64,000 nt of DNA. Origin: Candidatus Nealsonbacteria bacterium (GTDB taxonomy: Bacteria > Patescibacteriota > Minisyncoccia > Minisyncoccales > PWPS01). The stretch lies in NCBI GenBank assembly GCA_003560665.1, contig PWKK01000023.1:186040-250039 (forward strand). Reading direction: 5' to 3'. The notes under the pieces are model-generated. The model made no database searches. It saw only the letters and a list, made by a program, of their open reading frames with translations, and was not told the DNA's origin. Shown one piece after another: positions 1 to 64,000 of the stretch. Positions within the stretch are counted from its first letter, which is position 1. Each line of letters opens with the position of its first letter. The position numbers and the translations under genes are program-made.

Positions 1-707
1 AACTAAGGGATGTTTCACGCTTTGACAGGAAAAACTACTTTTATCCCGACCTACCAAAAGGTTACCAGATATCACAAGACCGAAGACCACTTTGCTTTAA
101 CGGCTATCTTGAGGTTGAAGGAAGAAGGATTCGTGTCAACCGTATTCATTTAGAAGAAGATACGGGTCGCCTCGTTCATGACGAAAAAGCGGGGCACTCT
201 TTAGTAGACTTTAACCGTTCAGGAGTACCTCTCATGGAGCTTGTGACAGAAGCAGATATCCGTTCGGCAGATGAAGCACGGAAATTTGCCGAAGAACTGC
301 GATTGATATTCCGTTACCTGGGAGTGTCTGGAGCAAACATGGACCAGGGACAGATGAGAGTAGAAGTAAATATTTCTCTTTCACACATGGAAGGAAGAAA
401 AGGAACGAGAGTGGAGATTAAAAATCTAAATTCATTTCGTGCCGTCTATCACGCCACAGAGTATGAAATAAAAAGGCAGAGCGCGTTGATTGAAAAAGGA
501 GAAAGGGTTGTTCAAGAAACACGGGGGTGGAATGATAAAAAAGAAGAAACATTTAGCCAGAGAGACAAAGAAGGAGTACACGATTATCGCTACTTTCCGG
601 AACCTGACCTTCCTCCATTGAATCTAAAAAAAGAGCCGTTTAACAAAGACAAAGTTCAACTAGAAGTAGAGCTACCGCAAAAAAAAAGAAAGCGTTTTCA
701 CGAATAA
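1..707 (+). CDS. gatB: Asp-tRNA(Asn)/Glu-tRNA(Gln) amidotransferase subunit B, N-terminal and catalytic part (5' end off-window; closes at in-frame TAA 705-707)
   Basis: Frame 3 is open from the window edge. Translation FDRKNYFYPDLPKGYQISQ..IHLEEDTGRL..DFNRSGVPLMELVTEADI..RYFPEPDLPP is the GatB core. Confidence 0.9.
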   Translation, partial: LRDVSRFDRKNYFYPDLPKGYQISQDRRPLCFNGYLEVEGRRIRVNRIHLEEDTGRLVHDEKAGHSLVDFNRSGVPLMELVTEADIRSADEARKFAEELRLIFRYLGVSGANMDQGQMRVEVNISLSHMEGRKGTRVEIKNLNSFRAVYHATEYEIKRQSALIEKGERVVQETRGWNDKKEETFSQRDKEGVHDYRYFPEPDLPPLNLKKEPFNKDKVQLEVELPQKKRKRFHE

Positions 708-1265
708 TACGGAGTAGAAGGGCCAAAAGAGATAGAAGTTTTTATAAGTAACCGGGATTTAGCGGATTATTTTGAAGGAGTTATCTCGGATGCGATTGGA
801 AGAATAAAAAAGGAAGAGTGGAAGGATAGCTTAAGAGAGGAAGAGAAAAAAGAAATTATTCGTATTTCTAAAAGCTATCTTCTTTCTGACTTTTTAGGGA
901 TACTTGAAGGGAGGTCGATAAAAGAGTCTTTGATTGATCCAGACCAGTTTGCAGAGTTTGTTTTACTTATTTATAAAAAAGAAATTTCCAGCAAAATTGC
1001 AAAAACAGTTCTGAAAGAGATGTTTCATGAAGGGAAAAGTGCTGGGGAAGTTATTAAAGAAAAAGATTTATCGCAAATGAGTGACCAAGGAGAGATAGAA
1101 AAGATTGTTTTAGAGGTAATCGAGGAAAACAAAAAGGCAGCAGATGACTACAGGGAGGGGAAAGAGGAGGCGCTTAAGTTTTTGGTAGGAAAAGTGATGG
1201 CAAAAACAAAAGGGAGAGCCGCCCCCGAAGAGGTAAACAAAATATTTAAACAACAGCTAAAATAA
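708..1265 (+). CDS. gatB: GatB C-terminal helical / YqeY-like tail, same reading frame as 1-707 and open directly after the TAA (first start-like codon only at 930)
   Basis: YGVEGPKEIEVFISNRDLADYFEGV..AKTVLKEMF..ALKFLVGKVMAKTKGRAAPEEV matches the GatB tail domain. No frame change relative to 1-707. Confidence 0.8.
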   Translation, partial: YGVEGPKEIEVFISNRDLADYFEGVISDAIGRIKKEEWKDSLREEEKKEIIRISKSYLLSDFLGILEGRSIKESLIDPDQFAEFVLLIYKKEISSKIAKTVLKEMFHEGKSAGEVIKEKDLSQMSDQGEIEKIVLEVIEENKKAADDYREGKEEALKFLVGKVMAKTKGRAAPEEVNKIFKQQLK

Positions 1266-1279
1266 GATTCTGTAAAAAG

Positions 1280-2194
1280 TTACCCCTCTGATAGCCAAAG
1301 AAATGTTTTGGTAAGAGCTTCAGCTTCCCGGTAGTTTTTAACCCAGTTTATTCTTTCGTCACGCTTCCACCACTGCATCTGTCGCTTACTGAGTTTACGA
1401 GTATTGGCAATAATTCCTTGTTTCATCTCTTCGTAGTTGATTTTGTCTTGAAGATAAAGAGCGGTCCACCTATATTCTAATCCGAATCCCTCTATTCTTT
1501 TCCACGAAACACCGTTGTCTTTTATTCTTTTCGTCTCTTCAACCATTCGCAATTTTAAGCGCTTTTTTAAGCGCTTCTTTATTTTTTTGTTTAACTCTTC
1601 CTGACTTATCTTTATTCCCAAGTAAAGAGGGGAGTAGGGTGGCTTTGTTTTTATTTTCGGAACCGGTCTTTTTGTTTCTTTAATAATTTCAAAAGCTCTT
1701 ATCAGCCGTCTTTTGTTTCTTTTGTCAATATTTTTTGCCCTTACGGGATCTTTCTTTTTCAGTTCTTTGTATAGCTGCTCTGTGTTTTTTCTCTCTAACT
1801 CTTTTCTCAGCTTCCAATCAGGAGAAACTTCCGGAATTACAATTCCGTTGACGAGAGCAGCGATATAAAATGCAGTCCCTCCGCAAACAACGGGAGTTTT
1901 TTTCTTTTTTAATATTTTTTCGATTGCTTTCTGGGAAAGCTCTTTGTACTGAGCAACGGTAAATTTTCTTTTCGGGCTTGCAACATCTAAAAGGTGGTGT
2001 GGGACACCTTTCATTTCCTCGGGAGTAATCTTTCCTGATCCGATATCCATTCCCCGGTAAACCTGTCTTGAATCGGCAGAAACAACTTCCCCGTTAAATT
2101 TAAGAGACAGTTTTACTGCCAATTCACTTTTCCCCGAAGAAGTTGGTCCGAGAACAATGATTATTTTCGGCTTATCTTTCCTTTTAATCCCCAT
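1280..2194 (-). CDS. miaA: tRNA dimethylallyltransferase
   Basis: P-loop IIIVLGPTSSGKSELA, then SADSRQVYRGMDIGSGKITPEE..VPHHLLDV. Overlaps the miaB stop by 34 nt. Confidence 0.9.
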   Translation of the reverse strand: MGIKRKDKPKIIIVLGPTSSGKSELAVKLSLKFNGEVVSADSRQVYRGMDIGSGKITPEEMKGVPHHLLDVASPKRKFTVAQYKELSQKAIEKILKKKKTPVVCGGTAFYIAALVNGIVIPEVSPDWKLRKELERKNTEQLYKELKKKDPVRAKNIDKRNKRRLIRAFEIIKETKRPVPKIKTKPPYSPLYLGIKISQEELNKKIKKRLKKRLKLRMVEETKRIKDNGVSWKRIEGFGLEYRWTALYLQDKINYEEMKQGIIANTRKLSKRQMQWWKRDERINWVKNYREAEALTKTFLWLSEG

Positions 2195-3414
2195 GAAGAG
2201 TAGTCGGTTATTTCTGCTTTAATAAATTTTCCAATTAGTTCTTTGGAGCCTTCAAAAAGTACGGTTTTATAGCCTTCTGTTTTTCCGAAAAGAAAGCCCT
2301 TCTTTTTACTTTCCTTGGTGACTAATACCCGTAGTTTTTTCCCTTTGTAGGGCTTGTTTTTTTCCAGGCTGCTTTCTTTTAAAATTTCTACCAGTATTTT
2401 TTCTCTTCTCCTTTTTTCTTCTTCGGAGACTGTTTCCTCCATTTCGGAGGCGGCGGTTTGCGAGCGAGAAGAATAGCGGGCGATATAGGCCATGTCAAAC
2501 TGTATTTCGCTAAACAGGGTAGCTGTGTTGCGGAATTTTTTTTCGGTTTCTCCCGGAAAACCAACAATAATGTCCGTTGAAAGAGCGATGTCGGGTATTT
2601 CTCTTCTAACTCTTTTCACTGTTTCTCGATAATCTTGCGCCGTATACGGACGGTTCATTTTTTCTAAAATTGCATTGTCTCCAGATTGAACAGGGAGATG
2701 AAGATAGTTAGTGACCTTTTTACAATCTTTAATCGTGAAAATAATGTTGTCGGAAAAATCTTTCGGGTGAGAAGTAGTGAACCTTAACCAGAAATTACCA
2801 TGTATTTTGTTTATTTCCTTCAAAAGCTTTGAAAAATCGACTCCTCCGTTATAGGAGTTTACATTTTGTCCCAAAAGCCACACTTCTCGGTAACCTTTTT
2901 TTATAGCTTCTTTCACTTCTTTAATGACTTCCGTTGCCGGGCGGGAAAACTCCCTTCCTTTTGTATAAGGAACGACACAGTAAGAGCAAAAGTTATTACA
3001 TCCAGTCATAATAGAAACGTATGCAGTTGGACCGCTCCTTTTTAAACTTAAATTAAAAAAGGGAATATTTTCCTTCTTTAGAAAAGGTAGTGGCCATGAG
3101 GAAACAAGGGTGATAGGCAGCACATGATCGGCAAGAGGGGATAATTTTTTCCGATCTTTTTCTAGCAAGCAACCGGTAACGATTATTAACGGTTTATTTT
3201 TAATTTTCCTTAGTTTTCTGATTTTTCCTTCTATTCTGTCAACAGCAGACTGTCTTATGCTACAGGAGTTTATCACAACAATATCAGATTTTTCTGCAGG
3301 CGCTTCTTTTAATCCTTTTTCATCAAAAAAACCGGCGATTCTTTCGCTGTCATTTATGTTCATCTGGCATCCGTAAGTAATGATTGAATAACTTGTAAAG
3401 AGATTATTCGTCAT
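2161..3414 (-). CDS. miaB: tRNA-i6A37 methylthiotransferase (radical SAM, MiaB family)
   Basis: N-terminal YGCQMN, radical-SAM CNNFCSYCVVPYTKGRE, C-terminal TRAM-like region. Confidence 0.88.
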   Translation of the reverse strand: MTNNLFTSYSIITYGCQMNINDSERIAGFFDEKGLKEAPAEKSDIVVINSCSIRQSAVDRIEGKIRKLRKIKNKPLIIVTGCLLEKDRKKLSPLADHVLPITLVSSWPLPFLKKENIPFFNLSLKRSGPTAYVSIMTGCNNFCSYCVVPYTKGREFSRPATEVIKEVKEAIKKGYREVWLLGQNVNSYNGGVDFSKLLKEINKIHGNFWLRFTTSHPKDFSDNIIFTIKDCKKVTNYLHLPVQSGDNAILEKMNRPYTAQDYRETVKRVRREIPDIALSTDIIVGFPGETEKKFRNTATLFSEIQFDMAYIARYSSRSQTAASEMEETVSEEEKRRREKILVEILKESSLEKNKPYKGKKLRVLVTKESKKKGFLFGKTEGYKTVLFEGSKELIGKFIKAEITDYSSWGLKGKISRK

Positions 3415-4507
3415 ATATTTTTTCCTTCCTTTTTCTTAAATCTTCGAGGATTTTTTCGAGAGAGGTAGAAATATTTTTCTGGGAAGATTTCGAAGAAGGG
3501 CGGGGTGATTGAGGGCGAGAGAAATTTTCATTTCGAGAAAGAATATAGTGTCTAACCTTTATCAAGGGGAAGGCGACAGTATCCATAATAACATGTAAAA
3601 AACGTTCCCTTTCTTGAATCATATAAATCTCTTTTGCAATTTCTTTTATCATTACTCCCACAAAGCAAGTAAAAACAAAAAGGGAAAACAGTATGGCCGA
3701 ATAAAAAGAGGGAAGGCTTAAAAGTTCCAGGATTAAAAAAATAATTATTGCTATAAAAACAAACCCAATAGAATAAAATATGTTTATGAGAAGGTGGGTC
3801 GGATTTTTTTTCTCTTTAGAGAAAAAGACGCTGCATGAAGTATCTTCCTTTTTTTTGTACAAGATACTCATTATCTCCAGGAGTATTCTTTTTTTGTTTT
3901 TTGAGGGAAGAGCAGGAAGATTAAAGACAAGAGAGGCAGCCATTAACGTTGGAACCAATGAGAGAAGAACCCTGGACTGTAAAGTAAAGTTGATTAAGAA
4001 GAAAGAAGATAAAAAAACGATGAAGAAAACAAACAAAGTTAAAAAAAGTATTCTTTGATGTATTCTTTTTTCTAGCCTTTTCTTTCTTTTTTCATAAATT
4101 ACTTCTGCCTCTTCTTTCAATCTTTCCGGATCGGAAAGAAACTTTTTCAATCCATTTTTTTTGTTTTTTAAAATCTCACCGATAATCAAGTAAGCTGTTT
4201 TGTGGGCTCTACAGAAAAGGTATATTTTTTTGAAAGCACTTTTCTCTAGAAGATACTTGAAATCTTTTTTTCCGGGAAATGCGTAGCCTAGAGAAGACGA
4301 ACGGTCGAAATTAAAAACAGCTTGCAGGACGGCGATATAAAGAAGGGAGTTTTTTTCTTCTTCGGTAATATTTCCCTCAATTTTTATCTTTTTTTTAATC
4401 GAATTAAAGGTATATTCGTAAATGATTTCAGTCAAGCTACCTTCTTTTTTATCAAGACGGCTGATGTCTTTTATTAGTTTTTGTGTTAAAGGGGACGGTT
4501 CAGCCAT
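3404..4507 (-). CDS. hypothetical polytopic membrane protein
   Basis: 367-aa ORF with several long hydrophobic segments. No family recognised. Confidence 0.6.
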   Translation of the reverse strand: MAEPSPLTQKLIKDISRLDKKEGSLTEIIYEYTFNSIKKKIKIEGNITEEEKNSLLYIAVLQAVFNFDRSSSLGYAFPGKKDFKYLLEKSAFKKIYLFCRAHKTAYLIIGEILKNKKNGLKKFLSDPERLKEEAEVIYEKRKKRLEKRIHQRILFLTLFVFFIVFLSSFFLINFTLQSRVLLSLVPTLMAASLVFNLPALPSKNKKRILLEIMSILYKKKEDTSCSVFFSKEKKNPTHLLINIFYSIGFVFIAIIIFLILELLSLPSFYSAILFSLFVFTCFVGVMIKEIAKEIYMIQERERFLHVIMDTVAFPLIKVRHYILSRNENFSRPQSPRPSSKSSQKNISTSLEKILEDLRKRKEKIYDE

Positions 4508-4528
4508 ATTTATTTAGCAATCATAGTA

Positions 4529-6277
4529 CTACTTGTCCTTGTTAAACTTTTTTACTGTTGATTCTTTCTTTATTCTTGTTACTAGATTGTCGAGGTTTAC
4601 CATTCCCTCATCTTTGCCGCGGTATCTAACACTCACTGATTCGCCGGCTTTTTCTTTCTCTCCGACAACGAGCAAATATGGTATTTTTTGGACCTCACCG
4701 TTCCTTATTTTCTTAGAAAGAGTTTCATTATCGATGTCCAACGAAACTCTGAAATTTTCCTCTTTTAATTTTCCGAGAACTTTTTCCGCGTAATCGTTAA
4801 CTTTTTCGGAAATGGGAATAATTCGTACTTGCTCGGGAGAAAGCCAGAGAGGAAACTCTCCTTTTGTGTGTTCGATGTAAACCCCTAAGAATCTCTCAAT
4901 AGAACCGAGAAGTGCACGGTGAATCATAAAAGGAGTTTGCTCTTTTCCATCATTATCGGTATAGGTCATATCAAAACGGGAAGGAAGATTGAAATCAACC
5001 TGGATTGTTGAAAGCTGCCATCTTCTTCCTACGGCATCGACCGCATCGATATCAATCTTTGGGGCGTAAAATACCGCACCGCCTTCATCCAATTCAAAAC
5101 CGGAAGGGCTAAAAACGGAAAGAGCATCTTTTAGTGATTGTTCTGCCTTTTCCCAGTCTTTGTTCTTTCCAAAATACTTGTCAAGGTTTTTGGAATCACG
5201 AACGGAGAGTTTGTAGACCAAGTTTTCCATCTTGAGCGTACTGTAGATGTAACGGATAATTTTCAGAGCACCAGTGATTTCGCTTTCCAACTGGTCGTCG
5301 GTGCAGATAATATGCGCATCGTCTTGCGTAAATCCGCGAGGTCTTGTCAGGCCGTGAAGTTCTCCTGATTTTTCGTAACGGTAAACAGTTCCCATCTCTG
5401 CCCATCTGATGGGGAGTTCTTTGTAACTTCTTATTTCCGAGTTGTACATTTTTACGTGAAAAGGGCAGTTCATTGGCTTTAAACGGTAATTTTTTTCGTC
5501 AACCGAGAGAGCTCCGTACATATCATCCTTGTAAAATTTTAAATGACCCGAACGCTCCCAAAGGTCTTCACGTGCAATATGTGGTGTAGAAACGGTTTCG
5601 TATCCGTTTTTCAGATATGTTTCCATTGCAAAGTTCATCAAAAGATAACGGATCATTCCTCCTTTCGGAAGGTAAAGGGGGAGCCCTTGTCCCACCTCTT
5701 CATCAAACATAAAAAGTTGAAGTGTTTTTCCTATTTTTCGGTGATCTCTTTTTTCTGCTTCTTCTCTATTGGAGAGATAATCGGAAAGTTCTTTTTTTGT
5801 TTCAAACGCTAACCCGTATATTCTCTTCAGCATAGGATTTTTTTCAGAGCCCATAAAGTAAGCTCCCGCGGTTCTGTCTAATTTAAAGCTGTTCGGGTCG
5901 ATTTCTGCGGAAGTATTTACATGAGGACCATTACACAAATCTATGAATTTTTCGCTTTCGTAAACAGTGACACTTTTTTCTTTAACAGCATCAATCAGTT
6001 CTTTTTTATAGGGCTCATTTCGAAATAAATCTTTTGCCTCTTTTTTGCTGATTATCTTTTTCTCAAAAGAGATGTTTCGCTTTATTATCTCTTTCATTTT
6101 CTCTTCGATTTTCGGAAGATCATCTTCACCGATATTTATATTATCGAAATCATAGTAAAAACCGTTTTTAATGGCCGGCCCTGTTCCGAGAATTGTTTCC
6201 GGGTAAAGTTCTTTTACGGCACTTGCCAAGATGTGTGCCAGTGAGTGTCTGATTTTTTCTATATTTTTGTTAACCAT
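4529..6277 (-). CDS. thrS: threonyl-tRNA synthetase (starts at the editing domain, no N-terminal TGS domain)
   Basis: IRHSLAHILASAVKELYP..GFYYDFD editing motif, class II core RPRGFTQDDAHIIC, anticodon-binding C-terminus. Confidence 0.92.
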   Translation of the reverse strand: MVNKNIEKIRHSLAHILASAVKELYPETILGTGPAIKNGFYYDFDNINIGEDDLPKIEEKMKEIIKRNISFEKKIISKKEAKDLFRNEPYKKELIDAVKEKSVTVYESEKFIDLCNGPHVNTSAEIDPNSFKLDRTAGAYFMGSEKNPMLKRIYGLAFETKKELSDYLSNREEAEKRDHRKIGKTLQLFMFDEEVGQGLPLYLPKGGMIRYLLMNFAMETYLKNGYETVSTPHIAREDLWERSGHLKFYKDDMYGALSVDEKNYRLKPMNCPFHVKMYNSEIRSYKELPIRWAEMGTVYRYEKSGELHGLTRPRGFTQDDAHIICTDDQLESEITGALKIIRYIYSTLKMENLVYKLSVRDSKNLDKYFGKNKDWEKAEQSLKDALSVFSPSGFELDEGGAVFYAPKIDIDAVDAVGRRWQLSTIQVDFNLPSRFDMTYTDNDGKEQTPFMIHRALLGSIERFLGVYIEHTKGEFPLWLSPEQVRIIPISEKVNDYAEKVLGKLKEENFRVSLDIDNETLSKKIRNGEVQKIPYLLVVGEKEKAGESVSVRYRGKDEGMVNLDNLVTRIKKESTVKKFNKDK

Positions 6278-6407
6278 ACATTTTTATTTATTTTTTATAT
6301 TATACCATCAATAACAGAAACAACAAAGGAGAGCAGTAAAGGCTAAGCAAGTGCAGTTAAAATATCCTTATTCTGTTACTAGTATCGGCTCAAATGTGTG
6401 TTCTGTG

Positions 6408-9400
6408 TCATGTTATTTCTTCTGCGTTTTCACAGATAATTTTTGGCGCTTCGTCACGGTAGCTCATTTTCCCGGAAACAAAAATAGATTTTCCTTCTTC
6501 AAAGAAACCACCGTTTTTCTTTAATGTACGAGGAAAAACTATTACCTCGATATTGTCTGTTAAGTCTTCTACGCGAACAAAGTACATCGGCTCTCCAGAT
6601 TTGGTTGTTATTTTTTTAACACTGGAAACAATAACGCCGACTCTTACCTTCGTTTCGGAGACCTGTTTTTTTGCTTTTCGGATTGTAATCCCTCCGTTTT
6701 CTGTTTTCTCTCTTAGGTGTTCTAACGGGTGTCCGGTAATAAAAAGCCCGAGGAGTTTTTTTTCCCACTCCAGCTTTTCTTTTTCGCTTAGTGGGGGAGA
6801 TTTCTCCAGCTTTAAATCTGCTTGCATCATTTCCGTGTCAAAAAGACCGCTCTGACCGTTAGTCTTGTTTTTTCTTTTTTCTCTGCTGTATTCGAGTATT
6901 CTGTCAATGTTGTAGAGGAGCTCTCCTCTTTCTCTGAAATTATCAAAAGCACCGGAGAGAATAAGGCTTTCCATTGATTTTTTGTTTAAACTTTGAGATT
7001 CGATGCGTGTCAAAAAATCGTCAAGAGAAGCGAAGAAACCGTTCTCTTTTCTTTCTTTTATAATAACTTCCACGATCTTCGTGCCTACATTTTTTATTGC
7101 TGAAAGACCGAAACGAATCTGGTTTTTCTCGGGAACAACACTAAAGCCCATAAAACTTTCGTTGATATCGGGAGGGAGAACATCGATTCCCATCTTTTTG
7201 CAATCGCCGATTAAGAAGCCTATTCTTTCGGTGTCGTTTTGGTCTGCCGTAAGAAGAGAAGACATAAACTCTTTCGGGTAGTGGGCTTTAAGGTATGCGG
7301 TTTGGTAGGCAATTTGCGCGTAAGCGGCAGCGTGACTCTTGTTAAAAGAGTATTGCGCAAAGGGTTCTATCCAACTCCAAAGCTTTTGACCAACCTCTTC
7401 TCTGATCCCGTTTTCCTTAATTCCCTTCATAAATTTGCTTTTTTGTCCTTTAAGCAGTTTTTCAATCTTTTTACCGATAGCCTTTCTTAAAACATCTGCT
7501 TCTTCTAGTGTATAACCGGCAAGGTCGCTGGCAATCTTCATTACCTGTTCCTGGAAAACACAAATACCGTAAGTCGATTTTAATATCGGCTCTAAGCGTG
7601 GATGCAAGTATGTTATTTCTTTTTTTCCTTGTTTTCTTTCGATATATTCGGGAATAAACTTCATCGGGCCGGGTCGGTAAAGAGAAACCATGGCAATAAC
7701 CTCCTCGATGTTATTTGGTTTGAGTTGTTTTAAGTATCTTTGCATTCCTCCGCTCTCCAGTTGGAAGATTCCAACAGTTTTTCCTTCCCGAAGAAGAGAA
7801 AATGTTTTTTTATCGTCTAGAGGGATTGTTTCGAGATCAATATTTTCTTTATGGATGGCATATATTTTTTTTAAGGTATCTTCAATTGTAGTTAGATTTT
7901 TTAGTCCTAAAAGGTCCATTTTTAAAAGACCCAAATCTTCTATGTAATCCATCGAGTATTGTGTTACGGTAACTTCTTCATTTTGAGTGGGGTGTTGGAG
8001 GGGAACGATATCTTGAAGAGGTTTGTCGGAAATAACAACCCCACAGGCATGAGTTGAAGCGTGCCTGGTTACTCCCTCCAGTTTCTCGGCATGGTCGATA
8101 AGCTCTCGCGCACTTTTGTCCGTATCGTACAGCTGTCTAAACTCTCCGACGTTCTCTCTTGTTTCTTTTAAATTTGAACCGAAAGGAATCATCTTTGCAA
8201 TTTTATCACAGTAGGAGTATGAATATCCAAGAGACCTACCAACATCTCTGATTGCTGCTCTGGCGGCCATTGTTCCGAAAGTAATTATTTGTGCAACCCG
8301 GTCTTTACCATATTTTTCCGCAATGTAGTTTATTACTTCGTCTCTTCTTCTGTCTGCAAAATCGAGATCGATGTCGGGTAAGGAAACTTTCGCTCTTCCA
8401 GGATTGAGAAATCTTTCAAAGATAAGACCGTAGTGCAAGGGATCAATGTTTGTTATTCCCAGAAGATACGCAACAAGAGATCCACCGGCACTACCCCTAC
8501 CGGGACCAACAACAATCTTCTCTTCCTTTGCCCAGTTAACAAAGTCCTGAACAATAAGAAAGTAAGAAGAAAGGTTTGCATCGATGATAACATCAAGCTC
8601 CATGTTGAGACGATTTTTTATCTCTTTTGTTTTTTCTTTATTCCGTTGAGGGTATCTTTTTTCAATACCCTTTTCGCAAAGCTCTTTTAGTTTCTTGTCT
8701 ACTGTTTTCCCTTCTTCGACGGGGAAGTGAGGAAGTATAATTTTTCCCAAAGAAATCTCCAGATCACACATCTTCTTTATTTTCTGAGTGTTCTCCAGCG
8801 CTTCGGGGACATTCTCAAAAAGTTTTTTCATATCCTCCGGAGTGCGCATTGAAAAGTCATCATCTGTCATTGTAAGGCGCTCAGAATTGTTAATGTCTGA
8901 TCCGGTTCCGATAGACATTAAAATATCTTGTGTTGTTGCATCTTCTGACTGCAGATAGTGGGAGTCACAGGTAGCGACAAGAGGAATTCCCGTTTCCCGT
9001 GATATTTTTATAAACTCATCATTTACTATTTTTTGTTCTTCAATATTCGGATGGTGTTGGATTTCTAAGTAAAAACTATTTTTTTCAAAGATATTCTTGT
9101 AATAAAGTGCCAACTCTTTTGCCTTTTCTCTTTCTTTTGTAAGAACGAGATGGGGAACTTTTCCCTTAATGCAAGCGGTAAGGGCGATCAAACCCTCCGT
9201 ATGATTTTTTAAAAAGTCTTCATCTATTCTCGGCTTGTAATAAAAACCCTTAAGTTGTGCTTGGGTGATTATCCTCACTAGGTTTTGATAACCTTTTTCG
9301 TTTTTTGCAAGAAGAACCATGTGGTATGACTTGTTGTCTATATGTGGCCTTTTGTCGAGCATTCCGTCTGTTGCCATGTATATTTCTGCACCGATAATAG

Positions 9401-9581
9401 GCTTTATTCCCGCTTCTTTTGCTTTTTTGTAGAACTCAATAGATCCATAAAGCGCACCGTGATCGGTAAGAGCCACAGAGTCCATGCCATGTTTTTTTAC
9501 ATGGCTCAGGAGTTGATCTATTTTTGGTAGTCCGTCTAAAAGACTGTACTCGGAGTGGACGTGTAGATGAGTAAAAGACAT
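6408..9581 (-). CDS. dnaE: DNA polymerase III alpha subunit
   Basis: PHP domain FTHLHVHSEYSLLDG, palm/fingers GPGRGSAGGSLVAYLLGIT..PDIDLDF, C-terminal OB-fold region. Confidence 0.95.
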   Translation of the reverse strand: MSFTHLHVHSEYSLLDGLPKIDQLLSHVKKHGMDSVALTDHGALYGSIEFYKKAKEAGIKPIIGAEIYMATDGMLDKRPHIDNKSYHMVLLAKNEKGYQNLVRIITQAQLKGFYYKPRIDEDFLKNHTEGLIALTACIKGKVPHLVLTKEREKAKELALYYKNIFEKNSFYLEIQHHPNIEEQKIVNDEFIKISRETGIPLVATCDSHYLQSEDATTQDILMSIGTGSDINNSERLTMTDDDFSMRTPEDMKKLFENVPEALENTQKIKKMCDLEISLGKIILPHFPVEEGKTVDKKLKELCEKGIEKRYPQRNKEKTKEIKNRLNMELDVIIDANLSSYFLIVQDFVNWAKEEKIVVGPGRGSAGGSLVAYLLGITNIDPLHYGLIFERFLNPGRAKVSLPDIDLDFADRRRDEVINYIAEKYGKDRVAQIITFGTMAARAAIRDVGRSLGYSYSYCDKIAKMIPFGSNLKETRENVGEFRQLYDTDKSARELIDHAEKLEGVTRHASTHACGVVISDKPLQDIVPLQHPTQNEEVTVTQYSMDYIEDLGLLKMDLLGLKNLTTIEDTLKKIYAIHKENIDLETIPLDDKKTFSLLREGKTVGIFQLESGGMQRYLKQLKPNNIEEVIAMVSLYRPGPMKFIPEYIERKQGKKEITYLHPRLEPILKSTYGICVFQEQVMKIASDLAGYTLEEADVLRKAIGKKIEKLLKGQKSKFMKGIKENGIREEVGQKLWSWIEPFAQYSFNKSHAAAYAQIAYQTAYLKAHYPKEFMSSLLTADQNDTERIGFLIGDCKKMGIDVLPPDINESFMGFSVVPEKNQIRFGLSAIKNVGTKIVEVIIKERKENGFFASLDDFLTRIESQSLNKKSMESLILSGAFDNFRERGELLYNIDRILEYSREKRKNKTNGQSGLFDTEMMQADLKLEKSPPLSEKEKLEWEKKLLGLFITGHPLEHLREKTENGGITIRKAKKQVSETKVRVGVIVSSVKKITTKSGEPMYFVRVEDLTDNIEVIVFPRTLKKNGGFFEEGKSIFVSGKMSYRDEAPKIICENAEEIT

Positions 9582-9636
9582 AACCGATAAATAAATGTTA
9601 AAAAATGTGCTACAATTCTATATCATTTTAAAAGAT

Positions 9637-10209
9637 ATGGCAAAATTAAGCATCATTGGATTAGACGAAAGTGGAAGAGGCCCTTTGGCAGGACCTGTTG
9701 TCGCGGTTGCAGTAAGAGTGAAAAGCTTTGAGTCCGAGTTAAGAAATAAAAAAATAGGTATTTGCGATTCCAAAAAGCTGACTCCAAAGAAAAGAGAAAA
9801 GATTTACGAGTTAATAGCACGGCACCCCGATGTTGAGTGGGGGATGGGAGTTATTTCAAAGAATATAATTGATAAAATAAATATACTGGAAGCAACTAAG
9901 CTGGCAATGAAAGAAGCTGTGAGCGGAATTGATTACGCCGGATCACTTTTAATTATAGACGGTAATTTTAAAATAAATCTTGAGTGTAATCAAAAACCTG
10001 TTTTAAGAGCGGATGAGAGCGTTTTAGAGTGTTCGATGGCCTCCATTTTAGCTAAAGTGGAACGAGACAAAATGATGGACAGATATCACAAAATTTATCC
10101 CTGTTATGGCTTTCAAAAACACAAGGGATACGGAACAAAGATGCATCGTGAAATGATTAAAAAACACAAACCCTGCCCGATTCATCGAAAGTCTTTTCGC
10201 CTTCTTTGA
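9637..10209 (+). CDS. rnhB: ribonuclease HII
   Basis: GLDESGRGPLAGPVVAVAV motif. ATG 9637 is preferred over 9595 because an extended -10 (TGcTACAAT, 9608-9616) lies just upstream. Confidence 0.88.
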   Translation: MAKLSIIGLDESGRGPLAGPVVAVAVRVKSFESELRNKKIGICDSKKLTPKKREKIYELIARHPDVEWGMGVISKNIIDKINILEATKLAMKEAVSGIDYAGSLLIIDGNFKINLECNQKPVLRADESVLECSMASILAKVERDKMMDRYHKIYPCYGFQKHKGYGTKMHREMIKKHKPCPIHRKSFRLL

Positions 10210-10444
10210 CTTTTTTATTTTAAGCTACAACCACCGTCGGCAACTATAGTAGTACTCTCCAAAAAGTGATTTTAATTTTAAAAACAACAGTGCGAGTAAA
10301 AGAATATTAATCGTAATAGAAGGAAACGGAGCAAAAGAAAATAAAGACGTTCTATAGGCGAAGAGAAAAGAGGGGTATTTACAGAACGGCTATTTTGAGA
10401 CTGAAAGCACCGATTGATCGAGTACAAGCTTCTTTTAATGAAGG

Positions 10445-10473
10445 TTGCATAAAAAAGGATTTTTTGGTACAAT
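10445..10473 (+). promoter_or_regulatory. sigma70-type promoter for rpmF (TTGCAT, 17 nt spacer, TGgTACAAT)
   Basis: TTGCAT 10445-10450, 17-nt spacer, TACAAT 10468-10473 preceded by TGg. Confidence 0.55.
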
Positions 10474-10496
10474 GCAGGGTATTAATTTAATGAAAT

Positions 10497-10763
10497 ATGG
10501 CAGTACCCAAACAAAGAAAAACAAAATCAAGGAGAAATCAACGAAGGATGCACATTCATTTGGACAAGCCATCTTTTGTTGTTTGCCCACAATGCAAAGA
10601 GAAAAAGGTGATGCACACGGTTTGCCGGGAGTGTGGGTATTACAAAGGAAGAGAGGTTGTTGATGTGTTAAAAGAAAAAAAGTCCGGCTCCGAAAAAGAA
10701 ACGGGCAGAGAAAAGAAACCTCTCACAATGGAGGCGATGTCTAAAAAAGAGAAAAAGCAATAG
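10497..10763 (+). CDS. rpmF: 50S ribosomal protein L32 with a charged C-terminal tail
   Basis: [19 protein letters not shown], then zinc-ribbon CPQC..CREC. Confidence 0.9.
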
Positions 10764-10777
10764 TTTTTTATATATTT

Positions 10778-11209
10778 ATGTCTTCTCGTCACCTGGCACG
10801 ATCAATTGCACTTCAGTCGCTTTACGAGTGGGATTTTCAGGAAGAAAAGAAGATTGATTACAAAACTATTGTCGAGAGAAACATAAAGGAGCAGGAAAAA
10901 AAAGTTAAAGGTGCTGAATTTGTTTACAGTTTGGTTGGGGGGGTGATTTCCAACATAGAAGAATTAAACAAGATTATTTCAGCTGCTGCCCCGGAGTGGC
11001 CCCTTGAAAAGATTACAGCAATTGACCGCAATGTTTTGCGAATGGGTCTTTATGAGTTGATTTATGGAGATGAAAAGGAAGTTCCTCCTAAAGTTGCCAT
11101 TAACGAAGCAATTGAACTGGCAAAAAGTTTTGGGGGAAGTAGCTCGGGACGTTTCGTAAATGGTGTTTTGGGAACCGTCTACAAGGAGATAGAAGATAAC
11201 AAAGAGTAG
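10778..11209 (+). CDS. nusB: transcription antitermination factor NusB
   Basis: [41 protein letters not shown] pattern. Confidence 0.88.
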
Positions 11210-11210
11210 C

Positions 11211-11924
11211 ATGGAAGAAAAATTCGGTGAATTGGAAAAAGAGATAGGAGTGGAGTTTGAGAACAAGAATTTAATTATTCAAGCTTTCTGCCACCGCTCT
11301 TATTTAAACGAAAACCCCGATTTTAATCTTGGTCAAAACGAAAGATTAGAATTCTTAGGAGATGCGGTGTTGGAGTTAATTGTCACCAGCTATCTTTATT
11401 TTAACTATCCGGAAAAATCCGAAGGAGAGCTTACTACTTGGAGGGCAGCACTTGTGAACACAAAAGAGATTGGAGATACTGCCGATAAACTCGGTCTCGA
11501 GCGCTTTCTTCTTCTTTCCAAGGGAGAAAAAAGAGAAAAAGGAAGAGCTCGGATGTGTATTCTGGCAAATACCTTTGAGGCGTTAATCGGGGCGATTTAT
11601 TTGGATAGAGGATACGAAATTGCCGCAGATTTTGTTGAAAAAAACCTGATATCAAGACTTCCTCGGATTGTAGAACTAGGATTGTACCGTGATCCGAAAT
11701 CAGAACTTCAGGAAAAAACACAAGAAGATGTCGGCATCACTCCGAACTACGAAGTTTTGCGAGCGGATGGTCCGGACCACCAAAAGCACTTTATTATAGA
11801 AGTTTTCCTTAATGGGGAGTCGATTGGACAGGGAGAAGGGTGGTCAAAGAAAGAAGCAGAAGAAGAAGCGGCAAAAGAAGCGTTGTCAAAAAAAGCATGG
11901 GAAAAGTTGAAGAGTAAACATTAA
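11211..11924 (+). CDS. rnc: ribonuclease III
   Basis: Signature ERLEFLGDAVLE, plus a C-terminal dsRBD (GPDHQKHF..GEGWSKKEAEEEAAKEAL). Confidence 0.92.
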   Translation: MEEKFGELEKEIGVEFENKNLIIQAFCHRSYLNENPDFNLGQNERLEFLGDAVLELIVTSYLYFNYPEKSEGELTTWRAALVNTKEIGDTADKLGLERFLLLSKGEKREKGRARMCILANTFEALIGAIYLDRGYEIAADFVEKNLISRLPRIVELGLYRDPKSELQEKTQEDVGITPNYEVLRADGPDHQKHFIIEVFLNGESIGQGEGWSKKEAEEEAAKEALSKKAWEKLKSKH

Positions 11925-11945
11925 AAAGTTTCGTACCATAAGCAC

Positions 11946-12572
11946 ATGTTAAAAATAAGATTTTTTCGAAAAGGGAGAAAAAAACAACCTTTTTACAAAA
12001 TAGTAGTCACTGATAAAAACAATCCCCCTTCAGGTGGAAGATTTGTTGAAGACGTTGGATTTTATAACCCCCTTACCAAGGAGTGTGAAATCAAGAAAGA
12101 AAGGGTTGCTTACTGGATGGAGAAAGGGGCACAACCAACAGGGGTAGTAAAAAATCTTCTCATCAAAAAAGGAGCAATTAAAGGAAAAAAGGTGAATGTA
12201 GTTTCGATAACAAGAAAAAGAAAAGAAGTAATTGCGGGAAAAGAGGAAAAAAGAGCTTCGGATACGGAAAATGCAGAAGAAATGAAAGAGGTGGTGGAAA
12301 AAACTATTGAGGAAAAAAAGGAAGAGCCTTTAGAAGGCGATATTCCGGCCGAAGAAGTTTCTCCTGAGAAGGGGTCCGAGGAAAAAGCAGAGGAGACAAC
12401 TAAAGAAACTGCTGAAAAAGAGTCTAAAGAAAAACCTAAGGACGATGAAAAAACGAAAGAAGCGGAAGAAGAAAAAAACGTGGAGGAACCTGCAAAAGAA
12501 AATAAAGTGAAAGAGCACGTGACAGATGAGGGAAAAGGAGAAGAGAAATCACCGGAGAAAGAAGAAAAATAG
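11946..12572 (+). CDS. rpsP: 30S ribosomal protein S16 with a roughly 120-aa Glu/Lys-rich C-terminal extension
   Basis: MLKIRFFRKGRKKQPFYKIVVTD..GFYNPL S16 core, then low-complexity EEK repeats. Confidence 0.9.
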   Translation: MLKIRFFRKGRKKQPFYKIVVTDKNNPPSGGRFVEDVGFYNPLTKECEIKKERVAYWMEKGAQPTGVVKNLLIKKGAIKGKKVNVVSITRKRKEVIAGKEEKRASDTENAEEMKEVVEKTIEEKKEEPLEGDIPAEEVSPEKGSEEKAEETTKETAEKESKEKPKDDEKTKEAEEEKNVEEPAKENKVKEHVTDEGKGEEKSPEKEEK

Positions 12573-12711
12573 AATAACAATCTTCCGGCAAAAATTTGAA
12601 GATAAAGATCAGGGTTGACTGAATTTTAGAAAAAAGATAGAATGCCGTTAGTAACTTACCGTAAATCGGTAGGAAAGGTCGAGCTATATTGTACGATAAA
12701 AACACACAATT

Positions 12712-13035
12712 ATGACCAAAGAAACTTCTGACAAGGATTTCTTGGAGTTTATTGTAAAAAACTTGGTAGATAATCCTGACGCAGTAGAAGTCGAAAGAAA
12801 AGTAGACGAAATGGGAGTGCTTCTTGCACTGAAGGTTCATCCTGACGATATGGGACAAATTATCGGAAAGGAAGGATCAACCGCAAGAGCAATCAGGAAC
12901 TTGGTTCGTATTATTGGCCTTAAGCGTAAAGCAAGGGTTAATCTGAAGATTATTGAACCGAGTGGAGGAAGCTATCAGCCAAAGAATGATTCTTCCGAAA
13001 ACAAAAAAGAAGGCTTGGAAGATATCAAACTTTAA
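12712..13035 (+). CDS. KH-domain RNA-binding protein (UPF0109/YlqC-like)
   Basis: VLLALKVHPDDMGQIIGKEGSTARAIRNLV (GxxG KH motif). Conserved position between rpsP and trmD. Confidence 0.8.
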   Translation: MTKETSDKDFLEFIVKNLVDNPDAVEVERKVDEMGVLLALKVHPDDMGQIIGKEGSTARAIRNLVRIIGLKRKARVNLKIIEPSGGSYQPKNDSSENKKEGLEDIKL

Positions 13036-13054
13036 AGGCTTTCATAAATTTCCT

Positions 13055-13090
13055 AAACGGTGCTATTATATTCCAAATAGCACCGTTTTT
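13055..13090 (+). terminator. rho-independent terminator
   Basis: AAACGGTGCTA / TAGCACCGTTT 11-bp stem followed by a T run. Confidence 0.8.
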
Positions 13091-13103
13091 AATTAACAGT
13101 TAT

Positions 13104-13763
13104 ATGCGCTTCGATATTATAACTATCTTTCCTGGAGTATTTAATTCTTATCTCAAAGAAAGCCTAGTAAAAAAAGCTTCTGAGAAGAAGAAGATAGAGG
13201 TGAAGATTCATGATTTACGAAAGTGGGCCGATGATGTACACAAAACAGTGGATGACACTCCCTTTGGTGGAGGAGGAGGAATGGTAATGAAGGCGGAGCC
13301 GATACACAAGGCGGTTTCATCTCTAAAGGGAAAAGGAGATAAAACGAGAGTTGTTTTGTTTACTCCGAGAGGAAGAAGGTTTAACCAAAGGCGAGCAACC
13401 AAACTTACAGAATACAACCAGGTTATTATGATTTGCGGAAGATATGAAGGGGTGGACGAGAGAGTGGCGAAGTATATTGCCGATGAAGAGTTGTCAATTG
13501 GTAGTTACGTACTGATGGGAGGGGAGCTTCCGGCGATGGTTGTTTTGGAAACTGTATCCCGTCTCGTTCCCGGAGTGGTGGGAAAGGAAAGTTTTCTGCA
13601 AGAAAGAAAAAGGGGGGAATGTTTTTTGGAGTGTCCACAGTACACAAGACCGGAGAACATCACCATTAATGGAAAAAAAAGAAGTGTTCCCTCTGTTTTA
13701 CTTTCAGGTGATCACCGAAAGATAGCAGAGTGGAGAGATAAAAAGGGAAAAATTATAAAGTAA
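13104..13763 (+). CDS. trmD: tRNA (guanine37-N1)-methyltransferase
   Basis: MRFDIITIFP..CGRYEGVDERV..SIGSYVLMGGELPAMVV TrmD motifs. Confidence 0.92.
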   Translation: MRFDIITIFPGVFNSYLKESLVKKASEKKKIEVKIHDLRKWADDVHKTVDDTPFGGGGGMVMKAEPIHKAVSSLKGKGDKTRVVLFTPRGRRFNQRRATKLTEYNQVIMICGRYEGVDERVAKYIADEELSIGSYVLMGGELPAMVVLETVSRLVPGVVGKESFLQERKRGECFLECPQYTRPENITINGKKRSVPSVLLSGDHRKIAEWRDKKGKIIK

Positions 13764-13782
13764 ATATTTAAAAGTAATTGAA

Positions 13783-16515
13783 ATGAAAAACTGGCATGCA
13801 CAAAAGACAGAAGAAGTTTTTGAAAATCTTTCTTCCGATCCTGAAGGAATCTCACAAAAAGAGGCCGAGAAAAGGTTGGAGGAGTATGGTGAGAATGAAC
13901 TGAAGGGGAAAAAGGAGGTTCATCCTATCTTTATTTTCTTAAAACAATTTCGAAGCGGACTGGTTTATGTTTTAATTGCCGCTGCGGTCATTTCTGCGGT
14001 TTTCGGAAAGTGGATAGATGTTTATGTTATTCTGGCAGTTATCTTATTAAACTCAGGGTTTGGATTTCTTCAGGAGTATAAAGCGGAGAAGGCGATTCAA
14101 GCACTAAAAAAAATGATCATCCCCGTGGCGAGGGTGTACAGGGAGGGAAACTTTTTGGAGATTTCAGCAAAACACATCGTTCCCGGAGATGTAATTGTCT
14201 TGGATGAAGGAACACGTATTCCGGCAGACGTAAGACTCTTCTACACCAAAAACTTTCGAACGAACGAAGCTTCTCTTACCGGAGAATCGGTTCCGGTAGG
14301 AAAACACACTGAACCGGTAGCAGAAGATATCGATACGGGAGACAAGAAAAACATGGCCTGGATGGGAACTTTTGTTGCCGGAGGAAAAGCGAAAGGAGTA
14401 GCGGTTGCTACCGGAAACGAAACCGCCTTTGGTTCTATTGCCAAAGATATTAGTGAGATTAAAAAAAGAGGAGGTCACTTTGAAGAGAAGGTAGGAAGAT
14501 TGGCCAAACAGATGGCCTTTTTTGCGTTTGGTAGCTCTCTGCTCATTTTTCTTCTTTCTCTCTATACTCAAGGAATAAGATTTCAAGAAGTAGTAGGACT
14601 TTCGGAAAGTTTTCAAGAGTCGGTTCGTTTTACAATTGCCGCTCTTGTTTCCGGAATTCCCGAAGGTTTGCCCGCAATTCTGTCGGTCGTTCTCGCGATA
14701 GGAGCAACGAGAATGGCTAAGCGAAACGCTATTATTAGAAAACTTCCAGCAACCGAAACGCTGGGCGTCACAGATCATATTGTGACCGATAAAACGGGAA
14801 CTCTTACACAGAACACGATGAATGTAAGAAAAATCGTTCTTGCCAGTGGAACGGAAATAGATGTTACAGGAGAAGGGTGGATTCCGGAAGGAAAGTTTAT
14901 TAAAGAAGGAAGAGTGATAACCCCTCTTAACAAACCAAATCTTGAGAAACTTCTTCACATTGCCGGGGTTTGTAATGAGGCGGAGCTTACCAAAAAAGAG
15001 GAAGAAGAAAAGTACGAGATTGTTGGAGATCCAACAGAAGCAGCCTTGGTTGTCCTTGCGCAGAAGGCGGGATTAAACGAGGAGTTGATTCACGAAAAAG
15101 AAAGAAAAATGGATGACATGCCGTTTAGCTCAAAGCTTAAATACAGAGCGTCACTTTCCGTTCTTTTAAATGGAAAGGAGGAGAAACAAATTTACGTTGT
15201 GGGGGCACCTGAAGAGATTATGGAGAGAGTTGGCCATATTCAGGAAAAAGAAGGGGTTAGAGAGACAAAGGAAGACGACAGAAAAATGATAATGGACCGC
15301 GTTGAAAGAATGACTGGAAAAGCGATGAGAACAATCGGAATTGCTTACAAAGAAGTTGCAAAGGAAACGGAGGAGATAGAAAAAGAAATGGTTAATGATT
15401 TAGTGCTAGTTGGTGTAGTTGGAATAGTTGATCCTCCTCGACCGGAAGTAAAAGAGGCGATTGAAAAGGCAAAAGAAGCAGGAATAAGAGTAATTATGAC
15501 TACCGGTGATCACAAGGGGACAGCCTTGGCAATTTCTCGTGAGATAGGTTTGGTAAGCAGAGACGACGAAAGAGCTTTAACACAAAAAGAGCTTTCCGAA
15601 ATGTCCGAAGAAGATTTTGAAGGGGCGATAAGAGAGGTCAATGTTTTTGCACGACTTACCCCTCATATGAAGCTAAAAATTGCTAAAACTCTTCAAGAAA
15701 ATGGAGCCATTGTCGCAATGACTGGTGATGGAGTGAATGATGCTCCGGCGGTAAAGCAGGCGGATATCGGGATAGCAATGGGGATTTCAGGAACGGATGT
15801 AACCAAAGAAGCCGGAGATATTATTTTAGCAGATGACAATTTTTCTTCTATTGTTAATGCAGTAGAGGAGGGGAGGATTGTTTTTCGCAACACAAAACAA
15901 GCCAGTACGACCTTAATAAGCACAAACTTTGCGGAGCATGTAACGATTATCACTTCACTTCTCTTGCTTGGTGGGCAGCTTCCTTTTTTACCCACACAGA
16001 TATTATGGCTTAATCTGATTACTGACGGTTTTTCCGGAGCACCCCTTGCCGCTGAACCGGGACACAGTGATATTTTGAAAGAAAAGCCGAGAAACAAGAA
16101 CGAGGGTATTTTAACAATAGATGTTCTTCCCGTGCTAATTTTAACGGCATTTGTTATGGCAACACTAACACTTTTAGCATTCAATTATTACCAAGAGGTT
16201 AGTATCGAAAAAGCAAGGACTGCTGCATTTAGCGTAATGGCATTTACGCAACTTTTCCGCGCAATTAATATGAGAGATATGAAACGTTCTGTTTTTAAAA
16301 TAGGATTCTTCAAGAACAAGTATCTAATCTTTGCCATTCTGATTGCACTGTTCTTACAAGTAGCGGTGATTAGAATACCGTTTTTCCAAGAAGTTTTTAA
16401 TTTTGAAACCATTAGTTATTTCGAGGTATTTATACTTATGGCTCTTTCTTCTCTGGTATTTTTCTTTGGCGAAGCATACAAGTATCTCCGTTATCATGAG
16501 GTAGGGAAGACTTGA
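13783..16515 (+). CDS. P-type cation-transporting ATPase (P2/Ca2+-ATPase-like)
   Basis: DKTGTLT phosphorylation site, TGES, MTGDGVNDAPA hinge, ten predicted TM segments. Confidence 0.9.
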   Translation: MKNWHAQKTEEVFENLSSDPEGISQKEAEKRLEEYGENELKGKKEVHPIFIFLKQFRSGLVYVLIAAAVISAVFGKWIDVYVILAVILLNSGFGFLQEYKAEKAIQALKKMIIPVARVYREGNFLEISAKHIVPGDVIVLDEGTRIPADVRLFYTKNFRTNEASLTGESVPVGKHTEPVAEDIDTGDKKNMAWMGTFVAGGKAKGVAVATGNETAFGSIAKDISEIKKRGGHFEEKVGRLAKQMAFFAFGSSLLIFLLSLYTQGIRFQEVVGLSESFQESVRFTIAALVSGIPEGLPAILSVVLAIGATRMAKRNAIIRKLPATETLGVTDHIVTDKTGTLTQNTMNVRKIVLASGTEIDVTGEGWIPEGKFIKEGRVITPLNKPNLEKLLHIAGVCNEAELTKKEEEEKYEIVGDPTEAALVVLAQKAGLNEELIHEKERKMDDMPFSSKLKYRASLSVLLNGKEEKQIYVVGAPEEIMERVGHIQEKEGVRETKEDDRKMIMDRVERMTGKAMRTIGIAYKEVAKETEEIEKEMVNDLVLVGVVGIVDPPRPEVKEAIEKAKEAGIRVIMTTGDHKGTALAISREIGLVSRDDERALTQKELSEMSEEDFEGAIREVNVFARLTPHMKLKIAKTLQENGAIVAMTGDGVNDAPAVKQADIGIAMGISGTDVTKEAGDIILADDNFSSIVNAVEEGRIVFRNTKQASTTLISTNFAEHVTIITSLLLLGGQLPFLPTQILWLNLITDGFSGAPLAAEPGHSDILKEKPRNKNEGILTIDVLPVLILTAFVMATLTLLAFNYYQEVSIEKARTAAFSVMAFTQLFRAINMRDMKRSVFKIGFFKNKYLIFAILIALFLQVAVIRIPFFQEVFNFETISYFEVFILMALSSLVFFFGEAYKYLRYHEVGKT

Positions 16516-16540
16516 AAATAATTTGAAGGTTTGTTATAAT
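16512..16540 (+). promoter_or_regulatory. promoter of the glyQS leader (TTGAAA, 17 nt spacer, TGtTATAAT)
   Basis: TTGAAA 16512-16517 (overlaps the ATPase stop codon), TATAAT 16535-16540 with upstream TG. Confidence 0.6.
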
Positions 16541-16546
16541 GTGATC

Positions 16547-16696
16547 AGTCGGTTTGCGGGAGATTGGCACCCCTTTATATTAAGCTGACAGAAAAAAGGT
16601 GGTCTTGATTACAATCAAGGCAAGCTAGATGGAACCGCGGGGAAAGCTCGTTCTAGCAATCAATAAATTTTGGTTGTTAAGACGAGCTTTTTTATT
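16547..16696 (+). promoter_or_regulatory. T-box riboswitch leader, glycine-type
   Basis: T-box core AGAUGGAACCGCG (16627-16639). Antiterminator helix GCUAGA 16624-16629 / UCUAGC 16652-16657 with a UGGA bulge. Competing terminator AAAGCUCGU 16643-16651 / ACGAGCUUU 16682-16690 plus a U run. Stem III hairpin 16602-16621. GGC-A at 16566-16569. Lies directly upstream of glycyl-tRNA synthetase. Confidence 0.85.
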
Positions 16697-16715
16697 AATC
16701 TAAAAATTAAAAAAC

Positions 16716-18116
16716 ATGACAAAAAAATCCGGTCTTGAAAAAATAGTTTCTTTCTGCAAGAGGAGGGGTTTTGTTTTCCCTTCATCAGAGATTTACGGTG
16801 GCTTGGCTGCGATTTACGATTACGGGCATTACGGAACAATTTTAAAAAACAATATTCGTGATGCTTGGTGGAAACACATGGTTCAGTTTCGAGACGACAT
16901 TTACGGATTAGATAGTGCAATTTTTATGCACCCTACAACATGGGTTGCATCCGGACACGTAGAGGGATTTGATGATCCGCAAGTGGATTGTCTGGATTGC
17001 AAGCAGAGGATGCGCGCGGATCACATTCTCGAAGAGTTTGGAGTGGACGCCGATAAGGCAAGCATTGATTTTGTTAACGACGAGCTGAATAAATTAAAAA
17101 AAGACGAAAAGGTGAAGTGTGTAAACTGCGGTTCAAAAAAGCTTACTCCGGCAAGACAGTTTTCGTTGATGATTAAGTCAAATCTCGGTTCTCCGGTAGA
17201 CGTACTTTCCGAAGAGAACGTGATTTATTTAAGACCCGAAACTTGTGGAGGGATATATTTGGAGTATAAAAATGTGATGGATTCTGTTCACCCTAAACTT
17301 CCTTTCGGTATCGCTCAGGTTGGTAAAGCTTTTCGAAACGAGATTGTCGCAAGGCAGTTTGTTTTTCGAACAAGAGAGTTTGAACAGATGGAGATGCAGT
17401 ACTTTTTACATCCCGATAAGATGGATGAAAAGTATGAAATGTGGAAAGATTTACGATGGAAGTGGTATTTAGAGTACGGCATTCCGCAAGAGAAGCTTAA
17501 ATGGTACAAGCACGAGGTTCTTTCTCACTACGCTTCGCAGGCATACGATATAGAGTTTGATTTTGAATGTCTTGGAGGATTTAAAGAGGTTGAGGGAATT
17601 CATACTCGAGGAGATTGGGACCTTTCACAACACTCAAAACACTCCGGAGTTGACTTAATGTATACCGATGAAAAAACCGATGAGAAATTCACTCCCCACA
17701 TCATGGAAACATCGGCGGGGCTAAACAGGGTGTTTCTTATGTTTTTAGATAACGCTCTTACCGAAGAAGAGGTAGAGGGAGAAAAAAGAACAGTACTGAA
17801 AATTGATAAAAGATTGGCACCGATTAAGGTTGCTGTTTTTCCTCTTCTTAAAAACAAAGAGGATCTTACCGGTAAGGCAAGAGAAATATATGATTCATTG
17901 AAGAAGTTGTGGATGTGCGAGTATGATGTATCGGGAAGCATTGGAAAAAGGTATAGAAGACAAGACGAGATAGGAACACCGTATTGTGTTACGGTGGATT
18001 TTGATTCTTTGTCCGACAATTCGGTGACCATAAGAGATAGAGACACGATGAAGCAAGAAAGAGTAAAGGTGGCAGAGTTGAAGAATTATCTCACGGAAAG
18101 ACTGGATGAGAAATAG
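16716..18116 (+). CDS. glyQS: glycyl-tRNA synthetase (single-chain class II type)
   Basis: FVFPSSEIYGGLAAIYDYGHYG, FRNEI..RQFVFRTREFEQME, anticodon-binding C-terminus. Confidence 0.93.
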   Translation: MTKKSGLEKIVSFCKRRGFVFPSSEIYGGLAAIYDYGHYGTILKNNIRDAWWKHMVQFRDDIYGLDSAIFMHPTTWVASGHVEGFDDPQVDCLDCKQRMRADHILEEFGVDADKASIDFVNDELNKLKKDEKVKCVNCGSKKLTPARQFSLMIKSNLGSPVDVLSEENVIYLRPETCGGIYLEYKNVMDSVHPKLPFGIAQVGKAFRNEIVARQFVFRTREFEQMEMQYFLHPDKMDEKYEMWKDLRWKWYLEYGIPQEKLKWYKHEVLSHYASQAYDIEFDFECLGGFKEVEGIHTRGDWDLSQHSKHSGVDLMYTDEKTDEKFTPHIMETSAGLNRVFLMFLDNALTEEEVEGEKRTVLKIDKRLAPIKVAVFPLLKNKEDLTGKAREIYDSLKKLWMCEYDVSGSIGKRYRRQDEIGTPYCVTVDFDSLSDNSVTIRDRDTMKQERVKVAELKNYLTERLDEK

Positions 18117-18167
18117 TTTTTTAATAGTGGAATTTTCTTGATTGTAGTTTTGATTTCTCGTCATGAC

Positions 18168-18196
18168 TTGAAAAGTTGTTTAAATTGTGTTATAAA
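18168..18196 (+). promoter_or_regulatory. promoter cassette A (TTGAAA, 17 nt spacer, TGtTATAAA), followed by an AAAAAGGAGG leader
   Basis: TTGAAA 18168-18173, TATAAA 18191-18196. 43 of 49 nt (18167-18215) are identical to cassette B. Confidence 0.6.
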
Positions 18197-18266
18197 CTAA
18201 ACGACAAAAAGGAGGATTGAACATTAAATAATTGCGTCATTGAATTTGAAAGGAGGAGTTGTAAAA

Positions 18267-18530
18267 ATGCTTTTTCTCTCGCTTGTCTCTTCAACAATTG
18301 GCGTGGGATTGGTTCTGTTCTTGGGTCTTTTTTGGGGAATACTTGGATATAATTCAAAAAAAGAAGCAGCAGTTAAGGCACTAGTTTTGGCAATGGCAAC
18401 CTTTGTGATTTATGCCTTACCATTATTTTTGATCGGGAACAATGGAATTATTGTTCCATTGGTTGTAGCTTTTCTTGTTTTTTTTCTGGTATACACACAA
18501 GCCACCTCCCCATGGCAATGGAAAAAATAA
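18267..18530 (+). CDS. small membrane protein (87 aa, 3 predicted TM segments)
   Basis: ATG 18267 lies 10 nt after AAAGGAGG. Hydrophobic sequence MLFLSLVSSTIGVGLVLFLGLFWG.. The ORF track started it at TTG 18240. Confidence 0.6.
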   Translation: MLFLSLVSSTIGVGLVLFLGLFWGILGYNSKKEAAVKALVLAMATFVIYALPLFLIGNNGIIVPLVVAFLVFFLVYTQATSPWQWKK

Positions 18531-18544
18531 AAAATCTTTGGGCG

Positions 18545-18578
18545 GGCGCTACAAATAAAAGTAGCGTCTTTTCTTTTT
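18545..18578 (+). terminator. rho-independent terminator
   Basis: GGCGCTAC / GTAGCGTC stem with an 8-nt loop, followed by a T-rich run. Confidence 0.7.
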
Positions 18579-18763
18579 AGAGCAAGATTTTATTATTTTT
18601 CGCAGGTAAACGATAGGTAGTGTTTGATGAAGGAAAAAACTGAAAACCGACAAGAGATTATTCTGACTAAGAACGCTGTTTCTTTTTCTTTACAAAAAGA
18701 AGGCAAATGATTTACTGGAAAAATTGCAGACGCGTGAATGCGGCCTAAAATTTTTGTTCTTGC

Positions 18764-18792
18764 TTGAAAAGTTGTTGAAATTGTGCTATAAA
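18764..18792 (+). promoter_or_regulatory. promoter cassette B (TTGAAA, 17 nt spacer, TGcTATAAA), near-duplicate of cassette A
   Basis: TTGAAA 18764-18769, TATAAA 18787-18792, then AAAAAGGAGG at 18802-18811. Confidence 0.6.
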
Positions 18793-18882
18793 ATAAATAA
18801 TAAAAAGGAGGTGACGCACACTAAAAAAATATCACGCTCAATAAAACGTGTTTATATATATTAAGCTTGAGGGGAGGAGAGA

Positions 18883-19029
18883 ATGGTGCGCATATTGTAC
18901 ACGGCGCTTATTGTAGTAGTTTTGGTTTTTGCAACTTATGCCCTGCTTCATATCGGAATAGGGCTAACTAGGGAGCATATTATGAGAAACTTCGAGCCTA
19001 GAATTTTGCACGAAAAAATCTTGGAATAG
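18883..19029 (+). CDS. 48-aa small protein with a hydrophobic N-terminal half and a charged C-terminal half
   Basis: GGAGG 18873-18877 lies 5 nt before ATG. MVRILYTALIVVVLVFATYALLHIGIGLTREHIMRNFEPRILHEKILE. Its TAG stop sits inside the SD of the next gene. Below the ORF-track size cutoff. Confidence 0.5.
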   Translation: MVRILYTALIVVVLVFATYALLHIGIGLTREHIMRNFEPRILHEKILE

Positions 19030-19041
19030 GAGGTGTTAAAA

Positions 19042-19680
19042 TTGGGAGAAGGAATATTTGGCGAAGAAATTATAGCTGGAATAATAGAAAGCGAAGAAAG
19101 TGAAAATCTAATAACAAAGGAACTAGATGAAAAAGAACGTGAGAAAGCATATAAAGTGAGGTACCGAATCTTCGCGGAGAAATTGGGGTGGTTGATTCCT
19201 AACCCTCACGAGATGGATTATGATCATTATGACGAGTATGCTCGTCATGTGGGTGTATTTCTAAATGGGAGGATGATTGGCTACTCAAGAATTATTTTCC
19301 CTTATGGAGTTTTTATGATCGAGGAAGATTTTAAAGATCTCGTCAATGAAGAGCTTCTGGAGAAAAAGAATTCATTGGAAATAAGTCGGGTTTTGGTAGA
19401 TACTTCTCGGCCTGACTATCGTCTTTATACTACGATGTTGCTTTATCGCGACGTATACCTTTCCGCAATGAAAAGAAACATTCGATACGGATATATTGTA
19501 GTTGTAAAAAAATTCCTTGATAAAATAAAGCTCATTTTTCCATTTGAGCAAATTGGAGAAACTGTTTGCTTTCAAGAGGGTGTTCCCACAGTAGCGGCCA
19601 TAGTAGATGCTAGAAAAATAGAAGAAAGATTCCGAGAAGAGAGCGATCAGCTGTACAAATGGTTTGCCCAAAAAGAATGA
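19042..19680 (+). CDS. LuxI-like / N-acyl amino acid synthase-like GNAT acyltransferase (autoinducer-synthase superfamily)
   Basis: YKVRYRIFAEKLGWL..HEMDYDHYDEYARHVGVFLNGRMIGYSRII..FMIEEDF..LEISRVLV follows the R-x-R-V/I-F..LGW..E-x-D-x-Y/F-D..H..G-x-x-R-L/I..E-x-SR pattern of the LuxI/N-acyl synthase families. TTG 19042 lies 8 nt after AGGAGG; the track used GTG 19033. Confidence 0.65.
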   Translation: MGEGIFGEEIIAGIIESEESENLITKELDEKEREKAYKVRYRIFAEKLGWLIPNPHEMDYDHYDEYARHVGVFLNGRMIGYSRIIFPYGVFMIEEDFKDLVNEELLEKKNSLEISRVLVDTSRPDYRLYTTMLLYRDVYLSAMKRNIRYGYIVVVKKFLDKIKLIFPFEQIGETVCFQEGVPTVAAIVDARKIEERFREESDQLYKWFAQKE

Positions 19681-19714
19681 ATATTAGGACTATAGTCGCT
19701 TAACTGAAAGCAAA

Positions 19715-19746
19715 GGACCGAGCATTAAGTTCGGTCTCTTTTTTTA
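19715..19746 (+). terminator. rho-independent terminator
   Basis: GACCGA / TCGGTC stem followed by a T7 run. Confidence 0.7.
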
Positions 19747-19774
19747 TGCTTTTTTTTATGGTATTATTCACAGA

Positions 19775-21982
19775 ATGCAGTATCATTTACCCACAGACTT
19801 TAATTTTTTTCTCTTGTCTTTTATTACGGTAATCAGTGCTTTGCTGTCTTTTTTTGTCCTTTTTCGAAAAAAATCACAGGCAGCAATATGGTTTGGAGGG
19901 GTAACTTTAAGTGTTGCTTTTTGGTCTTTTACTAATGCGATGTGCTTTATAGCTCCTACTGTGGAGAGGGGTATTTTCTGGGCTCAGATGAGTTACTTTA
20001 GCGCGATATTAATAGCTTTTACTTTTTTTTACTTCTCTTCTATTTTTCCGGAGAGTGTTAGCTACAGGGAAAGAAAATATATTCCAAAAAAATATCAAAA
20101 AATACTGGTGAATGTTTTTTTTGTTATTGTTTCTGTTTGCATATTTTTACCTGAAGTTACTGTCAAAAGAGTTTTGTTAAATCCGTGGGAGATAATAAAC
20201 GGTCCAGGGATTTATTTTTTTGCTTTCTATTTTCTAGTATTGATGGGATGGGCTTTCCGGAATTTGGCAAAAAAATATTTTTTCTGTGAAGGAAATGAAA
20301 GAATACAGCTAAAATATCTTTTTATGGGATGCGCACTTTCGGCGCTCTTTGGGGGAACTTTTAATTTGTTATTACCTTTTTTGGGGATTTATAAGTTTGT
20401 TTGGTTCGGGCCTCTCGCTGCACTTATTCTGATTGGATTTATTTCTTATGCCATTCTAAGGCATCGCCTAATGGACATTCGTGTGGCCGCGGGGAGAGGA
20501 CTGGTCTATACCTTCTCTGTTGTTTCAGTTGCTTTAATCGCGTACAGCCTCTTTCTTTTGGGATTATTATTGGGATTTCCTTCTGCCCTTAAGGTGGTGG
20601 GAGCGACAACAATCTCAGCACTTTTCTTTCACCCTCTTTTCTCTGCATTCGAAGAATTTGCGGGAAAATATCTTTATTACTCATTTTATTCTTCGGAAAA
20701 AACACTTAAGCGTTTGGGAAAAGAGTTAACGGAAATATTAGACCTGAGAGAATTAACAAATCTCATTGCTTCCACATTACTTGAAACCTTAAAAACGAAG
20801 AGGGTTGTAATTATTTTAAGAGAGGGGGATGCGGGGAAGTTTGCTATCGCAAAGAACATTGGATTCAAAGAAGAGAATGGAATTTCTTTGGTACGAGACA
20901 ACTTTTTAACAGAATGGCTTGAAAAGAACAAAAAGCCTCTTGTCTATGAAGAATTAGTGCTCTATTTAGGTGAAGAGAGCGATGAAGAAAAAAAGAAAAG
21001 AATAGAACATCTTTTAAAAGACATGAATAAAATAGAGGCAGAATTGTGTCTCCCTTTGATTTTCAAGGAGAAGATAGTCGGAATAATAGTTTTGGGAGAG
21101 AAAAAATCGGGAGATCCTTATTTTCATCAAGATCTAGATCTTCTTTCAAATCTCTCTTATCATTTTTCTGTTGCTTTACAGAACGCTTGGCTTTACTCGA
21201 AAGTGGAGGACTTTTCAAAAAATCTAGAAAGAAAGGTAGAAGAGCAGGTAAAAGAACTGAAAAGGGCTTACAGAAAACTACAACGTCTCGATAAAGTAAA
21301 AACAGAGTTTATGTCTATCGTTTCACACCAGCTAAGAACACCACTTAGCATTATTAAAGGACATCTTTCGATGGTAAGTGAGGGAGTTTATGAGAAGGAT
21401 AAGGAAAAGGAAAGAAAAGTGCTACAAAGCGTTTATGAGGCAAACGAGAGACTTATCGCACTGGTAAACGATGTTTTAAATATTTCTCGCATTCAAGCAG
21501 GAAGAGTAGAATTCGAAAAAGAAAAGGCAAATCTTGTAGAGGTTATCCGAAACACGGTTGAAAGGATGATGCCTTCTCTGAACGGAAAAAAGGTGGAGTT
21601 GATTTTTAAAGAACCGTTAGAGGAGCTACCGGAGATAGAGATAGATGTTTCAAAGATAGAAAACGTAATGATTAATCTTATCGATAACGCTATTAAGTAT
21701 ACACAAGAAGGAGAGGTGACGGTTTCCGTGAAAAAGGAAGATGATTATTTAAAGATATCAATTAAAGATACGGGGGAAGGGATGAGCGAGGAGGAAGTAG
21801 AAAAGCTTTTTGAAACATTTTCTCGTGGGGGGGCAGGTAAAAAACACTGGATACAAGGAGCGGGGCTTGGACTTTACATCGCTCGTCAGTTTGTAGAGAT
21901 GCACAAAGGAAAAGTGTGGGCGGAATCGGAAGGAAAAGGGAAAGGTTCTCAGTTTTATGTTACAATACCTCTGTCTTCTTAA
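19775..21982 (+). CDS. sensor histidine kinase: N-terminal multi-pass (about 7 TM) membrane domain, GAF-like domain, HisKA and HATPase_c
   Basis: About 300 aa of TM helices, H-box FMSIVSHQLRTPLS, N-box LIDNAIKYT, G1 DTGEGM, G2 GAGLGLYI. Confidence 0.88.
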   Translation: MQYHLPTDFNFFLLSFITVISALLSFFVLFRKKSQAAIWFGGVTLSVAFWSFTNAMCFIAPTVERGIFWAQMSYFSAILIAFTFFYFSSIFPESVSYRERKYIPKKYQKILVNVFFVIVSVCIFLPEVTVKRVLLNPWEIINGPGIYFFAFYFLVLMGWAFRNLAKKYFFCEGNERIQLKYLFMGCALSALFGGTFNLLLPFLGIYKFVWFGPLAALILIGFISYAILRHRLMDIRVAAGRGLVYTFSVVSVALIAYSLFLLGLLLGFPSALKVVGATTISALFFHPLFSAFEEFAGKYLYYSFYSSEKTLKRLGKELTEILDLRELTNLIASTLLETLKTKRVVIILREGDAGKFAIAKNIGFKEENGISLVRDNFLTEWLEKNKKPLVYEELVLYLGEESDEEKKKRIEHLLKDMNKIEAELCLPLIFKEKIVGIIVLGEKKSGDPYFHQDLDLLSNLSYHFSVALQNAWLYSKVEDFSKNLERKVEEQVKELKRAYRKLQRLDKVKTEFMSIVSHQLRTPLSIIKGHLSMVSEGVYEKDKEKERKVLQSVYEANERLIALVNDVLNISRIQAGRVEFEKEKANLVEVIRNTVERMMPSLNGKKVELIFKEPLEELPEIEIDVSKIENVMINLIDNAIKYTQEGEVTVSVKKEDDYLKISIKDTGEGMSEEEVEKLFETFSRGGAGKKHWIQGAGLGLYIARQFVEMHKGKVWAESEGKGKGSQFYVTIPLSS

Positions 21983-22018
21983 ATTTAATGAGAATAAAAG
22001 TTTTAATAATTTAGAAAA

Positions 22019-24169
22019 ATGGAGAAGAAGTATAATTCTCAAGAAGTGGAAGGAAGAACTTACCGGTTTTGGGAAGAGACCGGCTGCTTTAATCCCGACA
22101 ACCTTGCAGGGAGTGAGCCTTTTACTATTGTTCTGCCACCTCCGAACGTAACGGGGAATTTGCATATGGGGCATGCGGCAATGATTGCCTACCAGGACAT
22201 CCTTATTCGTTACAATAGAATGAAGGGGAAAAAGGCGCTGTGGATTCCGGGAACGGACCATGCATCTATTGCTACTTCCAGTAAAGTAGAGAAAAGAATC
22301 TACGAAGAGGAAGGGAAGACGAGGCACGATTTGGGAAGAGAAGAGTTTTTAAAGAGAGTTGAAAGCTTTGCTCAAGAGAGCCACGATACGATTGTCAACC
22401 AAGTTAAAAGAATGGGAGCTTCCCTTGATTGGAGCAGAGAAGCATTTACGCTTGATGATAAGCGGAACTTGGCGGTAAAAACGGCATTTAAGAGGATGTA
22501 CGAACAAGGGCTTATCTACCGCGGACAAAGAATTGTCAACTGGGACCCCCTTATGAAAACTAATGTTTCGGATGATGAGCTAGAGAGAGAAGAGAGAAAA
22601 ACTTCTTTTTATTATTTAAAATTTGGGCCATTTATCATTGGCACTTCACGACCGGAAACAAAATTTGGTGACAAGTATGTAGTAATGCACCCTGAAGACA
22701 AGCGTTATTTAGATTATAAACATGGACAGGAAATAGAAGTTGAGTGGATTAACGGCAAAGTTAAAGCAATCATTATCAAAGATAAAGCAGTGGATCCTGA
22801 ATTTGGAACGGGAGTAATGACGATTACTCCGTGGCACGATTTAACTGACTTTGAAATAGCCGAGAGACACAATTTAGAGAAAGAACAGATTATTGATTTT
22901 GACGGGAAGCTACTTTCGATCGCCAAAGAGTTTTCCGGAATGGAAATTGAAAAAGCAAGGCCGCTTATTGTCGAAAAGTTTAAGAAAAAAAATCTTCTTT
23001 CCGAAGTAGATGAGAATTACAGACACAGTGTTGCGGTAAACAGTAGAGGAGGGGGCTTGATTGAGTCGCAAATCAAAGAACAGTGGTTCATCGATGTAAA
23101 TAAAAAGTTTCGGATTGAAAAGTCAAATATTGAAGGGATAAAGGATGGGCAAGAAACAAACTTTAAAGAACTGATGCGGAAGCCGATAGAAACCGGACAG
23201 ATCAGAATTGTTCCCGAAATGTTTCAAAAAATATATTACCACTGGATTGACAATCTCAGAGATTGGTGTATTAGTAGACAGATTTGGTATGGGCATCGTA
23301 TCCCTGTATGGTATAAGGACGAGGAAGTTTACTGTGACGTAGAGCCCCCGGAAGGAAAGGGTTGGAAACAGGATCCGGATACTCTCGATACGTGGTTTTC
23401 ATCCGGACTATGGACTTTTTCCACTCTTGGTTGGCCCGAAGAAACCAGTGAACTCAAACTCTACCATCCGACCAGTGTTATGGAGACAGGGTATGACATA
23501 ATTTTCTTTTGGGTTGCTCGCATGGTGATGATGACAACTTACCATATGAACGACATCCCTTTTGAAAATGTCTACTTGCATGGATTGGTTCTCGATGAGA
23601 AGGGTAAAAAAATGAGCAAGTCTCTCGGCAATACAATAGATCCGCTAGACATGGTGGAAAAGTACGGTGCGGACGCAACACGAATCTCTTTAATTGTAGG
23701 AGCAACAGCGGGAACGGATATTCGATTATCAGAGGACAGGATAAGGGGATACAGGAACTTTACCAACAAACTTTGGAATGTTTCTCGTTTTGTACTTATG
23801 AACACAGAAGATTATAACGCGGAAGAAAAGCTGGAATGGACCCCGAAGGACCGAGAAATTTTTGATGGTTTCAAAAAAACTGCTAAAAAAGCAACAGAGC
23901 AGTTGGAAAATTATCAGTTTTCTCACGCTGCAGAAAATCTTTATCATTACCTATGGCATAATTTTGCCGACAAAGTATTAGAGGAATCGAAAGAGGTTTT
24001 GGAAAATAAAAAGACGCGCAAAACAAGACAAGAGGTTCTTCTAGAGGTGCTTAAGGGAATAATTAAGACGCTACACCCTTTTATTCCTTTTGTGACCGAA
24101 GAAATATATCAACTTCTTCCCATTAAGGAAAAGAAAAAAACGATTATGATTGAAGATTGGCCTGTTTAG
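22019..24169 (+). CDS. valS: valyl-tRNA synthetase (short form, no C-terminal coiled coil)
   Basis: PPPNVTGNLHMGHA (HIGH), KMSKSLGN, CP1 editing insert. Confidence 0.93.
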   Translation: MEKKYNSQEVEGRTYRFWEETGCFNPDNLAGSEPFTIVLPPPNVTGNLHMGHAAMIAYQDILIRYNRMKGKKALWIPGTDHASIATSSKVEKRIYEEEGKTRHDLGREEFLKRVESFAQESHDTIVNQVKRMGASLDWSREAFTLDDKRNLAVKTAFKRMYEQGLIYRGQRIVNWDPLMKTNVSDDELEREERKTSFYYLKFGPFIIGTSRPETKFGDKYVVMHPEDKRYLDYKHGQEIEVEWINGKVKAIIIKDKAVDPEFGTGVMTITPWHDLTDFEIAERHNLEKEQIIDFDGKLLSIAKEFSGMEIEKARPLIVEKFKKKNLLSEVDENYRHSVAVNSRGGGLIESQIKEQWFIDVNKKFRIEKSNIEGIKDGQETNFKELMRKPIETGQIRIVPEMFQKIYYHWIDNLRDWCISRQIWYGHRIPVWYKDEEVYCDVEPPEGKGWKQDPDTLDTWFSSGLWTFSTLGWPEETSELKLYHPTSVMETGYDIIFFWVARMVMMTTYHMNDIPFENVYLHGLVLDEKGKKMSKSLGNTIDPLDMVEKYGADATRISLIVGATAGTDIRLSEDRIRGYRNFTNKLWNVSRFVLMNTEDYNAEEKLEWTPKDREIFDGFKKTAKKATEQLENYQFSHAAENLYHYLWHNFADKVLEESKEVLENKKTRKTRQEVLLEVLKGIIKTLHPFIPFVTEEIYQLLPIKEKKKTIMIEDWPV

Positions 24170-24206
24170 TGAGGTTTTATCTCTTTCTGAAAATAGAAGC
24201 CATTAT

Positions 24207-24719
24207 ATGAAAATAAAAAGAATTGTTGTCGGAATGTTGGAGACAAACTGCTACCTTCTCTATAATGGAGAAGAAATGCTTGTTGTTGATCCGGGAGCAG
24301 ATGCCAAAAAAATAATAGGCGAAATAGAGAAAACCGGAATTAAGCCGAAATATATCGTGAATACTCACGGCCATCCTGATCATGTGATGGCAAACAGGGA
24401 AGTAGAAGAAAGAACTGGGGCGAAAATAATAGAGAATCTTCAAGAAGGAGAGAAGATAACGGTAAGAGACAGCGATTTAAGGATAATGCATACCCCGGGG
24501 CATACAAAGGACTCATTCTGCTTGAAGGGAGAGTTATTTTTGATGGGAGGCGATGTTTTGTTTGTGGACGGTCACGGGAGAACGGATCTTCCGGGAGGGT
24601 CAGATGCGGAGATGAAAGAGACAATTCACAGACTAAAGAAAGAGTTACCTAAGGAAACTCTTATCTATCCCGGGCATGGAGAACCATTTACGATCGATGA
24701 GTGGAAAGGCGATTATTGA
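24207..24719 (+). CDS. MBL-fold metallo-hydrolase
   Basis: ETNCYLL..VVDPG..THGHPDHV (HxHxDH)..HTPGHT..GHG. ATG 24207 avoids overlap with valS. Confidence 0.82.
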   Translation: MKIKRIVVGMLETNCYLLYNGEEMLVVDPGADAKKIIGEIEKTGIKPKYIVNTHGHPDHVMANREVEERTGAKIIENLQEGEKITVRDSDLRIMHTPGHTKDSFCLKGELFLMGGDVLFVDGHGRTDLPGGSDAEMKETIHRLKKELPKETLIYPGHGEPFTIDEWKGDY

Positions 24720-24765
24720 AAGTAGGGCGATTTTGTGGTACAATGGCGAAGCAAATCGGAAAAAG

Positions 24766-24848
24766 GGGTCGGTACCAGAGTGGTCAAATGGAGCAGGCTG
24801 TAAACCTGCTGGCTTACGCCTTCGGGGGTTCGAATCCCTCCCGGCCCA
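24766..24848 (+). tRNA. tRNA-Tyr(GTA): tRNA-Tyr (anticodon GTA), class II with a long variable arm
   Basis: Acceptor GGGTCGG/CCGGCCC, anticodon stem-loop GCAGG-CTGTAAA-CCTGC, variable arm GGC-TTAC-GCC, T arm GGGGG-TTCGAAT-CCCTC. No encoded CCA. Confidence 0.9.
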
Positions 24849-24857
24849 CAACTTTTT

Positions 24858-24929
24858 GCCTGAGTAGCTCAGTGGGAGAGCATTCCCATGGTAAGGGAAA
24901 GGCCGGGAGTTCAATCCTCCCCTCAGGCT
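24858..24929 (+). tRNA. tRNA-Thr(GGT): tRNA-Thr (anticodon GGT)
   Basis: Acceptor GCCTGAG/CTCAGGC, D arm GCTC-AGTGGGA-GAGC, anticodon stem-loop TTCCC-ATGGTAA-GGGAA, T arm GGGAG-TTCAATC-CTCCC. Confidence 0.92.
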
Positions 24930-24953
24930 CATAAGAATAAGTAATATAAAAAT

Positions 24954-25127
24954 ATGACTACAAAAACAAAAAGACCTTTTTTAAAGATGGAGTGTGGCGT
25001 TTGTAAAAAAGCGAATTATCATATCCAGGTTAAGAAAGGGAAAAACATCGAGAACGAAAAAATGGAACTCAAAAAGCATTGCAGATGGTGTAAAAAACAC
25101 ACTTTGCATAAAATGAAACTTAAATAG
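24954..25127 (+). CDS. rpmG: 50S ribosomal protein L33
   Basis: 57-aa ORF MTTKTKRPFLKMECGVCKKANYHIQVKKGK..KKHCRWCKKHTLHKMKLK with two CxxC pairs. Below the ORF-track cutoff. Confidence 0.85.
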   Translation: MTTKTKRPFLKMECGVCKKANYHIQVKKGKNIENEKMELKKHCRWCKKHTLHKMKLK

Positions 25128-25170
25128 TCTTTGCTCTATTTAAAATTCCACGGCACACAGTGTCGTTTAT

Positions 25171-25243
25171 GGGGGCGTGGTGAAATTGGCTATCATAAGG
25201 GTCTCCAAAACCCTTGTTTCAGGTTCGAGTCCTGGCGCCCCTG
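25171..25243 (+). tRNA. tRNA-Trp(CCA): tRNA-Trp (anticodon CCA)
   Basis: Acceptor GGGGGCG/CGCCCCT, anticodon stem-loop AGGGT-CTCCAAA-ACCCT, T arm TCAGG-TTCGAGT-CCTGG. Confidence 0.88.
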
Positions 25244-25333
25244 CGGACTTAGATCAAGGAAAACCAAGAATAGCTCGGTTTTTTTGTTTTGTGATAAAAT
25301 TTAAAGTAGAAAATCAGATTAATAAAAGGAAAA

Positions 25334-26434
25334 ATGAGTGATAAAGATGATAGTAAAATAATTAAAATTGGCGGTGCGGGCATATCAGGTCTAACATCCG
25401 CGATAGTTTTAGCAAAAGCCGGCTATGAGGTTGAGGTATATGAAAAAAATGCCTCTGTAGGAGAAAGATTCAATGAAGATTTTCAAGGAATAATGAATTG
25501 GGGCTTCAAGGAAGATGTCATTGATTATATGAACAGAATAGGAATAAAAAATAGTTTTTGGAAAAAGGCGATGACTTCCATTGATATGTTTGGATCGGAT
25601 GAATATCAACACTCTTTTAAAACCAAAAGGCCTTTCTGTTATCTTGTGCAAAGAGGGAGTGGCGCAAAATGCTTAGAGCAGTCTCTAAAAGAGCAAGCTG
25701 TTGAAGCTGGCGTAGAGATAATATTTAATAGTGCAGTGAGCGCAGATGATGTTGATATAGTTGCTACCGGACCAAAATTTGACGGAGTCATTGACGGTCT
25801 TGTAAATGGATATACATTCGAAACAGACTCCCAAGACAATTTTGCAATTTTATTTGATGATGACTATGCCTATAATGGTTATTCTTATTTTTTTATAACT
25901 GATGGCCATGGGACAGTAGCGACTTGTATTTTTGGAAAATATCAAAAAGTCAACGACTATTTAGAGAAAACATATAATTTCTTTATGGATAATTATAATT
26001 TTAACGTTGAAAATAAAAAAGGATTTGCGGGAACGGGGAACTTTCACTTATTATCTAATACTAAAAAGAGATATGTTGGTGAAGCAGGCGGGTTCCAAGA
26101 CTTTTTATGGGGCTTTGGAATGAGATACGCGGTAATAACCGGAAATTTAGCTGCACGAAGTATTATCGAAAAGAAAGAGTACAAAGAATTATGGGCTAAA
26201 GAGTTAAGTGGATTACTGGAAACTTCCGTATCCACAAGACTGTTGTTCTCTTTGCTTGGGGATAGAACTTACAAGCTTTTTGTCAAGTCTTTAAGTAAAA
26301 GAAAAAACCCGGTCGAATTTTTAACAAAAGCATATAATCCAACTATTTTATCAAGGCTGGTTTACCCTTTTTCCAAGATTTATCTTAGAAAATATATTAA
26401 AGACAGAAGCACTAAAGAGCCTAATAAGAAATAA
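25334..26434 (+). CDS. FAD-dependent oxidoreductase (geranylgeranyl-reductase-like)
   Basis: N-terminal Rossmann IKIGGAGISGLTSAIVLAKAGYEVEVYEK. Confidence 0.6.
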   Translation: MSDKDDSKIIKIGGAGISGLTSAIVLAKAGYEVEVYEKNASVGERFNEDFQGIMNWGFKEDVIDYMNRIGIKNSFWKKAMTSIDMFGSDEYQHSFKTKRPFCYLVQRGSGAKCLEQSLKEQAVEAGVEIIFNSAVSADDVDIVATGPKFDGVIDGLVNGYTFETDSQDNFAILFDDDYAYNGYSYFFITDGHGTVATCIFGKYQKVNDYLEKTYNFFMDNYNFNVENKKGFAGTGNFHLLSNTKKRYVGEAGGFQDFLWGFGMRYAVITGNLAARSIIEKKEYKELWAKELSGLLETSVSTRLLFSLLGDRTYKLFVKSLSKRKNPVEFLTKAYNPTILSRLVYPFSKIYLRKYIKDRSTKEPNKK

Positions 26435-26674
26435 TATTAAGATTGTGAATAGGTAATATTATACTTGCTCTCTTAGAACAGGCGATGTTGATTGGAGGAA
26501 GAGTTCTTACAATTATTACATTCCTTAAAAAGTAAGAACGCAAAATAGATAATTTTCCGGATTTTAATTCCGCGAATTTTTTATTAGATAGCACCTGAGA
26601 ATGGCTGTTTAAATATAGCAAGTAGCAGAGAAATCATCTTCTAACTAATCTGATTTTTTGGTAGAACAAAGGAA

Positions 26675-27370
26675 ATGATAATTCACAAAAAGAGCAATAT
26701 AATATTCGGTCTATCAGAAAGAAACGATGGACAAATGATCCTCAGAGAGGATAGAGAGGGGATTAAAAACAGAAACAAATATTTTTCTAATCTCGGAATT
26801 GACGTAGACACGATTGTATCAGCGGGACTAGTCCATGGTGGCACAGTATCGTTTGTTTCCGACAAAGAGAGAAGAAAAATAATCAAAGGAAGTGACGGAT
26901 TAATTACGGATACAAAGAAAATTTGCTTGGCAGTAACGGTAAGCGATTGCCTCCCTATCTTTATTTACGATGAAAAAAGGGAGGTTGTTGGAATAGCACA
27001 CGCAGGGTGGAGGGGTGTTGTAGGGGATATCACCGGTGAATTGGTTAAGAAATTTAAGGAGCATTGCAGCTCTGATTTAGAATCACTGAGAGTTTTTGTC
27101 GGATCACATATACAAAAATGTCACTTTGAAGTAAAAGAAGATATATTAGAAAGTTTTTCAGAACACTCCGAGCTTGTAAAAAGAGAGAGAGGAAAATATT
27201 TCGTTGACTTAGGAGGGATTGTTAAAAAGCAATTTATTTTCAGTGGACTGAAAGGTGGTAATATCAAGATCAGTCCGGAATGCACTTATTGTAACGAAAA
27301 GTATTTTTCATTTAGAAGAGAAAGTCCGGAGAAAGTTGTTTCTCAGATAGCTTATATCGTCCTTGATTAG
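26675..27370 (+). CDS. pgeF: peptidoglycan editing factor PgeF / YfiH (DUF152 laccase-domain) family
   Basis: DCLPIFIYD..GIAHAGWRGV..CHFEV..C..C family motifs. Confidence 0.82.
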   Translation: MIIHKKSNIIFGLSERNDGQMILREDREGIKNRNKYFSNLGIDVDTIVSAGLVHGGTVSFVSDKERRKIIKGSDGLITDTKKICLAVTVSDCLPIFIYDEKREVVGIAHAGWRGVVGDITGELVKKFKEHCSSDLESLRVFVGSHIQKCHFEVKEDILESFSEHSELVKRERGKYFVDLGGIVKKQFIFSGLKGGNIKISPECTYCNEKYFSFRRESPEKVVSQIAYIVLD

Positions 27371-27421
27371 GAATTAATGGGTAAAAAACACCTGCAAGAA
27401 GACGGTGTTTTTTGTAAGGAC

Positions 27422-27450
27422 TTGACAGGTTGTAGTTATGGGTATATATT
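27422..27450 (+). promoter_or_regulatory. promoter (TTGACA, 17 nt spacer, TATATT)
   Basis: TTGACA 27422-27427, TATATT 27445-27450, upstream of the DUF5320 gene. Confidence 0.5.
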
Positions 27451-27491
27451 TAAAATGCAAAGGTCGGATTATAAACTAATAGTTTAATGTT

Positions 27492-27698
27492 ATGCCAAGA
27501 TTTGATGGAACCGGCCCAGGGGGATGTGGGCCAAGAACAGGGAGAGGTTTTGGTCCTTGTGGATGTGGTGTGGGACACGGAAGAAGATTTTTTACTAAGA
27601 AAGAAGAAAGCGAACTTCTTCAGGAAGAAATTGATGAAATAGAAAAAGAACTGGAAGCAGCAAAGGAGAGGATGTCTGAAATAAAGGGCCAGAAATAA
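27492..27698 (+). CDS. DUF5320-family small protein
   Basis: MPRFDGTGPGGCGPRTGRGFGPCGCG, then a coiled-coil EE-rich tail. Confidence 0.7.
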   Translation: MPRFDGTGPGGCGPRTGRGFGPCGCGVGHGRRFFTKKEESELLQEEIDEIEKELEAAKERMSEIKGQK

Positions 27699-27795
27699 GA
27701 AAGAAGGCCTTGTGACCCTTCCTTTCTAGCAAAGGAAGGGGGGTGGCCTTCTTCGTTTATAATAATACTTTTAAACAAAATTAATTTCAACAATT

Positions 27796-28071
27796 ATGCC
27801 TAGGCCAAGAGGTTATCGTAGGGTTTGTTTTTGTCCTTGTGTAACTTATTTTAAGCCACAAGGAGTTCCGCTTCGCGAACTGAAAGTAATGGAGTTAACT
27901 GCCGAAGAGACAGAGGCTTTGCGTTTGAAAAATATCGAAAATTTGAGCCAAACAGACTGTGCAAAGAGAATGAAAACTTCACAGAGCACCTTTCAAAGAA
28001 TCTTAATCTCTGCCTACAAAAAGATATCGGAAGCTATTATTAAAGGCAAGGCGGTGAAGATTATTGAGTAG
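27796..28071 (+). CDS. DUF134 (UPF0251) predicted DNA-binding protein
   Basis: MPRPRGYRRV..YFKPQGVPLREL..LTAEETEALRLKNIENLSQTDCAKRM..SQSTFQRIL (sigma-70 region-4-like HTH). Confidence 0.75.
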   Translation: MPRPRGYRRVCFCPCVTYFKPQGVPLRELKVMELTAEETEALRLKNIENLSQTDCAKRMKTSQSTFQRILISAYKKISEAIIKGKAVKIIE

Positions 28072-28130
28072 GTTTTGACAAAAACGTTTTTTTGTGTAAA
28101 ATAAATCAACGATAAAAAGGAGGTTTTTTT

Positions 28131-28301
28131 GTGAAAAAATATTTTTTTGTTCTTTCATTAATTATTATCTTTCTGATAGTATTTTCTTATTCCTCTATGC
28201 TTCATCTTGCAGGATTGATTGATGTGGAAAGAATTATCGACATTGAAAAAATTGAAGAAGTAATTGATAGGGCAAGAAGTGTCAGAGTTATTATTGATTA
28301 A
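28131..28301 (+). CDS. 56-aa small membrane-anchored protein
   Basis: TTGACA-TAAAAT promoter at 28075-28102, AAAAAGGAGG 7 nt before GTG 28131. MKKYFFVLSLIIIFLIVFSY.. Terminator follows. Confidence 0.5.
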   Translation: MKKYFFVLSLIIIFLIVFSYSSMLHLAGLIDVERIIDIEKIEEVIDRARSVRVIID

Positions 28302-28320
28302 AAAAACACACCATCTATGT

Positions 28321-28349
28321 AAAATCGGCCTCCGAAGCCGATTTTTTTT
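28321..28349. terminator. bidirectional rho-independent terminator
   Basis: AAAATCGGC / GCCGATTTT stem flanked by A and T runs, between convergent genes. Confidence 0.75.
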
Positions 28350-28351
28350 AC

Positions 28352-29863
28352 TTATTTTTTTTGTTCTTGTAGTGCCGATTTAATGTGTTTTTTTGCGGTT
28401 GTTGTTTTTGCATACTCAAACCACTTTTGACTGGGTCGACTCGATTTGCTGGTGATAATTTCTACAATATCCCCGTTCTTTAATTGACTGTTTATTGCAA
28501 CCATTTTTCTGTTTACTTTCACGCCGCTGATGCGGTTACCTATTTCCGAGTGTATTGCGTAAGCAAAATCAATCGGAGTTGAATCGATTGGGAGATCAGT
28601 CACGTCTCCTTTGGGAGTAAATACAAATATTCGTTGTTGGAAAAAATCTTCTTTTAGATCTTCTTCAAGAGCTCTTTTATTTTTATCCAGTGTTTGATAT
28701 TCTACCAACTCTTTTATCCACGAAGGAATATCGTCATAATTAATTTCTTTTTCTTTTGAGCTTTTATCAAAAGGTTTTTTAAAAGGAAGGAGACGTTTAA
28801 TCCAAAGAAGGTTAGATCCTATCTTTGTCTTCTTGCTTTCTTTGTAATAAATATGTGAGGCGACACCGTATTCTGCCTCTTGATGCATTTTTTTTGTTTT
28901 GATTTGAACTTCCAATACGTTTCCGTATCCGGTAAATATCGTGGTATGGAGTGCCTGATAACCGTTGGGCTTAGGAAAAGCGATGTAATCTTTTATTCTT
29001 CCGGGGAGAGGTCTCCATATTCCGTGGATGATTCCTAAAACCTTATAACACTCATCAACGTCCGAAAGAATAATTCTTAACGCGGATATATCATAGATTT
29101 TTTCAACATCCCAATCTTTTCTTAATAACTTTCTATAAAGACTGTAAAGAGTTTTGACTCGATAATCAAGATTAAAGTTGGTAACTCCGTTTTTTGCCAA
29201 ACCCTTTCTAATCGATTTTTGAAATTTTTCTAACTTGCCGGAATCTTCTTTTCTTTTTTCTTTTAGAATTTTTTTTGTTTGTTCGTATTCTTTGGGATAT
29301 ACGAAAGAAAAAGAAACATCTTCAAGGGATCTGCTTAACTTTCTTATTCCAAGGCGGTAAGCGACAGGAATATAAATCTCCAAAGTTTCTTTAGCAATCC
29401 TTTCTTGCTTGTGTTGGGGGACATGTTGTAGTGTCTTCATGTTGTGCAATCTGTCGGCAAGTTTGATGATGATTACACGAATGTCTTGAGAAACGGCAAC
29501 AAAAAGTTTTCTCAAGCTTTCGTTATGCCTTTCCACTCCCCTGTATTTTATTTTTCCTAACTTGGTAACTCCTTTCACCAGAAAAAGAATTTCCTCTCCG
29601 AAAAGCTCTTCAATTTTTTCTTCTTTAACATTTGCGTCTTCCAGCGAATCATGCAAAAGACCCGCCGTTACTGTTATTGGGCTCATCCTTAGCTCTGCTA
29701 AAATTTTTGCGGTTTCGTAGAGATGATTAAAGTAAGGCTCGCCAGAAAATCTTTTTTGCCCATCATGTATTTTTTTTGAAAAATCAAAAGCGTCCGCAAT
29801 CATTCTTGCGTCTTTTTTAGAAAGAGGGGACAACAGATCAATAATTTCTTTTGCATTTTCCAT
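28352..29863 (-). CDS. rel: bifunctional (p)ppGpp synthetase/hydrolase (RelA/SpoT homologue: HD, synthetase and TGS domains; no ACT domain)
   Basis: HD domain HLYETAKIL..LLHDSLED, synthetase RIKDYIAFPKPNGYQALHT, TGS IFVFTPKGDVTDLP. Confidence 0.9.
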   Translation of the reverse strand: MENAKEIIDLLSPLSKKDARMIADAFDFSKKIHDGQKRFSGEPYFNHLYETAKILAELRMSPITVTAGLLHDSLEDANVKEEKIEELFGEEILFLVKGVTKLGKIKYRGVERHNESLRKLFVAVSQDIRVIIIKLADRLHNMKTLQHVPQHKQERIAKETLEIYIPVAYRLGIRKLSRSLEDVSFSFVYPKEYEQTKKILKEKRKEDSGKLEKFQKSIRKGLAKNGVTNFNLDYRVKTLYSLYRKLLRKDWDVEKIYDISALRIILSDVDECYKVLGIIHGIWRPLPGRIKDYIAFPKPNGYQALHTTIFTGYGNVLEVQIKTKKMHQEAEYGVASHIYYKESKKTKIGSNLLWIKRLLPFKKPFDKSSKEKEINYDDIPSWIKELVEYQTLDKNKRALEEDLKEDFFQQRIFVFTPKGDVTDLPIDSTPIDFAYAIHSEIGNRISGVKVNRKMVAINSQLKNGDIVEIITSKSSRPSQKWFEYAKTTTAKKHIKSALQEQKK

Positions 29864-30077
29864 GTTTTGATTCTATTATAAATGAAAAAATTCTACAAAT
29901 TACCCCTTCGCTCTTGACAAAGATTTTTAAATTGTAAGAATGTAGACAAGGACATGCGCAAATACAAAAAGAGGTCGGCTATTTGCACACAGAAATTTTA
30001 AAAATAGTTTTTCGATAATAATTATATCCGTCACCGCAAGAAGTGGTGTTATCAACGGAAAATTTTCGAAATAAAAA

Positions 30078-30272
30078 ATGGTTACAAAAAAGAAAGCGAC
30101 CACAAAGAAGAAAGTAGTCGCAAAAAAGAAACCGGTAAAGAAGAAGACAACAAAAAAAGTAACCCCGAAAAAGAAACCGGTAAAGAAGAAGACAACAAAA
30201 AAAGTAACCCCGAAAAAGAAAACGACCGCTAAAAAGAAAACGACCGCTAAAAAGAAAACGAAAAAGAAATAA
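30078..30272 (+). CDS. lysine-rich histone H1-like basic protein (34 Lys of 64 aa)
   Basis: KKKxTT/KKKPV repeats. Followed by a strong terminator. Confidence 0.6.
   Translation: MVTKKKATTKKKVVAKKKPVKKKTTKKVTPKKKPVKKKTTKKVTPKKKTTAKKKTTAKKKTKKK
30126..30251 (+). repeat. in-frame coding tandem repeats (45 nt x2, then 18 nt x2)
   Basis: 30126-30170 equals 30171-30215, and 30216-30233 equals 30234-30251, read directly. Confidence 0.85.
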
Positions 30273-30285
30273 AAGAAATTTTTCT

Positions 30286-30313
30286 ACCCGCCCCAAAAAG
30301 GGCGGGTTTCTTT
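30286..30313. terminator. bidirectional terminator
   Basis: ACCCGCCC / GGGCGGGT stem between convergent genes. Confidence 0.75.
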
Positions 30314-31772
30314 AATCGCCTTCTTTGTTATTTTCTATGATGAATGTAACGTAAACAGTTCGAGAAGAATCTTGATGTATTTTATGAAACTCTTGAAGAG
30401 TAATTCTGGTTTCAATAGTTTCCGTTTCGATTAAATCTTTTGCGTTGATTGCTTCCGTAAAAACCACTTCGGGCGCTTCCTCTTCTTCGGGAACGAGTAG
30501 TCTAACTTTATCCGGACTCACTGATATTTCCTTTAAATCTGCGTCCCTAGGTTCTTCGATGATGTTCGCTTCGACAGGTACTTCGTGTAAGGTGTATTTT
30601 TGTGCTTTAATTTGAATCGTAGAAGGATTAATGTTTACCACGGAAACATTGAAAGGATGGCTGATATAACTTCTGTCCAATTCAATTTCATTTAATCCCG
30701 ACTCTATTCTATCTCCGGAAATAGCGATTCTTATTGCATCTGCGGGAATAGTATTTAAAACAGCTTGCCCGCGTGCAGAAAGAGTAATGGTTACTGTTTC
30801 CGGAACAGTGCTTTCGATTATTTTTTCTTCAGAGATATTGGTGTAACTTATAGGAACACTAAAATCACGCTGGACTATCTCTGCTTGAAAAACAACAAAA
30901 AACCACGCAAAACAGGCAATGGCGATTGCGGAGATTTTTTCAAAAGTACGTTCTTTGAATAAAAGTTTAAAAAAGTTTTGGGGACGCTCGGGAAACTTTT
31001 CGCGGTAGTGCTGGTTTAGATACTTTTCCAATTCTTGTGTATCTTTAAGTACTTTTATCTTTCCGTATTTGGCGACGGCAACCTCTCCACGCTCTTCGGA
31101 AACAACTATTGCCAATGCATCTGTTTTTTCGGAAATACCAATTGCTGCACTGTGTCGTGTTCCTCTTTCTTTAATCTGTTTAAGGTTTTGCGAGAGGGGG
31201 AGATGAATACCAAATTTTTGAGCTCGGTCTTTGTCGATAATTACAGCTCCGTCGTGACCAGGAGAATCCGGATCAAAAATACTTTCAAGAAGAGGGGCGG
31301 TCACTATACCATCCAGGATGTTACCTCCTCTGGTGTGGCGGTCTATTAATTCTCTTCCGGGGATAATAATCAGAGCGCCGTGTTTTTTACGCATCAGATT
31401 GGAGGCTGCTTGTACGACCGAGAAGACGGTTGATGAAAAGGCAACAGCTGTTCTGTTTTTGATTCTTCCTCTTCCCGAAGTGGCAATAAGTTCAAACGAT
31501 CTTTTCAGTTCATCCTGAAAAACAATGACAAGAACGATAATAAAAATACTAAAGAATGATTGCAATATTAGTGCGGTGATATAGAGATGGAATGCTCTCG
31601 CGAGAATGTAAATCACGCCAAGAACGCCAAGCCCGATAAAGGCGGCCAGAGAGCGAGTTTGCTTTAAAAAGAGAATTCCTATGTAAGTAAAGATGGCGAT
31701 AATAAGTACATCAAGAAGATCAGTTAGATATATAGAGCCTCCAAAACTCACATCGAGAAAGTCAAAACCCAT
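30312..31772 (-). CDS. cdaA: diadenylate cyclase CdaA fused to C-terminal YbbR/CdaR-like repeats
   Basis: Three N-terminal TM segments. DAC domain GALIII..HDGAVII..GTRHSAAIGISE..VVSEERGEV. An extra TM segment follows, then repeated beta-rich YbbR-like segments. Confidence 0.8.
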   Translation of the reverse strand: MGFDFLDVSFGGSIYLTDLLDVLIIAIFTYIGILFLKQTRSLAAFIGLGVLGVIYILARAFHLYITALILQSFFSIFIIVLVIVFQDELKRSFELIATSGRGRIKNRTAVAFSSTVFSVVQAASNLMRKKHGALIIIPGRELIDRHTRGGNILDGIVTAPLLESIFDPDSPGHDGAVIIDKDRAQKFGIHLPLSQNLKQIKERGTRHSAAIGISEKTDALAIVVSEERGEVAVAKYGKIKVLKDTQELEKYLNQHYREKFPERPQNFFKLLFKERTFEKISAIAIACFAWFFVVFQAEIVQRDFSVPISYTNISEEKIIESTVPETVTITLSARGQAVLNTIPADAIRIAISGDRIESGLNEIELDRSYISHPFNVSVVNINPSTIQIKAQKYTLHEVPVEANIIEEPRDADLKEISVSPDKVRLLVPEEEEAPEVVFTEAINAKDLIETETIETRITLQEFHKIHQDSSRTVYVTFIIENNKEGD

Positions 31773-31884
31773 AACTATTTTTTATAGAAAATTTTATACT
31801 AAATCTCTCTTATTATATAAAGGATATTTTATTTGTCAAAAAGGTGATAATTTGGTAAAATTGACTAAAATTTGTATTAATGAA

Positions 31885-32370
31885 ATGAACAGAAAAATAT
31901 TACGGTACTATCATCCATCGTTACGTAAAAAGGCCCAAAAAACGGAAACGGGAGAAAAAACCGACAAAATAATAGAAACGATGAAAAAAACCCTTTGTGA
32001 AGAGGGGGGGGTTGGGCTTGCTGCACCGCAAATAGGGGTCTTAGAAAGGATTATTGTCATTGATTTGGGCCAGCAAGTTGACGTCTTTCTAAATCCGGAA
32101 ATAATAGAGAGGAGTGAAGAAACAATACAGAGCAAAGAAGGTTGTTTGAGCCTAAAGGGAGTTTGGCTTGATGTTACCCGGTCAAAAAAAATAAGAGTGA
32201 AGGCATTAACGAGAGAGGGGGAGGAAATAGAAGTGGAGGCAGAGGGTTTGCTGGCAGTGGTTTTTCAGCATGAAATAGATCATTTGAATGGAAAGCTCTT
32301 TATTGATAGAGTGAGCTTTTTAACAAAAGCAAGAGCATTTTTGTCTTATTTTTTTAAAAGAAATGATTAA
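31885..32370 (+). CDS. def: peptide deformylase
   Basis: GVGLAAPQIG, EGCLS, HEIDHLNG motifs. ATG 31885 chosen; the track start 31693 would overlap cdaA and its promoter region. Confidence 0.9.
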   Translation: MNRKILRYYHPSLRKKAQKTETGEKTDKIIETMKKTLCEEGGVGLAAPQIGVLERIIVIDLGQQVDVFLNPEIIERSEETIQSKEGCLSLKGVWLDVTRSKKIRVKALTREGEEIEVEAEGLLAVVFQHEIDHLNGKLFIDRVSFLTKARAFLSYFFKRND

Positions 32371-32974
32371 CCTTGCAAATTCTTTAAAAGGAAAGGGGTT
32401 TTTGGAAAAGAAAGAGAATTATGATGCTTTCTGTAAAATTGACCGTGCTGACTTTGTTCCTGAAGACCTTGAGGAGCATGCATATCAGGACGCCCCTCTT
32501 CCCATCGGTAGTGGGCAAACAATATCTCAGCCGCAAGTTGTTGCTTTGATGATTGACCTTCTTTCTCCCAAAAAGGGAGAAACGGTTCTTGATATAGGAT
32601 TCGGCTCCGGATGGACAACGGCACTCTTAGCGGAGATTGTGAAAGAAGGGAGAGTGGTCGGCATTGAAAGAGTACCGGAAGTTTATGAATTCGGAAAGAA
32701 AAATATCGAGAAGTACGGTTTTATAAAAAACGGGATGGTAGAAGTTTTTCTGGGGGATGGGAAAAAGGGGAAGAAAGAAAGAGGTCCTTACGATGGCATT
32801 TTGGTCTCTGCAGCGGACAAAGACCATAGTCTCCCACCAAAACTAAAAAACCAGCTCAAAGAAGAAGGGAGAATTGTTATGCCCATTAATTCATCTATTT
32901 TTTTATTTACAAAAAAAGAAGGGAAGCTTGAGAAGGAAGAGTATCCCGGATTTGTTTTTGTTCCATTACTATGA
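32363..32974 (+). CDS. pcm: protein-L-isoaspartate O-methyltransferase
   Basis: DRADFVPE..PLPIGSGQTISQPQVVA..VLDIGFGSGWTTALLA. Confidence 0.88.
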   Translation: MINLANSLKGKGFLEKKENYDAFCKIDRADFVPEDLEEHAYQDAPLPIGSGQTISQPQVVALMIDLLSPKKGETVLDIGFGSGWTTALLAEIVKEGRVVGIERVPEVYEFGKKNIEKYGFIKNGMVEVFLGDGKKGKKERGPYDGILVSAADKDHSLPPKLKNQLKEEGRIVMPINSSIFLFTKKEGKLEKEEYPGFVFVPLL

Positions 32975-34014
32975 TTAAAGAATTATTCATTGTACTTCTA
33001 ACGCTGATTTTTGCCGGTATCATTTTTGCCGGTGGTTTTCTCTACTGGGGAGTCTATCTTCCGAAAGACACTTCTCAAGAGGAAGTTTTTTTTGTTGTAA
33101 GATCAGGAGAAAGTCTTGCGACTATTGCTGAAAACTTAGAAGAGGAAGGAATCATTAAAAAAGGATATTTTTTTACAATTTATGGGAGGCTGACAGATAA
33201 AGGCAAGAGACTTATGCCCGGTAACTACAGGCTTTCTTCATCAATGAGTGTGGTGAAATTAATAGAAATGATAGCTGGCGGAGGGGAGGACAGGTTAACG
33301 ATTGTTGAAGGATGGAATTTGAGGGATATTGCGGAATTTTTGGAAAGAGAAGGGTATGGAGAAAAGAAAGAGTTTTATCGACTTGCAGGAAAACCTCCTT
33401 CCTATGTTGATGGAAAGGTAGCGTCCCAAAAACCGGGGGAAATAGAAAAGGATTTAAATTTTTTCGGAGAAAAGCCAGATAATCTACCCATTGAAGGATA
33501 TCTTTTTCCGGACACTTATTCCATTTCTCCTGGAACATCAATGGAAGAAATTATTCGTTCTTTTCTGTTTAATTTTGAAAAAAGAATAACCCCGGAAATA
33601 AAAGAAAGAATGGAGGAGAGGGGTTTGTCCTTGTTTGAGACGATTACGCTTGCTTCTCTGATAGAAAAAGAAGTAGCTTCTCTTGAAGATAAAAAACTTG
33701 TTTCCGGAATTATTAAAAAACGTCTGGAGATTGGGATGAGATTGCAAATAGATGCAACAATCACCTATCTTACGGGAAAAAGATCGGTACGTGTCTCTAT
33801 TGCAGAAACAAAAATAGATTCACCATACAATACGTATATGTACGAAGGTCTTCCGAAAGGACCGATTTCTAACCCGGGAGAAGAGAGCATTATAGCTGTG
33901 CTTTATCCTGAAGAGAGCGATTATCTTTATTATCTATCCAAGCCAAGCGGAGAAACTGTCTTTAGTAAAACACACGAAGAGCATGTAAGGGCGAAAAATA
34001 ATTATTTAAGATAA
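32971..34014 (+). CDS. mltG: endolytic transglycosylase MltG (YceG family)
   Basis: N-terminal TM segment, LASLIEKE, RLQIDATITY, SPYNTYMYEGLPKGPISNPG. Confidence 0.88.
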   Translation: MIKELFIVLLTLIFAGIIFAGGFLYWGVYLPKDTSQEEVFFVVRSGESLATIAENLEEEGIIKKGYFFTIYGRLTDKGKRLMPGNYRLSSSMSVVKLIEMIAGGGEDRLTIVEGWNLRDIAEFLEREGYGEKKEFYRLAGKPPSYVDGKVASQKPGEIEKDLNFFGEKPDNLPIEGYLFPDTYSISPGTSMEEIIRSFLFNFEKRITPEIKERMEERGLSLFETITLASLIEKEVASLEDKKLVSGIIKKRLEIGMRLQIDATITYLTGKRSVRVSIAETKIDSPYNTYMYEGLPKGPISNPGEESIIAVLYPEESDYLYYLSKPSGETVFSKTHEEHVRAKNNYLR

Positions 34015-34535
34015 TGAAAAAAGCTCTCTTTGTTATCGCCTTCAAAAACTTTCGGGACGAAGAGTATTTTATTCCGCAAACCGTTTTTAAGAAGGAAGGA
34101 TTTCGGACTAAAACAGCAAGTATAAAAAAAGGAGTTGCTTTCGGTTTGTTCGGAGGAGAAGTAGAGGTGGACTTGATTATCGATGAAGTAAAAGTAAAAG
34201 ATTTTGATGCGATTGTTTTTGTCGGTGGTCCGGGAACCTTGGAGTATTTAGACAACGAATCATCTTATCGCATTGCAAGAGAAGCGAAGAGAGACAACTT
34301 ATTACTTGGATCAATAAGTATCGCTCCGATAGTTTTGGCAAACGCCGGGGTCCTAAGAGGGGTGAAGGCGACCGTGTGGACGTCCCAGATGGACAAGAAA
34401 GCGATTTCAGTTTTGAGAGAAGAAGAAGTTTTGTATCAGAATAGGGACGTGGTTTGCGATGGAAAAATTATTACTGCAAGTAGTCCGGATGCTGCAGAGA
34501 AATTTGCAAAAGAGGTAATAAAAACGTTATCCTAA
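34014..34535 (+). CDS. DJ-1/PfpI family protein
   Basis: Family fold pattern FDAIVFVGGPG..LLLGSISIAPIVLANAG. Ser sits where the nucleophile Cys is expected. Confidence 0.7.
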   Translation: MKKALFVIAFKNFRDEEYFIPQTVFKKEGFRTKTASIKKGVAFGLFGGEVEVDLIIDEVKVKDFDAIVFVGGPGTLEYLDNESSYRIAREAKRDNLLLGSISIAPIVLANAGVLRGVKATVWTSQMDKKAISVLREEEVLYQNRDVVCDGKIITASSPDAAEKFAKEVIKTLS

Positions 34536-34618
34536 CATCTTGTTTATAAATTTCGATAGTTCGGTGAGCCTTTAAAAAGCCCCGAAGCCACTAATTTTCT
34601 AGTACTAAAAATTTTAAT

Positions 34619-34646
34619 TTGACAAAAAATTATAAAAAGATATAAT
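34619..34646 (+). promoter_or_regulatory. promoter of rplJL (TTGACA, 16 nt spacer, TATAAT)
   Basis: TTGACA 34619-34624, TATAAT 34641-34646. Confidence 0.6.
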
Positions 34647-34787
34647 TACGGCACATTATCTCAATATCCAAAACGACATCCGCAGACAACAGGGGTATCA
34701 TGCTTAAAGGCATTGTACTTAAAAAACCTGTCGAGGATAATTAAAGAGTTTCATTTATTGTCTGCGTTGTTTAATGCAGATTTTTTT
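34647..34787 (+). promoter_or_regulatory. structured 5' leader of rplJ-rplL (possible L10 autoregulatory leader)
   Basis: About 140 nt untranslated. Local hairpins: ACAGG..CCTGT, ATGC-TTAAAG-GCAT, TCTGC..GCAGA. Assigned by position only. Confidence 0.35.
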
Positions 34788-35297
34788 ATGACTATCACCA
34801 AAGAAAGAAAAAAAGAAATTGTGGATCAACTTTGTGAAAATATTAAAAAGCAAGACAGCTTGTTTTTCGTTAATTTTAAAGGAGTGGCGGGAAATGAAGC
34901 AAATATTTTAAGAAACGAGCTGACAAAAAGTGGAGCAAAGATGGTCGTTGCCCGAAAGACGCTGGCAAAAATTGCCTTCCAAAAAGAAGGGATTGATTTC
35001 GATCCTCTTCTCTTGAATGGAGAGGTAGGTTTTGTCTTCAGTTTTGAGGAGGGAATTAATACAGCAAAAATTATCCGCAAGTTTGAAAAGGAGGGAAAGA
35101 TACTCCTTTTGGGGGGAGTCTATGGCGGTAATGTTTTAACAGAGGAAGAGGCAAAGGCGATTGCCGACCTCTTAACAAAAGAACAGCTTCTTGCAAAACT
35201 TCTTGGAACAATATCCGCTCCCATGGGTGGATTCTTAAATGTTTTGCAGGGAAACACCAAAGGTCTTATTAACGTCTTAGCTAAAGCTAAAGTATAA
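34788..35297 (+). CDS. rplJ: 50S ribosomal protein L10
   Basis: MTITKERKKEIVDQL..FFVNFKGV..LRNEL..GAKMVVARKTL. Confidence 0.9.
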   Translation: MTITKERKKEIVDQLCENIKKQDSLFFVNFKGVAGNEANILRNELTKSGAKMVVARKTLAKIAFQKEGIDFDPLLLNGEVGFVFSFEEGINTAKIIRKFEKEGKILLLGGVYGGNVLTEEEAKAIADLLTKEQLLAKLLGTISAPMGGFLNVLQGNTKGLINVLAKAKV

Positions 35298-35358
35298 GAA
35301 TTAACAAATGACATGCGATGTGTGACCAAAGGGTTACGAGTTGCAAGTCGATATTACT

Positions 35359-35865
35359 ATGACCGAAGAAAAAAAAGAAGAAACAAAGAAGCCCGCTGAG
35401 AAAAAGGCGGAAAAAGAAGAAAAAACTTCCAAAGAGGAGGATAAGAGCGTAGAAAAAGAGGAGAAGAAGGAAGTCCCTAAAAAGTTTGAAGAGCTTGTTA
35501 AAAGTATTGAGAATCTCAGCGTTTTAGAACTTTCTGAGCTGGTAAAGGTTTTGGAAGAAAGATTTGGCGTTTCTGCCGCTGCCCCTGCCGCTGCCCCTGC
35601 CGCTGCTCCTGCTGCCGCTGAAGGAGGAGAAGATTCGGGAGAAAAGAGCGAATATAATATCGAGCTTAAGGACGTGGGAGATAAAAAGATTGAAACCATT
35701 AAAGCGGTAAGGACGATTACCGGAAAAGGACTGAAAGAGGCAAAAGACCTAGTTGATGCTGTAGCAGGAGGACCACAAGTGGTAAAAGAAGCAGTTCCTG
35801 CAGAAGAAGCAAAGGAAGCCGAAAAAACCCTCAAGGAAGCTGGTGCGGTAGTAGAGCTGAAATAA
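35359..35865 (+). CDS. rplL: 50S ribosomal protein L7/L12 with a roughly 45-aa Glu/Lys-rich N-terminal extension
   Basis: [28 protein letters not shown] hinge, C-terminal domain [40 protein letters not shown]. Confidence 0.9.
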
Positions 35866-35877
35866 CCAAATAGAAGA

Positions 35878-37692
35878 TTAAATTTCAAGAGAATATACCT
35901 CTTTACCGATAAGGAGGTATATTTTTTTTTCATCGGAGCTAATCGCAAGATCTTTTAGATCTGCAAATTTTTCATTGTGGAGTTGCTTTATAACATCTCC
36001 TTTCTTACTTAAGAGAACCAGCCTCTTTTCTTGCGAGTCAATGATGAAAAGGGGAGTATTCGAAGAAGTGTATATCTTTGTTGCTTGTGACAGAGAGGGA
36101 AATAAGAACGGAGCAAAAGTTTCTTCTTTTTTTCCTCGATAGTAGCGTTGTATTTCGTTTTTTTGATTAAGAACAAAAATTGATCCGTCAATGGCGATCG
36201 AAATACCATCCTTTATTTTATCTTCGCCTTCTTCAATCCAAGGAACTGGTGTTTTTCCTGAATAACGCAGAATCTCTCCAGCGGAGTTTAGAAAATAGGG
36301 TTGTCCCAAGAAACTAGAAAGAGAGACAAACTTTTCTTTGTCGGAGAGAAGTTCTATGTTTAGCTTAGAAATAGTCTCATCTTCGATTAAAACAATGATA
36401 TCTGGTGAAGAGAACAAGATAATTTTTCCTGCCGAGTAGGATGCAAAATTAAACCCCTCATTAACAGGAAGATCGTGCAGGGTTTCTTTTTCGGAGTCTT
36501 TGTCAAAAACACTCATTATTGGCGAACGAGAAGAAAAGAGGTATAACCCACCTCTTGCTGAAATTATTTTATCGGGATTCTTCTCCTTAATTTTTCCGAT
36601 AAAGTCCATTTCGCGTAATTCTTCTCCCTTAGTAAGGGCGAAAAGTTCATTTTTCGCTGAAGAGTAGACCTCCTCAAACTTTTTTTGATTTCTTGTTTCT
36701 TTTATTATTAACAATTCTAAATCAGAAAAAGCCTCCTTAATAAGAGATATGTTTTTTTCTTCCTTTCCCTGAGATATTTTTTCTTGTATGAGAGAAATTT
36801 CTGTTTTTTGTCGGCTCCGCCTAATGTTGTTCTCGATTCCAATTGCCAAGCTACCCAAAACAATAACCCCCAAAAGAAGAAGTGGTAGGAGAAGGGACCT
36901 TTTCTTTAGAGAAGGCTTTTTTATATAAATTTGAGGAGTTTTTATTTTAAATTTAGGAATTTTGATTTTAACGAAGGAAACCACTGTATCAAAAAACATT
37001 TTTCGGAAAGAAAATGTTTCTTTTTTTTCCTTTGAAATTATTTTTGTTTCTTTTTCTTTCAAAGAAACAGAGTGATCAACAATAAGAGCCACTCCGGAAA
37101 TATTCGGAAACTTTTCTTTTTGAAGAGAGGATATCTTCTCCATAGTTTCTTTTCCTGGTGTGGTTTTTGCTACATCTTCCAGAATTTTTCCTTTTTTAAA
37201 AAAACTATATATTTCCGGCGTAAGAACGGCTAACTTGTCTTTTTTTTCCATTTTTCCGGAAACCATATTGGAAAAAAGATTAGAACCGGTGTTTTCCAGC
37301 TCTTCACCAATATCCCTCACTTTTTCACCGTTAAAGAGAAAGATTCTAATCCTTCCAACCTTCCCAAGATGAACAGAAAAGTTTTTCAGAGAAACAAGAG
37401 CGATATCAAGTTTCCCGGCACAGCCTCTTTCGCGGATAAACTCGTTTACTTCTCTTAATGTTTCTTTTAATGCTTTTTCAGGAGAAGAAGAAGTTTCTTT
37501 GTAGTAACACTCCTTTGCGATATGAAAAATGTTTTGTAAAAGAGGATGGTCCTTCTTTTCCGGGTTAGAGATTTCTCCAACCATGTAAAGCCTTCCTATT
37601 TTTCCCTCATAAGCATCTCTCGGCTTGTGTTGAAAGCTTTCTAAGACCTTTTTTTCATCTTTTGGATTGAAATAAAGCTCAAAAACCTGCAT
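35878..37692 (-). CDS. hypothetical single-pass membrane protein (about 270-aa cytoplasmic N-domain, TM segment, large C-terminal beta-rich domain)
   Basis: 604-aa ORF. TM segment LLLPLLLLGVIVLGSLAIGI. No family recognised with confidence. Confidence 0.6.
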   Translation of the reverse strand: MQVFELYFNPKDEKKVLESFQHKPRDAYEGKIGRLYMVGEISNPEKKDHPLLQNIFHIAKECYYKETSSSPEKALKETLREVNEFIRERGCAGKLDIALVSLKNFSVHLGKVGRIRIFLFNGEKVRDIGEELENTGSNLFSNMVSGKMEKKDKLAVLTPEIYSFFKKGKILEDVAKTTPGKETMEKISSLQKEKFPNISGVALIVDHSVSLKEKETKIISKEKKETFSFRKMFFDTVVSFVKIKIPKFKIKTPQIYIKKPSLKKRSLLLPLLLLGVIVLGSLAIGIENNIRRSRQKTEISLIQEKISQGKEEKNISLIKEAFSDLELLIIKETRNQKKFEEVYSSAKNELFALTKGEELREMDFIGKIKEKNPDKIISARGGLYLFSSRSPIMSVFDKDSEKETLHDLPVNEGFNFASYSAGKIILFSSPDIIVLIEDETISKLNIELLSDKEKFVSLSSFLGQPYFLNSAGEILRYSGKTPVPWIEEGEDKIKDGISIAIDGSIFVLNQKNEIQRYYRGKKEETFAPFLFPSLSQATKIYTSSNTPLFIIDSQEKRLVLLSKKGDVIKQLHNEKFADLKDLAISSDEKKIYLLIGKEVYSLEI

Positions 37693-37746
37693 ATATCATT
37701 ATTATAGGTATTTTTAAAAATTAGGCAATTTACTCCCGGAAGGGCC

Positions 37747-37774
37747 TTGACAAAAAAGAATGAGAAAATATAAT
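37747..37774 (+). promoter_or_regulatory. hsp20 promoter (TTGACA, 16 nt spacer, TATAAT)
   Basis: TTGACA 37747-37752, TATAAT 37769-37774. Confidence 0.65.
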
Positions 37775-37778
37775 TAAA

Positions 37779-37805
37779 TTGGCACTATAGTGGAGAGAGT
37801 GCCAG
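37779..37805 (+). promoter_or_regulatory. CIRCE-like inverted repeat (putative HrcA operator)
   Basis: TTGGCACTA-N9-GAGTGCCAG versus the CIRCE consensus TTAGCACTC-N9-GAGTGCTAA (7/9 plus 7/9). Lies immediately after the -10 of a heat-shock gene. Confidence 0.6.
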
Positions 37806-37838
37806 AAAGGTCTATTACAAACCAACTATAAAGTAACC

Positions 37839-38264
37839 ATGAACATAATTCCAAGAAAATCATTCGAGGAAATGGACAACTTTTTCCATGATGATGATTG
37901 GTTTTTCCCTGTTTTTTCTTCAAAAAAATTTTTTGAACCTGATATGGATGTCTATGAAACCGAAAAAAACGTTGTTGCCAAATTAAGTCTTCCTGATATT
38001 AATCCTGATGATGTCAAGGTTTCTGTCGAGAACGGAGTTTTAAAGATTTTCGGTGAGTTTGAAGAAAAGAATGAGGAAAATGAAAAAAACTATTGGAAAA
38101 AGGAGATTAGGAAGGGGTCCTTCCAACGGTCTGCAAGAATTCCTGCGGAAGTGAACGAAGAAAAAACAGAAGCTGTTTACGAAAAAGGTATTTTAAAAAT
38201 TACCTTGCCTAAAGTAGAAGAAAAAAAGAAAAAAGGACGAGAAATCAAAGTAAAGACAAAGTAA
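37839..38264 (+). CDS. Hsp20/alpha-crystallin small heat-shock protein
   Basis: Alpha-crystallin domain PDMDVYETEKNVVAKLSLPDINPDDVKVSVENGVLKI..F.RS..IP..V..A.YEKGILKITLPK. Confidence 0.9.
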   Translation: MNIIPRKSFEEMDNFFHDDDWFFPVFSSKKFFEPDMDVYETEKNVVAKLSLPDINPDDVKVSVENGVLKIFGEFEEKNEENEKNYWKKEIRKGSFQRSARIPAEVNEEKTEAVYEKGILKITLPKVEEKKKKGREIKVKTK

Positions 38265-38285
38265 GAAATTGAAAAATTTTTAAAG

Positions 38286-38315
38286 AAAAACCCCGCCATA
38301 GTTGGCGGGGTTTTT
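38286..38315. terminator. bidirectional terminator
   Basis: CCCCGCC / GGCGGGG stem flanked by A5 and T5 runs, between convergent genes. Confidence 0.8.
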
Positions 38316-38333
38316 CGGGCAGTATTCGTTAGA

Positions 38334-38546
38334 TTACCAGTCTTCTTCTTTGTCGTCATCACCGGTTTCTTCATCATCATCTAAATCGAGATCATCGTCT
38401 AGGTCGAGATCATCATCAAGGTCATCTCCGAGATCATCATCAAGGTCATCTCCGAGATCATCATCTCCCAAGTCATCATCACCGGTATCTTCATCGTCTA
38501 CTGCATATATTTTTTTATCGAATTCTTTTTGGTCCGTGAGGAACAT
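38334..38546 (-). CDS. hyperacidic 70-aa repeat protein (33 Asp and 6 Glu)
   Basis: MFLTDQKEFDKKIYAVDDEDTGDDDLGDDDLGDDLDDDLG..EEDW. Has its own consensus promoter and terminator. Confidence 0.55.
   Translation of the reverse strand: MFLTDQKEFDKKIYAVDDEDTGDDDLGDDDLGDDLDDDLGDDLDDDLDLDDDLDLDDDEETGDDDKEEDW
38406..38469 (-). repeat. 24-nt coding tandem repeat (about 2.6 copies)
   Basis: GAGATCATCATCAAGGTCATCTCC at 38406-38429 and 38430-38453, partial third copy after. Confidence 0.8.
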
Positions 38547-38636
38547 ATTTCTTTGTTTTCTCTCTTTAAGAGAAAACGGTTACTTTTACCTCATCACGCA
38601 CTATGATAAAAGTGCACCGACCTTTTTACTGGACAC

Positions 38637-38664
38637 ATTATAGTTTTAAAGTAAATGTTGTCAA
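38637..38664 (-). promoter_or_regulatory. minus-strand promoter (TTGACA, 16 nt spacer, TATAAT) for the acidic-protein gene
   Basis: Reverse complement reads GGGTTGACAACATTTACTTTAAAACTATAATG. Confidence 0.65.
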
Positions 38665-38708
38665 CCCTTTTTGTTTTATTTTTTCTTCTTTTATACTATA
38701 ATCACGTT

Positions 38709-39113
38709 ATGTGGCAGGTAACAGAAAAAAGAAATATTTTTTCCTTGTGGATTTCGTGGCACTACGTTGTTGCTCTTGAGAATGTTTATCTTAAATGGAG
38801 AGATATTCTTCGTTTTAATCTGGATTACTTTTCAATTCCATTTTTGATAAAAACTCTTTTTGCCCCCTGGAAAAGGTATAATCTTTCTCTTGGCAGGGGG
38901 TTTGATATTAGTAGAATTACAGAAGCTGTTGTTTTTAACACTTTTTCACGCTTGATGGGAGCGATAATGCGCATTTCCGTGATTTTTATCGGTCTGATAA
39001 TGCAACTCCTAATTTTGTTTTTTGGTATTTTTATTATCCTTTCTTGGATTCTTCTTCCATTAATGATATTAGTCGGACTATTTACATCTCTACAATGGTT
39101 AATTTTGAACTAA
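38709..39113 (+). CDS. hypothetical membrane protein (134 aa)
   Basis: ATG 38709 is preferred because the track start 38655 lies inside the divergent promoter. TATAAT ends 6 nt before the ATG, so the mRNA may be leaderless. C-terminal TM helices. Confidence 0.5.
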   Translation: MWQVTEKRNIFSLWISWHYVVALENVYLKWRDILRFNLDYFSIPFLIKTLFAPWKRYNLSLGRGFDISRITEAVVFNTFSRLMGAIMRISVIFIGLIMQLLILFFGIFIILSWILLPLMILVGLFTSLQWLILN

Positions 39114-40363
39114 AAGAGGCGGCGATTTATAGAGCGCTTACTTATAACAAGATTATTTTTATCCGACGAGCGGATCTTTTCGCAAAGCTTTTTCTTTTGC
39201 TTTCTGTCGGGCTTTTTCTTTTTTTTCTTTTCGGAGTAGAGGGGAGTTTTCTGGGGTGGAGCACTTTCTTTTTTGTCTTTTTCTTTTTTTTCACGGAGAT
39301 AGAGATGTTTTTTAAGGGTTACATCCAAAGGCCAAAACTTTTAATAAGTATCGATGAGGCGGCGGAAAATATAGAGAGTATTAATATCGCCGATTTTCTT
39401 GACTTTGAAAGTGCTAGAATTGTTGAAAAAACGGAAAAAATGGGAGGTGTTGACTCTTATCTTTTACTCTTCTTTTTACTCAAGGAGGCAAAAGAGATGG
39501 ATTTTGTTTTTTACCGTATCTTGATGGACAAAGAGCAGTCGGTTAGAGAGTTGGAAAATATGTTTCGTGAAAGAGGAAGGATAAGTGATGATGGTTACTC
39601 TGAGTGCTTTCTTAAAACCATCGTTGATGCTTTTAATATTGCAAAAGAGAGGGGAAACGAAAGAATTATGATTGAAGATATTTTTGTTGCCTTAAGCGAG
39701 CACAATGGATATCTGCAAGACAATCTTTATCAAAAAGGATTACGAAAAAAAGATGTATTTGAGCTTACATCGTGGCAAGCAAGAGCAAGATACCAAGAAG
39801 ATCCGTGGCTTTATAAAAATCTTATCAAGAGAGGAAGAATCGGAAGCGAATGGTCCTCGGGGTATATCTCCTTTCTTGAAAAATTTTCGATCGATTGGAC
39901 AAAGGGGATGAAGCTTGCAGGATTTCCTGAGACCGTTGGACACGAGAGAGAGGCGGATTCATTGGAAAGAGTTCTTTCACGAAATGAGATTAACAGTGCG
40001 GTTTTGGTGGGTGAGCCGGGGTCGGGGAGAAAAAGCATTATTCAGAAAATCATCAAAAAGAGTTTCTTGGGAGAAAGTCTTCCGGAAATTAATCACAGAA
40101 GGTTTTTGGAATTAGATCTGTCGGCAGTGGCAACTCACGCGCAAGGAATAGAAGAAACAGAGAGGGTTCTTGACGAAATTTTTAAGGAAACGGTAAGGGC
40201 GGGAAATATTATTCTCATTATTAATGATTTTCATGAATTTGTCGGAGGCGAGCAAAAACCAGGGGTGATTGATATCTCCGGAGTGTTGGGCCCCTATTTG
40301 CATGTTCCACAATTCAGGATTATCGGAGTAACCAGTTATCTTGGTTTCCGTCAAAAAATATAA
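39095..40363 (+). CDS. Clp/Hsp100-family AAA+ ATPase, N-terminal part: two TM segments, Clp-N-like repeat and a degenerate AAA1 domain (closes at in-frame TAA 40361-40363)
   Basis: LVGEPGSGRKSIIQKI (Walker A variant), IILIINDFHEF (Walker B position), RIIGVTSYLGFRQKI aligns to ClpB [13 protein letters not shown]. Confidence 0.75.
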   Translation: MVNFELKEAAIYRALTYNKIIFIRRADLFAKLFLLLSVGLFLFFLFGVEGSFLGWSTFFFVFFFFFTEIEMFFKGYIQRPKLLISIDEAAENIESINIADFLDFESARIVEKTEKMGGVDSYLLLFFLLKEAKEMDFVFYRILMDKEQSVRELENMFRERGRISDDGYSECFLKTIVDAFNIAKERGNERIMIEDIFVALSEHNGYLQDNLYQKGLRKKDVFELTSWQARARYQEDPWLYKNLIKRGRIGSEWSSGYISFLEKFSIDWTKGMKLAGFPETVGHEREADSLERVLSRNEINSAVLVGEPGSGRKSIIQKIIKKSFLGESLPEINHRRFLELDLSAVATHAQGIEETERVLDEIFKETVRAGNIILIINDFHEFVGGEQKPGVIDISGVLGPYLHVPQFRIIGVTSYLGFRQKI

Positions 40364-40384
40364 CAAAACTCTTCCGTTCTTTCT

Positions 40385-41590
40385 TTGATTGAAAAAGTAG
40401 AAGTAAAGGAAGCAACAGAAGAAGATACTCTTCTCCTTCTTGAAAGAGAAGCTCTTTTTCTTGAGAGGAAGTATAGAAAGTTAATTTCTTTTGCCGCTAT
40501 TAAAAAAACAATCTCTCTTTCTGCAAGATATATTCAGAACGCTCCTTTTCCCGAAAAGGCGTTGGACATTCTAGAGGAGGCGGTGGTTCATGTTAACCAG
40601 AAAAAGAAAGATATTCTTCTTCCAAGTGATGTTGAAAGAATTGTTTCGGAAAGGACGGAGATTCCTGTTGGAGAAGCGGACGCAAAAGAGAAAGATGTTC
40701 TTTTAAATATGGAAAACTTGTTACACGAAAGATTGGTTAATCAAAACGAAGCGGTAAAAGCGATTTCTCTTGCTCTTCGACGGTCAAGAGCTGATGTTGA
40801 TACGAGACGAAGCCTTATTGGAAGTTTTCTCTTTTTAGGACCCACGGGAGTGGGTAAGACCGAGATGGCAAAAGCGATTGCCAGTATTTACTTTGGGGCG
40901 GAAAAAAAGGTAAATCGAATTGACATGTCCGAGTTTCAAAGCATCTCCGATATTTCTCGTCTTATTGGATCTTCAACAGAAGACGGAGTACTTGCTTCAG
41001 GTGTACGGGACGACCCCTTTTCGCTTATTCTCTTAGATGAAATAGAAAAGGCCCATCCGGATATTTTAAACCTTTTTTTACAAGTGCTAGACGAAGGACA
41101 TCTTACAGACGGGAAAGGGAGAAAAGTAGATTTTCAAAATTCAATGCTTATTGCTACCAGTAATGCCGGCTACCAAACCATTCTCCGAGCTGTCGAAGAA
41201 AAAGAGGACTTTATAGAAACCAAAAAAAAGATCCTGAAAAAACTTTTTCGAGACTCTATCTTCAGGCCGGAGTTTGTTAATCGTTTTGACGAGGTTGTCC
41301 TCTTTGAACCGTTATCTAAAGAAGATCTTTTGCATGTTGCTCAACTCGAACTTGATAAAATGGCAAGGAATTTAGAAAAGAAGGATATGAAGTTCATTAT
41401 CACCGAAGGACTGAAGAGAAAAATAGTAGAGTTAAGTTATGATCCTGTTTTCGGAGCTAGGGAGATGCAAAGAGCAATTCAAAACAATATCGGTGACTCT
41501 CTTTCGTCTGCAATTCTAAAAGGAGACTTAAATAGAGGGGACTCTTTTGTCATCAATGCGGAAGATTTTACTCTCGAGAAAACACAATAA
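40385..41590 (+). CDS. Clp/Hsp100-family AAA+ ATPase, C-terminal part (rest of AAA1 plus an intact AAA2), same frame as 39095-40363
   Basis: FPEKALDILEEA, NQNEAVKAISLALRRSRA, FLFLGPTGVGKTEMAKA, LILLDEIEKAHPD, IATSNAG, FRPEFVNRFDEVVLFEPL. Confidence 0.8.
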   Translation: MIEKVEVKEATEEDTLLLLEREALFLERKYRKLISFAAIKKTISLSARYIQNAPFPEKALDILEEAVVHVNQKKKDILLPSDVERIVSERTEIPVGEADAKEKDVLLNMENLLHERLVNQNEAVKAISLALRRSRADVDTRRSLIGSFLFLGPTGVGKTEMAKAIASIYFGAEKKVNRIDMSEFQSISDISRLIGSSTEDGVLASGVRDDPFSLILLDEIEKAHPDILNLFLQVLDEGHLTDGKGRKVDFQNSMLIATSNAGYQTILRAVEEKEDFIETKKKILKKLFRDSIFRPEFVNRFDEVVLFEPLSKEDLLHVAQLELDKMARNLEKKDMKFIITEGLKRKIVELSYDPVFGAREMQRAIQNNIGDSLSSAILKGDLNRGDSFVINAEDFTLEKTQ

Positions 41591-41719
41591 AAAAAATAGT
41601 AGATAATTAAAAAGAACGTTCCCGGGGTTGCTTTTATCAAGGGATGTGATTTATAGCGGATTTTCTTTTTTTATTTTACTGAAAACTACTTGTTTTATTG
41701 CTAATTACCAACTAATACA

Positions 41720-42379
41720 ATGAATAAAATAATTATTCTTGTCGTTATCATTGTTTTTATTCTGATCGGGATTTTTTTCTTAATGGATAACGAGAAAGAA
41801 GTGCCAGCAGGTATCCCAGAAGATGATTTAAGCGAGGAAGAAAAAAGAGCCATGGAATATGGACAGCCAGATTACCTTGATATACAGGGTTATTATCTCT
41901 ATCCTTCTCCGGGGTATGATTGTGTGGGAGGATTTACCGATGACTACAGGTACTTGGATGCAGAGTGCGTTCCCGAAGAAAGAGATGATTACGAAATTAA
42001 CATCGAAGCGGGACTGGCGATGTCTTCAATTAATCCGGAAAAGGGAATTGTTGATAATCAAATTGTTGCAAGAAGTATGGAGTTTACGGGCAGACAACAC
42101 GGTGTTATTGTTTGCGAAGAGCACACTTCAGAAGGACTTAGACTTGGCGCTGAGCATTATCTTTGCACACACGAAAGAGACGGTGAGCCCGTTTTAACAC
42201 ATGGAATAGGGAAGGGTTTTTATCAATCAGATGGAGCTTATGGAAGGTGGCTTGAAGCGGATCTAATAATCAAAGACAGTGATAATGATTATACGCAGGA
42301 GGATTATGTTGAGTTGTTGGAAAGGTTTGTAAGTAGCAGTGTTAGAATTAACTGGGAAGACTACGAATCGGGAAATTAA
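41720..42379 (+). CDS. hypothetical membrane-anchored or secreted acidic protein
   Basis: 219-aa ORF with an N-terminal TM or signal segment IIILVVIIVFILIGIFFL. Confidence 0.55.
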   Translation: MNKIIILVVIIVFILIGIFFLMDNEKEVPAGIPEDDLSEEEKRAMEYGQPDYLDIQGYYLYPSPGYDCVGGFTDDYRYLDAECVPEERDDYEINIEAGLAMSSINPEKGIVDNQIVARSMEFTGRQHGVIVCEEHTSEGLRLGAEHYLCTHERDGEPVLTHGIGKGFYQSDGAYGRWLEADLIIKDSDNDYTQEDYVELLERFVSSSVRINWEDYESGN

Positions 42380-42503
42380 ATTTTTACTGTTTATCTAGAA
42401 GTTCGATTGAATCATCGGGCTTTTATTTTTCTTTCTTTTGTTGTATGATATAAACGCTGAAGGGGTTACTTGGCACTCTAAACAGAAAAAGGAGGCAAAA
42501 AAG

Positions 42504-42584
42504 ATGAAAGAGATAATGCTAACGTTAATTTTTTTGGCTGTAGTAGTGTTTATATTGGAAACAATAGCGAGAATAATATTTTAA
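42504..42584 (+). CDS. 26-aa hydrophobic peptide
   Basis: GGAGG 42491-42495 lies 8 nt before ATG. MKEIMLTLIFLAVVVFILETIARIIF. Terminator at 42622-42649. Confidence 0.45.
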   Translation: MKEIMLTLIFLAVVVFILETIARIIF

Positions 42585-42621
42585 AAAAAAGGAGGATTGT
42601 AAAAATATTTCTAAGACACAT

Positions 42622-42649
42622 GCGGGGAGTGTAAAATCCCCGCTTTTTT
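42622..42649 (+). terminator. rho-independent terminator
   Basis: GCGGGGA / TCCCCGC stem followed by a T6 run. Confidence 0.8.
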
Positions 42650-42822
42650 ATTAAATAAGTTTTGCCTGGTGAAAAGACGGGCAGCAAAAGTTCTTTGAAA
42701 CACATTGCTTTTTTATATATTTATTATATAATATAGAAAACAAAGAAAGGAGGAGAACATTAAACAATTAAACCAAAGGAAAGGAGAAGAGAATCTTAAA
42801 AAAAGAAAGGAGGATTTTGACG

Positions 42823-44109
42823 ATGAAGAATTTCTTCAGGTTTGATGAGAAAAAAACGAACTTAAAGACGGAAATTACCGCCGGAGCCACGACATTTATG
42901 ACGATGGCATACATTATCTTTGTTAATCCGTCCATCTTAAGCATGGCGGGTATGGATTCAGGGGCGGTGATGACAGCAACGATTATTGCGGCCGGGGTAA
43001 CCACGATATTGATGGGATTACTCACTAACTATCCCTTTGCCCTGGCTAGTGGAATGGGCCTTAACGCCTTTTTTGCGTTTGTTGTAGCTTCCCAGTACGG
43101 TTGGCAGGCTGCTCTCGGAGCGGTTCTTATTTCCGGAGTGGTTTTCCTAATACTCGCATTGTCGGGATCGGTGAGCTACATCGATGCAGCAGTACCCGCG
43201 AGTTTGAAAAACGCGGTAGCTGCCGGGATAGGCCTCTTTATTGCTTTTATCGGCCTTCAGAATGCTGGTATTATTGTCGGTTACGAGGCGACACAGGTTA
43301 CACTGGGTGATTTAACTGCACCTGGACCCTTGCTTTCAGTGATAGGATTGGTGTTTATTGCTTTGCTGATGGCAAGGAAAGTGAGAGGAGCAATACTGAT
43401 CGGCATCCTACTGACAACCGTTGTGAGTTTTATAATGGGATTTCAGCCGTTTCCGACGGGTTTGGGTGATGTGTTTGGTCCTCCTGCAAGTATGGGTCCG
43501 ACATTCTTTCAGCTAGATCTAAGGGCTACTTTTGCAATACCGTTTTTTGTAATTTTCAGCTTTGTTTTTGTCGATGTTTTTGATACCATGGGGACGCTTC
43601 TGGGGACAGGGGCAAGAGCCGGTTTTCTTGACAAAAAGGGCCGGCTACCCAAGGTGAATAAGGCGATGCTGGTTGATGCCATTGGAACTACCGGAGGAGC
43701 AGTACTTGGCACCAGCACAGTAACAACCTATATCGAATCAACCGCCGGTATTTCTGAAGGTGGAAGAACAGGATTTACTTCAGTTGTTGTCGGGATTCTG
43801 TTCTTTTTGACGCTCTTTCTGGCTCCGCTGGCGGGTCTCGTTCCTGCCGAGGCAACTGCTCCGGCACTGATTATTGTCGGGGTAATGATGGTGGCATCGG
43901 TCATGAAAATTGATTTTAATGATTTCACAGAAGCATTCCCGTCTTTCCTGACAATCATTTTTATGCCGCTGGCCTACAGCATTGCCGATGGAATAGCGGT
44001 TGGTTTTATCGCCTTTCCGTTGGTTAAGGTAGTTGCCGGTAAAAAAGGAGAAGTTCACTGGTTACTATATATCTTAGCGGTCATCTCACTAATCCACTTC
44101 ATCTGGTAG
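42823..44109 (+). CDS. NCS2/AzgA-family purine (adenine/guanine/hypoxanthine) permease
   Basis: FFRFDEKKTNLKTEITAGATTFMTMAYIIFVNPSIL, a typical AzgA/PbuG N-terminus. 12 or more TM segments. ATG 42823 lies 9 nt after GGAGG. Confidence 0.88.
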   Translation: MKNFFRFDEKKTNLKTEITAGATTFMTMAYIIFVNPSILSMAGMDSGAVMTATIIAAGVTTILMGLLTNYPFALASGMGLNAFFAFVVASQYGWQAALGAVLISGVVFLILALSGSVSYIDAAVPASLKNAVAAGIGLFIAFIGLQNAGIIVGYEATQVTLGDLTAPGPLLSVIGLVFIALLMARKVRGAILIGILLTTVVSFIMGFQPFPTGLGDVFGPPASMGPTFFQLDLRATFAIPFFVIFSFVFVDVFDTMGTLLGTGARAGFLDKKGRLPKVNKAMLVDAIGTTGGAVLGTSTVTTYIESTAGISEGGRTGFTSVVVGILFFLTLFLAPLAGLVPAEATAPALIIVGVMMVASVMKIDFNDFTEAFPSFLTIIFMPLAYSIADGIAVGFIAFPLVKVVAGKKGEVHWLLYILAVISLIHFIW

Positions 44110-44152
44110 GTGATCGGTGATTACAAAGAAAAAATTAAAGCAGATTTACTGC

Positions 44153-44189
44153 AATCCGCCACAAAGCAAGACGTGTGGCGGATTTTTTT
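44153..44189 (+). terminator. rho-independent terminator
   Basis: AATCCGCCACA / TGTGGCGGATT 11-bp stem followed by a T run. Confidence 0.85.
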
Positions 44190-44330
44190 ATAACCCTAAA
44201 TTTTTTCTTAAATTTATTTTATTATTTTTTGAAAATATGGTATGATAAAAAAAGTAGTTTCCGTAAAAATATTTTTTCGTGCTACGATTAACTGATTCTG
44301 TTCACTAAAAAAAAGGGGGGGGGTTGTATC

Positions 44331-44651
44331 TTGGATAAGAAGAAATCGCTTTATATGTTTTGGGTTGTGCTCTTTCTGCTGAATTTTTTAGATGTATTTT
44401 TTACATCCTACGGGGTTGAAGTGAGAGTATTGACAGAAGACAATCCCATTTCAGCAATATTTTTAAAAAACGGTATTCCCGCGATTTTTATTTTTAAGTA
44501 TTTTATGGTCTTTACACTACTGACGGGAGTAGTGATGCTTGAAAGAAAAGTTGATCTTTTACTGATGAAGATTTTTATTACAGCTGCAATAGGGATATCT
44601 TTTTTCTTTAATCTAAAGCACTTAGAGTGGTTGCTTGTTTTCTTCTTTTAA
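44331..44651 (+). CDS. small membrane protein, DUF5658-like
   Basis: TTG start 7 nt after an A8G9 tract. FLLNFLDVFFTSYGV..EDNPI resembles the DUF5658 N-terminal motif. 4 TM segments. Confidence 0.55.
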   Translation: MDKKKSLYMFWVVLFLLNFLDVFFTSYGVEVRVLTEDNPISAIFLKNGIPAIFIFKYFMVFTLLTGVVMLERKVDLLLMKIFITAAIGISFFFNLKHLEWLLVFFF

Positions 44652-44704
44652 ATTTCCTCGGAGCAAATCCGAGGAATGTTTTTAAAATTTAATGTGAGAA
44701 TAAT

Positions 44705-44896
44705 ATGGAGTGCCAAAAAGATAAAAATTTAGAGGAGTGTATTTGCACATATCCCGGTTGTCCGCAAAAAGGGATGTGCTGTTCATGCACAAGGCATCAC
44801 CGGGACAAAGGGGAGCTGCCGGCATGTTACTTTACTTCTGAAACCGAAAAAACATACGATCGTTCGGTGAAAAAGTTTGTCGAAGAGCAACAATAA
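44705..44896 (+). CDS. Cys-rich small protein, DUF6485-like
   Basis: CICTYPGCPQKGMCCSCTRHHRDKGELPACYF. Confidence 0.55.
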   Translation: MECQKDKNLEECICTYPGCPQKGMCCSCTRHHRDKGELPACYFTSETEKTYDRSVKKFVEEQQ

Positions 44897-45051
44897 AAAA
44901 AATGGATAAAGAAGGGAAGATTACGGACAAGAAATAATGCTTTCTTCTTTACTTAATTAATTTTGAGTTACATGTAATTTAGAATATGCTTTCTGTTGTA
45001 TTTTATTAATATAGTGTATAATAAAGAAAATAAAAATGAGGAGTGATCATT

Positions 45052-45447
45052 TTGTTGGAGCATTTTTATGTGGTAACCCGTAAAGGATTTTATTTTGTAA
45101 GTAAAGAAAGGGACATAGAGGGAAATCCTACACTGATAGAGTTACAAAAAAATAGAAAAATTGTTGGAGGAAGTTACGTTGGGATAATGCGAAGTGGTAT
45201 AATTCTTTACAACAATAACAGCTCTCAAAAATTGCCGGATCCTTATTCGGTTCGTAGTGACCTGGTCACATCTTCTATCGTTGCTCTTTTTTTTAAAAAA
45301 GATACAGCAAAAAAAGTTTTTGATAAGTTACAAAATAGAGAAAAAATCGAAAAAGATTTCTTAAATGAAAATGAAGAAGTTGTTCGGGAAATTGGAACCG
45401 AGCACCCGGTATTTATACTGTCAGAACTTGACCCTGTATTCCCTTAA
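45052..45447 (+). CDS. hypothetical protein
   Basis: ORF preceded by GAGGAG 8 nt before TTG 45052 (track start GTG 45043). No family recognised. Confidence 0.5.
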   Translation: MLEHFYVVTRKGFYFVSKERDIEGNPTLIELQKNRKIVGGSYVGIMRSGIILYNNNSSQKLPDPYSVRSDLVTSSIVALFFKKDTAKKVFDKLQNREKIEKDFLNENEEVVREIGTEHPVFILSELDPVFP

Positions 45448-45823
45448 GGCGCCTTTGGCGCTTTTTTCATTTCAATGAATTTTTTGTAAGAAGAGATTAA
45501 GGAACTGGAGACAGCAAAGAAAAATACCAAAGCAATGCTCAAAAAGTACAAAGGATAAGTAATTATCATAAAGCAGGGAGGATTATATTCACGAGATTTA
45601 GAACATTTTTAGAAGAATTAAAGTTCCGGCGGCCTACCTCAAAGCCCTCTTTTCCATCAGATTTTCATTTTATAATTTTTGGGCTTTGATTTTTAATTTG
45701 TTTTGTTGTATAGTATAAAAATGGACACCAAAGGGGATGAATGAAGTATTTTTTGTACCTTGAAAGCTACATGTTATTTTAACGTGTTTGTATATAAAAA
45801 ATTGAAAGAGGAGGTGACGACAG

Positions 45824-46660
45824 TTGATTTTTTATCCGGGAAGATGGGTTGGCAGAGTAGATGTTGTTATTTGGATAGCGGTTATGGTGTTTTTCTTTTT
45901 TTCCGCACTGATTAATGGGGGAGATGTCTATCTTTCTTTGTTTGCCGCCGGGGCGGTTGTTTCTGTCATGACTATAATTGGAGCTTCCATTGAAGTCATT
46001 ATCGAGATTTTTCGCAATATGCGAAAGATAGGAACGGTTCTCGGATTTGTGACCAACGGTCCGGAAATGGTTGTTCTGGTAGTGGGGATTGCAACAGGAG
46101 ATGTTCTTTTTGGTATTAGCACTCCGCTGGGATCGAGTGTTATCAATCCGTTCATGCTCGTCTTGGCCGTGTTGGTTTCAAGGACGGCTGTAAAGCATTT
46201 TAGGATAAATTCTGTTTATACTATTTCATGTATTGTTCTTACAGTGATTCTTGCTCTACTGTTTTATATTCTTCCGGAAGGATATTACTGGGTGTGGATA
46301 GCGATTAGTTTTTTGATAACGGTTGTGCTTTTTATTTTAATTCCAGAAGAAAAGGAACCGGAAAAAGAACTATCGTCTCTTCCCTTGTGGGTTGTAGTAC
46401 CGGCCCTGGTAACTCTTCTTGTTTCCGGATACTTTCTCGATATAGTGGTGGCTTTTGCCAGAGATGTGTCTAATGTACCAAAGGGCCTTATCGGTTTTTT
46501 AGTCCTCGCAACGCTCTCCAGTTGGCCGGAACTCAAGAGCACTCTTGTTTTCTTTAGGAAAAACAGAATCAGATCAGCTGCTATCAATATATATGTAAGT
46601 AATATATCAAATATCTGGTTGGCGGTTGTCGGTGTAGTTCTTTATCTGTTCTTTTATTAA
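45824..46660 (+). CDS. CaCA-like cation antiporter membrane protein (Na+/Ca2+ exchanger-type alpha repeats)
   Basis: GFVTNGPEMVVLVVGIATGDVLFGISTPLGSSVINPFMLV, and a second repeat LATLSSWPELKSTLVFF..NIYVSNISNIWL. TTG start 9 nt after AGAGGAGG. Confidence 0.6.
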   Translation: MIFYPGRWVGRVDVVIWIAVMVFFFFSALINGGDVYLSLFAAGAVVSVMTIIGASIEVIIEIFRNMRKIGTVLGFVTNGPEMVVLVVGIATGDVLFGISTPLGSSVINPFMLVLAVLVSRTAVKHFRINSVYTISCIVLTVILALLFYILPEGYYWVWIAISFLITVVLFILIPEEKEPEKELSSLPLWVVVPALVTLLVSGYFLDIVVAFARDVSNVPKGLIGFLVLATLSSWPELKSTLVFFRKNRIRSAAINIYVSNISNIWLAVVGVVLYLFFY

Positions 46661-46662
46661 AA

Positions 46663-46692
46663 AGAGGGAGTAATAAAAATCTCCCTCTTTTT
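46663..46692 (+). terminator. rho-independent terminator
   Basis: AGAGGGAG / CTCCCTCT stem followed by a T run. Confidence 0.8.
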
Positions 46693-46908
46693 GTCATCAA
46701 AAGGCTTGTAATTAATCGTTCCGCTTAGCGTAAGACACTTTTTTTAAAGATAGTTTTTATGGACAAATCTTTTTGATATCTTGTTTGACGAGCTTTCTAA
46801 GTCTGACACAATATAAAAATAACCTTAACGTATACCCAAGCTGTTACCGCTTGCAAATGATATGGCAAGGGTGTGCATGGGGAAGGTAAAGTTAAAAGAA
46901 AATTTAGC

Positions 46909-46936
46909 TTGACATATTTTATTAATTTATTATAAT
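46909..46936 (+). promoter_or_regulatory. consensus promoter (TTGACA, 16 nt spacer, TATAAT) with no ORF behind it
   Basis: TTGACA 46909-46914, TATAAT 46931-46936. Confidence 0.65.
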
Positions 46937-46942
46937 ACGAAT

Positions 46943-47049
46943 GCTGTGGGGTTCTTAAAAATGGTGGACCTCTCGATCAATTTAGTTCCCCAGAAGCCGG
47001 AGCCCCACAGTATGTTTCAAAGACTGCATTACAATTGCGGTCTTTTTTA
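46943..47049 (+). ncRNA. candidate small RNA or terminator-type cis-regulatory leader (family not recognised)
   Basis: 12-bp helix CUGUGGGGUUCU 46944-46955 / GGAGCCCCACAG 46999-47010 enclosing a 43-nt region. Then intrinsic terminator AGACUGCA/UGCGGUCU plus U6 at 47021-47049. Confidence 0.5.
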
Positions 47050-47432
47050 TTTTCTCTAGCTTTGATCTTGATTTCGCTCACTGTTCTTGAGTGAATCACT
47101 TTGAGATTTGTCTTTTGGCAGTTTTAAATGAAAAAAGTTTCTTGCGATTTTTTTTTATGGTAAACTTGTTTAAATAATTAGAAAACATTTAAGAGTTTTA
47201 TGCTTAATTCGAAAGACCTAATTTTTTGTCAGAAGAAAATCTGAAGAAAAATAAAAATGCATACGGACAAGAGTTAGTGGCTTTTTTAAAGGAAGAGAGG
47301 TGTCTAGAAATTAGAGACTAGGCTCCAAGATAGTTCCTTCGACAAAATCAGGACAGAAGAGGGAATTAGTTGTTTTAAGTGATTACTATTAAGCAAAGCA
47401 TTTAAAGAAGAATATTAATTTAAAAATAAGTT

Positions 47433-48977
47433 ATGAAAAAATTTGAGAGGGAATTTAATTTCTATGAGAATCAAAAGAACAGAGAAAAATCGAAGGATAC
47501 TTTTTTTAAAAAAACAGAGGAACAAAGAATCGCTCTTACTTTTGATGATGTACGGTTAAAGTCGGGATACTCCAAAGTGATGCCCGACGATGTTGATTTG
47601 GAGTCGAAGTTTTCTCGGAATATCGGACTTAAAATTCCGATTGTCAGTGCGGCGATGGATACAGTTACCGAGCATCAGATGGGCATCGGAATGGCACTGC
47701 TCGGAGGTCTTGGCGTGATTCACAAAAACATGAGCCCGGAAGAACAAGCAAGGAGGGTTTCTAAGGTAAAGTATTATCTCAACGGGCTTATCGACAAGCC
47801 CATTTGCGTAAGAAAAGAGCAGTCCATTGCAGAGATTCTTAAAATGAAAAAGGAGAAAGAGTATTCCTTTAACACTTTTCCGGTGATCGACAAGAAAGAC
47901 CGGTTGGTAGGGATTCTAAGCAAAAACGACTTTGATTTTTGTAAAAGTGGATCAATTAAGGCCGGAGAAGCAATGTCAAAAGAGGTTATTACCGCACCCA
48001 AGGGGACAAAGCTGGAAAAAGCGTACGAAGTTATGTTCGAAAACAAGAAAAAGACACTTCCCTTGGTAGACAAAGATAACAGGCTTGCCGGTATATATGT
48101 TTTTAAAGATGTCAAAAGAATAATGATGGAAAATCCCGGAGGTTATAATGTGGATGAAAACGGACAGCTCGTGGCGGCAGCAGCCATCGGAGTAAATGAT
48201 TTTGAAAGGTTGGAGTTACTTATAGAAAAAAAGATTAATGTAGTGGTGATAGATACCGCTCACGCGGATACAGAGTCGGTAGTGCAAAACCTAAAAGAGA
48301 TAAAGAAGAAATATAAGATAGATGTGGTAGTGGGTAATGTTTCCGAACCCGAATCAACAAAGCGCCTCATAAAAGCGGGCGCCGATGGAATTAAGGTGGG
48401 TCAGGGTCCCGGATCTATCTGCACTACAAGAGTGGTAGCTGGTATCGGCTCACCGCAAGTATCGGCTGTTTACAAGTGCTCAAAGATAGCTCAGGAATAC
48501 GGAGTTCCGGTTTGCGCCGATGGGGGATTGAAGTACTCTGGAGATATTCCTATTGCGCTTGGCGAGGGAGCACACTGTGTAATGATGGGAGGAATGCTTT
48601 CGGGGACAAAAGAAGCTCCGGGAGATGTTATATTTCGCGAAGGGCGTCAGTGGAAAATTTACCGGGGCATGGGTTCTGTTGGAGCCATGGAAGAACACAA
48701 AGGATCACGTGAAAGATACAGACAATCTTCTGGTAAAAAATCACTTGTAGCCGAAGGCGTAGAAGGGCTCAAACCCTACAAGGGTGGTTTGTCTCAAGTA
48801 ATGTTTCAGTATATTAACGGTCTTAGAAGAGGAATGGGTTATGTGGGAGCGGCAGATATCGCTGAGCTTCACCGGAAAGCTGATTTTGTAAGGATAAGTG
48901 GGGCGGGGAAGGCGGAGTCTCATCCGCACGATATTTTAATAACAAGAGAGCCACCAAACTACCCGATAGGTGATTGA
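47433..48977 (+). CDS. guaB: IMP dehydrogenase
   Basis: [24 protein letters not shown] pair, [21 protein letters not shown] catalytic loop, GGLKYSGD. Confidence 0.93.
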
Positions 48978-49062
48978 GCATGACAAGACTTTTTGTGATC
49001 GCGGGTAGTTTAGCATTTTAGACAATCTATTTACAAAAAATATTCAAAGTATTTCCAAAAAG

Positions 49063-49800
49063 ATGCCAAAAGAACATATACTTACTTTGCTAAAAAAAGA
49101 AAGAATAGCTGATAATATTTACGGCTTTTGGTTTAAAAAAAACGGAGAAGAATTCGATTATATCCCCGGACAGTTTTTAGAGTGGGAGCTTTCTCATGAA
49201 AAACCGGATGACAGAGGGACAGAAAGATATTTTACCATCGCGTCTTCTCCTGAAGAAGAAAACATTTTGCTGGCAACTAAAATTGTTGAAGATTCAAGCA
49301 CGTTTAAAAAAGTCTTGAAAAATCTTCAAGTTGGCGATGAAATCAACGCAAATGGTCCTTACGGAGATTTTATACTCCCCGAGAACGAGAAAGATAAGCT
49401 TGTTTTTATCGCCGGAGGCATCGGTATCACTCCTTTCAGGAGTATGATTAAAAGTTTGCTAAAAAAAGGATTAAAGAGAAATATTATTCTTTTTTATGCG
49501 GTTAACTTTCCGGAAGAGATTGCTTTTGGAGATGTTTTTTTTGAAGCTAGCACAGAATTTAATTTAAATTGCATTTACACGATAAGTAAGGAAAATCATC
49601 TTCCAGAAGGGTGGTCGGGTGAAAAAGGATTTATAAGTAAAGAGATGATAGAAAGAAATGTAAGAGATTTTCGTAAACGTACTTTCTATGTTTCCGGACC
49701 GGAACCAATGGTAAACATTACAATTAATATGCTAAAGAAGATGGGTGTTAATAAGAAAAGGATTAAAAAAGACTATTTTCCGGGGTATGATAAAATATAA
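49063..49800 (+). CDS. ferredoxin-NADP reductase-like FAD/NAD(P)-binding oxidoreductase
   Basis: RYFTIASSP (RxYS-type FAD motif), FIAGGIGITPFRSM, YVSGPEPM. Confidence 0.8.
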   Translation: MPKEHILTLLKKERIADNIYGFWFKKNGEEFDYIPGQFLEWELSHEKPDDRGTERYFTIASSPEEENILLATKIVEDSSTFKKVLKNLQVGDEINANGPYGDFILPENEKDKLVFIAGGIGITPFRSMIKSLLKKGLKRNIILFYAVNFPEEIAFGDVFFEASTEFNLNCIYTISKENHLPEGWSGEKGFISKEMIERNVRDFRKRTFYVSGPEPMVNITINMLKKMGVNKKRIKKDYFPGYDKI

Positions 49801-49804
49801 AAAA

Positions 49805-50044
49805 ATGAATATGCATTTATTTAAAAAAATTCTTAGAAAAACAATTTCTGTTTTTTGCATTTGTGGTCGGTGCCCAAGTTATCCGAAAAAGAAAGAACCG
49901 AAAACTTATTGCGAGTTTGGAAAAAGTGAATTTGATGTAAAAAAGAGGGGCTGCGTTTGTCCTGAGTGTTTTGTTTGGAAAATTAATCGGTTTAAAGATT
50001 ATTACTATTGCGAAAAAGGGAAGGATCCAAGGTCAAAGATTTGA
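49805..50044 (+). CDS. DUF2769-like Cys-rich protein (full-length copy, 79 aa)
   Basis: FCICGRCPSYP..YCEFGKS..RGCVCPECFVW..YYCEKG. Confidence 0.6.
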   Translation: MNMHLFKKILRKTISVFCICGRCPSYPKKKEPKTYCEFGKSEFDVKKRGCVCPECFVWKINRFKDYYYCEKGKDPRSKI

Positions 50045-50289
50045 TGGTTTACTTGGTAAATAATTAATTTTAAAGTTAAATAGATGATGAAAAGAGCACA
50101 GACACAAACATTTGGATTATTCATCCTTTAGCGGTGGTTCTTGTTTTTTCAAGAACTGGTGTAGATAATGATTTGGTTTTTGCTGAGATAAATAATTAAA
50201 GATAGTATTAAAGAAAAGAAAGTGATTTACGAGATGCTAGAGGAAAGGTTTGTAAAAAAGAGTTATTTTGAAAATCAAAAAATAATTTG

Positions 50290-50805
50290 ATGACAAAAAA
50301 GTCAGTTAAAGTTAATGACAAGATGCAAAAGGATTATGTCTATGAACTCTCCGAAAAGAAAGGAAGTAATTTTCATGCGGATTTCAATCCGGAGTTAAAG
50401 CCAAAGGAGATGCTGAGACTCGGCGTGTTTGGTGGGGTGTATATGAGGGACTGTAAAGAAGAGTTTCCCGAGGAATGGTTTAAAAACGCTAAATTTCAGA
50501 AAGAGGAGAGTTATAAGCATGAAGGTAGTTTAAACTTTTTCGGCGTAAACGCCAGTCAACCACTTTCTGTTTGGAGAGAGAAAGGATGGATTTACAAAGA
50601 TGATCCGAGGGGGTGGTTTCAGTGGTACTGCAGGTATTACATGGGAAGACGTCACAAAGAAGATTTAAAGCAGATAAGTAGATGGAAAAAGATGAAAAGG
50701 CACGTTGGCCAAGTCAAAAAAAACTGCAAAAGAAAAGATTTAACCTGTAGAAGAAGACAAAGACAGACGCTTTTGCACTGGGCATATGACAGCAGGAAGA
50801 TTTAA
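50290..50805 (+). CDS. conserved hypothetical protein
   Basis: 171-aa ORF with the Trp-rich segment DDPRGWFQWYCRYYMGRRHKEDLKQISRWKKM. Family not identified. Confidence 0.55.
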   Translation: MTKKSVKVNDKMQKDYVYELSEKKGSNFHADFNPELKPKEMLRLGVFGGVYMRDCKEEFPEEWFKNAKFQKEESYKHEGSLNFFGVNASQPLSVWREKGWIYKDDPRGWFQWYCRYYMGRRHKEDLKQISRWKKMKRHVGQVKKNCKRKDLTCRRRQRQTLLHWAYDSRKI

Positions 50806-50874
50806 TTTAAACAAAATAATAAAAAGAGAAAAGTTTATACTAAAGCCCTTTTTTTTATTAGCTTAATTTTGGAT

Positions 50875-52134
50875 ATGCAAAAAAATATTTTAATTGTCAC
50901 TGCATTGATTATTCTTTCTACCGGAGGATTCTTGACTTGGCATCTTTGGCCGAACGGGGAAGCGGTTGATATCGAGAAGGAGATAGAGAAAACAGATGAA
51001 AAGAAAGTAGAAGAGGTGATAGTCGAGGAAAGTGAAGAACAGGAGGAGGGTAAGGGTGATGAAAACGATAAAAAAAAGAGTGAGAAAGGAGTTGCTTTTC
51101 AAGGGAGTGTTTCTTCTACGGAAGATTTGCCAAATCAGATAGTTGATTGTCTTTACGAGACGAGTGGAGTGCCCTCTCCAAAAAGCGTTGCATTCAATCT
51201 CAAGGGTGAAGAGTACTGGGTAACGTCACTAATGAATAAATCGCGTGGGGTTGTGGTTTTTGATACAGAAACCGGAGAGCACAAAAAAGACATTGTTCTA
51301 CCCGGAGGGGGAGGAGTGGAGGTAATTTTCGGTAGTGATGGGGGTAGTGTTTATGTCAGTCAAATGGAGACAGGAAGAGTTTATGAGATAGACTCCAAAA
51401 CAAAAGAAATTACGAGAACACTTGAAACGCAAAGTGCTTGGACAAAGGTTGTAGCAATCTCTGAAGATGAAAAAACGCTTTTTGCTTCTAACTGGTCGGG
51501 GAACAGTGTGTCCGTCATCGATCTTGAAAAGGGGAAGCTTTCTAAAAACATTCAAACAGTAACAAATCCGAGAGGGATTTACCCGACAAAAAATGGAAGA
51601 TACCTTTATGTTGCAGGATTTAAAAACGGAGAGATTGAGAAAATAAATCTTGAAACTACAGAGAGCAACATTATCTATAGAAATGAAGGAGCTATGCGTC
51701 ACATTGTTGCCGACGAAGAAAAAGGAGTACTCTATTTCTCTGATATGGCAAACGGAAAAATATACAGAGTTTATCTAGAAGACGACAAAGTTGAACAATT
51801 TGTTAAAACAGAAAGAAACCCAAATACCATTGCCCTTACAGATGGTGGAAGGGTTTTGGTGGTTTCAAATAGAGGAGTTAACAACCCGGAAAGCTATTAT
51901 ATCCCGGGCCCAGAGTGGGGAACGTTAATGTTCTTTAACACCGCTACGGGGGATATATTGGATGTAGTTGTTGGCGGAAACCAACCAACGGCAGTTGATA
52001 TTTATAACAACAAATTGGTTTATTCAAATTTTCTGGATGGTAGTGTTGTTCTTTGTAAAATACCTGATTATGAAGAGTTTTTGAAAGGTGATGGAGGCAC
52101 ACGGGATGTTTATCGCGATTATATAAGAAAATGA
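50875..52134 (+). CDS. membrane-anchored beta-propeller repeat protein (YVTN/lactonase-like)
   Basis: N-terminal TM segment, acidic linker, then repeated about 40-aa units (..LYVS/..LFASNWSGNSVSVIDL../..YLYVAGF..). Confidence 0.55.
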   Translation: MQKNILIVTALIILSTGGFLTWHLWPNGEAVDIEKEIEKTDEKKVEEVIVEESEEQEEGKGDENDKKKSEKGVAFQGSVSSTEDLPNQIVDCLYETSGVPSPKSVAFNLKGEEYWVTSLMNKSRGVVVFDTETGEHKKDIVLPGGGGVEVIFGSDGGSVYVSQMETGRVYEIDSKTKEITRTLETQSAWTKVVAISEDEKTLFASNWSGNSVSVIDLEKGKLSKNIQTVTNPRGIYPTKNGRYLYVAGFKNGEIEKINLETTESNIIYRNEGAMRHIVADEEKGVLYFSDMANGKIYRVYLEDDKVEQFVKTERNPNTIALTDGGRVLVVSNRGVNNPESYYIPGPEWGTLMFFNTATGDILDVVVGGNQPTAVDIYNNKLVYSNFLDGSVVLCKIPDYEEFLKGDGGTRDVYRDYIRK

Positions 52135-52155
52135 ATGATGATTTTCAAGTAAAAG

Positions 52156-52266
52156 ATGAATAAAAGTTTATCTAAAAAAATTCTTAGAAAAATAATTTCT
52201 ATCTTTTGTGTTTGTAACCGGTGCCCGAGCTATCCAAAAGAGAAAGACCCGAAATCAAAGATTTAG
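52156..52266 (+). CDS. truncated DUF2769-like paralogue (36 aa, in-frame loss of the Cys-rich core)
   Basis: MNKSLSKKILRKIISIFCVCNRCPSYPKEKDPKSKI aligns to the first 31 or so and last 7 or so residues of the 49805-50044 product. Confidence 0.4.
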   Translation: MNKSLSKKILRKIISIFCVCNRCPSYPKEKDPKSKI

Positions 52267-52309
52267 TCAACGGAACTTTCAGAAAAAAAGCCCGCTATTT
52301 AAAGCGGAG

Positions 52310-52681
52310 CTATTGAAGATCGGGAAAGTGTTTTTCGAGAAGAAACTCTAATTTTTGAACCGAGTGTTTTCTGCTTTTTTTTGAAGAGTTAAGAACCCAT
52401 TCCGCGTTTTCTTCGATATAACGTTTTTTTAGATCTTTTCGTCCTCGGGACCTTGTTTTCCCTAAAGTAACAGCTATACCGGCCAAAGAGACAACCACTC
52501 GCACCGACTCTTTTTCAATGTCTTTTTTCAAAAGAAGCTTCTGTATTTCTATTCCTACAAGCTGTGCTTCAATTGAACTTGCCGACCAGTAATTTTCTAC
52601 ATATTCCCTAAAAGTGTCATTGTAATTTTCTTTCCCGTTGGTTTTTTTTAAAAGATCTGTAAACAACTTTATCCCTCCCAA
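52310..52681 (-). CDS. hypothetical protein
   Basis: 123-aa ORF with a non-ATG start. No family recognised. Confidence 0.45.
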   Translation of the reverse strand: MGGIKLFTDLLKKTNGKENYNDTFREYVENYWSASSIEAQLVGIEIQKLLLKKDIEKESVRVVVSLAGIAVTLGKTRSRGRKDLKKRYIEENAEWVLNSSKKSRKHSVQKLEFLLEKHFPDLQ

Positions 52682-52769
52682 CGGAATTGTAAAGGAAAAA
52701 ATAAAAAAAGCAACATTTGGCAGAGAAGTTGTTTTTTGTTAAAATGGAAAAAAATTAATCAGAAAAATT

Positions 52770-53564
52770 ATGAAAAGGGAAGTTGCAAAAGTTAAAGTGG
52801 AGAACAGTCTAAGTTATGCAGTGAGGTTGTCAGTACAAAAACTTGGTGGATGGAAAAAGTTTACAAAAGAAGGAGAAAAAGTGCTCTTAAAGCCAAATTT
52901 TAATACAGACGATAGCTATCCGGGATCTACCGACATAGATTTTTTAAGGGAAGTTATAACACAAACTCTCACCACAAATCCAAAGGAGATAGTAATAGGA
53001 GAGTCATCTACTATTTTTAAAGCCGCAAACACGGAAGATTTTTTAAGGGAAAAAGGGGTTTATGATCTTGAAAAACTGGATGAAAGGGTGAGAGTGGTAA
53101 ATTTCGATAAAGGAAAGTGGATTAAAAAACAAATACCGGGAGGGAGATATCTTAAGCACGCCAGTGTTCCGGAGATTTTGGAGGAAGTGGATAAAATAAT
53201 ATTTTTACCCTGCCTTAAAACTCACTGCTTGGCACAGTATACGGGAGCACTTAAGCTTTCGGTGGGCATGATGAAGCCGGGAGAAAGAATAAAACTACAT
53301 GCAGCACATATTCAAGAAAAGATAGCAGAATTAAATATTTTGTTTAAACCGGTTTTAAGCATTATGGACGCTAGGGTTTGTTTTATTGACAAAGGGCCAA
53401 TGAGTGGTCCGCGCAGAAACCCCGGAGCTGTTCTTGCCTCCAGAGACAGAACAAAACTAGACACTGAGGGAGTAAAAACTATTCAGAAATACAAAGGAAA
53501 CTCCTTAACTGGAATTATTCCCGAAGAACTTCCTCAGATAAAACATGCCCTAAAAGTGCTCTAA
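52770..53564 (+). CDS. DUF362 domain protein
   Basis: KVLLKPNFNTDDSYPGSTDIDFLREVI.. and LPCLKTHCLAQYTGALK pattern. Confidence 0.65.
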   Translation: MKREVAKVKVENSLSYAVRLSVQKLGGWKKFTKEGEKVLLKPNFNTDDSYPGSTDIDFLREVITQTLTTNPKEIVIGESSTIFKAANTEDFLREKGVYDLEKLDERVRVVNFDKGKWIKKQIPGGRYLKHASVPEILEEVDKIIFLPCLKTHCLAQYTGALKLSVGMMKPGERIKLHAAHIQEKIAELNILFKPVLSIMDARVCFIDKGPMSGPRRNPGAVLASRDRTKLDTEGVKTIQKYKGNSLTGIIPEELPQIKHALKVL

Positions 53565-53584
53565 AAAGAGAATACGTTTTAAAA

Positions 53585-54202
53585 ATGAGAAAAGAAGAAA
53601 AAATAACAATGGTGATTAGAAGAGAAAAACTTTTCAAGGATGATTACTTTGAGGGTTTTATGGAAACAGACAAGGTCGATTTTCAGAAAAGAATTCTAAA
53701 TAATTTTGAATATATCAAAAGAAAAGACGCTGAGAATAATCCGAACTACAAGCAGCCTATCGGTTATGCTGTTTTGATAAATAAGGAAAGCAGAAAGATT
53801 TTTGTTTTTAAAAGAGCCGTTAAGAACGAAGATCTCACGGAGAAAAGATTACAGGGAAAATGGTCATTGGGCGTAGGTGGACATATTGACGAGGACGACA
53901 GTCAAGAAGAAAACCCGATTAAGGAAAGTCTCTTGCGAGAAATAATGGAGGAAGTGAGGTTGACGGGAAGCGTGGAAGAAGCAAGTGTCCTTGGCTATAT
54001 CAACGACGAGGCAAACAGTGTTGGAGAGGTTCATTTCGGAATACTTTATTTAGTTGAAGTCTCGGGAAATGTTTTTCCGAAATCTCGGGAGATGTCTCAA
54101 GGGTCAATGAGAAAGATAGAAGAGGTAAAAAATAACCTTGCAGAGCAAAACACGGAGGGCTGGTCAAGAATATGTCTCACACTACTGGAAAAAATAATTT
54201 AA
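53585..54202 (+). CDS. NUDIX-family hydrolase
   Basis: Nudix-box-like GGHIDEDDSQEENPIKESLLREIMEEVRL. Confidence 0.55.
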   Translation: MRKEEKITMVIRREKLFKDDYFEGFMETDKVDFQKRILNNFEYIKRKDAENNPNYKQPIGYAVLINKESRKIFVFKRAVKNEDLTEKRLQGKWSLGVGGHIDEDDSQEENPIKESLLREIMEEVRLTGSVEEASVLGYINDEANSVGEVHFGILYLVEVSGNVFPKSREMSQGSMRKIEEVKNNLAEQNTEGWSRICLTLLEKII

Positions 54203-54244
54203 TAATGTATACTGGATATATATTATAAATTTAAAAAAAGAATT

Positions 54245-54820
54245 ATGAGAAGAACAATCGAAAATTTATCAAAAGCGTTTATCGGAGAAAGTCAGGCGAG
54301 AAATCGCTACAGCTTCTATTCCAAAGTTGCCAAAAAAGAAGGATATGAGAAGATAGCCGAAGTTTTTAATACGACGGCCGAACAGGAAAAACAACATGCC
54401 AAGTGGCTTATGAGAATGATTAACGAAATGAAAGAAGACGGACTCGAGCAGATTACCGTTGGAGCGGAGGTTCCTCTTACTTTCGGAACAACGGAAGATA
54501 ATCTGAGGGCCGCTATTGCGGGAGAAAATTTCGAGCATACAAAAATGTATCCTAAGTTTGCAAAGATTGCAAAAGAGGAGGGTTTTCCGGAAGTAGCCCA
54601 AAGATTAGAGAATATCGCCAAGGCTGAGGAACACCATGAAGAAAGGTACAGTAAGATCCTAAAAGAGGTCGAGAAGGGAAGTGTTTTTAAGAAAGAGAGC
54701 GAGGTTTGGTGGGTCTGTCGAGAGTGTGGATATCATTTTCTTGGTACTGAGCCACCGGAAGTTTGTCCTTCCTGCGACCACCCCAGAAGTTATTATGAAC
54801 TAAAGTGTGAAGAATATTAA
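54245..54820 (+). CDS. rbr: rubrerythrin
   Basis: Ferritin-like diiron E..EQEKQH / E..EEHHE pairs, plus a C-terminal rubredoxin CRECG..CPSC. Confidence 0.9.
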
Positions 54821-54908
54821 AACAAAAGAAAGAAAAGAGAAAACGTCACGAAACTATTTCGTGACGTTTTTATTTGAGTTTTTTTAGAGGAAAAGCTAAT
54901 TTAAGATT

Positions 54909-55571
54909 ATGAAGAAGATGTGGCCAAAGCGAATTAATAAATATTTAAGGGACAAAGGGCATGGCTCACGTCGTGAGACAGATGAGCTTGTAAATAAAGG
55001 ATTTGTCCGTGTTAATGGTACTGTTGCTGACACTGGCTACATGATAAAAAAAGGTGATGTCGTCGAAGTTAAAAAACAAAACAAGGAATATAAGTATTTT
55101 GCTTACTACAAACCACGAGGAATTTCGACCCAGGATTTACCAGGGAAAGAGAGCGTTATTACTAAATTTAAGGATAAAGGAGTTTATCCGGTGGGAAGAC
55201 TGGATAAAGAGTCTGAAGGGCTACTGATACTTACCAACGATGGAAGATTTGCAAGGAAGGTTTTATCAAAGAAAAAAGAGTACGAGAAAGAATACACGGT
55301 TACCGTTAGAGAAAAAATAAACCCCAAAGTCGTGGAAATTTTTCAATCAGGAATAAAAACAAGAACGCTGGGAAAACTTTTGCCCGTCAAAACACAGGTT
55401 ACCAATAACAACAAGTTGAAGATGGTCCTTAACGAAGGAAAGAAACACCAGATAAGAGTGATGCTCAACGAGCTATCTTACACGGTCACCTCTTTAAAAA
55501 GAACTCGTATTGGCGATATTAAACTGAAAGGAGTTAAGCCGGGTGAATTAAAAGAAATTAAAATAAGTTAG
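54909..55571 (+). CDS. pseudouridine synthase, RsuA/RluB family
   Basis: S4 domain RINKYLRDKGHGSRRE, catalytic GRLDKESEGLLILTND, KKHQIRVM. Confidence 0.85.
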   Translation: MKKMWPKRINKYLRDKGHGSRRETDELVNKGFVRVNGTVADTGYMIKKGDVVEVKKQNKEYKYFAYYKPRGISTQDLPGKESVITKFKDKGVYPVGRLDKESEGLLILTNDGRFARKVLSKKKEYEKEYTVTVREKINPKVVEIFQSGIKTRTLGKLLPVKTQVTNNNKLKMVLNEGKKHQIRVMLNELSYTVTSLKRTRIGDIKLKGVKPGELKEIKIS

Positions 55572-55582
55572 GTTTAAAGAAA

Positions 55583-56209
55583 ATGAAGTTAGAAATACTT
55601 TTAGCTACAAACAACCAAGGTAAAGCAGCGCGTTACAGAAAACTTGCAAAAGAAATCGATGAAAGGATTTCTTTATACATGCCGAATGATTTGAATATGG
55701 TTCCCGAAGAGGTTAAAGAAGACGGCACACTGGAAGAAAATGCAAAAAAGAAAGCAGAAGCTTATTTGGGAAAAACAAAAATGCCCATACTTGCCAATGA
55801 TGCAGGTTTCGAGGTGGAAGGAATGGGTCTTGTTAAAAATCCGAAAAGAATTGCACTCGACAGAGATGAAAATAGTCTGACAAAAGAGAAGATATATGAT
55901 AAGGTTCTTCATTATTGGAAGAATGTTGCAAAAAGTTACGGGGGAGAGGTTGATGCGGCTTGGGTGGACGCCTTTTCACTAGTTTTGCCCGATGGAAGTT
56001 CTTATACTGTAGGAGCGAGAAGAGAAATTATTCTCACCGACAAGAATTTTGGAAAATCACATATCCAGTTCCCAATACGTGCGCTATACATATCAAAGGC
56101 AACCGATAAGCCGGCAGTGGATCATACAAACAAAGAAGAGCTGATTGAGATTCTCCCGATTAAAGAGGCTTTGGAAAATATTTTCAAGAAAGTGAAAAAT
56201 AGTATTTAA
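55583..56209 (+). CDS. divergent Ham1/RdgB-like non-canonical NTP pyrophosphatase
   Basis: LLATNNQGKA, EDGTLEENAKKKA, ANDAGFEV resemble Ham1 motifs. Confidence 0.5.
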   Translation: MKLEILLATNNQGKAARYRKLAKEIDERISLYMPNDLNMVPEEVKEDGTLEENAKKKAEAYLGKTKMPILANDAGFEVEGMGLVKNPKRIALDRDENSLTKEKIYDKVLHYWKNVAKSYGGEVDAAWVDAFSLVLPDGSSYTVGARREIILTDKNFGKSHIQFPIRALYISKATDKPAVDHTNKEELIEILPIKEALENIFKKVKNSI

Positions 56210-56235
56210 AAAAAAGCATTGTTATAAAAAGCAAA

Positions 56236-56763
56236 ATGATTGTTTTGATCTCCGGAGGATCCGGTTCAGGTAAGTCCACGTTGGCTAAAAAATTTATCGG
56301 GACAGTGGTTTCCACTGATGATTTTTATATCGGTAAAAGCGAGATGATTCCCGATAAGAATGGCGAGTATAATTTTGATCACCCCAGCTCGGCTGACCTT
56401 AAGAGTTGCTCTGAGGCAGTAAAAGCACTAAATAAGGGAAAGATGGTAGAAGTTCCCGATTACGATATGAGTACCTCAGCGCGTGTAGGAGTCAAGGAAA
56501 TTGCCCCTTCCGAATCGGGAATAGTTGTGGTTGAAGGAATTTTTGCACTTCACAGTCCTCTTCGGGAGATTGGAGATTTGTTAGTTTTCATCGACACACC
56601 GATGGACTTGAGAGTGGCGAGGAGAATTAAGCGTGACTTGGGGCGGGGTCGTTTGGAGATAGAGTCGCTTAAACGTGCCATTCAAGTTGAAGAAGAATAT
56701 AAGAAGAACATTGAACCGATGCGCAAGTATGCAAATGTTATTCTGGGTCATGAAAAGTGGTAA
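56236..56763 (+). CDS. udk: uridine kinase family protein
   Basis: ISGGSGSGKSTLAKKF, TDDFY, NFDHPSSADL, VPDYDMSTSAR, VVVEGIFAL, RRIKRDLGRGR. Confidence 0.75.
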   Translation: MIVLISGGSGSGKSTLAKKFIGTVVSTDDFYIGKSEMIPDKNGEYNFDHPSSADLKSCSEAVKALNKGKMVEVPDYDMSTSARVGVKEIAPSESGIVVVEGIFALHSPLREIGDLLVFIDTPMDLRVARRIKRDLGRGRLEIESLKRAIQVEEEYKKNIEPMRKYANVILGHEKW

Positions 56764-56813
56764 GATTTACTGCCTACCCTTAGCTTTGTATTTAAGAATA
56801 TAGAAAAATTAAA

Positions 56814-57209
56814 ATGCGGGGAAAAATAATTATTACTACAAAAGAAAGATACGAGCTCACGGATATAACCTCGGAGGTGGAAGAGATTGTTAAAAATAAT
56901 AATTTGGAAAACGGAATCATTACGGTTTTTGTGCCTCATTCTACAGCCGCTATTCTTTTAACCGAAAACGAAGAAGGATTAAAAAAAGATTGGATTGATT
57001 TTTTTAAAAATCTAGTTGCCGGAAAAAATTTTTTGCACGATAGAATAGATAACAACGCCGATTCACATCTTCTTTCCGGGCTTTTAGGGCAGGGAAAGGT
57101 TTTGCCCGTAAAGAATAAGAAGATTGTTCGGGGAACGTGGCAGAACATTTTTCTGGCGGAGTTTGACGGACCTCGTGAGAGAAGTGTGGAAGTAGTCGTT
57201 ATCTCTTGA
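56814..57209 (+). CDS. YjbQ/UPF0047 secondary thiamine-phosphate synthase family
   Basis: VFVPHSTAAILLTENEEG, DNNADSHL, GTWQNIFLAEFDGPRER. Confidence 0.8.
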   Translation: MRGKIIITTKERYELTDITSEVEEIVKNNNLENGIITVFVPHSTAAILLTENEEGLKKDWIDFFKNLVAGKNFLHDRIDNNADSHLLSGLLGQGKVLPVKNKKIVRGTWQNIFLAEFDGPRERSVEVVVIS

Positions 57210-57243
57210 TGGAGTTCTTTCTGTTTGCTACAATGAAAAAGTC

Positions 57244-57966
57244 ATGGCAAGCGGTAAAGGAAAAAGAAATATTTGGTTTTTAATGGGAACTTCTTTCTTA
57301 CTGTTTCTTGTTTTATTTATAATTTTTTGGTCTATGAGTGAAATTGAAACAAAAAAAGAGAAAATAAACGGCGAGGAGACGTCTCTTCTAAAGGAGGAAG
57401 GGGAAACCTCACTAAAAGAAGTCTTAGAAGAGAGAAGAAGTGTGAGAGAGTACAAAGCTGAAGCAATCTCCTTGAGAGAAGTTTCAGCGGTAGTATGGGC
57501 TGCGCAAGGGATTACCGAAAAGGAAAGGGGATTTAGAGTTGCTCCCTCTGCGGGCGCTACTTATCCCTTGGAAGTATATTTGGTTGCCGGCGATGTGGAA
57601 GACTTGGACTCGGGAGTTTACCGTTTTCTTCCGGAGAGAGAAACCATTAAAAAAGTTTTGGAGGGTGAAAAGCGAGATGAGTTGTCTCAAGCTGCTCTGG
57701 GACAAAGATCGATTAAAGAAGCTCCAGCAAGCATTGTAATTACTGCTGTTTATGAAAGAACTACCACGCGTTACGGAGAAAGAGGAGTGAGGTACGTGCA
57801 CATGGAAGCGGGGCACGTGGGCCAGAATATATATCTTCAGTGTGAGTCTTTGGGGCTTGGTACCGTTGCGATTGGAGCTTTCGACGATAAAGATGTGCAA
57901 AAAGTTCTCCATCTTCCTTCAGAGGAGGTGCCCCTTTACATCTTTCCCTTGGGTAAAAAACCTTAA
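57244..57966 (+). CDS. SagB/ThcOx-type nitroreductase-family dehydrogenase with an N-terminal TM anchor
   Basis: RRSVREY, PSAGATYPLEVY, RYVHMEAGHVGQNIYL, GAFDD. Confidence 0.75.
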   Translation: MASGKGKRNIWFLMGTSFLLFLVLFIIFWSMSEIETKKEKINGEETSLLKEEGETSLKEVLEERRSVREYKAEAISLREVSAVVWAAQGITEKERGFRVAPSAGATYPLEVYLVAGDVEDLDSGVYRFLPERETIKKVLEGEKRDELSQAALGQRSIKEAPASIVITAVYERTTTRYGERGVRYVHMEAGHVGQNIYLQCESLGLGTVAIGAFDDKDVQKVLHLPSEEVPLYIFPLGKKP

Positions 57967-57970
57967 AACA

Positions 57971-58729
57971 ATGGAAAATTTTATCGAAGTAATAACTAAA
58001 AATGCCGGGGAACTGATTCTGAGCCGTTTTAAGGAGAAGAAAGATCTTCTTTCGCTGAGAAAAGGAAGTAAAGAAGTTGTAACAAAGTGTGACAAGGATG
58101 TAGATCAACTTTTAATAAAAAGCATCTCTAACGAATATCCCGATCACGGAATCTTAACGGAAGAGTCGGGATTCAACGATAAAGAGTCGGACTATCTGTG
58201 GATTGTTGACTCCTTGGACGGAAGTGGTAATTTTGCAAGTGGAAACCCTTTGTTTTCGGTGTGTGTAGCTCTTTCTTATAAAGAAGAGTTGTTCTTGGCA
58301 ACGACGTATGCGCCGTTCATCGGTGAATTTTATTTTGCCAAAAAGGGAAAAGGAGCCTTTCTAAATGGTGAAAAAATAAGTGTCTCCGATGTCAAAGAAA
58401 CAAGGGGGTCTTATATCGCTTTTTGCGATGGACACGAAAAAGACCGGGAAAAACTTTCCGAAAGACTTTCAGTGGTATTTAAAAATGCTATTGACTTACG
58501 AAAAATAGGCTCTGCTGGGGTGGAAACGGGATGGCTTGCATCGGGAAGAATAGATGGATTTTTGATGTTTGAAGGAGACCCTTGGGATCTAGCATCGGGC
58601 GTGTTGATAGCAAAGGAGGCAGGAGGAACAGTTACCGACTTTAGAGGTAACCCTTGGACCTGTAACCGAGGGAGCTTTGTCTTTTCAAACGGAAAAATTC
58701 ATCAGGAACTTTTAAAAATGGTTTCTTAA
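57971..58729 (+). CDS. inositol monophosphatase family protein
   Basis: LTEESG, WIVDSLDGSGNF, GSAGVE, WDLASG motifs. ATG 57971. Confidence 0.82.
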   Translation: MENFIEVITKNAGELILSRFKEKKDLLSLRKGSKEVVTKCDKDVDQLLIKSISNEYPDHGILTEESGFNDKESDYLWIVDSLDGSGNFASGNPLFSVCVALSYKEELFLATTYAPFIGEFYFAKKGKGAFLNGEKISVSDVKETRGSYIAFCDGHEKDREKLSERLSVVFKNAIDLRKIGSAGVETGWLASGRIDGFLMFEGDPWDLASGVLIAKEAGGTVTDFRGNPWTCNRGSFVFSNGKIHQELLKMVS

Positions 58730-58784
58730 GAAGATATTTCTTGTTTGTGTTTTTATAGCAATATAGGTAATTAATTTTAAAAAG

Positions 58785-58982
58785 ATGGAAGAAGAAATTT
58801 TAAGGAAGATAAAAGAGCAAGAAGAAAAAATAGATAAGATATATGAAGCTGTTGAAAAAACAAGAAAGTTTTTTCTTTATACGTTAATTGTAACACTCGT
58901 GATAGTGTTACTTCCGATTATCGGAATGGTGTTCATTGTTCCCAGAATACTCAGTATCTACATGGATATTTATAGTTTTTAA
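58785..58982 (+). CDS. small membrane protein (65 aa)
   Basis: Charged N-terminus followed by one TM segment. Confidence 0.45.
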   Translation: MEEEILRKIKEQEEKIDKIYEAVEKTRKFFLYTLIVTLVIVLLPIIGMVFIVPRILSIYMDIYSF

Positions 58983-59005
58983 AAATATAATTCTGATTTT
59001 AAAAA

Positions 59006-59326
59006 ATGATTAATTTTGAAGATTTTAAAAAATTGGACCTTAGAATAGGTAAAATTGTCAAAGCCGAAGCGGTAGAGAAGTCCGACAAACTGCTTAAACT
59101 GAAGATTGATATAGGCGAGGAAGAAAAACAGATTTTAAGCGGGATTGCCGAATTTTATAACCCGGAAGAATTGGTCAACAAGCAGGTTGTTGTAGTGGCA
59201 AATCTAGAGTCAAGGAGTATGATGGGATTTGAGAGTCAAGGAATGGTTCTTGCTGCAGGCGATGAAGAGAAACCGGTTCTATTGATACCGGAGAAAGAAG
59301 TTAACTCGGGATCACAGATTACTTAA
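59006..59326 (+). CDS. tRNA-binding domain protein (CsaA/EMAP-II-like)
   Basis: FKKLDLRIGKIVKAE..KLLKLKIDIGEE..QILSGIA..VVVVANLESRSMMGFESQGMVLAA. Confidence 0.85.
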   Translation: MINFEDFKKLDLRIGKIVKAEAVEKSDKLLKLKIDIGEEEKQILSGIAEFYNPEELVNKQVVVVANLESRSMMGFESQGMVLAAGDEEKPVLLIPEKEVNSGSQIT

Positions 59327-59375
59327 AAAGAAACAACTTTTAGCTGTTTCTTTTTTGTTGGCTTGAATATTTTTT

Positions 59376-60143
59376 TTATAACTTTTCTCCGTAGACTTCA
59401 GCGGGCAAACTTCCTTTATAGTAAAGCTTTCCGTCCTTAACATGCAGCTCTTCAATATGGAAACCGTTTTCCGGAGAAATGATTGCATTTACCACCCGTA
59501 ATGTTTCTACCTCTACCTTTTCTATTGCTTCTTGCGGAAGAGGGGCTCTGCCGACCCTCAAACTCTCAATTTTTATTTTTACGGCGTTCTCTGAATCACG
59601 ATATAGTTCTCCTGTCGCATAAACAGGAGCTTTGTTTACAATGTTTGAGATGTATCCGACAATTAATTCAGTAATGGAAGCATCGGAGGGGGCGTTATCG
59701 ATATAGTCTTGAACGTCTGCGGCGTGTACGGTAAATCTATCATATTTTCCGATCAACCCCTGTCCTTTTAAGAAATCAACAAAGTTTTCTGAAAGCAGAA
59801 AACTTACTTCTCCTGTATCACTTTCTCCAAAAGAAACATTGATATTGCTAATTGGCCCGTTTACATTCGTAGTTGATATTAGCGCGCTCATTTCCTCACT
59901 GGTAAAGTAATCTTCTATTTCATTGCTGCCGGAGATGGAAAAATTGTTTTCTGTGAGTGTGACTATATTAATCTCTTCTAAATCTTCGATAAAAACTTTT
60001 GATTTCTCTAATCCCGAAGAAAGATCTTCTTCTGTCCAGGACACATCAACTTGTTTTCCCGTGCTCAACACAAAATAAATTCCCCCAAAAAACAACACGA
60101 CTAAAAAAACAACGACAAGGATTAAGTTAAGTAGAAGTTTCAT
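59376..60143 (-). CDS. hypothetical membrane-anchored protein
   Basis: 255-aa ORF with an N-terminal TM segment. Confidence 0.55.
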   Translation of the reverse strand: MKLLLNLILVVVFLVVLFFGGIYFVLSTGKQVDVSWTEEDLSSGLEKSKVFIEDLEEINIVTLTENNFSISGSNEIEDYFTSEEMSALISTTNVNGPISNINVSFGESDTGEVSFLLSENFVDFLKGQGLIGKYDRFTVHAADVQDYIDNAPSDASITELIVGYISNIVNKAPVYATGELYRDSENAVKIKIESLRVGRAPLPQEAIEKVEVETLRVVNAIISPENGFHIEELHVKDGKLYYKGSLPAEVYGEKL

Positions 60144-60274
60144 ATTGTTTGCTTTATAAATTAGTAGCTTAACACCTTGAATTATACATTATTTTACAGA
60201 TTAAACCAGTATTTATTAAGCTGTGTTTTTGTTGTAGAATGAAAGTGTGACTGTTAGGATAATAAAAGAAAAAA

Positions 60275-60991
60275 ATGGATAATGAATATTTTTCAAAAGA
60301 CGAGGAGCTTGAAGAAGAAAGTGGTTCTTTTTTTAAATTAAGCTTTGTGAGAATAAGCTTAGCATTAATGCTTATTGTTTCTTTAATTTATATTTCCGGA
60401 CCGCGAGAATATTTATTTTTCCAGAAAACTCCTCTTTATACAACCTTTACTTCTTTGAAAACTCCGGTGGAAAAGGAAGAGGTTTCTATCCCGGTTTCGG
60501 TTTTTATTTTAAGAGAGGGGAGTTTCAAGTCTTCTAGGACAGATGAAGAAATAAATCACGTTTTGGAGAATGGTTTTCGAGTTTTTCGTTTGGCAAATAT
60601 CACCTTTGAAAAGAAAAATATTTTCGACTTATATGTAAATAGTGAAAACTTTTTATCCAACCACTCTCAGTTTTTAAAGCAAATAGATGATGACAAAAAG
60701 CAGAAAATTAATATATTTTTAACGGGACACTTGGACGGAAAGAACGGAGTTGCTTTTACAGGTCTTAATTCTTTGGCCGTCGCAGATTATATTACTTCTC
60801 GTGATTATCGTGTTTTGGCACATGAAATCGGGCACATTTTGGGTCTTGGGCACAGTAATCACCCTTCTTCTGTTATGTATCAGGGTTCTTACGGGACAAA
60901 GCTTTCTGTAACGGAGATAGCGACAGTCAGAAAAAATGCGAAGGAACTGAAAGGATTAAACCTAGAGAAAATTAATCTCGATGACAAATAA
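60275..60991 (+). CDS. membrane-anchored metzincin zinc metalloprotease
   Basis: HEIGHILGLGH (HExxHxxGxxH) followed by SVMY (Met-turn). Confidence 0.75.
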   Translation: MDNEYFSKDEELEEESGSFFKLSFVRISLALMLIVSLIYISGPREYLFFQKTPLYTTFTSLKTPVEKEEVSIPVSVFILREGSFKSSRTDEEINHVLENGFRVFRLANITFEKKNIFDLYVNSENFLSNHSQFLKQIDDDKKQKINIFLTGHLDGKNGVAFTGLNSLAVADYITSRDYRVLAHEIGHILGLGHSNHPSSVMYQGSYGTKLSVTEIATVRKNAKELKGLNLEKINLDDK

Positions 60992-61244
60992 AAAGCAGAT
61001 TAAAAAAATAAAAATAAAGTGTATGAGTTGGGCAGAAAAAAGAATAAAACAATATCGGGAAGGGCAAAAAGCCACTCGCTTGGAAAAGTTGGCTCTTGAA
61101 CACGGACACCCGGTAAATTGTGCGGCTAGCGTTATTGCGACTATCTTTTTGGGATACGGGTTGTGGTTTCATGATTTTACATGGATAGCATTCGGCATTA
61201 TTGTCGGCCTTTTTGGACACATTTATTGTTCGTTGAAAAAGTAA
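60981..61244 (+). CDS. small membrane protein (87 aa)
   Basis: ORF with two TM segments near the C-terminus. Confidence 0.45.
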   Translation: MTNKKQIKKIKIKCMSWAEKRIKQYREGQKATRLEKLALEHGHPVNCAASVIATIFLGYGLWFHDFTWIAFGIIVGLFGHIYCSLKK

Positions 61245-61280
61245 TTTTTAATCTTTTTATTTTTTTATATAATAAAATCA

Positions 61281-62078
61281 ATGAAAAAAATAACATTAGT
61301 TTTAGGATCGGGAGGTACAAGAGGATTTGCTCACCTGGGAGTTTTGAAAACATTAGAGGAAAATGGAATTATTCCTGAACGTATTTTCGGATCGAGCGTA
61401 GGGGCACTTGTCGGAGGATTTTTTTGCAAATTCGGAAACTACAAAAAAGCGGAAGAAATTTCCCTTAACTTTAATTGGAAAGAGTTTTCTTCTCTTTTAG
61501 GATTGAATGTAAAAAAGGGGCTACTTGGCGGAGAGAAATTAAGAAAACAACTGGATCTTATTTTCGAGAGAGCTGACTTTGAGGATCTTGAAATACCTCT
61601 AGAGACAGTAGCAACTGACTACTTTACCGCTCAACCGGTTTATTTTAACAAAGGCAGCTTAGCAGAAGGGGTTCATGCGAGCATAGCTTTCCCGATGATT
61701 ATTGAACCATTAAAAAAAGATGGAAAGATTTTTTGGGATGGTGGATTGTCTGACCCTTTGCCGGTAGAAAGAGCAAAAGAAAATTCCGAAATAGTTTTGG
61801 CTGTTAATCTTGACAGATATCCTCACCCTCTTAGAGGCAAAAGAAAGATTGGCGCTAGACGAAACGTGGGAATGGCGATCAGATCTCTTCAGCATCACTT
61901 GGCCAACTACCGCGGGAAAGGAGCAGATGTTTTACTAGAACCGGAGCTGGAAAAAGAAGATGGGTTTCTGGATATATCCAGTTTTTTAAAAGAAAAAAAG
62001 GGAAGGCGTATTATTGACAGGGGAAGCGAGATAACTCAGAAGAACATAGGGCTGATAAAAGAGAAGATTAGAGAATAG
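61281..62078 (+). CDS. patatin-like phospholipase
   Basis: GSGGTRG oxyanion motif, GSSVG (GxSxG), WDGGLSD (DGG). Confidence 0.85.
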   Translation: MKKITLVLGSGGTRGFAHLGVLKTLEENGIIPERIFGSSVGALVGGFFCKFGNYKKAEEISLNFNWKEFSSLLGLNVKKGLLGGEKLRKQLDLIFERADFEDLEIPLETVATDYFTAQPVYFNKGSLAEGVHASIAFPMIIEPLKKDGKIFWDGGLSDPLPVERAKENSEIVLAVNLDRYPHPLRGKRKIGARRNVGMAIRSLQHHLANYRGKGADVLLEPELEKEDGFLDISSFLKEKKGRRIIDRGSEITQKNIGLIKEKIRE

Positions 62079-62247
62079 AGAGACTTTAAAAATAGGAACA
62101 GCGGCTACTATTAAAAAAAAGGGAAGAAGTTCTCTGCTATTGAGAAAGATGCCAAGCAATCTATAACTCAAGTTGTCTGTGAAACGTAGCTGTTTAAATA
62201 AAGTTCGCTTTGTGTTATAATACTGATACTAAAGAGGAGGGATTGAA

Positions 62248-62595
62248 GTGAGTTCATTTATTTCTTATTTCCTGATTTTTATGCTTCTTTTCCTTATTGT
62301 ACGTCGCTTTCTTTATTATCAGAAAAGAATTGAGATAAGCATTAAGAAAAAGGACTACGCCAGTGCACTTTTCTACGCAAAAATGATTGGAAATTGGTGG
62401 CTAATGAGCTATCTTAAAGAAAAAATTGAAAAAGATTTTACGAAACTCCGTTCTCAACAAGCAGTCAATTGCATAGAAGCACTAATTAGTGTAGGGGAAG
62501 AAAAAAGAGCAAGAAAACTACTATTTATTGAAGCAAGGAAAAGAAAAGATTGCGAAGTGTTATTAAATTGGTTTTGGAAGGAGGTTCAGGAATAA
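62248..62595 (+). CDS. hypothetical protein with an N-terminal TM segment
   Basis: GTG start 7 nt after AGAGGAGGG. TGtTATAAT promoter upstream. Confidence 0.5.
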   Translation: MSSFISYFLIFMLLFLIVRRFLYYQKRIEISIKKKDYASALFYAKMIGNWWLMSYLKEKIEKDFTKLRSQQAVNCIEALISVGEEKRARKLLFIEARKRKDCEVLLNWFWKEVQE

Positions 62596-62737
62596 AACAG
62601 AAAAAAGGAGAGACGGAAAAAAACCATCTATAAATGGCTATCCCTTCTCTCCTTTTTAATTAACAAGTGGTTGAAAATTAAGTTAAAATAAGTTATAGTA
62701 GCGCCCAGGTCAATTATTAATCTTAAAAAATAAAAAA

Positions 62738-63505
62738 ATGAAAAAAACAATCAAAAGTCCCTTATTTTGGGTTCTTATCATATTTCTAGTTCTTTCCGGA
62801 ATTTATCTTTTTAATCTTGACGAAGAAGAGTTTTTTGCTAATGAAGATGTTGTTGTAGAGGTAAATGGCGTGGAGTTTAGCTTTGATGATTTTAATAGAG
62901 TTTTAAGTCAGGTTCAGCAGCAGTATATGATGCAAGGAATGGAGTTGTCGGAAGAAGAGTTAAGAGAAATTGCGGTAGAAAGTTTAGTGCAACAAGCACT
63001 TTTAATGGAGCTTGCCGATGAAAAAAACATTGATGTCTCTCAAGAAGAGCTGGAAGATTATTTTCAGGAAATAATGACAATGTACGGAATGGATAATGAA
63101 GAAGAGCTTTTAGGACAGCTTAAAGAAGAAGGGCTTGATACTCGTGCAGAAGTTGATGAGGTTTTAACATCGGAAATAAGAGTAGACAAGCTTGTTGAGC
63201 TTTTTGCAGAAGATGTTGATGTTACCCAAGAAGAGGTAGAGGAAGCTTATAACCTTTTTGCACAACAAGTTGAAGAATTTGAGGGAGCCGAACAAGTGCC
63301 TTCTTTTGAGGAAGTGGAAGAAGAAATAAAAGAGAGCTTGATTCAAGAAAAAGTAGTACCGGTTATTCTTACCAAGCTGGAAGAAATGGAAGAGAGTGCA
63401 GAGATAAAAACTTATTTTGAAGAAGTGAGTGTGGAAGAAGCTCCTTCTGACGTTGAGATGCTTGACCCTGAAGAGCTAGAAATAGAAATGGAAGAATTGG
63501 AATAA
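62738..63505 (+). CDS. acidic SurA-N-terminal-like chaperone domain protein (no PPIase domain)
   Basis: N-terminal TM or signal segment, then V.VNG..I....F......Q pattern and a long Glu-rich helical region. Confidence 0.4.
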   Translation: MKKTIKSPLFWVLIIFLVLSGIYLFNLDEEEFFANEDVVVEVNGVEFSFDDFNRVLSQVQQQYMMQGMELSEEELREIAVESLVQQALLMELADEKNIDVSQEELEDYFQEIMTMYGMDNEEELLGQLKEEGLDTRAEVDEVLTSEIRVDKLVELFAEDVDVTQEEVEEAYNLFAQQVEEFEGAEQVPSFEEVEEEIKESLIQEKVVPVILTKLEEMEESAEIKTYFEEVSVEEAPSDVEMLDPEELEIEMEELE

Positions 63506-63625
63506 AAAAAGAAAATTAGAAAAATAAACCTTGCGGGGTCAGATTCCGCAAGGTTTTGTTTTTGAAGTAACTTAATGTGTGCTAGACTATAGTAGTAATT
63601 TTTTATTAAAACCTATGAAATAAAA

Positions 63626-64000
63626 ATGCTTATGGATGAAGTTTATAAAACATTAGAAGACCTTAAAATAACATATAACCGTTACAATCATTCCGCCGTT
63701 TATACGGTAAAAGAGGCAGAAAAGGAGATTAAAAGCATTGAGGGAGCACATACGAAGAATTTGTTTCTAAGAGACGAGAAAGGAAAAAGACACTATTTGG
63801 TCATTTTACCCGCAGAACAGGATGCAGACCTTAAGTCTCTTGCTTTTAAATTAAATGAAAAAAAGTTGAGTTTTGCTTCTCCGGAGAGGCTTAGAAAGTA
63901 TCTCGGTCTGGATCCCGGTTCTGTTTCTCCTTTTGGATTGATAAACGATAATAATTGTCAAGTCAGTGTTGTTATCGAAAAAGAGCTTAAAAAAGCGGAA
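63626..64000 (+). CDS. YbaK/ProX-type aminoacyl-tRNA deacylase (3' end off-window)
   Basis: HSAVYTVKEAE..GAHTKNLFLRDEKGKRHYLVIL..LGLDPGSVSPFGLIND. Confidence 0.75.
   Translation, partial: MLMDEVYKTLEDLKITYNRYNHSAVYTVKEAEKEIKSIEGAHTKNLFLRDEKGKRHYLVILPAEQDADLKSLAFKLNEKKLSFASPERLRKYLGLDPGSVSPFGLINDNNCQVSVVIEKELKKAE

What the first reader, a model, noticed from the sequence alone, without database searches (positions are those of the whole stretch)
40340..40390. Second in-frame TAA at a conserved Glu position (Clp-like ATPase), the same pattern as gatB
39095-40363 and 40385-41590 are in the same frame, separated only by TAA 40361-40363, and the codons between are open: ..IGVTSYLGFRQKI*QNSSVLSLIEKVEV.. 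This aligns with the Hsp100 segment ..[24 protein letters not shown].V.., placing the stop on the Glu of IEKD.

Two unrelated conserved genes in 64 kb each carry a lone TAA at a Glu (GAA-like) column, with intact downstream frames and no restart signals. That is hard to dismiss as random decay. TAA also ends many ordinary genes here, including gatB itself, rnc and trmD. So any decoding would have to be local (readthrough or suppression) rather than a global reassignment. A systematic G-to-T artefact is the main alternative.
Basis: partly seen in the sequence, partly recalled or inferred. Interest (0 to 1): 0.6.

Follow-up and report, generated by a model that had tools for sequence, protein, structure and literature searches.

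The report
Private G-to-T changes, not recoded stops
The two in-frame TAA stops in the Clp-like ATPase gene and in gatB are real in this deposited contig, but independent assemblies of the same bacterial population read GAA (Glu) at both sites, so they are most likely sequence errors and not a new way of decoding TAA.

Summary
TAA at 40361-40363 splits an 831-codon membrane-anchored Clp/Hsp100-like gene (39095-41590) at a column that is Glu in 120/120 homologs. TAA at 705-707 splits gatB at a column that is Glu in 98/120 homologs.

A Logan assembly of run SRR490129 matches window 38436-40954 at 2518 of 2519 bases, and the only mismatch is G instead of T at 40361. A JGI/IMG protein of 761 aa is identical except for Glu at the stop. 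For gatB, a Logan contig from SRR490128 and a JGI/Logan 489-aa protein read GAA/Glu at 705.

The deposited 267-kb NCBI contig carries at least five more private single-base changes. Six of its seven private non-synonymous changes are transversions at G:C pairs (four G:C>T:A, two G:C>C:G), and five of the seven hit conserved residues. This looks like unselected, guanine-targeted change, that is, error or very recent damage.

TAA is also the main true terminator (36 of 59 genes). GAA is the second commonest codon, so GAA>TAA is the expected nonsense outcome of G>T changes. I found no readthrough signal, restart signal or suppressor tRNA in the window.

Verdict: not a real feature; low interest.

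The parts
40361..40363 (+). In-frame TAA in the Clp-like gene. Base 40361 is T here and G (GAA, Glu) in independent assemblies.
   Evidence: Logan contig L005 differs from window 38436-40954 only at 40361, G versus T. JGI/IMG protein P0138 is identical over 761 aa except for E at this position.
39095..41590 (+). Clp/Hsp100-like double-AAA+ ATPase gene of 831 codons with an N-terminal hydrophobic region. It is intact in all relatives.
   Evidence: Pfam AAA, AAA_lid_9, AAA_2 and ClpB_D2-small. The listed homologs run from 752 to 886 aa, mostly about 830-860 aa, and reach 87-88% identity. The Glu column is 120/120.
705..707 (+). In-frame TAA in gatB. Base 705 is T here and G (GAA, Glu) in independent assemblies.
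   Evidence: Logan contig L006 has G at 705. P0150, an intact 489-aa GatB from JGI and Logan, reads ...RFHEEYGV....
3..1265 (+). gatB, with its 5' end cut off by the window edge.
   Evidence: GatB_N and GatB_Yqey domains lie on either side of the stop.
489..489 (+). Private C>A change in gatB (CTT Leu to ATT Ile) at a column that is Leu in 118/120 homologs.
1549..1549 (-). Private change in miaA, coding-strand G>C (GGA Gly216 to CGA Arg). The position is Gly in 3/3 aligned solved MiaA structures.
1678..1678 (-). Private change in miaA, coding-strand A>G (Lys173 to Glu), at a variable column.
3595..3595 (-). Private change inferred from the proteins: CAT His305 here, Asp in the JGI/Logan copy. 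This implies coding-strand G>C.
   Evidence: Only the proteins were compared, not the DNA.
48565..48565 (+). Private change inferred from the proteins in IMP dehydrogenase: GAG Glu378 here, Ala in the Logan copy. This implies C>A. The position is Ala in the four aligned solved IMPDH sequences.

Best explanation
The TAA at 40361-40363, and its twin at 705-707, is a single G-to-T difference private to the deposited 267-kb contig. The population this contig was assembled from carries GAA (Glu) at both sites, and both genes are ordinary intact genes. The two stops are the most visible members of a set of at least seven private point changes in this window, almost all of them transversions at G:C pairs hitting conserved residues. 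This is the signature of unselected, guanine-targeted change. The most likely cause is an error fixed in the deposited consensus, for example from oxidised-guanine type damage, low local coverage or a minor read path taken by the assembler. Nothing decodes these TAAs. The shown steps are the allele difference, the spectrum of changes and the conservation of the affected columns. The step from there to 'error' rather than 'real rare allele' is inferred. The confidence of 0.7 is for the error reading; that the TAAs are not decoded, whether they are errors or real rare alleles, I put at about 0.9.
For: (1) Logan contig SRR490129_58899, seen in 2 samples, equals window 38436-40954 except for G at 40361, and its ORF runs 620 codons through the site.

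(2) JGI/IMG protein P0138 (761 aa, on a 9,307-bp contig) is identical to the window protein except for E at the stop.

(3) Logan contig SRR490128_26647 and protein P0150 (JGI + Logan, 489 aa) give GAA/Glu at 705.

(4) Elsewhere the window and the Logan contigs are 100% identical over 7,474, 2,329 and 924 bp, and differ at 1 base in 2,664 bp. They are therefore the same population.

(5) The private changes are 489 C>A, 705 G>T, 40361 G>T, 48565 C>A, 1549 and 3595 coding-strand G>C, and 1678 A>G. Six of the seven are transversions at G:C. Five hit conserved columns: Glu 120/120, Glu 98/120, Leu 118/120, Gly 3/3 and Ala 4/4.

(6) In the 19 kb compared as DNA, 5 of 6 differences are non-synonymous and only 2 of 6 are transitions. 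That is the pattern of unselected change, not of ordinary strain polymorphism.

(7) 14.2% of possible G:C>T:A changes in these genes create a stop, and 37.5% of those are GAA>TAA, so two TAA-at-Glu events are the expected nonsense outcome.

(8) G:C>T:A and G:C>C:G are the documented artefact classes from oxidised guanine in library preparation (PMC3616734, PMC8748355).
Against: Oxidative library artefacts are normally at low allele fraction and should not reach a consensus at good coverage, so some further cause is needed and is not shown here. Candidates are low coverage, a different read set or an assembler or curation step.

I could not see reads or coverage. I also could not recover the DNA of the JGI contigs, so two of the seven private changes are inferred from proteins only.

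The comparison is partly ascertained. L005 and L006 were fetched because they span the stops, and protein look-ups can only reveal non-synonymous differences.

The same spectrum would arise in a real lineage with defective 8-oxoG repair.
Confidence: 0.7

Rival explanations
1. The T alleles are real: a minor or sample-specific strain carries genuine nonsense mutations, so clp and gatB are fresh pseudogenes, together with other recent unselected G-targeted mutations. This could arise in a lineage with weak 8-oxoG repair or in a bottlenecked symbiont population. The assembler happened to capture that haplotype.
For: The stops are in the deposited record itself. The population has some true microdiversity: Thr/Ile422 in the RelA/SpoT-like gene is shared between the window and Logan but differs in JGI, and 41194 is a synonymous transition. 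The gatB-miaA stretch has 4 differences in 3.3 kb, which could be a linked haplotype. G:C>T:A is also the in vivo mutY/mutM mutator spectrum (established knowledge).
Against: Losing GatB and a Clp ATPase at once, and damaging conserved residues in MiaA, IMPDH and GatB as well, in a small-genome organism would be strongly deleterious. None of the truncated products is seen in any source other than the NCBI contig. Three other sources assemble the G allele without a contig break at the site.
Confidence: 0.2
2. Local decoding of TAA as an amino acid by an ochre-suppressor tRNA (for example tRNA-Glu with anticodon UUA) or by programmed readthrough, so that both genes give full-length protein.
For: Both stops sit on Glu columns, and the frames downstream are intact. 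The rest of the genome, including its tRNA set, could not be inspected.
Against: The same population reads GAA at both sites. All 120 Clp relatives and all 120 GatB relatives have a sense codon there, and the nearest GTDB genome has GAA. TAA terminates 36 of 59 genes. The stop contexts TAA-C and TAA-T share no motif. Downstream RNA folds no better than shuffled sequence, with z-scores of -0.01 and -1.2. The three tRNAs in the window are ordinary Tyr-GTA, Thr-GGT and Trp-CCA. The stops come together with missense changes of the same mutational class, which no decoding mechanism would explain.
Confidence: 0.03
3. Genuinely split genes: each gene is expressed as two polypeptides that assemble into a working protein.
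For: A TTG lies 21 nt after the Clp stop at 40385, and both halves contain whole Pfam domains.
Against: There is no Shine-Dalgarno-like sequence before 40385; the upstream bases are AAACTCTTCCGTTCTTTCT. In gatB the first possible start after the stop is 225 nt downstream at 930, so 74 codons would be lost. The split falls inside the first AAA module at an invariant Glu. No relative is split among the listed Clp and GatB homologs.
Confidence: 0.02

Closest known systems
Guanine-oxidation type sequencing artefacts (G:C>T:A from 8-oxoG; G:C>C:G from further oxidised guanine) described for sheared Illumina libraries (PMC3616734, PMC8748355)
   Same: Six of the seven private non-synonymous changes in the window are G:C>T:A or G:C>C:G. 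They fall on both strands and pay no regard to residue conservation.
   Different: Those artefacts are low-frequency read errors, whereas here the changes are fixed in a deposited consensus. Read-orientation bias, the diagnostic feature, could not be tested.
Stop-codon reassignment in Candidate Phyla Radiation relatives (UGA read as Gly in Gracilibacteria/Absconditabacteria, genetic code 25; own knowledge)
   Same: The organism is a Patescibacteria/Parcubacteria-type bacterium. The nearest GTDB genome is a Candidatus Nealsonbacteria at 73% identity.
   Different: That reassignment is genome-wide and concerns UGA. Here TAA, TAG and TGA all terminate genes, and only two TAAs are in-frame.
Ochre suppression by mutant tRNAs (E. 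coli supB, supC, supG/supL type; own knowledge)
   Same: It would allow in-frame TAA in essential genes while TAA still ends most genes.
   Different: No suppressor tRNA is in the window, and the in-frame TAAs are absent from the other assemblies of the same population.
Clp/Hsp100 class I AAA+ unfoldases (ClpB, ClpC, ClpA)
   Same: The affected gene has two AAA+ modules, AAA_lid_9, AAA_2 and the ClpB D2-small domain.
   Different: It scores far below the NCBIfam equivalog cut-offs for ClpB and ClpA. It has a hydrophobic N-terminus and an atypical first P-loop, GEPGSGRKS, which is conserved in its family.

Membership tests
Programmed stop-codon readthrough / local recoding site | The in-frame stop is conserved in close relatives or in other isolates of the same organism. 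| tested here: not met
   The same-population assemblies read GAA at both sites. All 120 Clp homologs have Glu. All 120 GatB homologs have a sense residue, mostly Glu.
Programmed stop-codon readthrough / local recoding site | A shared sequence context or a downstream RNA structure that promotes readthrough. | tested here: not met
   The contexts ATA-TAA-CAA and GAA-TAA-TAC share no motif. The 100 nt downstream fold with z-scores of -0.01 and -1.20 against shuffles.
Programmed stop-codon readthrough / local recoding site | A decoding agent, such as a suppressor tRNA with anticodon UUA. | not testable with these tools
   Only 64 kb of the genome is available. Its three tRNAs are Tyr-GTA, Thr-GGT and Trp-CCA.
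Genome-wide TAA reassignment | TAA is not used as a terminator, and many conserved genes carry in-frame TAA. | tested here: not met
   TAA ends 36 of 59 genes. Only two genes carry an in-frame stop.
Guanine-oxidation type sequence artefact | An excess of G:C>T:A (and G:C>C:G) among the differences from an independent reference of the same DNA. | tested here: met
   There are four G:C>T:A, two G:C>C:G and one A:T>G:C among the 7 private non-synonymous changes.
Guanine-oxidation type sequence artefact | Read-orientation (strand-of-origin) bias and low allele fraction in the reads. | not testable with these tools
   No read-level data are available.
Clp/Hsp100 class I AAA+ ATPase | Two AAA+ modules, with the AAA_2 and D2-small domains at the C-terminus. 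| tested here: met
   Pfam AAA (E = 1.1e-4), AAA_lid_9, AAA_2 (E = 7e-46) and ClpB_D2-small (E = 3e-20).
ClpB or ClpA equivalog (NCBIfam TIGR03346 / TIGR02639) | A score above the curated equivalog cut-off. | tested here: not met
   The scores are 443.8 against a cut-off of 1232.1, and 394 against 993.15.

The most novel reading that the evidence does not exclude
The T alleles are real in a subpopulation of this Parcubacteria-type organism that tolerates GAA>TAA nonsense mutations in essential genes because it carries an ochre-suppressing tRNA. TAA would then be read partly as an amino acid while still terminating most genes. This would be a natural example of suppressor-buffered nonsense alleles in an uncultivated symbiont.
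Probability: 0.03. Interest if true: 0.6.

Novelty: not a real feature. Interest (0 to 1): 0.07.

Why it matters
If TAA were read as Glu at specific sites in a bacterium, that would be a new recoding mechanism. The evidence says it is not. The practical value is as a data-quality flag. This deposited contig carries roughly one private, mostly G-targeted, non-synonymous change per 5 kb of coding sequence. These changes create false pseudogenes (clp, gatB) and false substitutions at conserved residues (MiaA, IMPDH, GatB). In-frame stops elsewhere in this genome should therefore be checked against the reads before any claim of gene loss or altered decoding.

Tried and rejected
A global code change was rejected from the stop-codon census.

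Other split genes were sought by scanning all six frames for long same-frame segments separated by one stop. The four extra pairs are normal gene boundaries.

Exact-pattern scans around both stops, with the stop base left free, found nothing in the GTDB representative genomes or in the JGI metagenome contigs.

A junction-centred protein search returned only one distant hit.

Several exact-protein look-ups for neighbouring genes failed, partly because TTG or GTG starts and different start calls change the first residues. Re-entering the products with Met and using cluster look-ups solved this.

A literature search for the run accessions found nothing, so the source study and its sequencing chemistry are not identified.

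RNA folding downstream of both stops showed nothing above shuffled controls. Rfam found only three tRNAs and the L10 leader.

Full report
**Observation.** The window reads ...CAA AAA ATA TAA CAA AAC... at 40352-40369. Translation of 39095-41590 gives one 831-codon frame interrupted only by this TAA...GVTSYLGFRQKI*QNSSVLSLIEKVEV.... The part before the stop holds the first AAA module. The part after it holds AAA_lid_9, AAA_2 and ClpB_D2-small. gatB (3-1265, with its 5' end cut by the window edge) has a single TAA at 705-707...RKRFHE*YGVEGP.... GatB_N lies before the stop and GatB_Yqey after it.

A scan of all six frames for long segments separated by one stop found four further same-frame pairs. 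Their translations show ordinary gene ends followed by new genes that have their own N-termini or low-complexity sequence. Only two of about 60 genes are therefore interrupted, both by TAA.

**Conservation of the two columns.** I aligned 120 homologs of the Clp-like protein, which reach 87-88% identity and are mostly about 830-860 aa long. The stop column is Glu in 120/120. In 120 GatB homologs the column is E in 98, D in 15, Q in 3, Y in 2, K in 1 and S in 1. The nearest GTDB representative, a Candidatus Nealsonbacteria MAG with 73% identity, has GAA at the Clp site.

**Where the window comes from.** Exact look-ups show that the window's proteins are on record from an NCBI contig of 267,099 bp. 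The 422-aa and 401-aa Clp halves and the 111-aa gatB tail appear as separate NCBI-only products. The TAAs are therefore in the deposited sequence. Pieces of the same population are also present in per-run Logan assemblies of SRR490128, SRR490129 and SRR490150, and in JGI/IMG metagenome contigs.

**The decisive comparison.** Logan contig SRR490129_58899 (2,519 bp, seen in two samples) aligns to window 38436-40954 with a single mismatch: G in Logan against T in the window at 40361. Its gene call runs 620 codons straight through the site. JGI/IMG protein P0138 (761 aa, from a 9,307-bp contig) is identical to the window protein at every residue except Glu in place of the stop.

For gatB, Logan contig SRR490128_26647 aligns to window 1-3352 with four mismatches, one of which is G against T at 705. 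Protein P0150 (489 aa; JGI and Logan) is an intact GatB that reads ...RFHEEYGV.... Elsewhere the Logan contigs are identical to the window over 7,474, 2,329 and 924 bp, and differ at one synonymous base in 2,664 bp. These sequences are therefore the same population, not a sister species.

**The stops are part of a wider set of private changes.** The other differences between the window and the independent assemblies are listed below.

| Position | Change in the window | Effect | Conservation of the original residue |
|---|---|---|---|
| 489 | C>A | GatB Leu to Ile | Leu in 118/120 homologs |
| 1549 | coding-strand G>C | MiaA Gly216 to Arg | Gly in 3/3 aligned solved MiaA structures |
| 1678 | coding-strand A>G | MiaA Lys173 to Glu | variable column |
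| 3595 | coding-strand G>C, inferred from proteins | Asp305 to His in the 3404-4507 product | not assessed |
| 48565 | C>A, inferred from proteins | IMPDH Ala378 to Glu | Ala in the four aligned solved IMPDH sequences |

With the two stops, that makes seven private non-synonymous changes in about 35.5 kb of coding sequence checked (my sum over). Four are G:C>T:A, two are G:C>C:G and one is a transition. Five of the seven hit conserved columns.

In the 19 kb compared directly as DNA, five of six differences are non-synonymous and only two are transitions. Natural within-population variation is normally dominated by synonymous changes and transitions. This pattern instead looks like change that selection has not filtered.

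**Why both stops are TAA at Glu.** GAA is the second commonest codon, at 1,093 of 17,614 codons. Of all possible G:C>T:A changes in these genes, 14.2% create a stop, and 37.5% of those stops are GAA>TAA. Given a G>T-biased process, two TAA-at-Glu events carry little information. With four G:C>T:A non-synonymous changes and a nonsense chance of roughly 0.16 each (my approximation, somewhat above the computed 14.2% because these changes are already non-synonymous), seeing two or more stops has a probability of about 0.12 by my arithmetic.

**Tests of a decoding mechanism.** TAA is the main true terminator: 36 TAA, 13 TAG and 10 TGA. The contexts ATA-TAA-CAA and GAA-TAA-TAC share no motif. The 100 nt downstream of each stop fold no better than shuffled sequence, with z-scores of -0.01 and -1.20. 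The window's tRNAs are Tyr-GTA, Thr-GGT and Trp-CCA, and Rfam adds only the L10 leader.

Restart is also unsupported. No Shine-Dalgarno-like sequence precedes the TTG at 40385. In gatB the first possible start after the stop is at 930, 74 codons downstream.

**Interpretation.** The best-supported reading is that both TAAs are G>T changes private to the deposited contig and are not decoded. I put this at about 0.9 overall. About 0.7 of that goes to an error fixed in the consensus, and about 0.2 to real alleles of a rare or sample-specific haplotype, that is, fresh pseudogenes in a lineage accumulating G-targeted mutations.

G:C>T:A and G:C>C:G are the classes of artefact documented for oxidised guanine generated during DNA shearing and library preparation (PMC3616734; PMC8748355). 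Those artefacts are normally at low allele fraction, however. How they would have reached a consensus is not shown, and low coverage or an assembler or curation step are only candidates. Suppression or readthrough remains possible only in the weak sense that the rest of the genome could not be searched for a UUA-anticodon tRNA. I give it about 0.03.

**Comparison with known systems and novelty.** The affected gene is a Clp/Hsp100-type double-AAA+ ATPase, but it is not a ClpB or ClpA equivalog by NCBIfam cut-offs. The finding does not meet the tested defining features of a recoding site: neither conservation of the stop nor a recoding signal. It also does not meet those of a genome-wide reassignment. 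It does meet the one testable feature of a guanine-oxidation artefact, the substitution spectrum. Classification: not a real feature. Its use is as a quality flag for this genome record.

**Limits.** I had no reads, no coverage data and no DNA for the JGI contigs. Two of the private changes are inferred from protein differences. Two of the six Logan loci were fetched because they span the stops. Protein look-ups can only reveal non-synonymous differences, so the non-synonymous excess is firm only for the 19 kb compared as DNA.

Noticed in passing
window 39095-40360 (N-terminal half of the Clp-like gene): This Patescibacteria Clp/Hsp100 family has a strongly hydrophobic N-terminus (...LFLLLSVGLFLFFLFG..., ...FFFVFFFFF...), which suggests membrane anchoring. 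Its first P-loop is atypical, GEPGSGRKS, and is conserved across the 120 homologs. LSLxEKVEV stands where ClpB has the ERRF arginine-finger segment. In this organism the first Walker B reads IINDFH, against VIDEFH in most relatives. The first ATPase module may be degenerate.
   Followed up: partly
window 30122-30261: Perfect tandem repeats of 45 bp x 2.2 and 18 bp x 2.7 (both 100% match) lie just downstream of the cdaA-like gene. On the minus strand they read as a Phe/Leu/Arg-rich low-complexity ORF (29979-30296) that is probably not a gene.
   Followed up: no
window 38373-38495: Tandem repeats of 18 bp and 24 bp (the 24-bp unit x 2.5 at 100% match) lie between the hsp20 gene and the gene at 38655. 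They underlie a Ser/Arg-rich ORF (38302-38643) of doubtful coding status.
   Followed up: no
window 30312-31772 (- strand): The diadenylate cyclase CdaA (CdaA_N + DAC domains) is 486 aa, about 200 aa longer than usual. It has an extra C-terminal region after a further hydrophobic segment, which may be a fused CdaR/YbbR-like regulator.
   Followed up: no
window 489, 1549, 1678, 3595, 48565: Further single-base changes are private to this deposited contig relative to the JGI/IMG and Logan assemblies of the same population. Most are transversions at G:C pairs, and they alter conserved residues of GatB, MiaA and IMP dehydrogenase.
   Followed up: yes
window 28598-28600 (- strand, RelA/SpoT-like gene 28352-29863): This looks like a true population polymorphism. 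Thr422 (ACT) is shared by the window and a Logan assembly, while the JGI/IMG copy and a 92%-identical relative have Ile.
   Followed up: partly
window 34662-34795: An Rfam L10_leader match (59.2 bits, above the gathering score of 44) lies upstream of rplJ. It is an ordinary ribosomal-protein leader and is present in this small genome.
   Followed up: no
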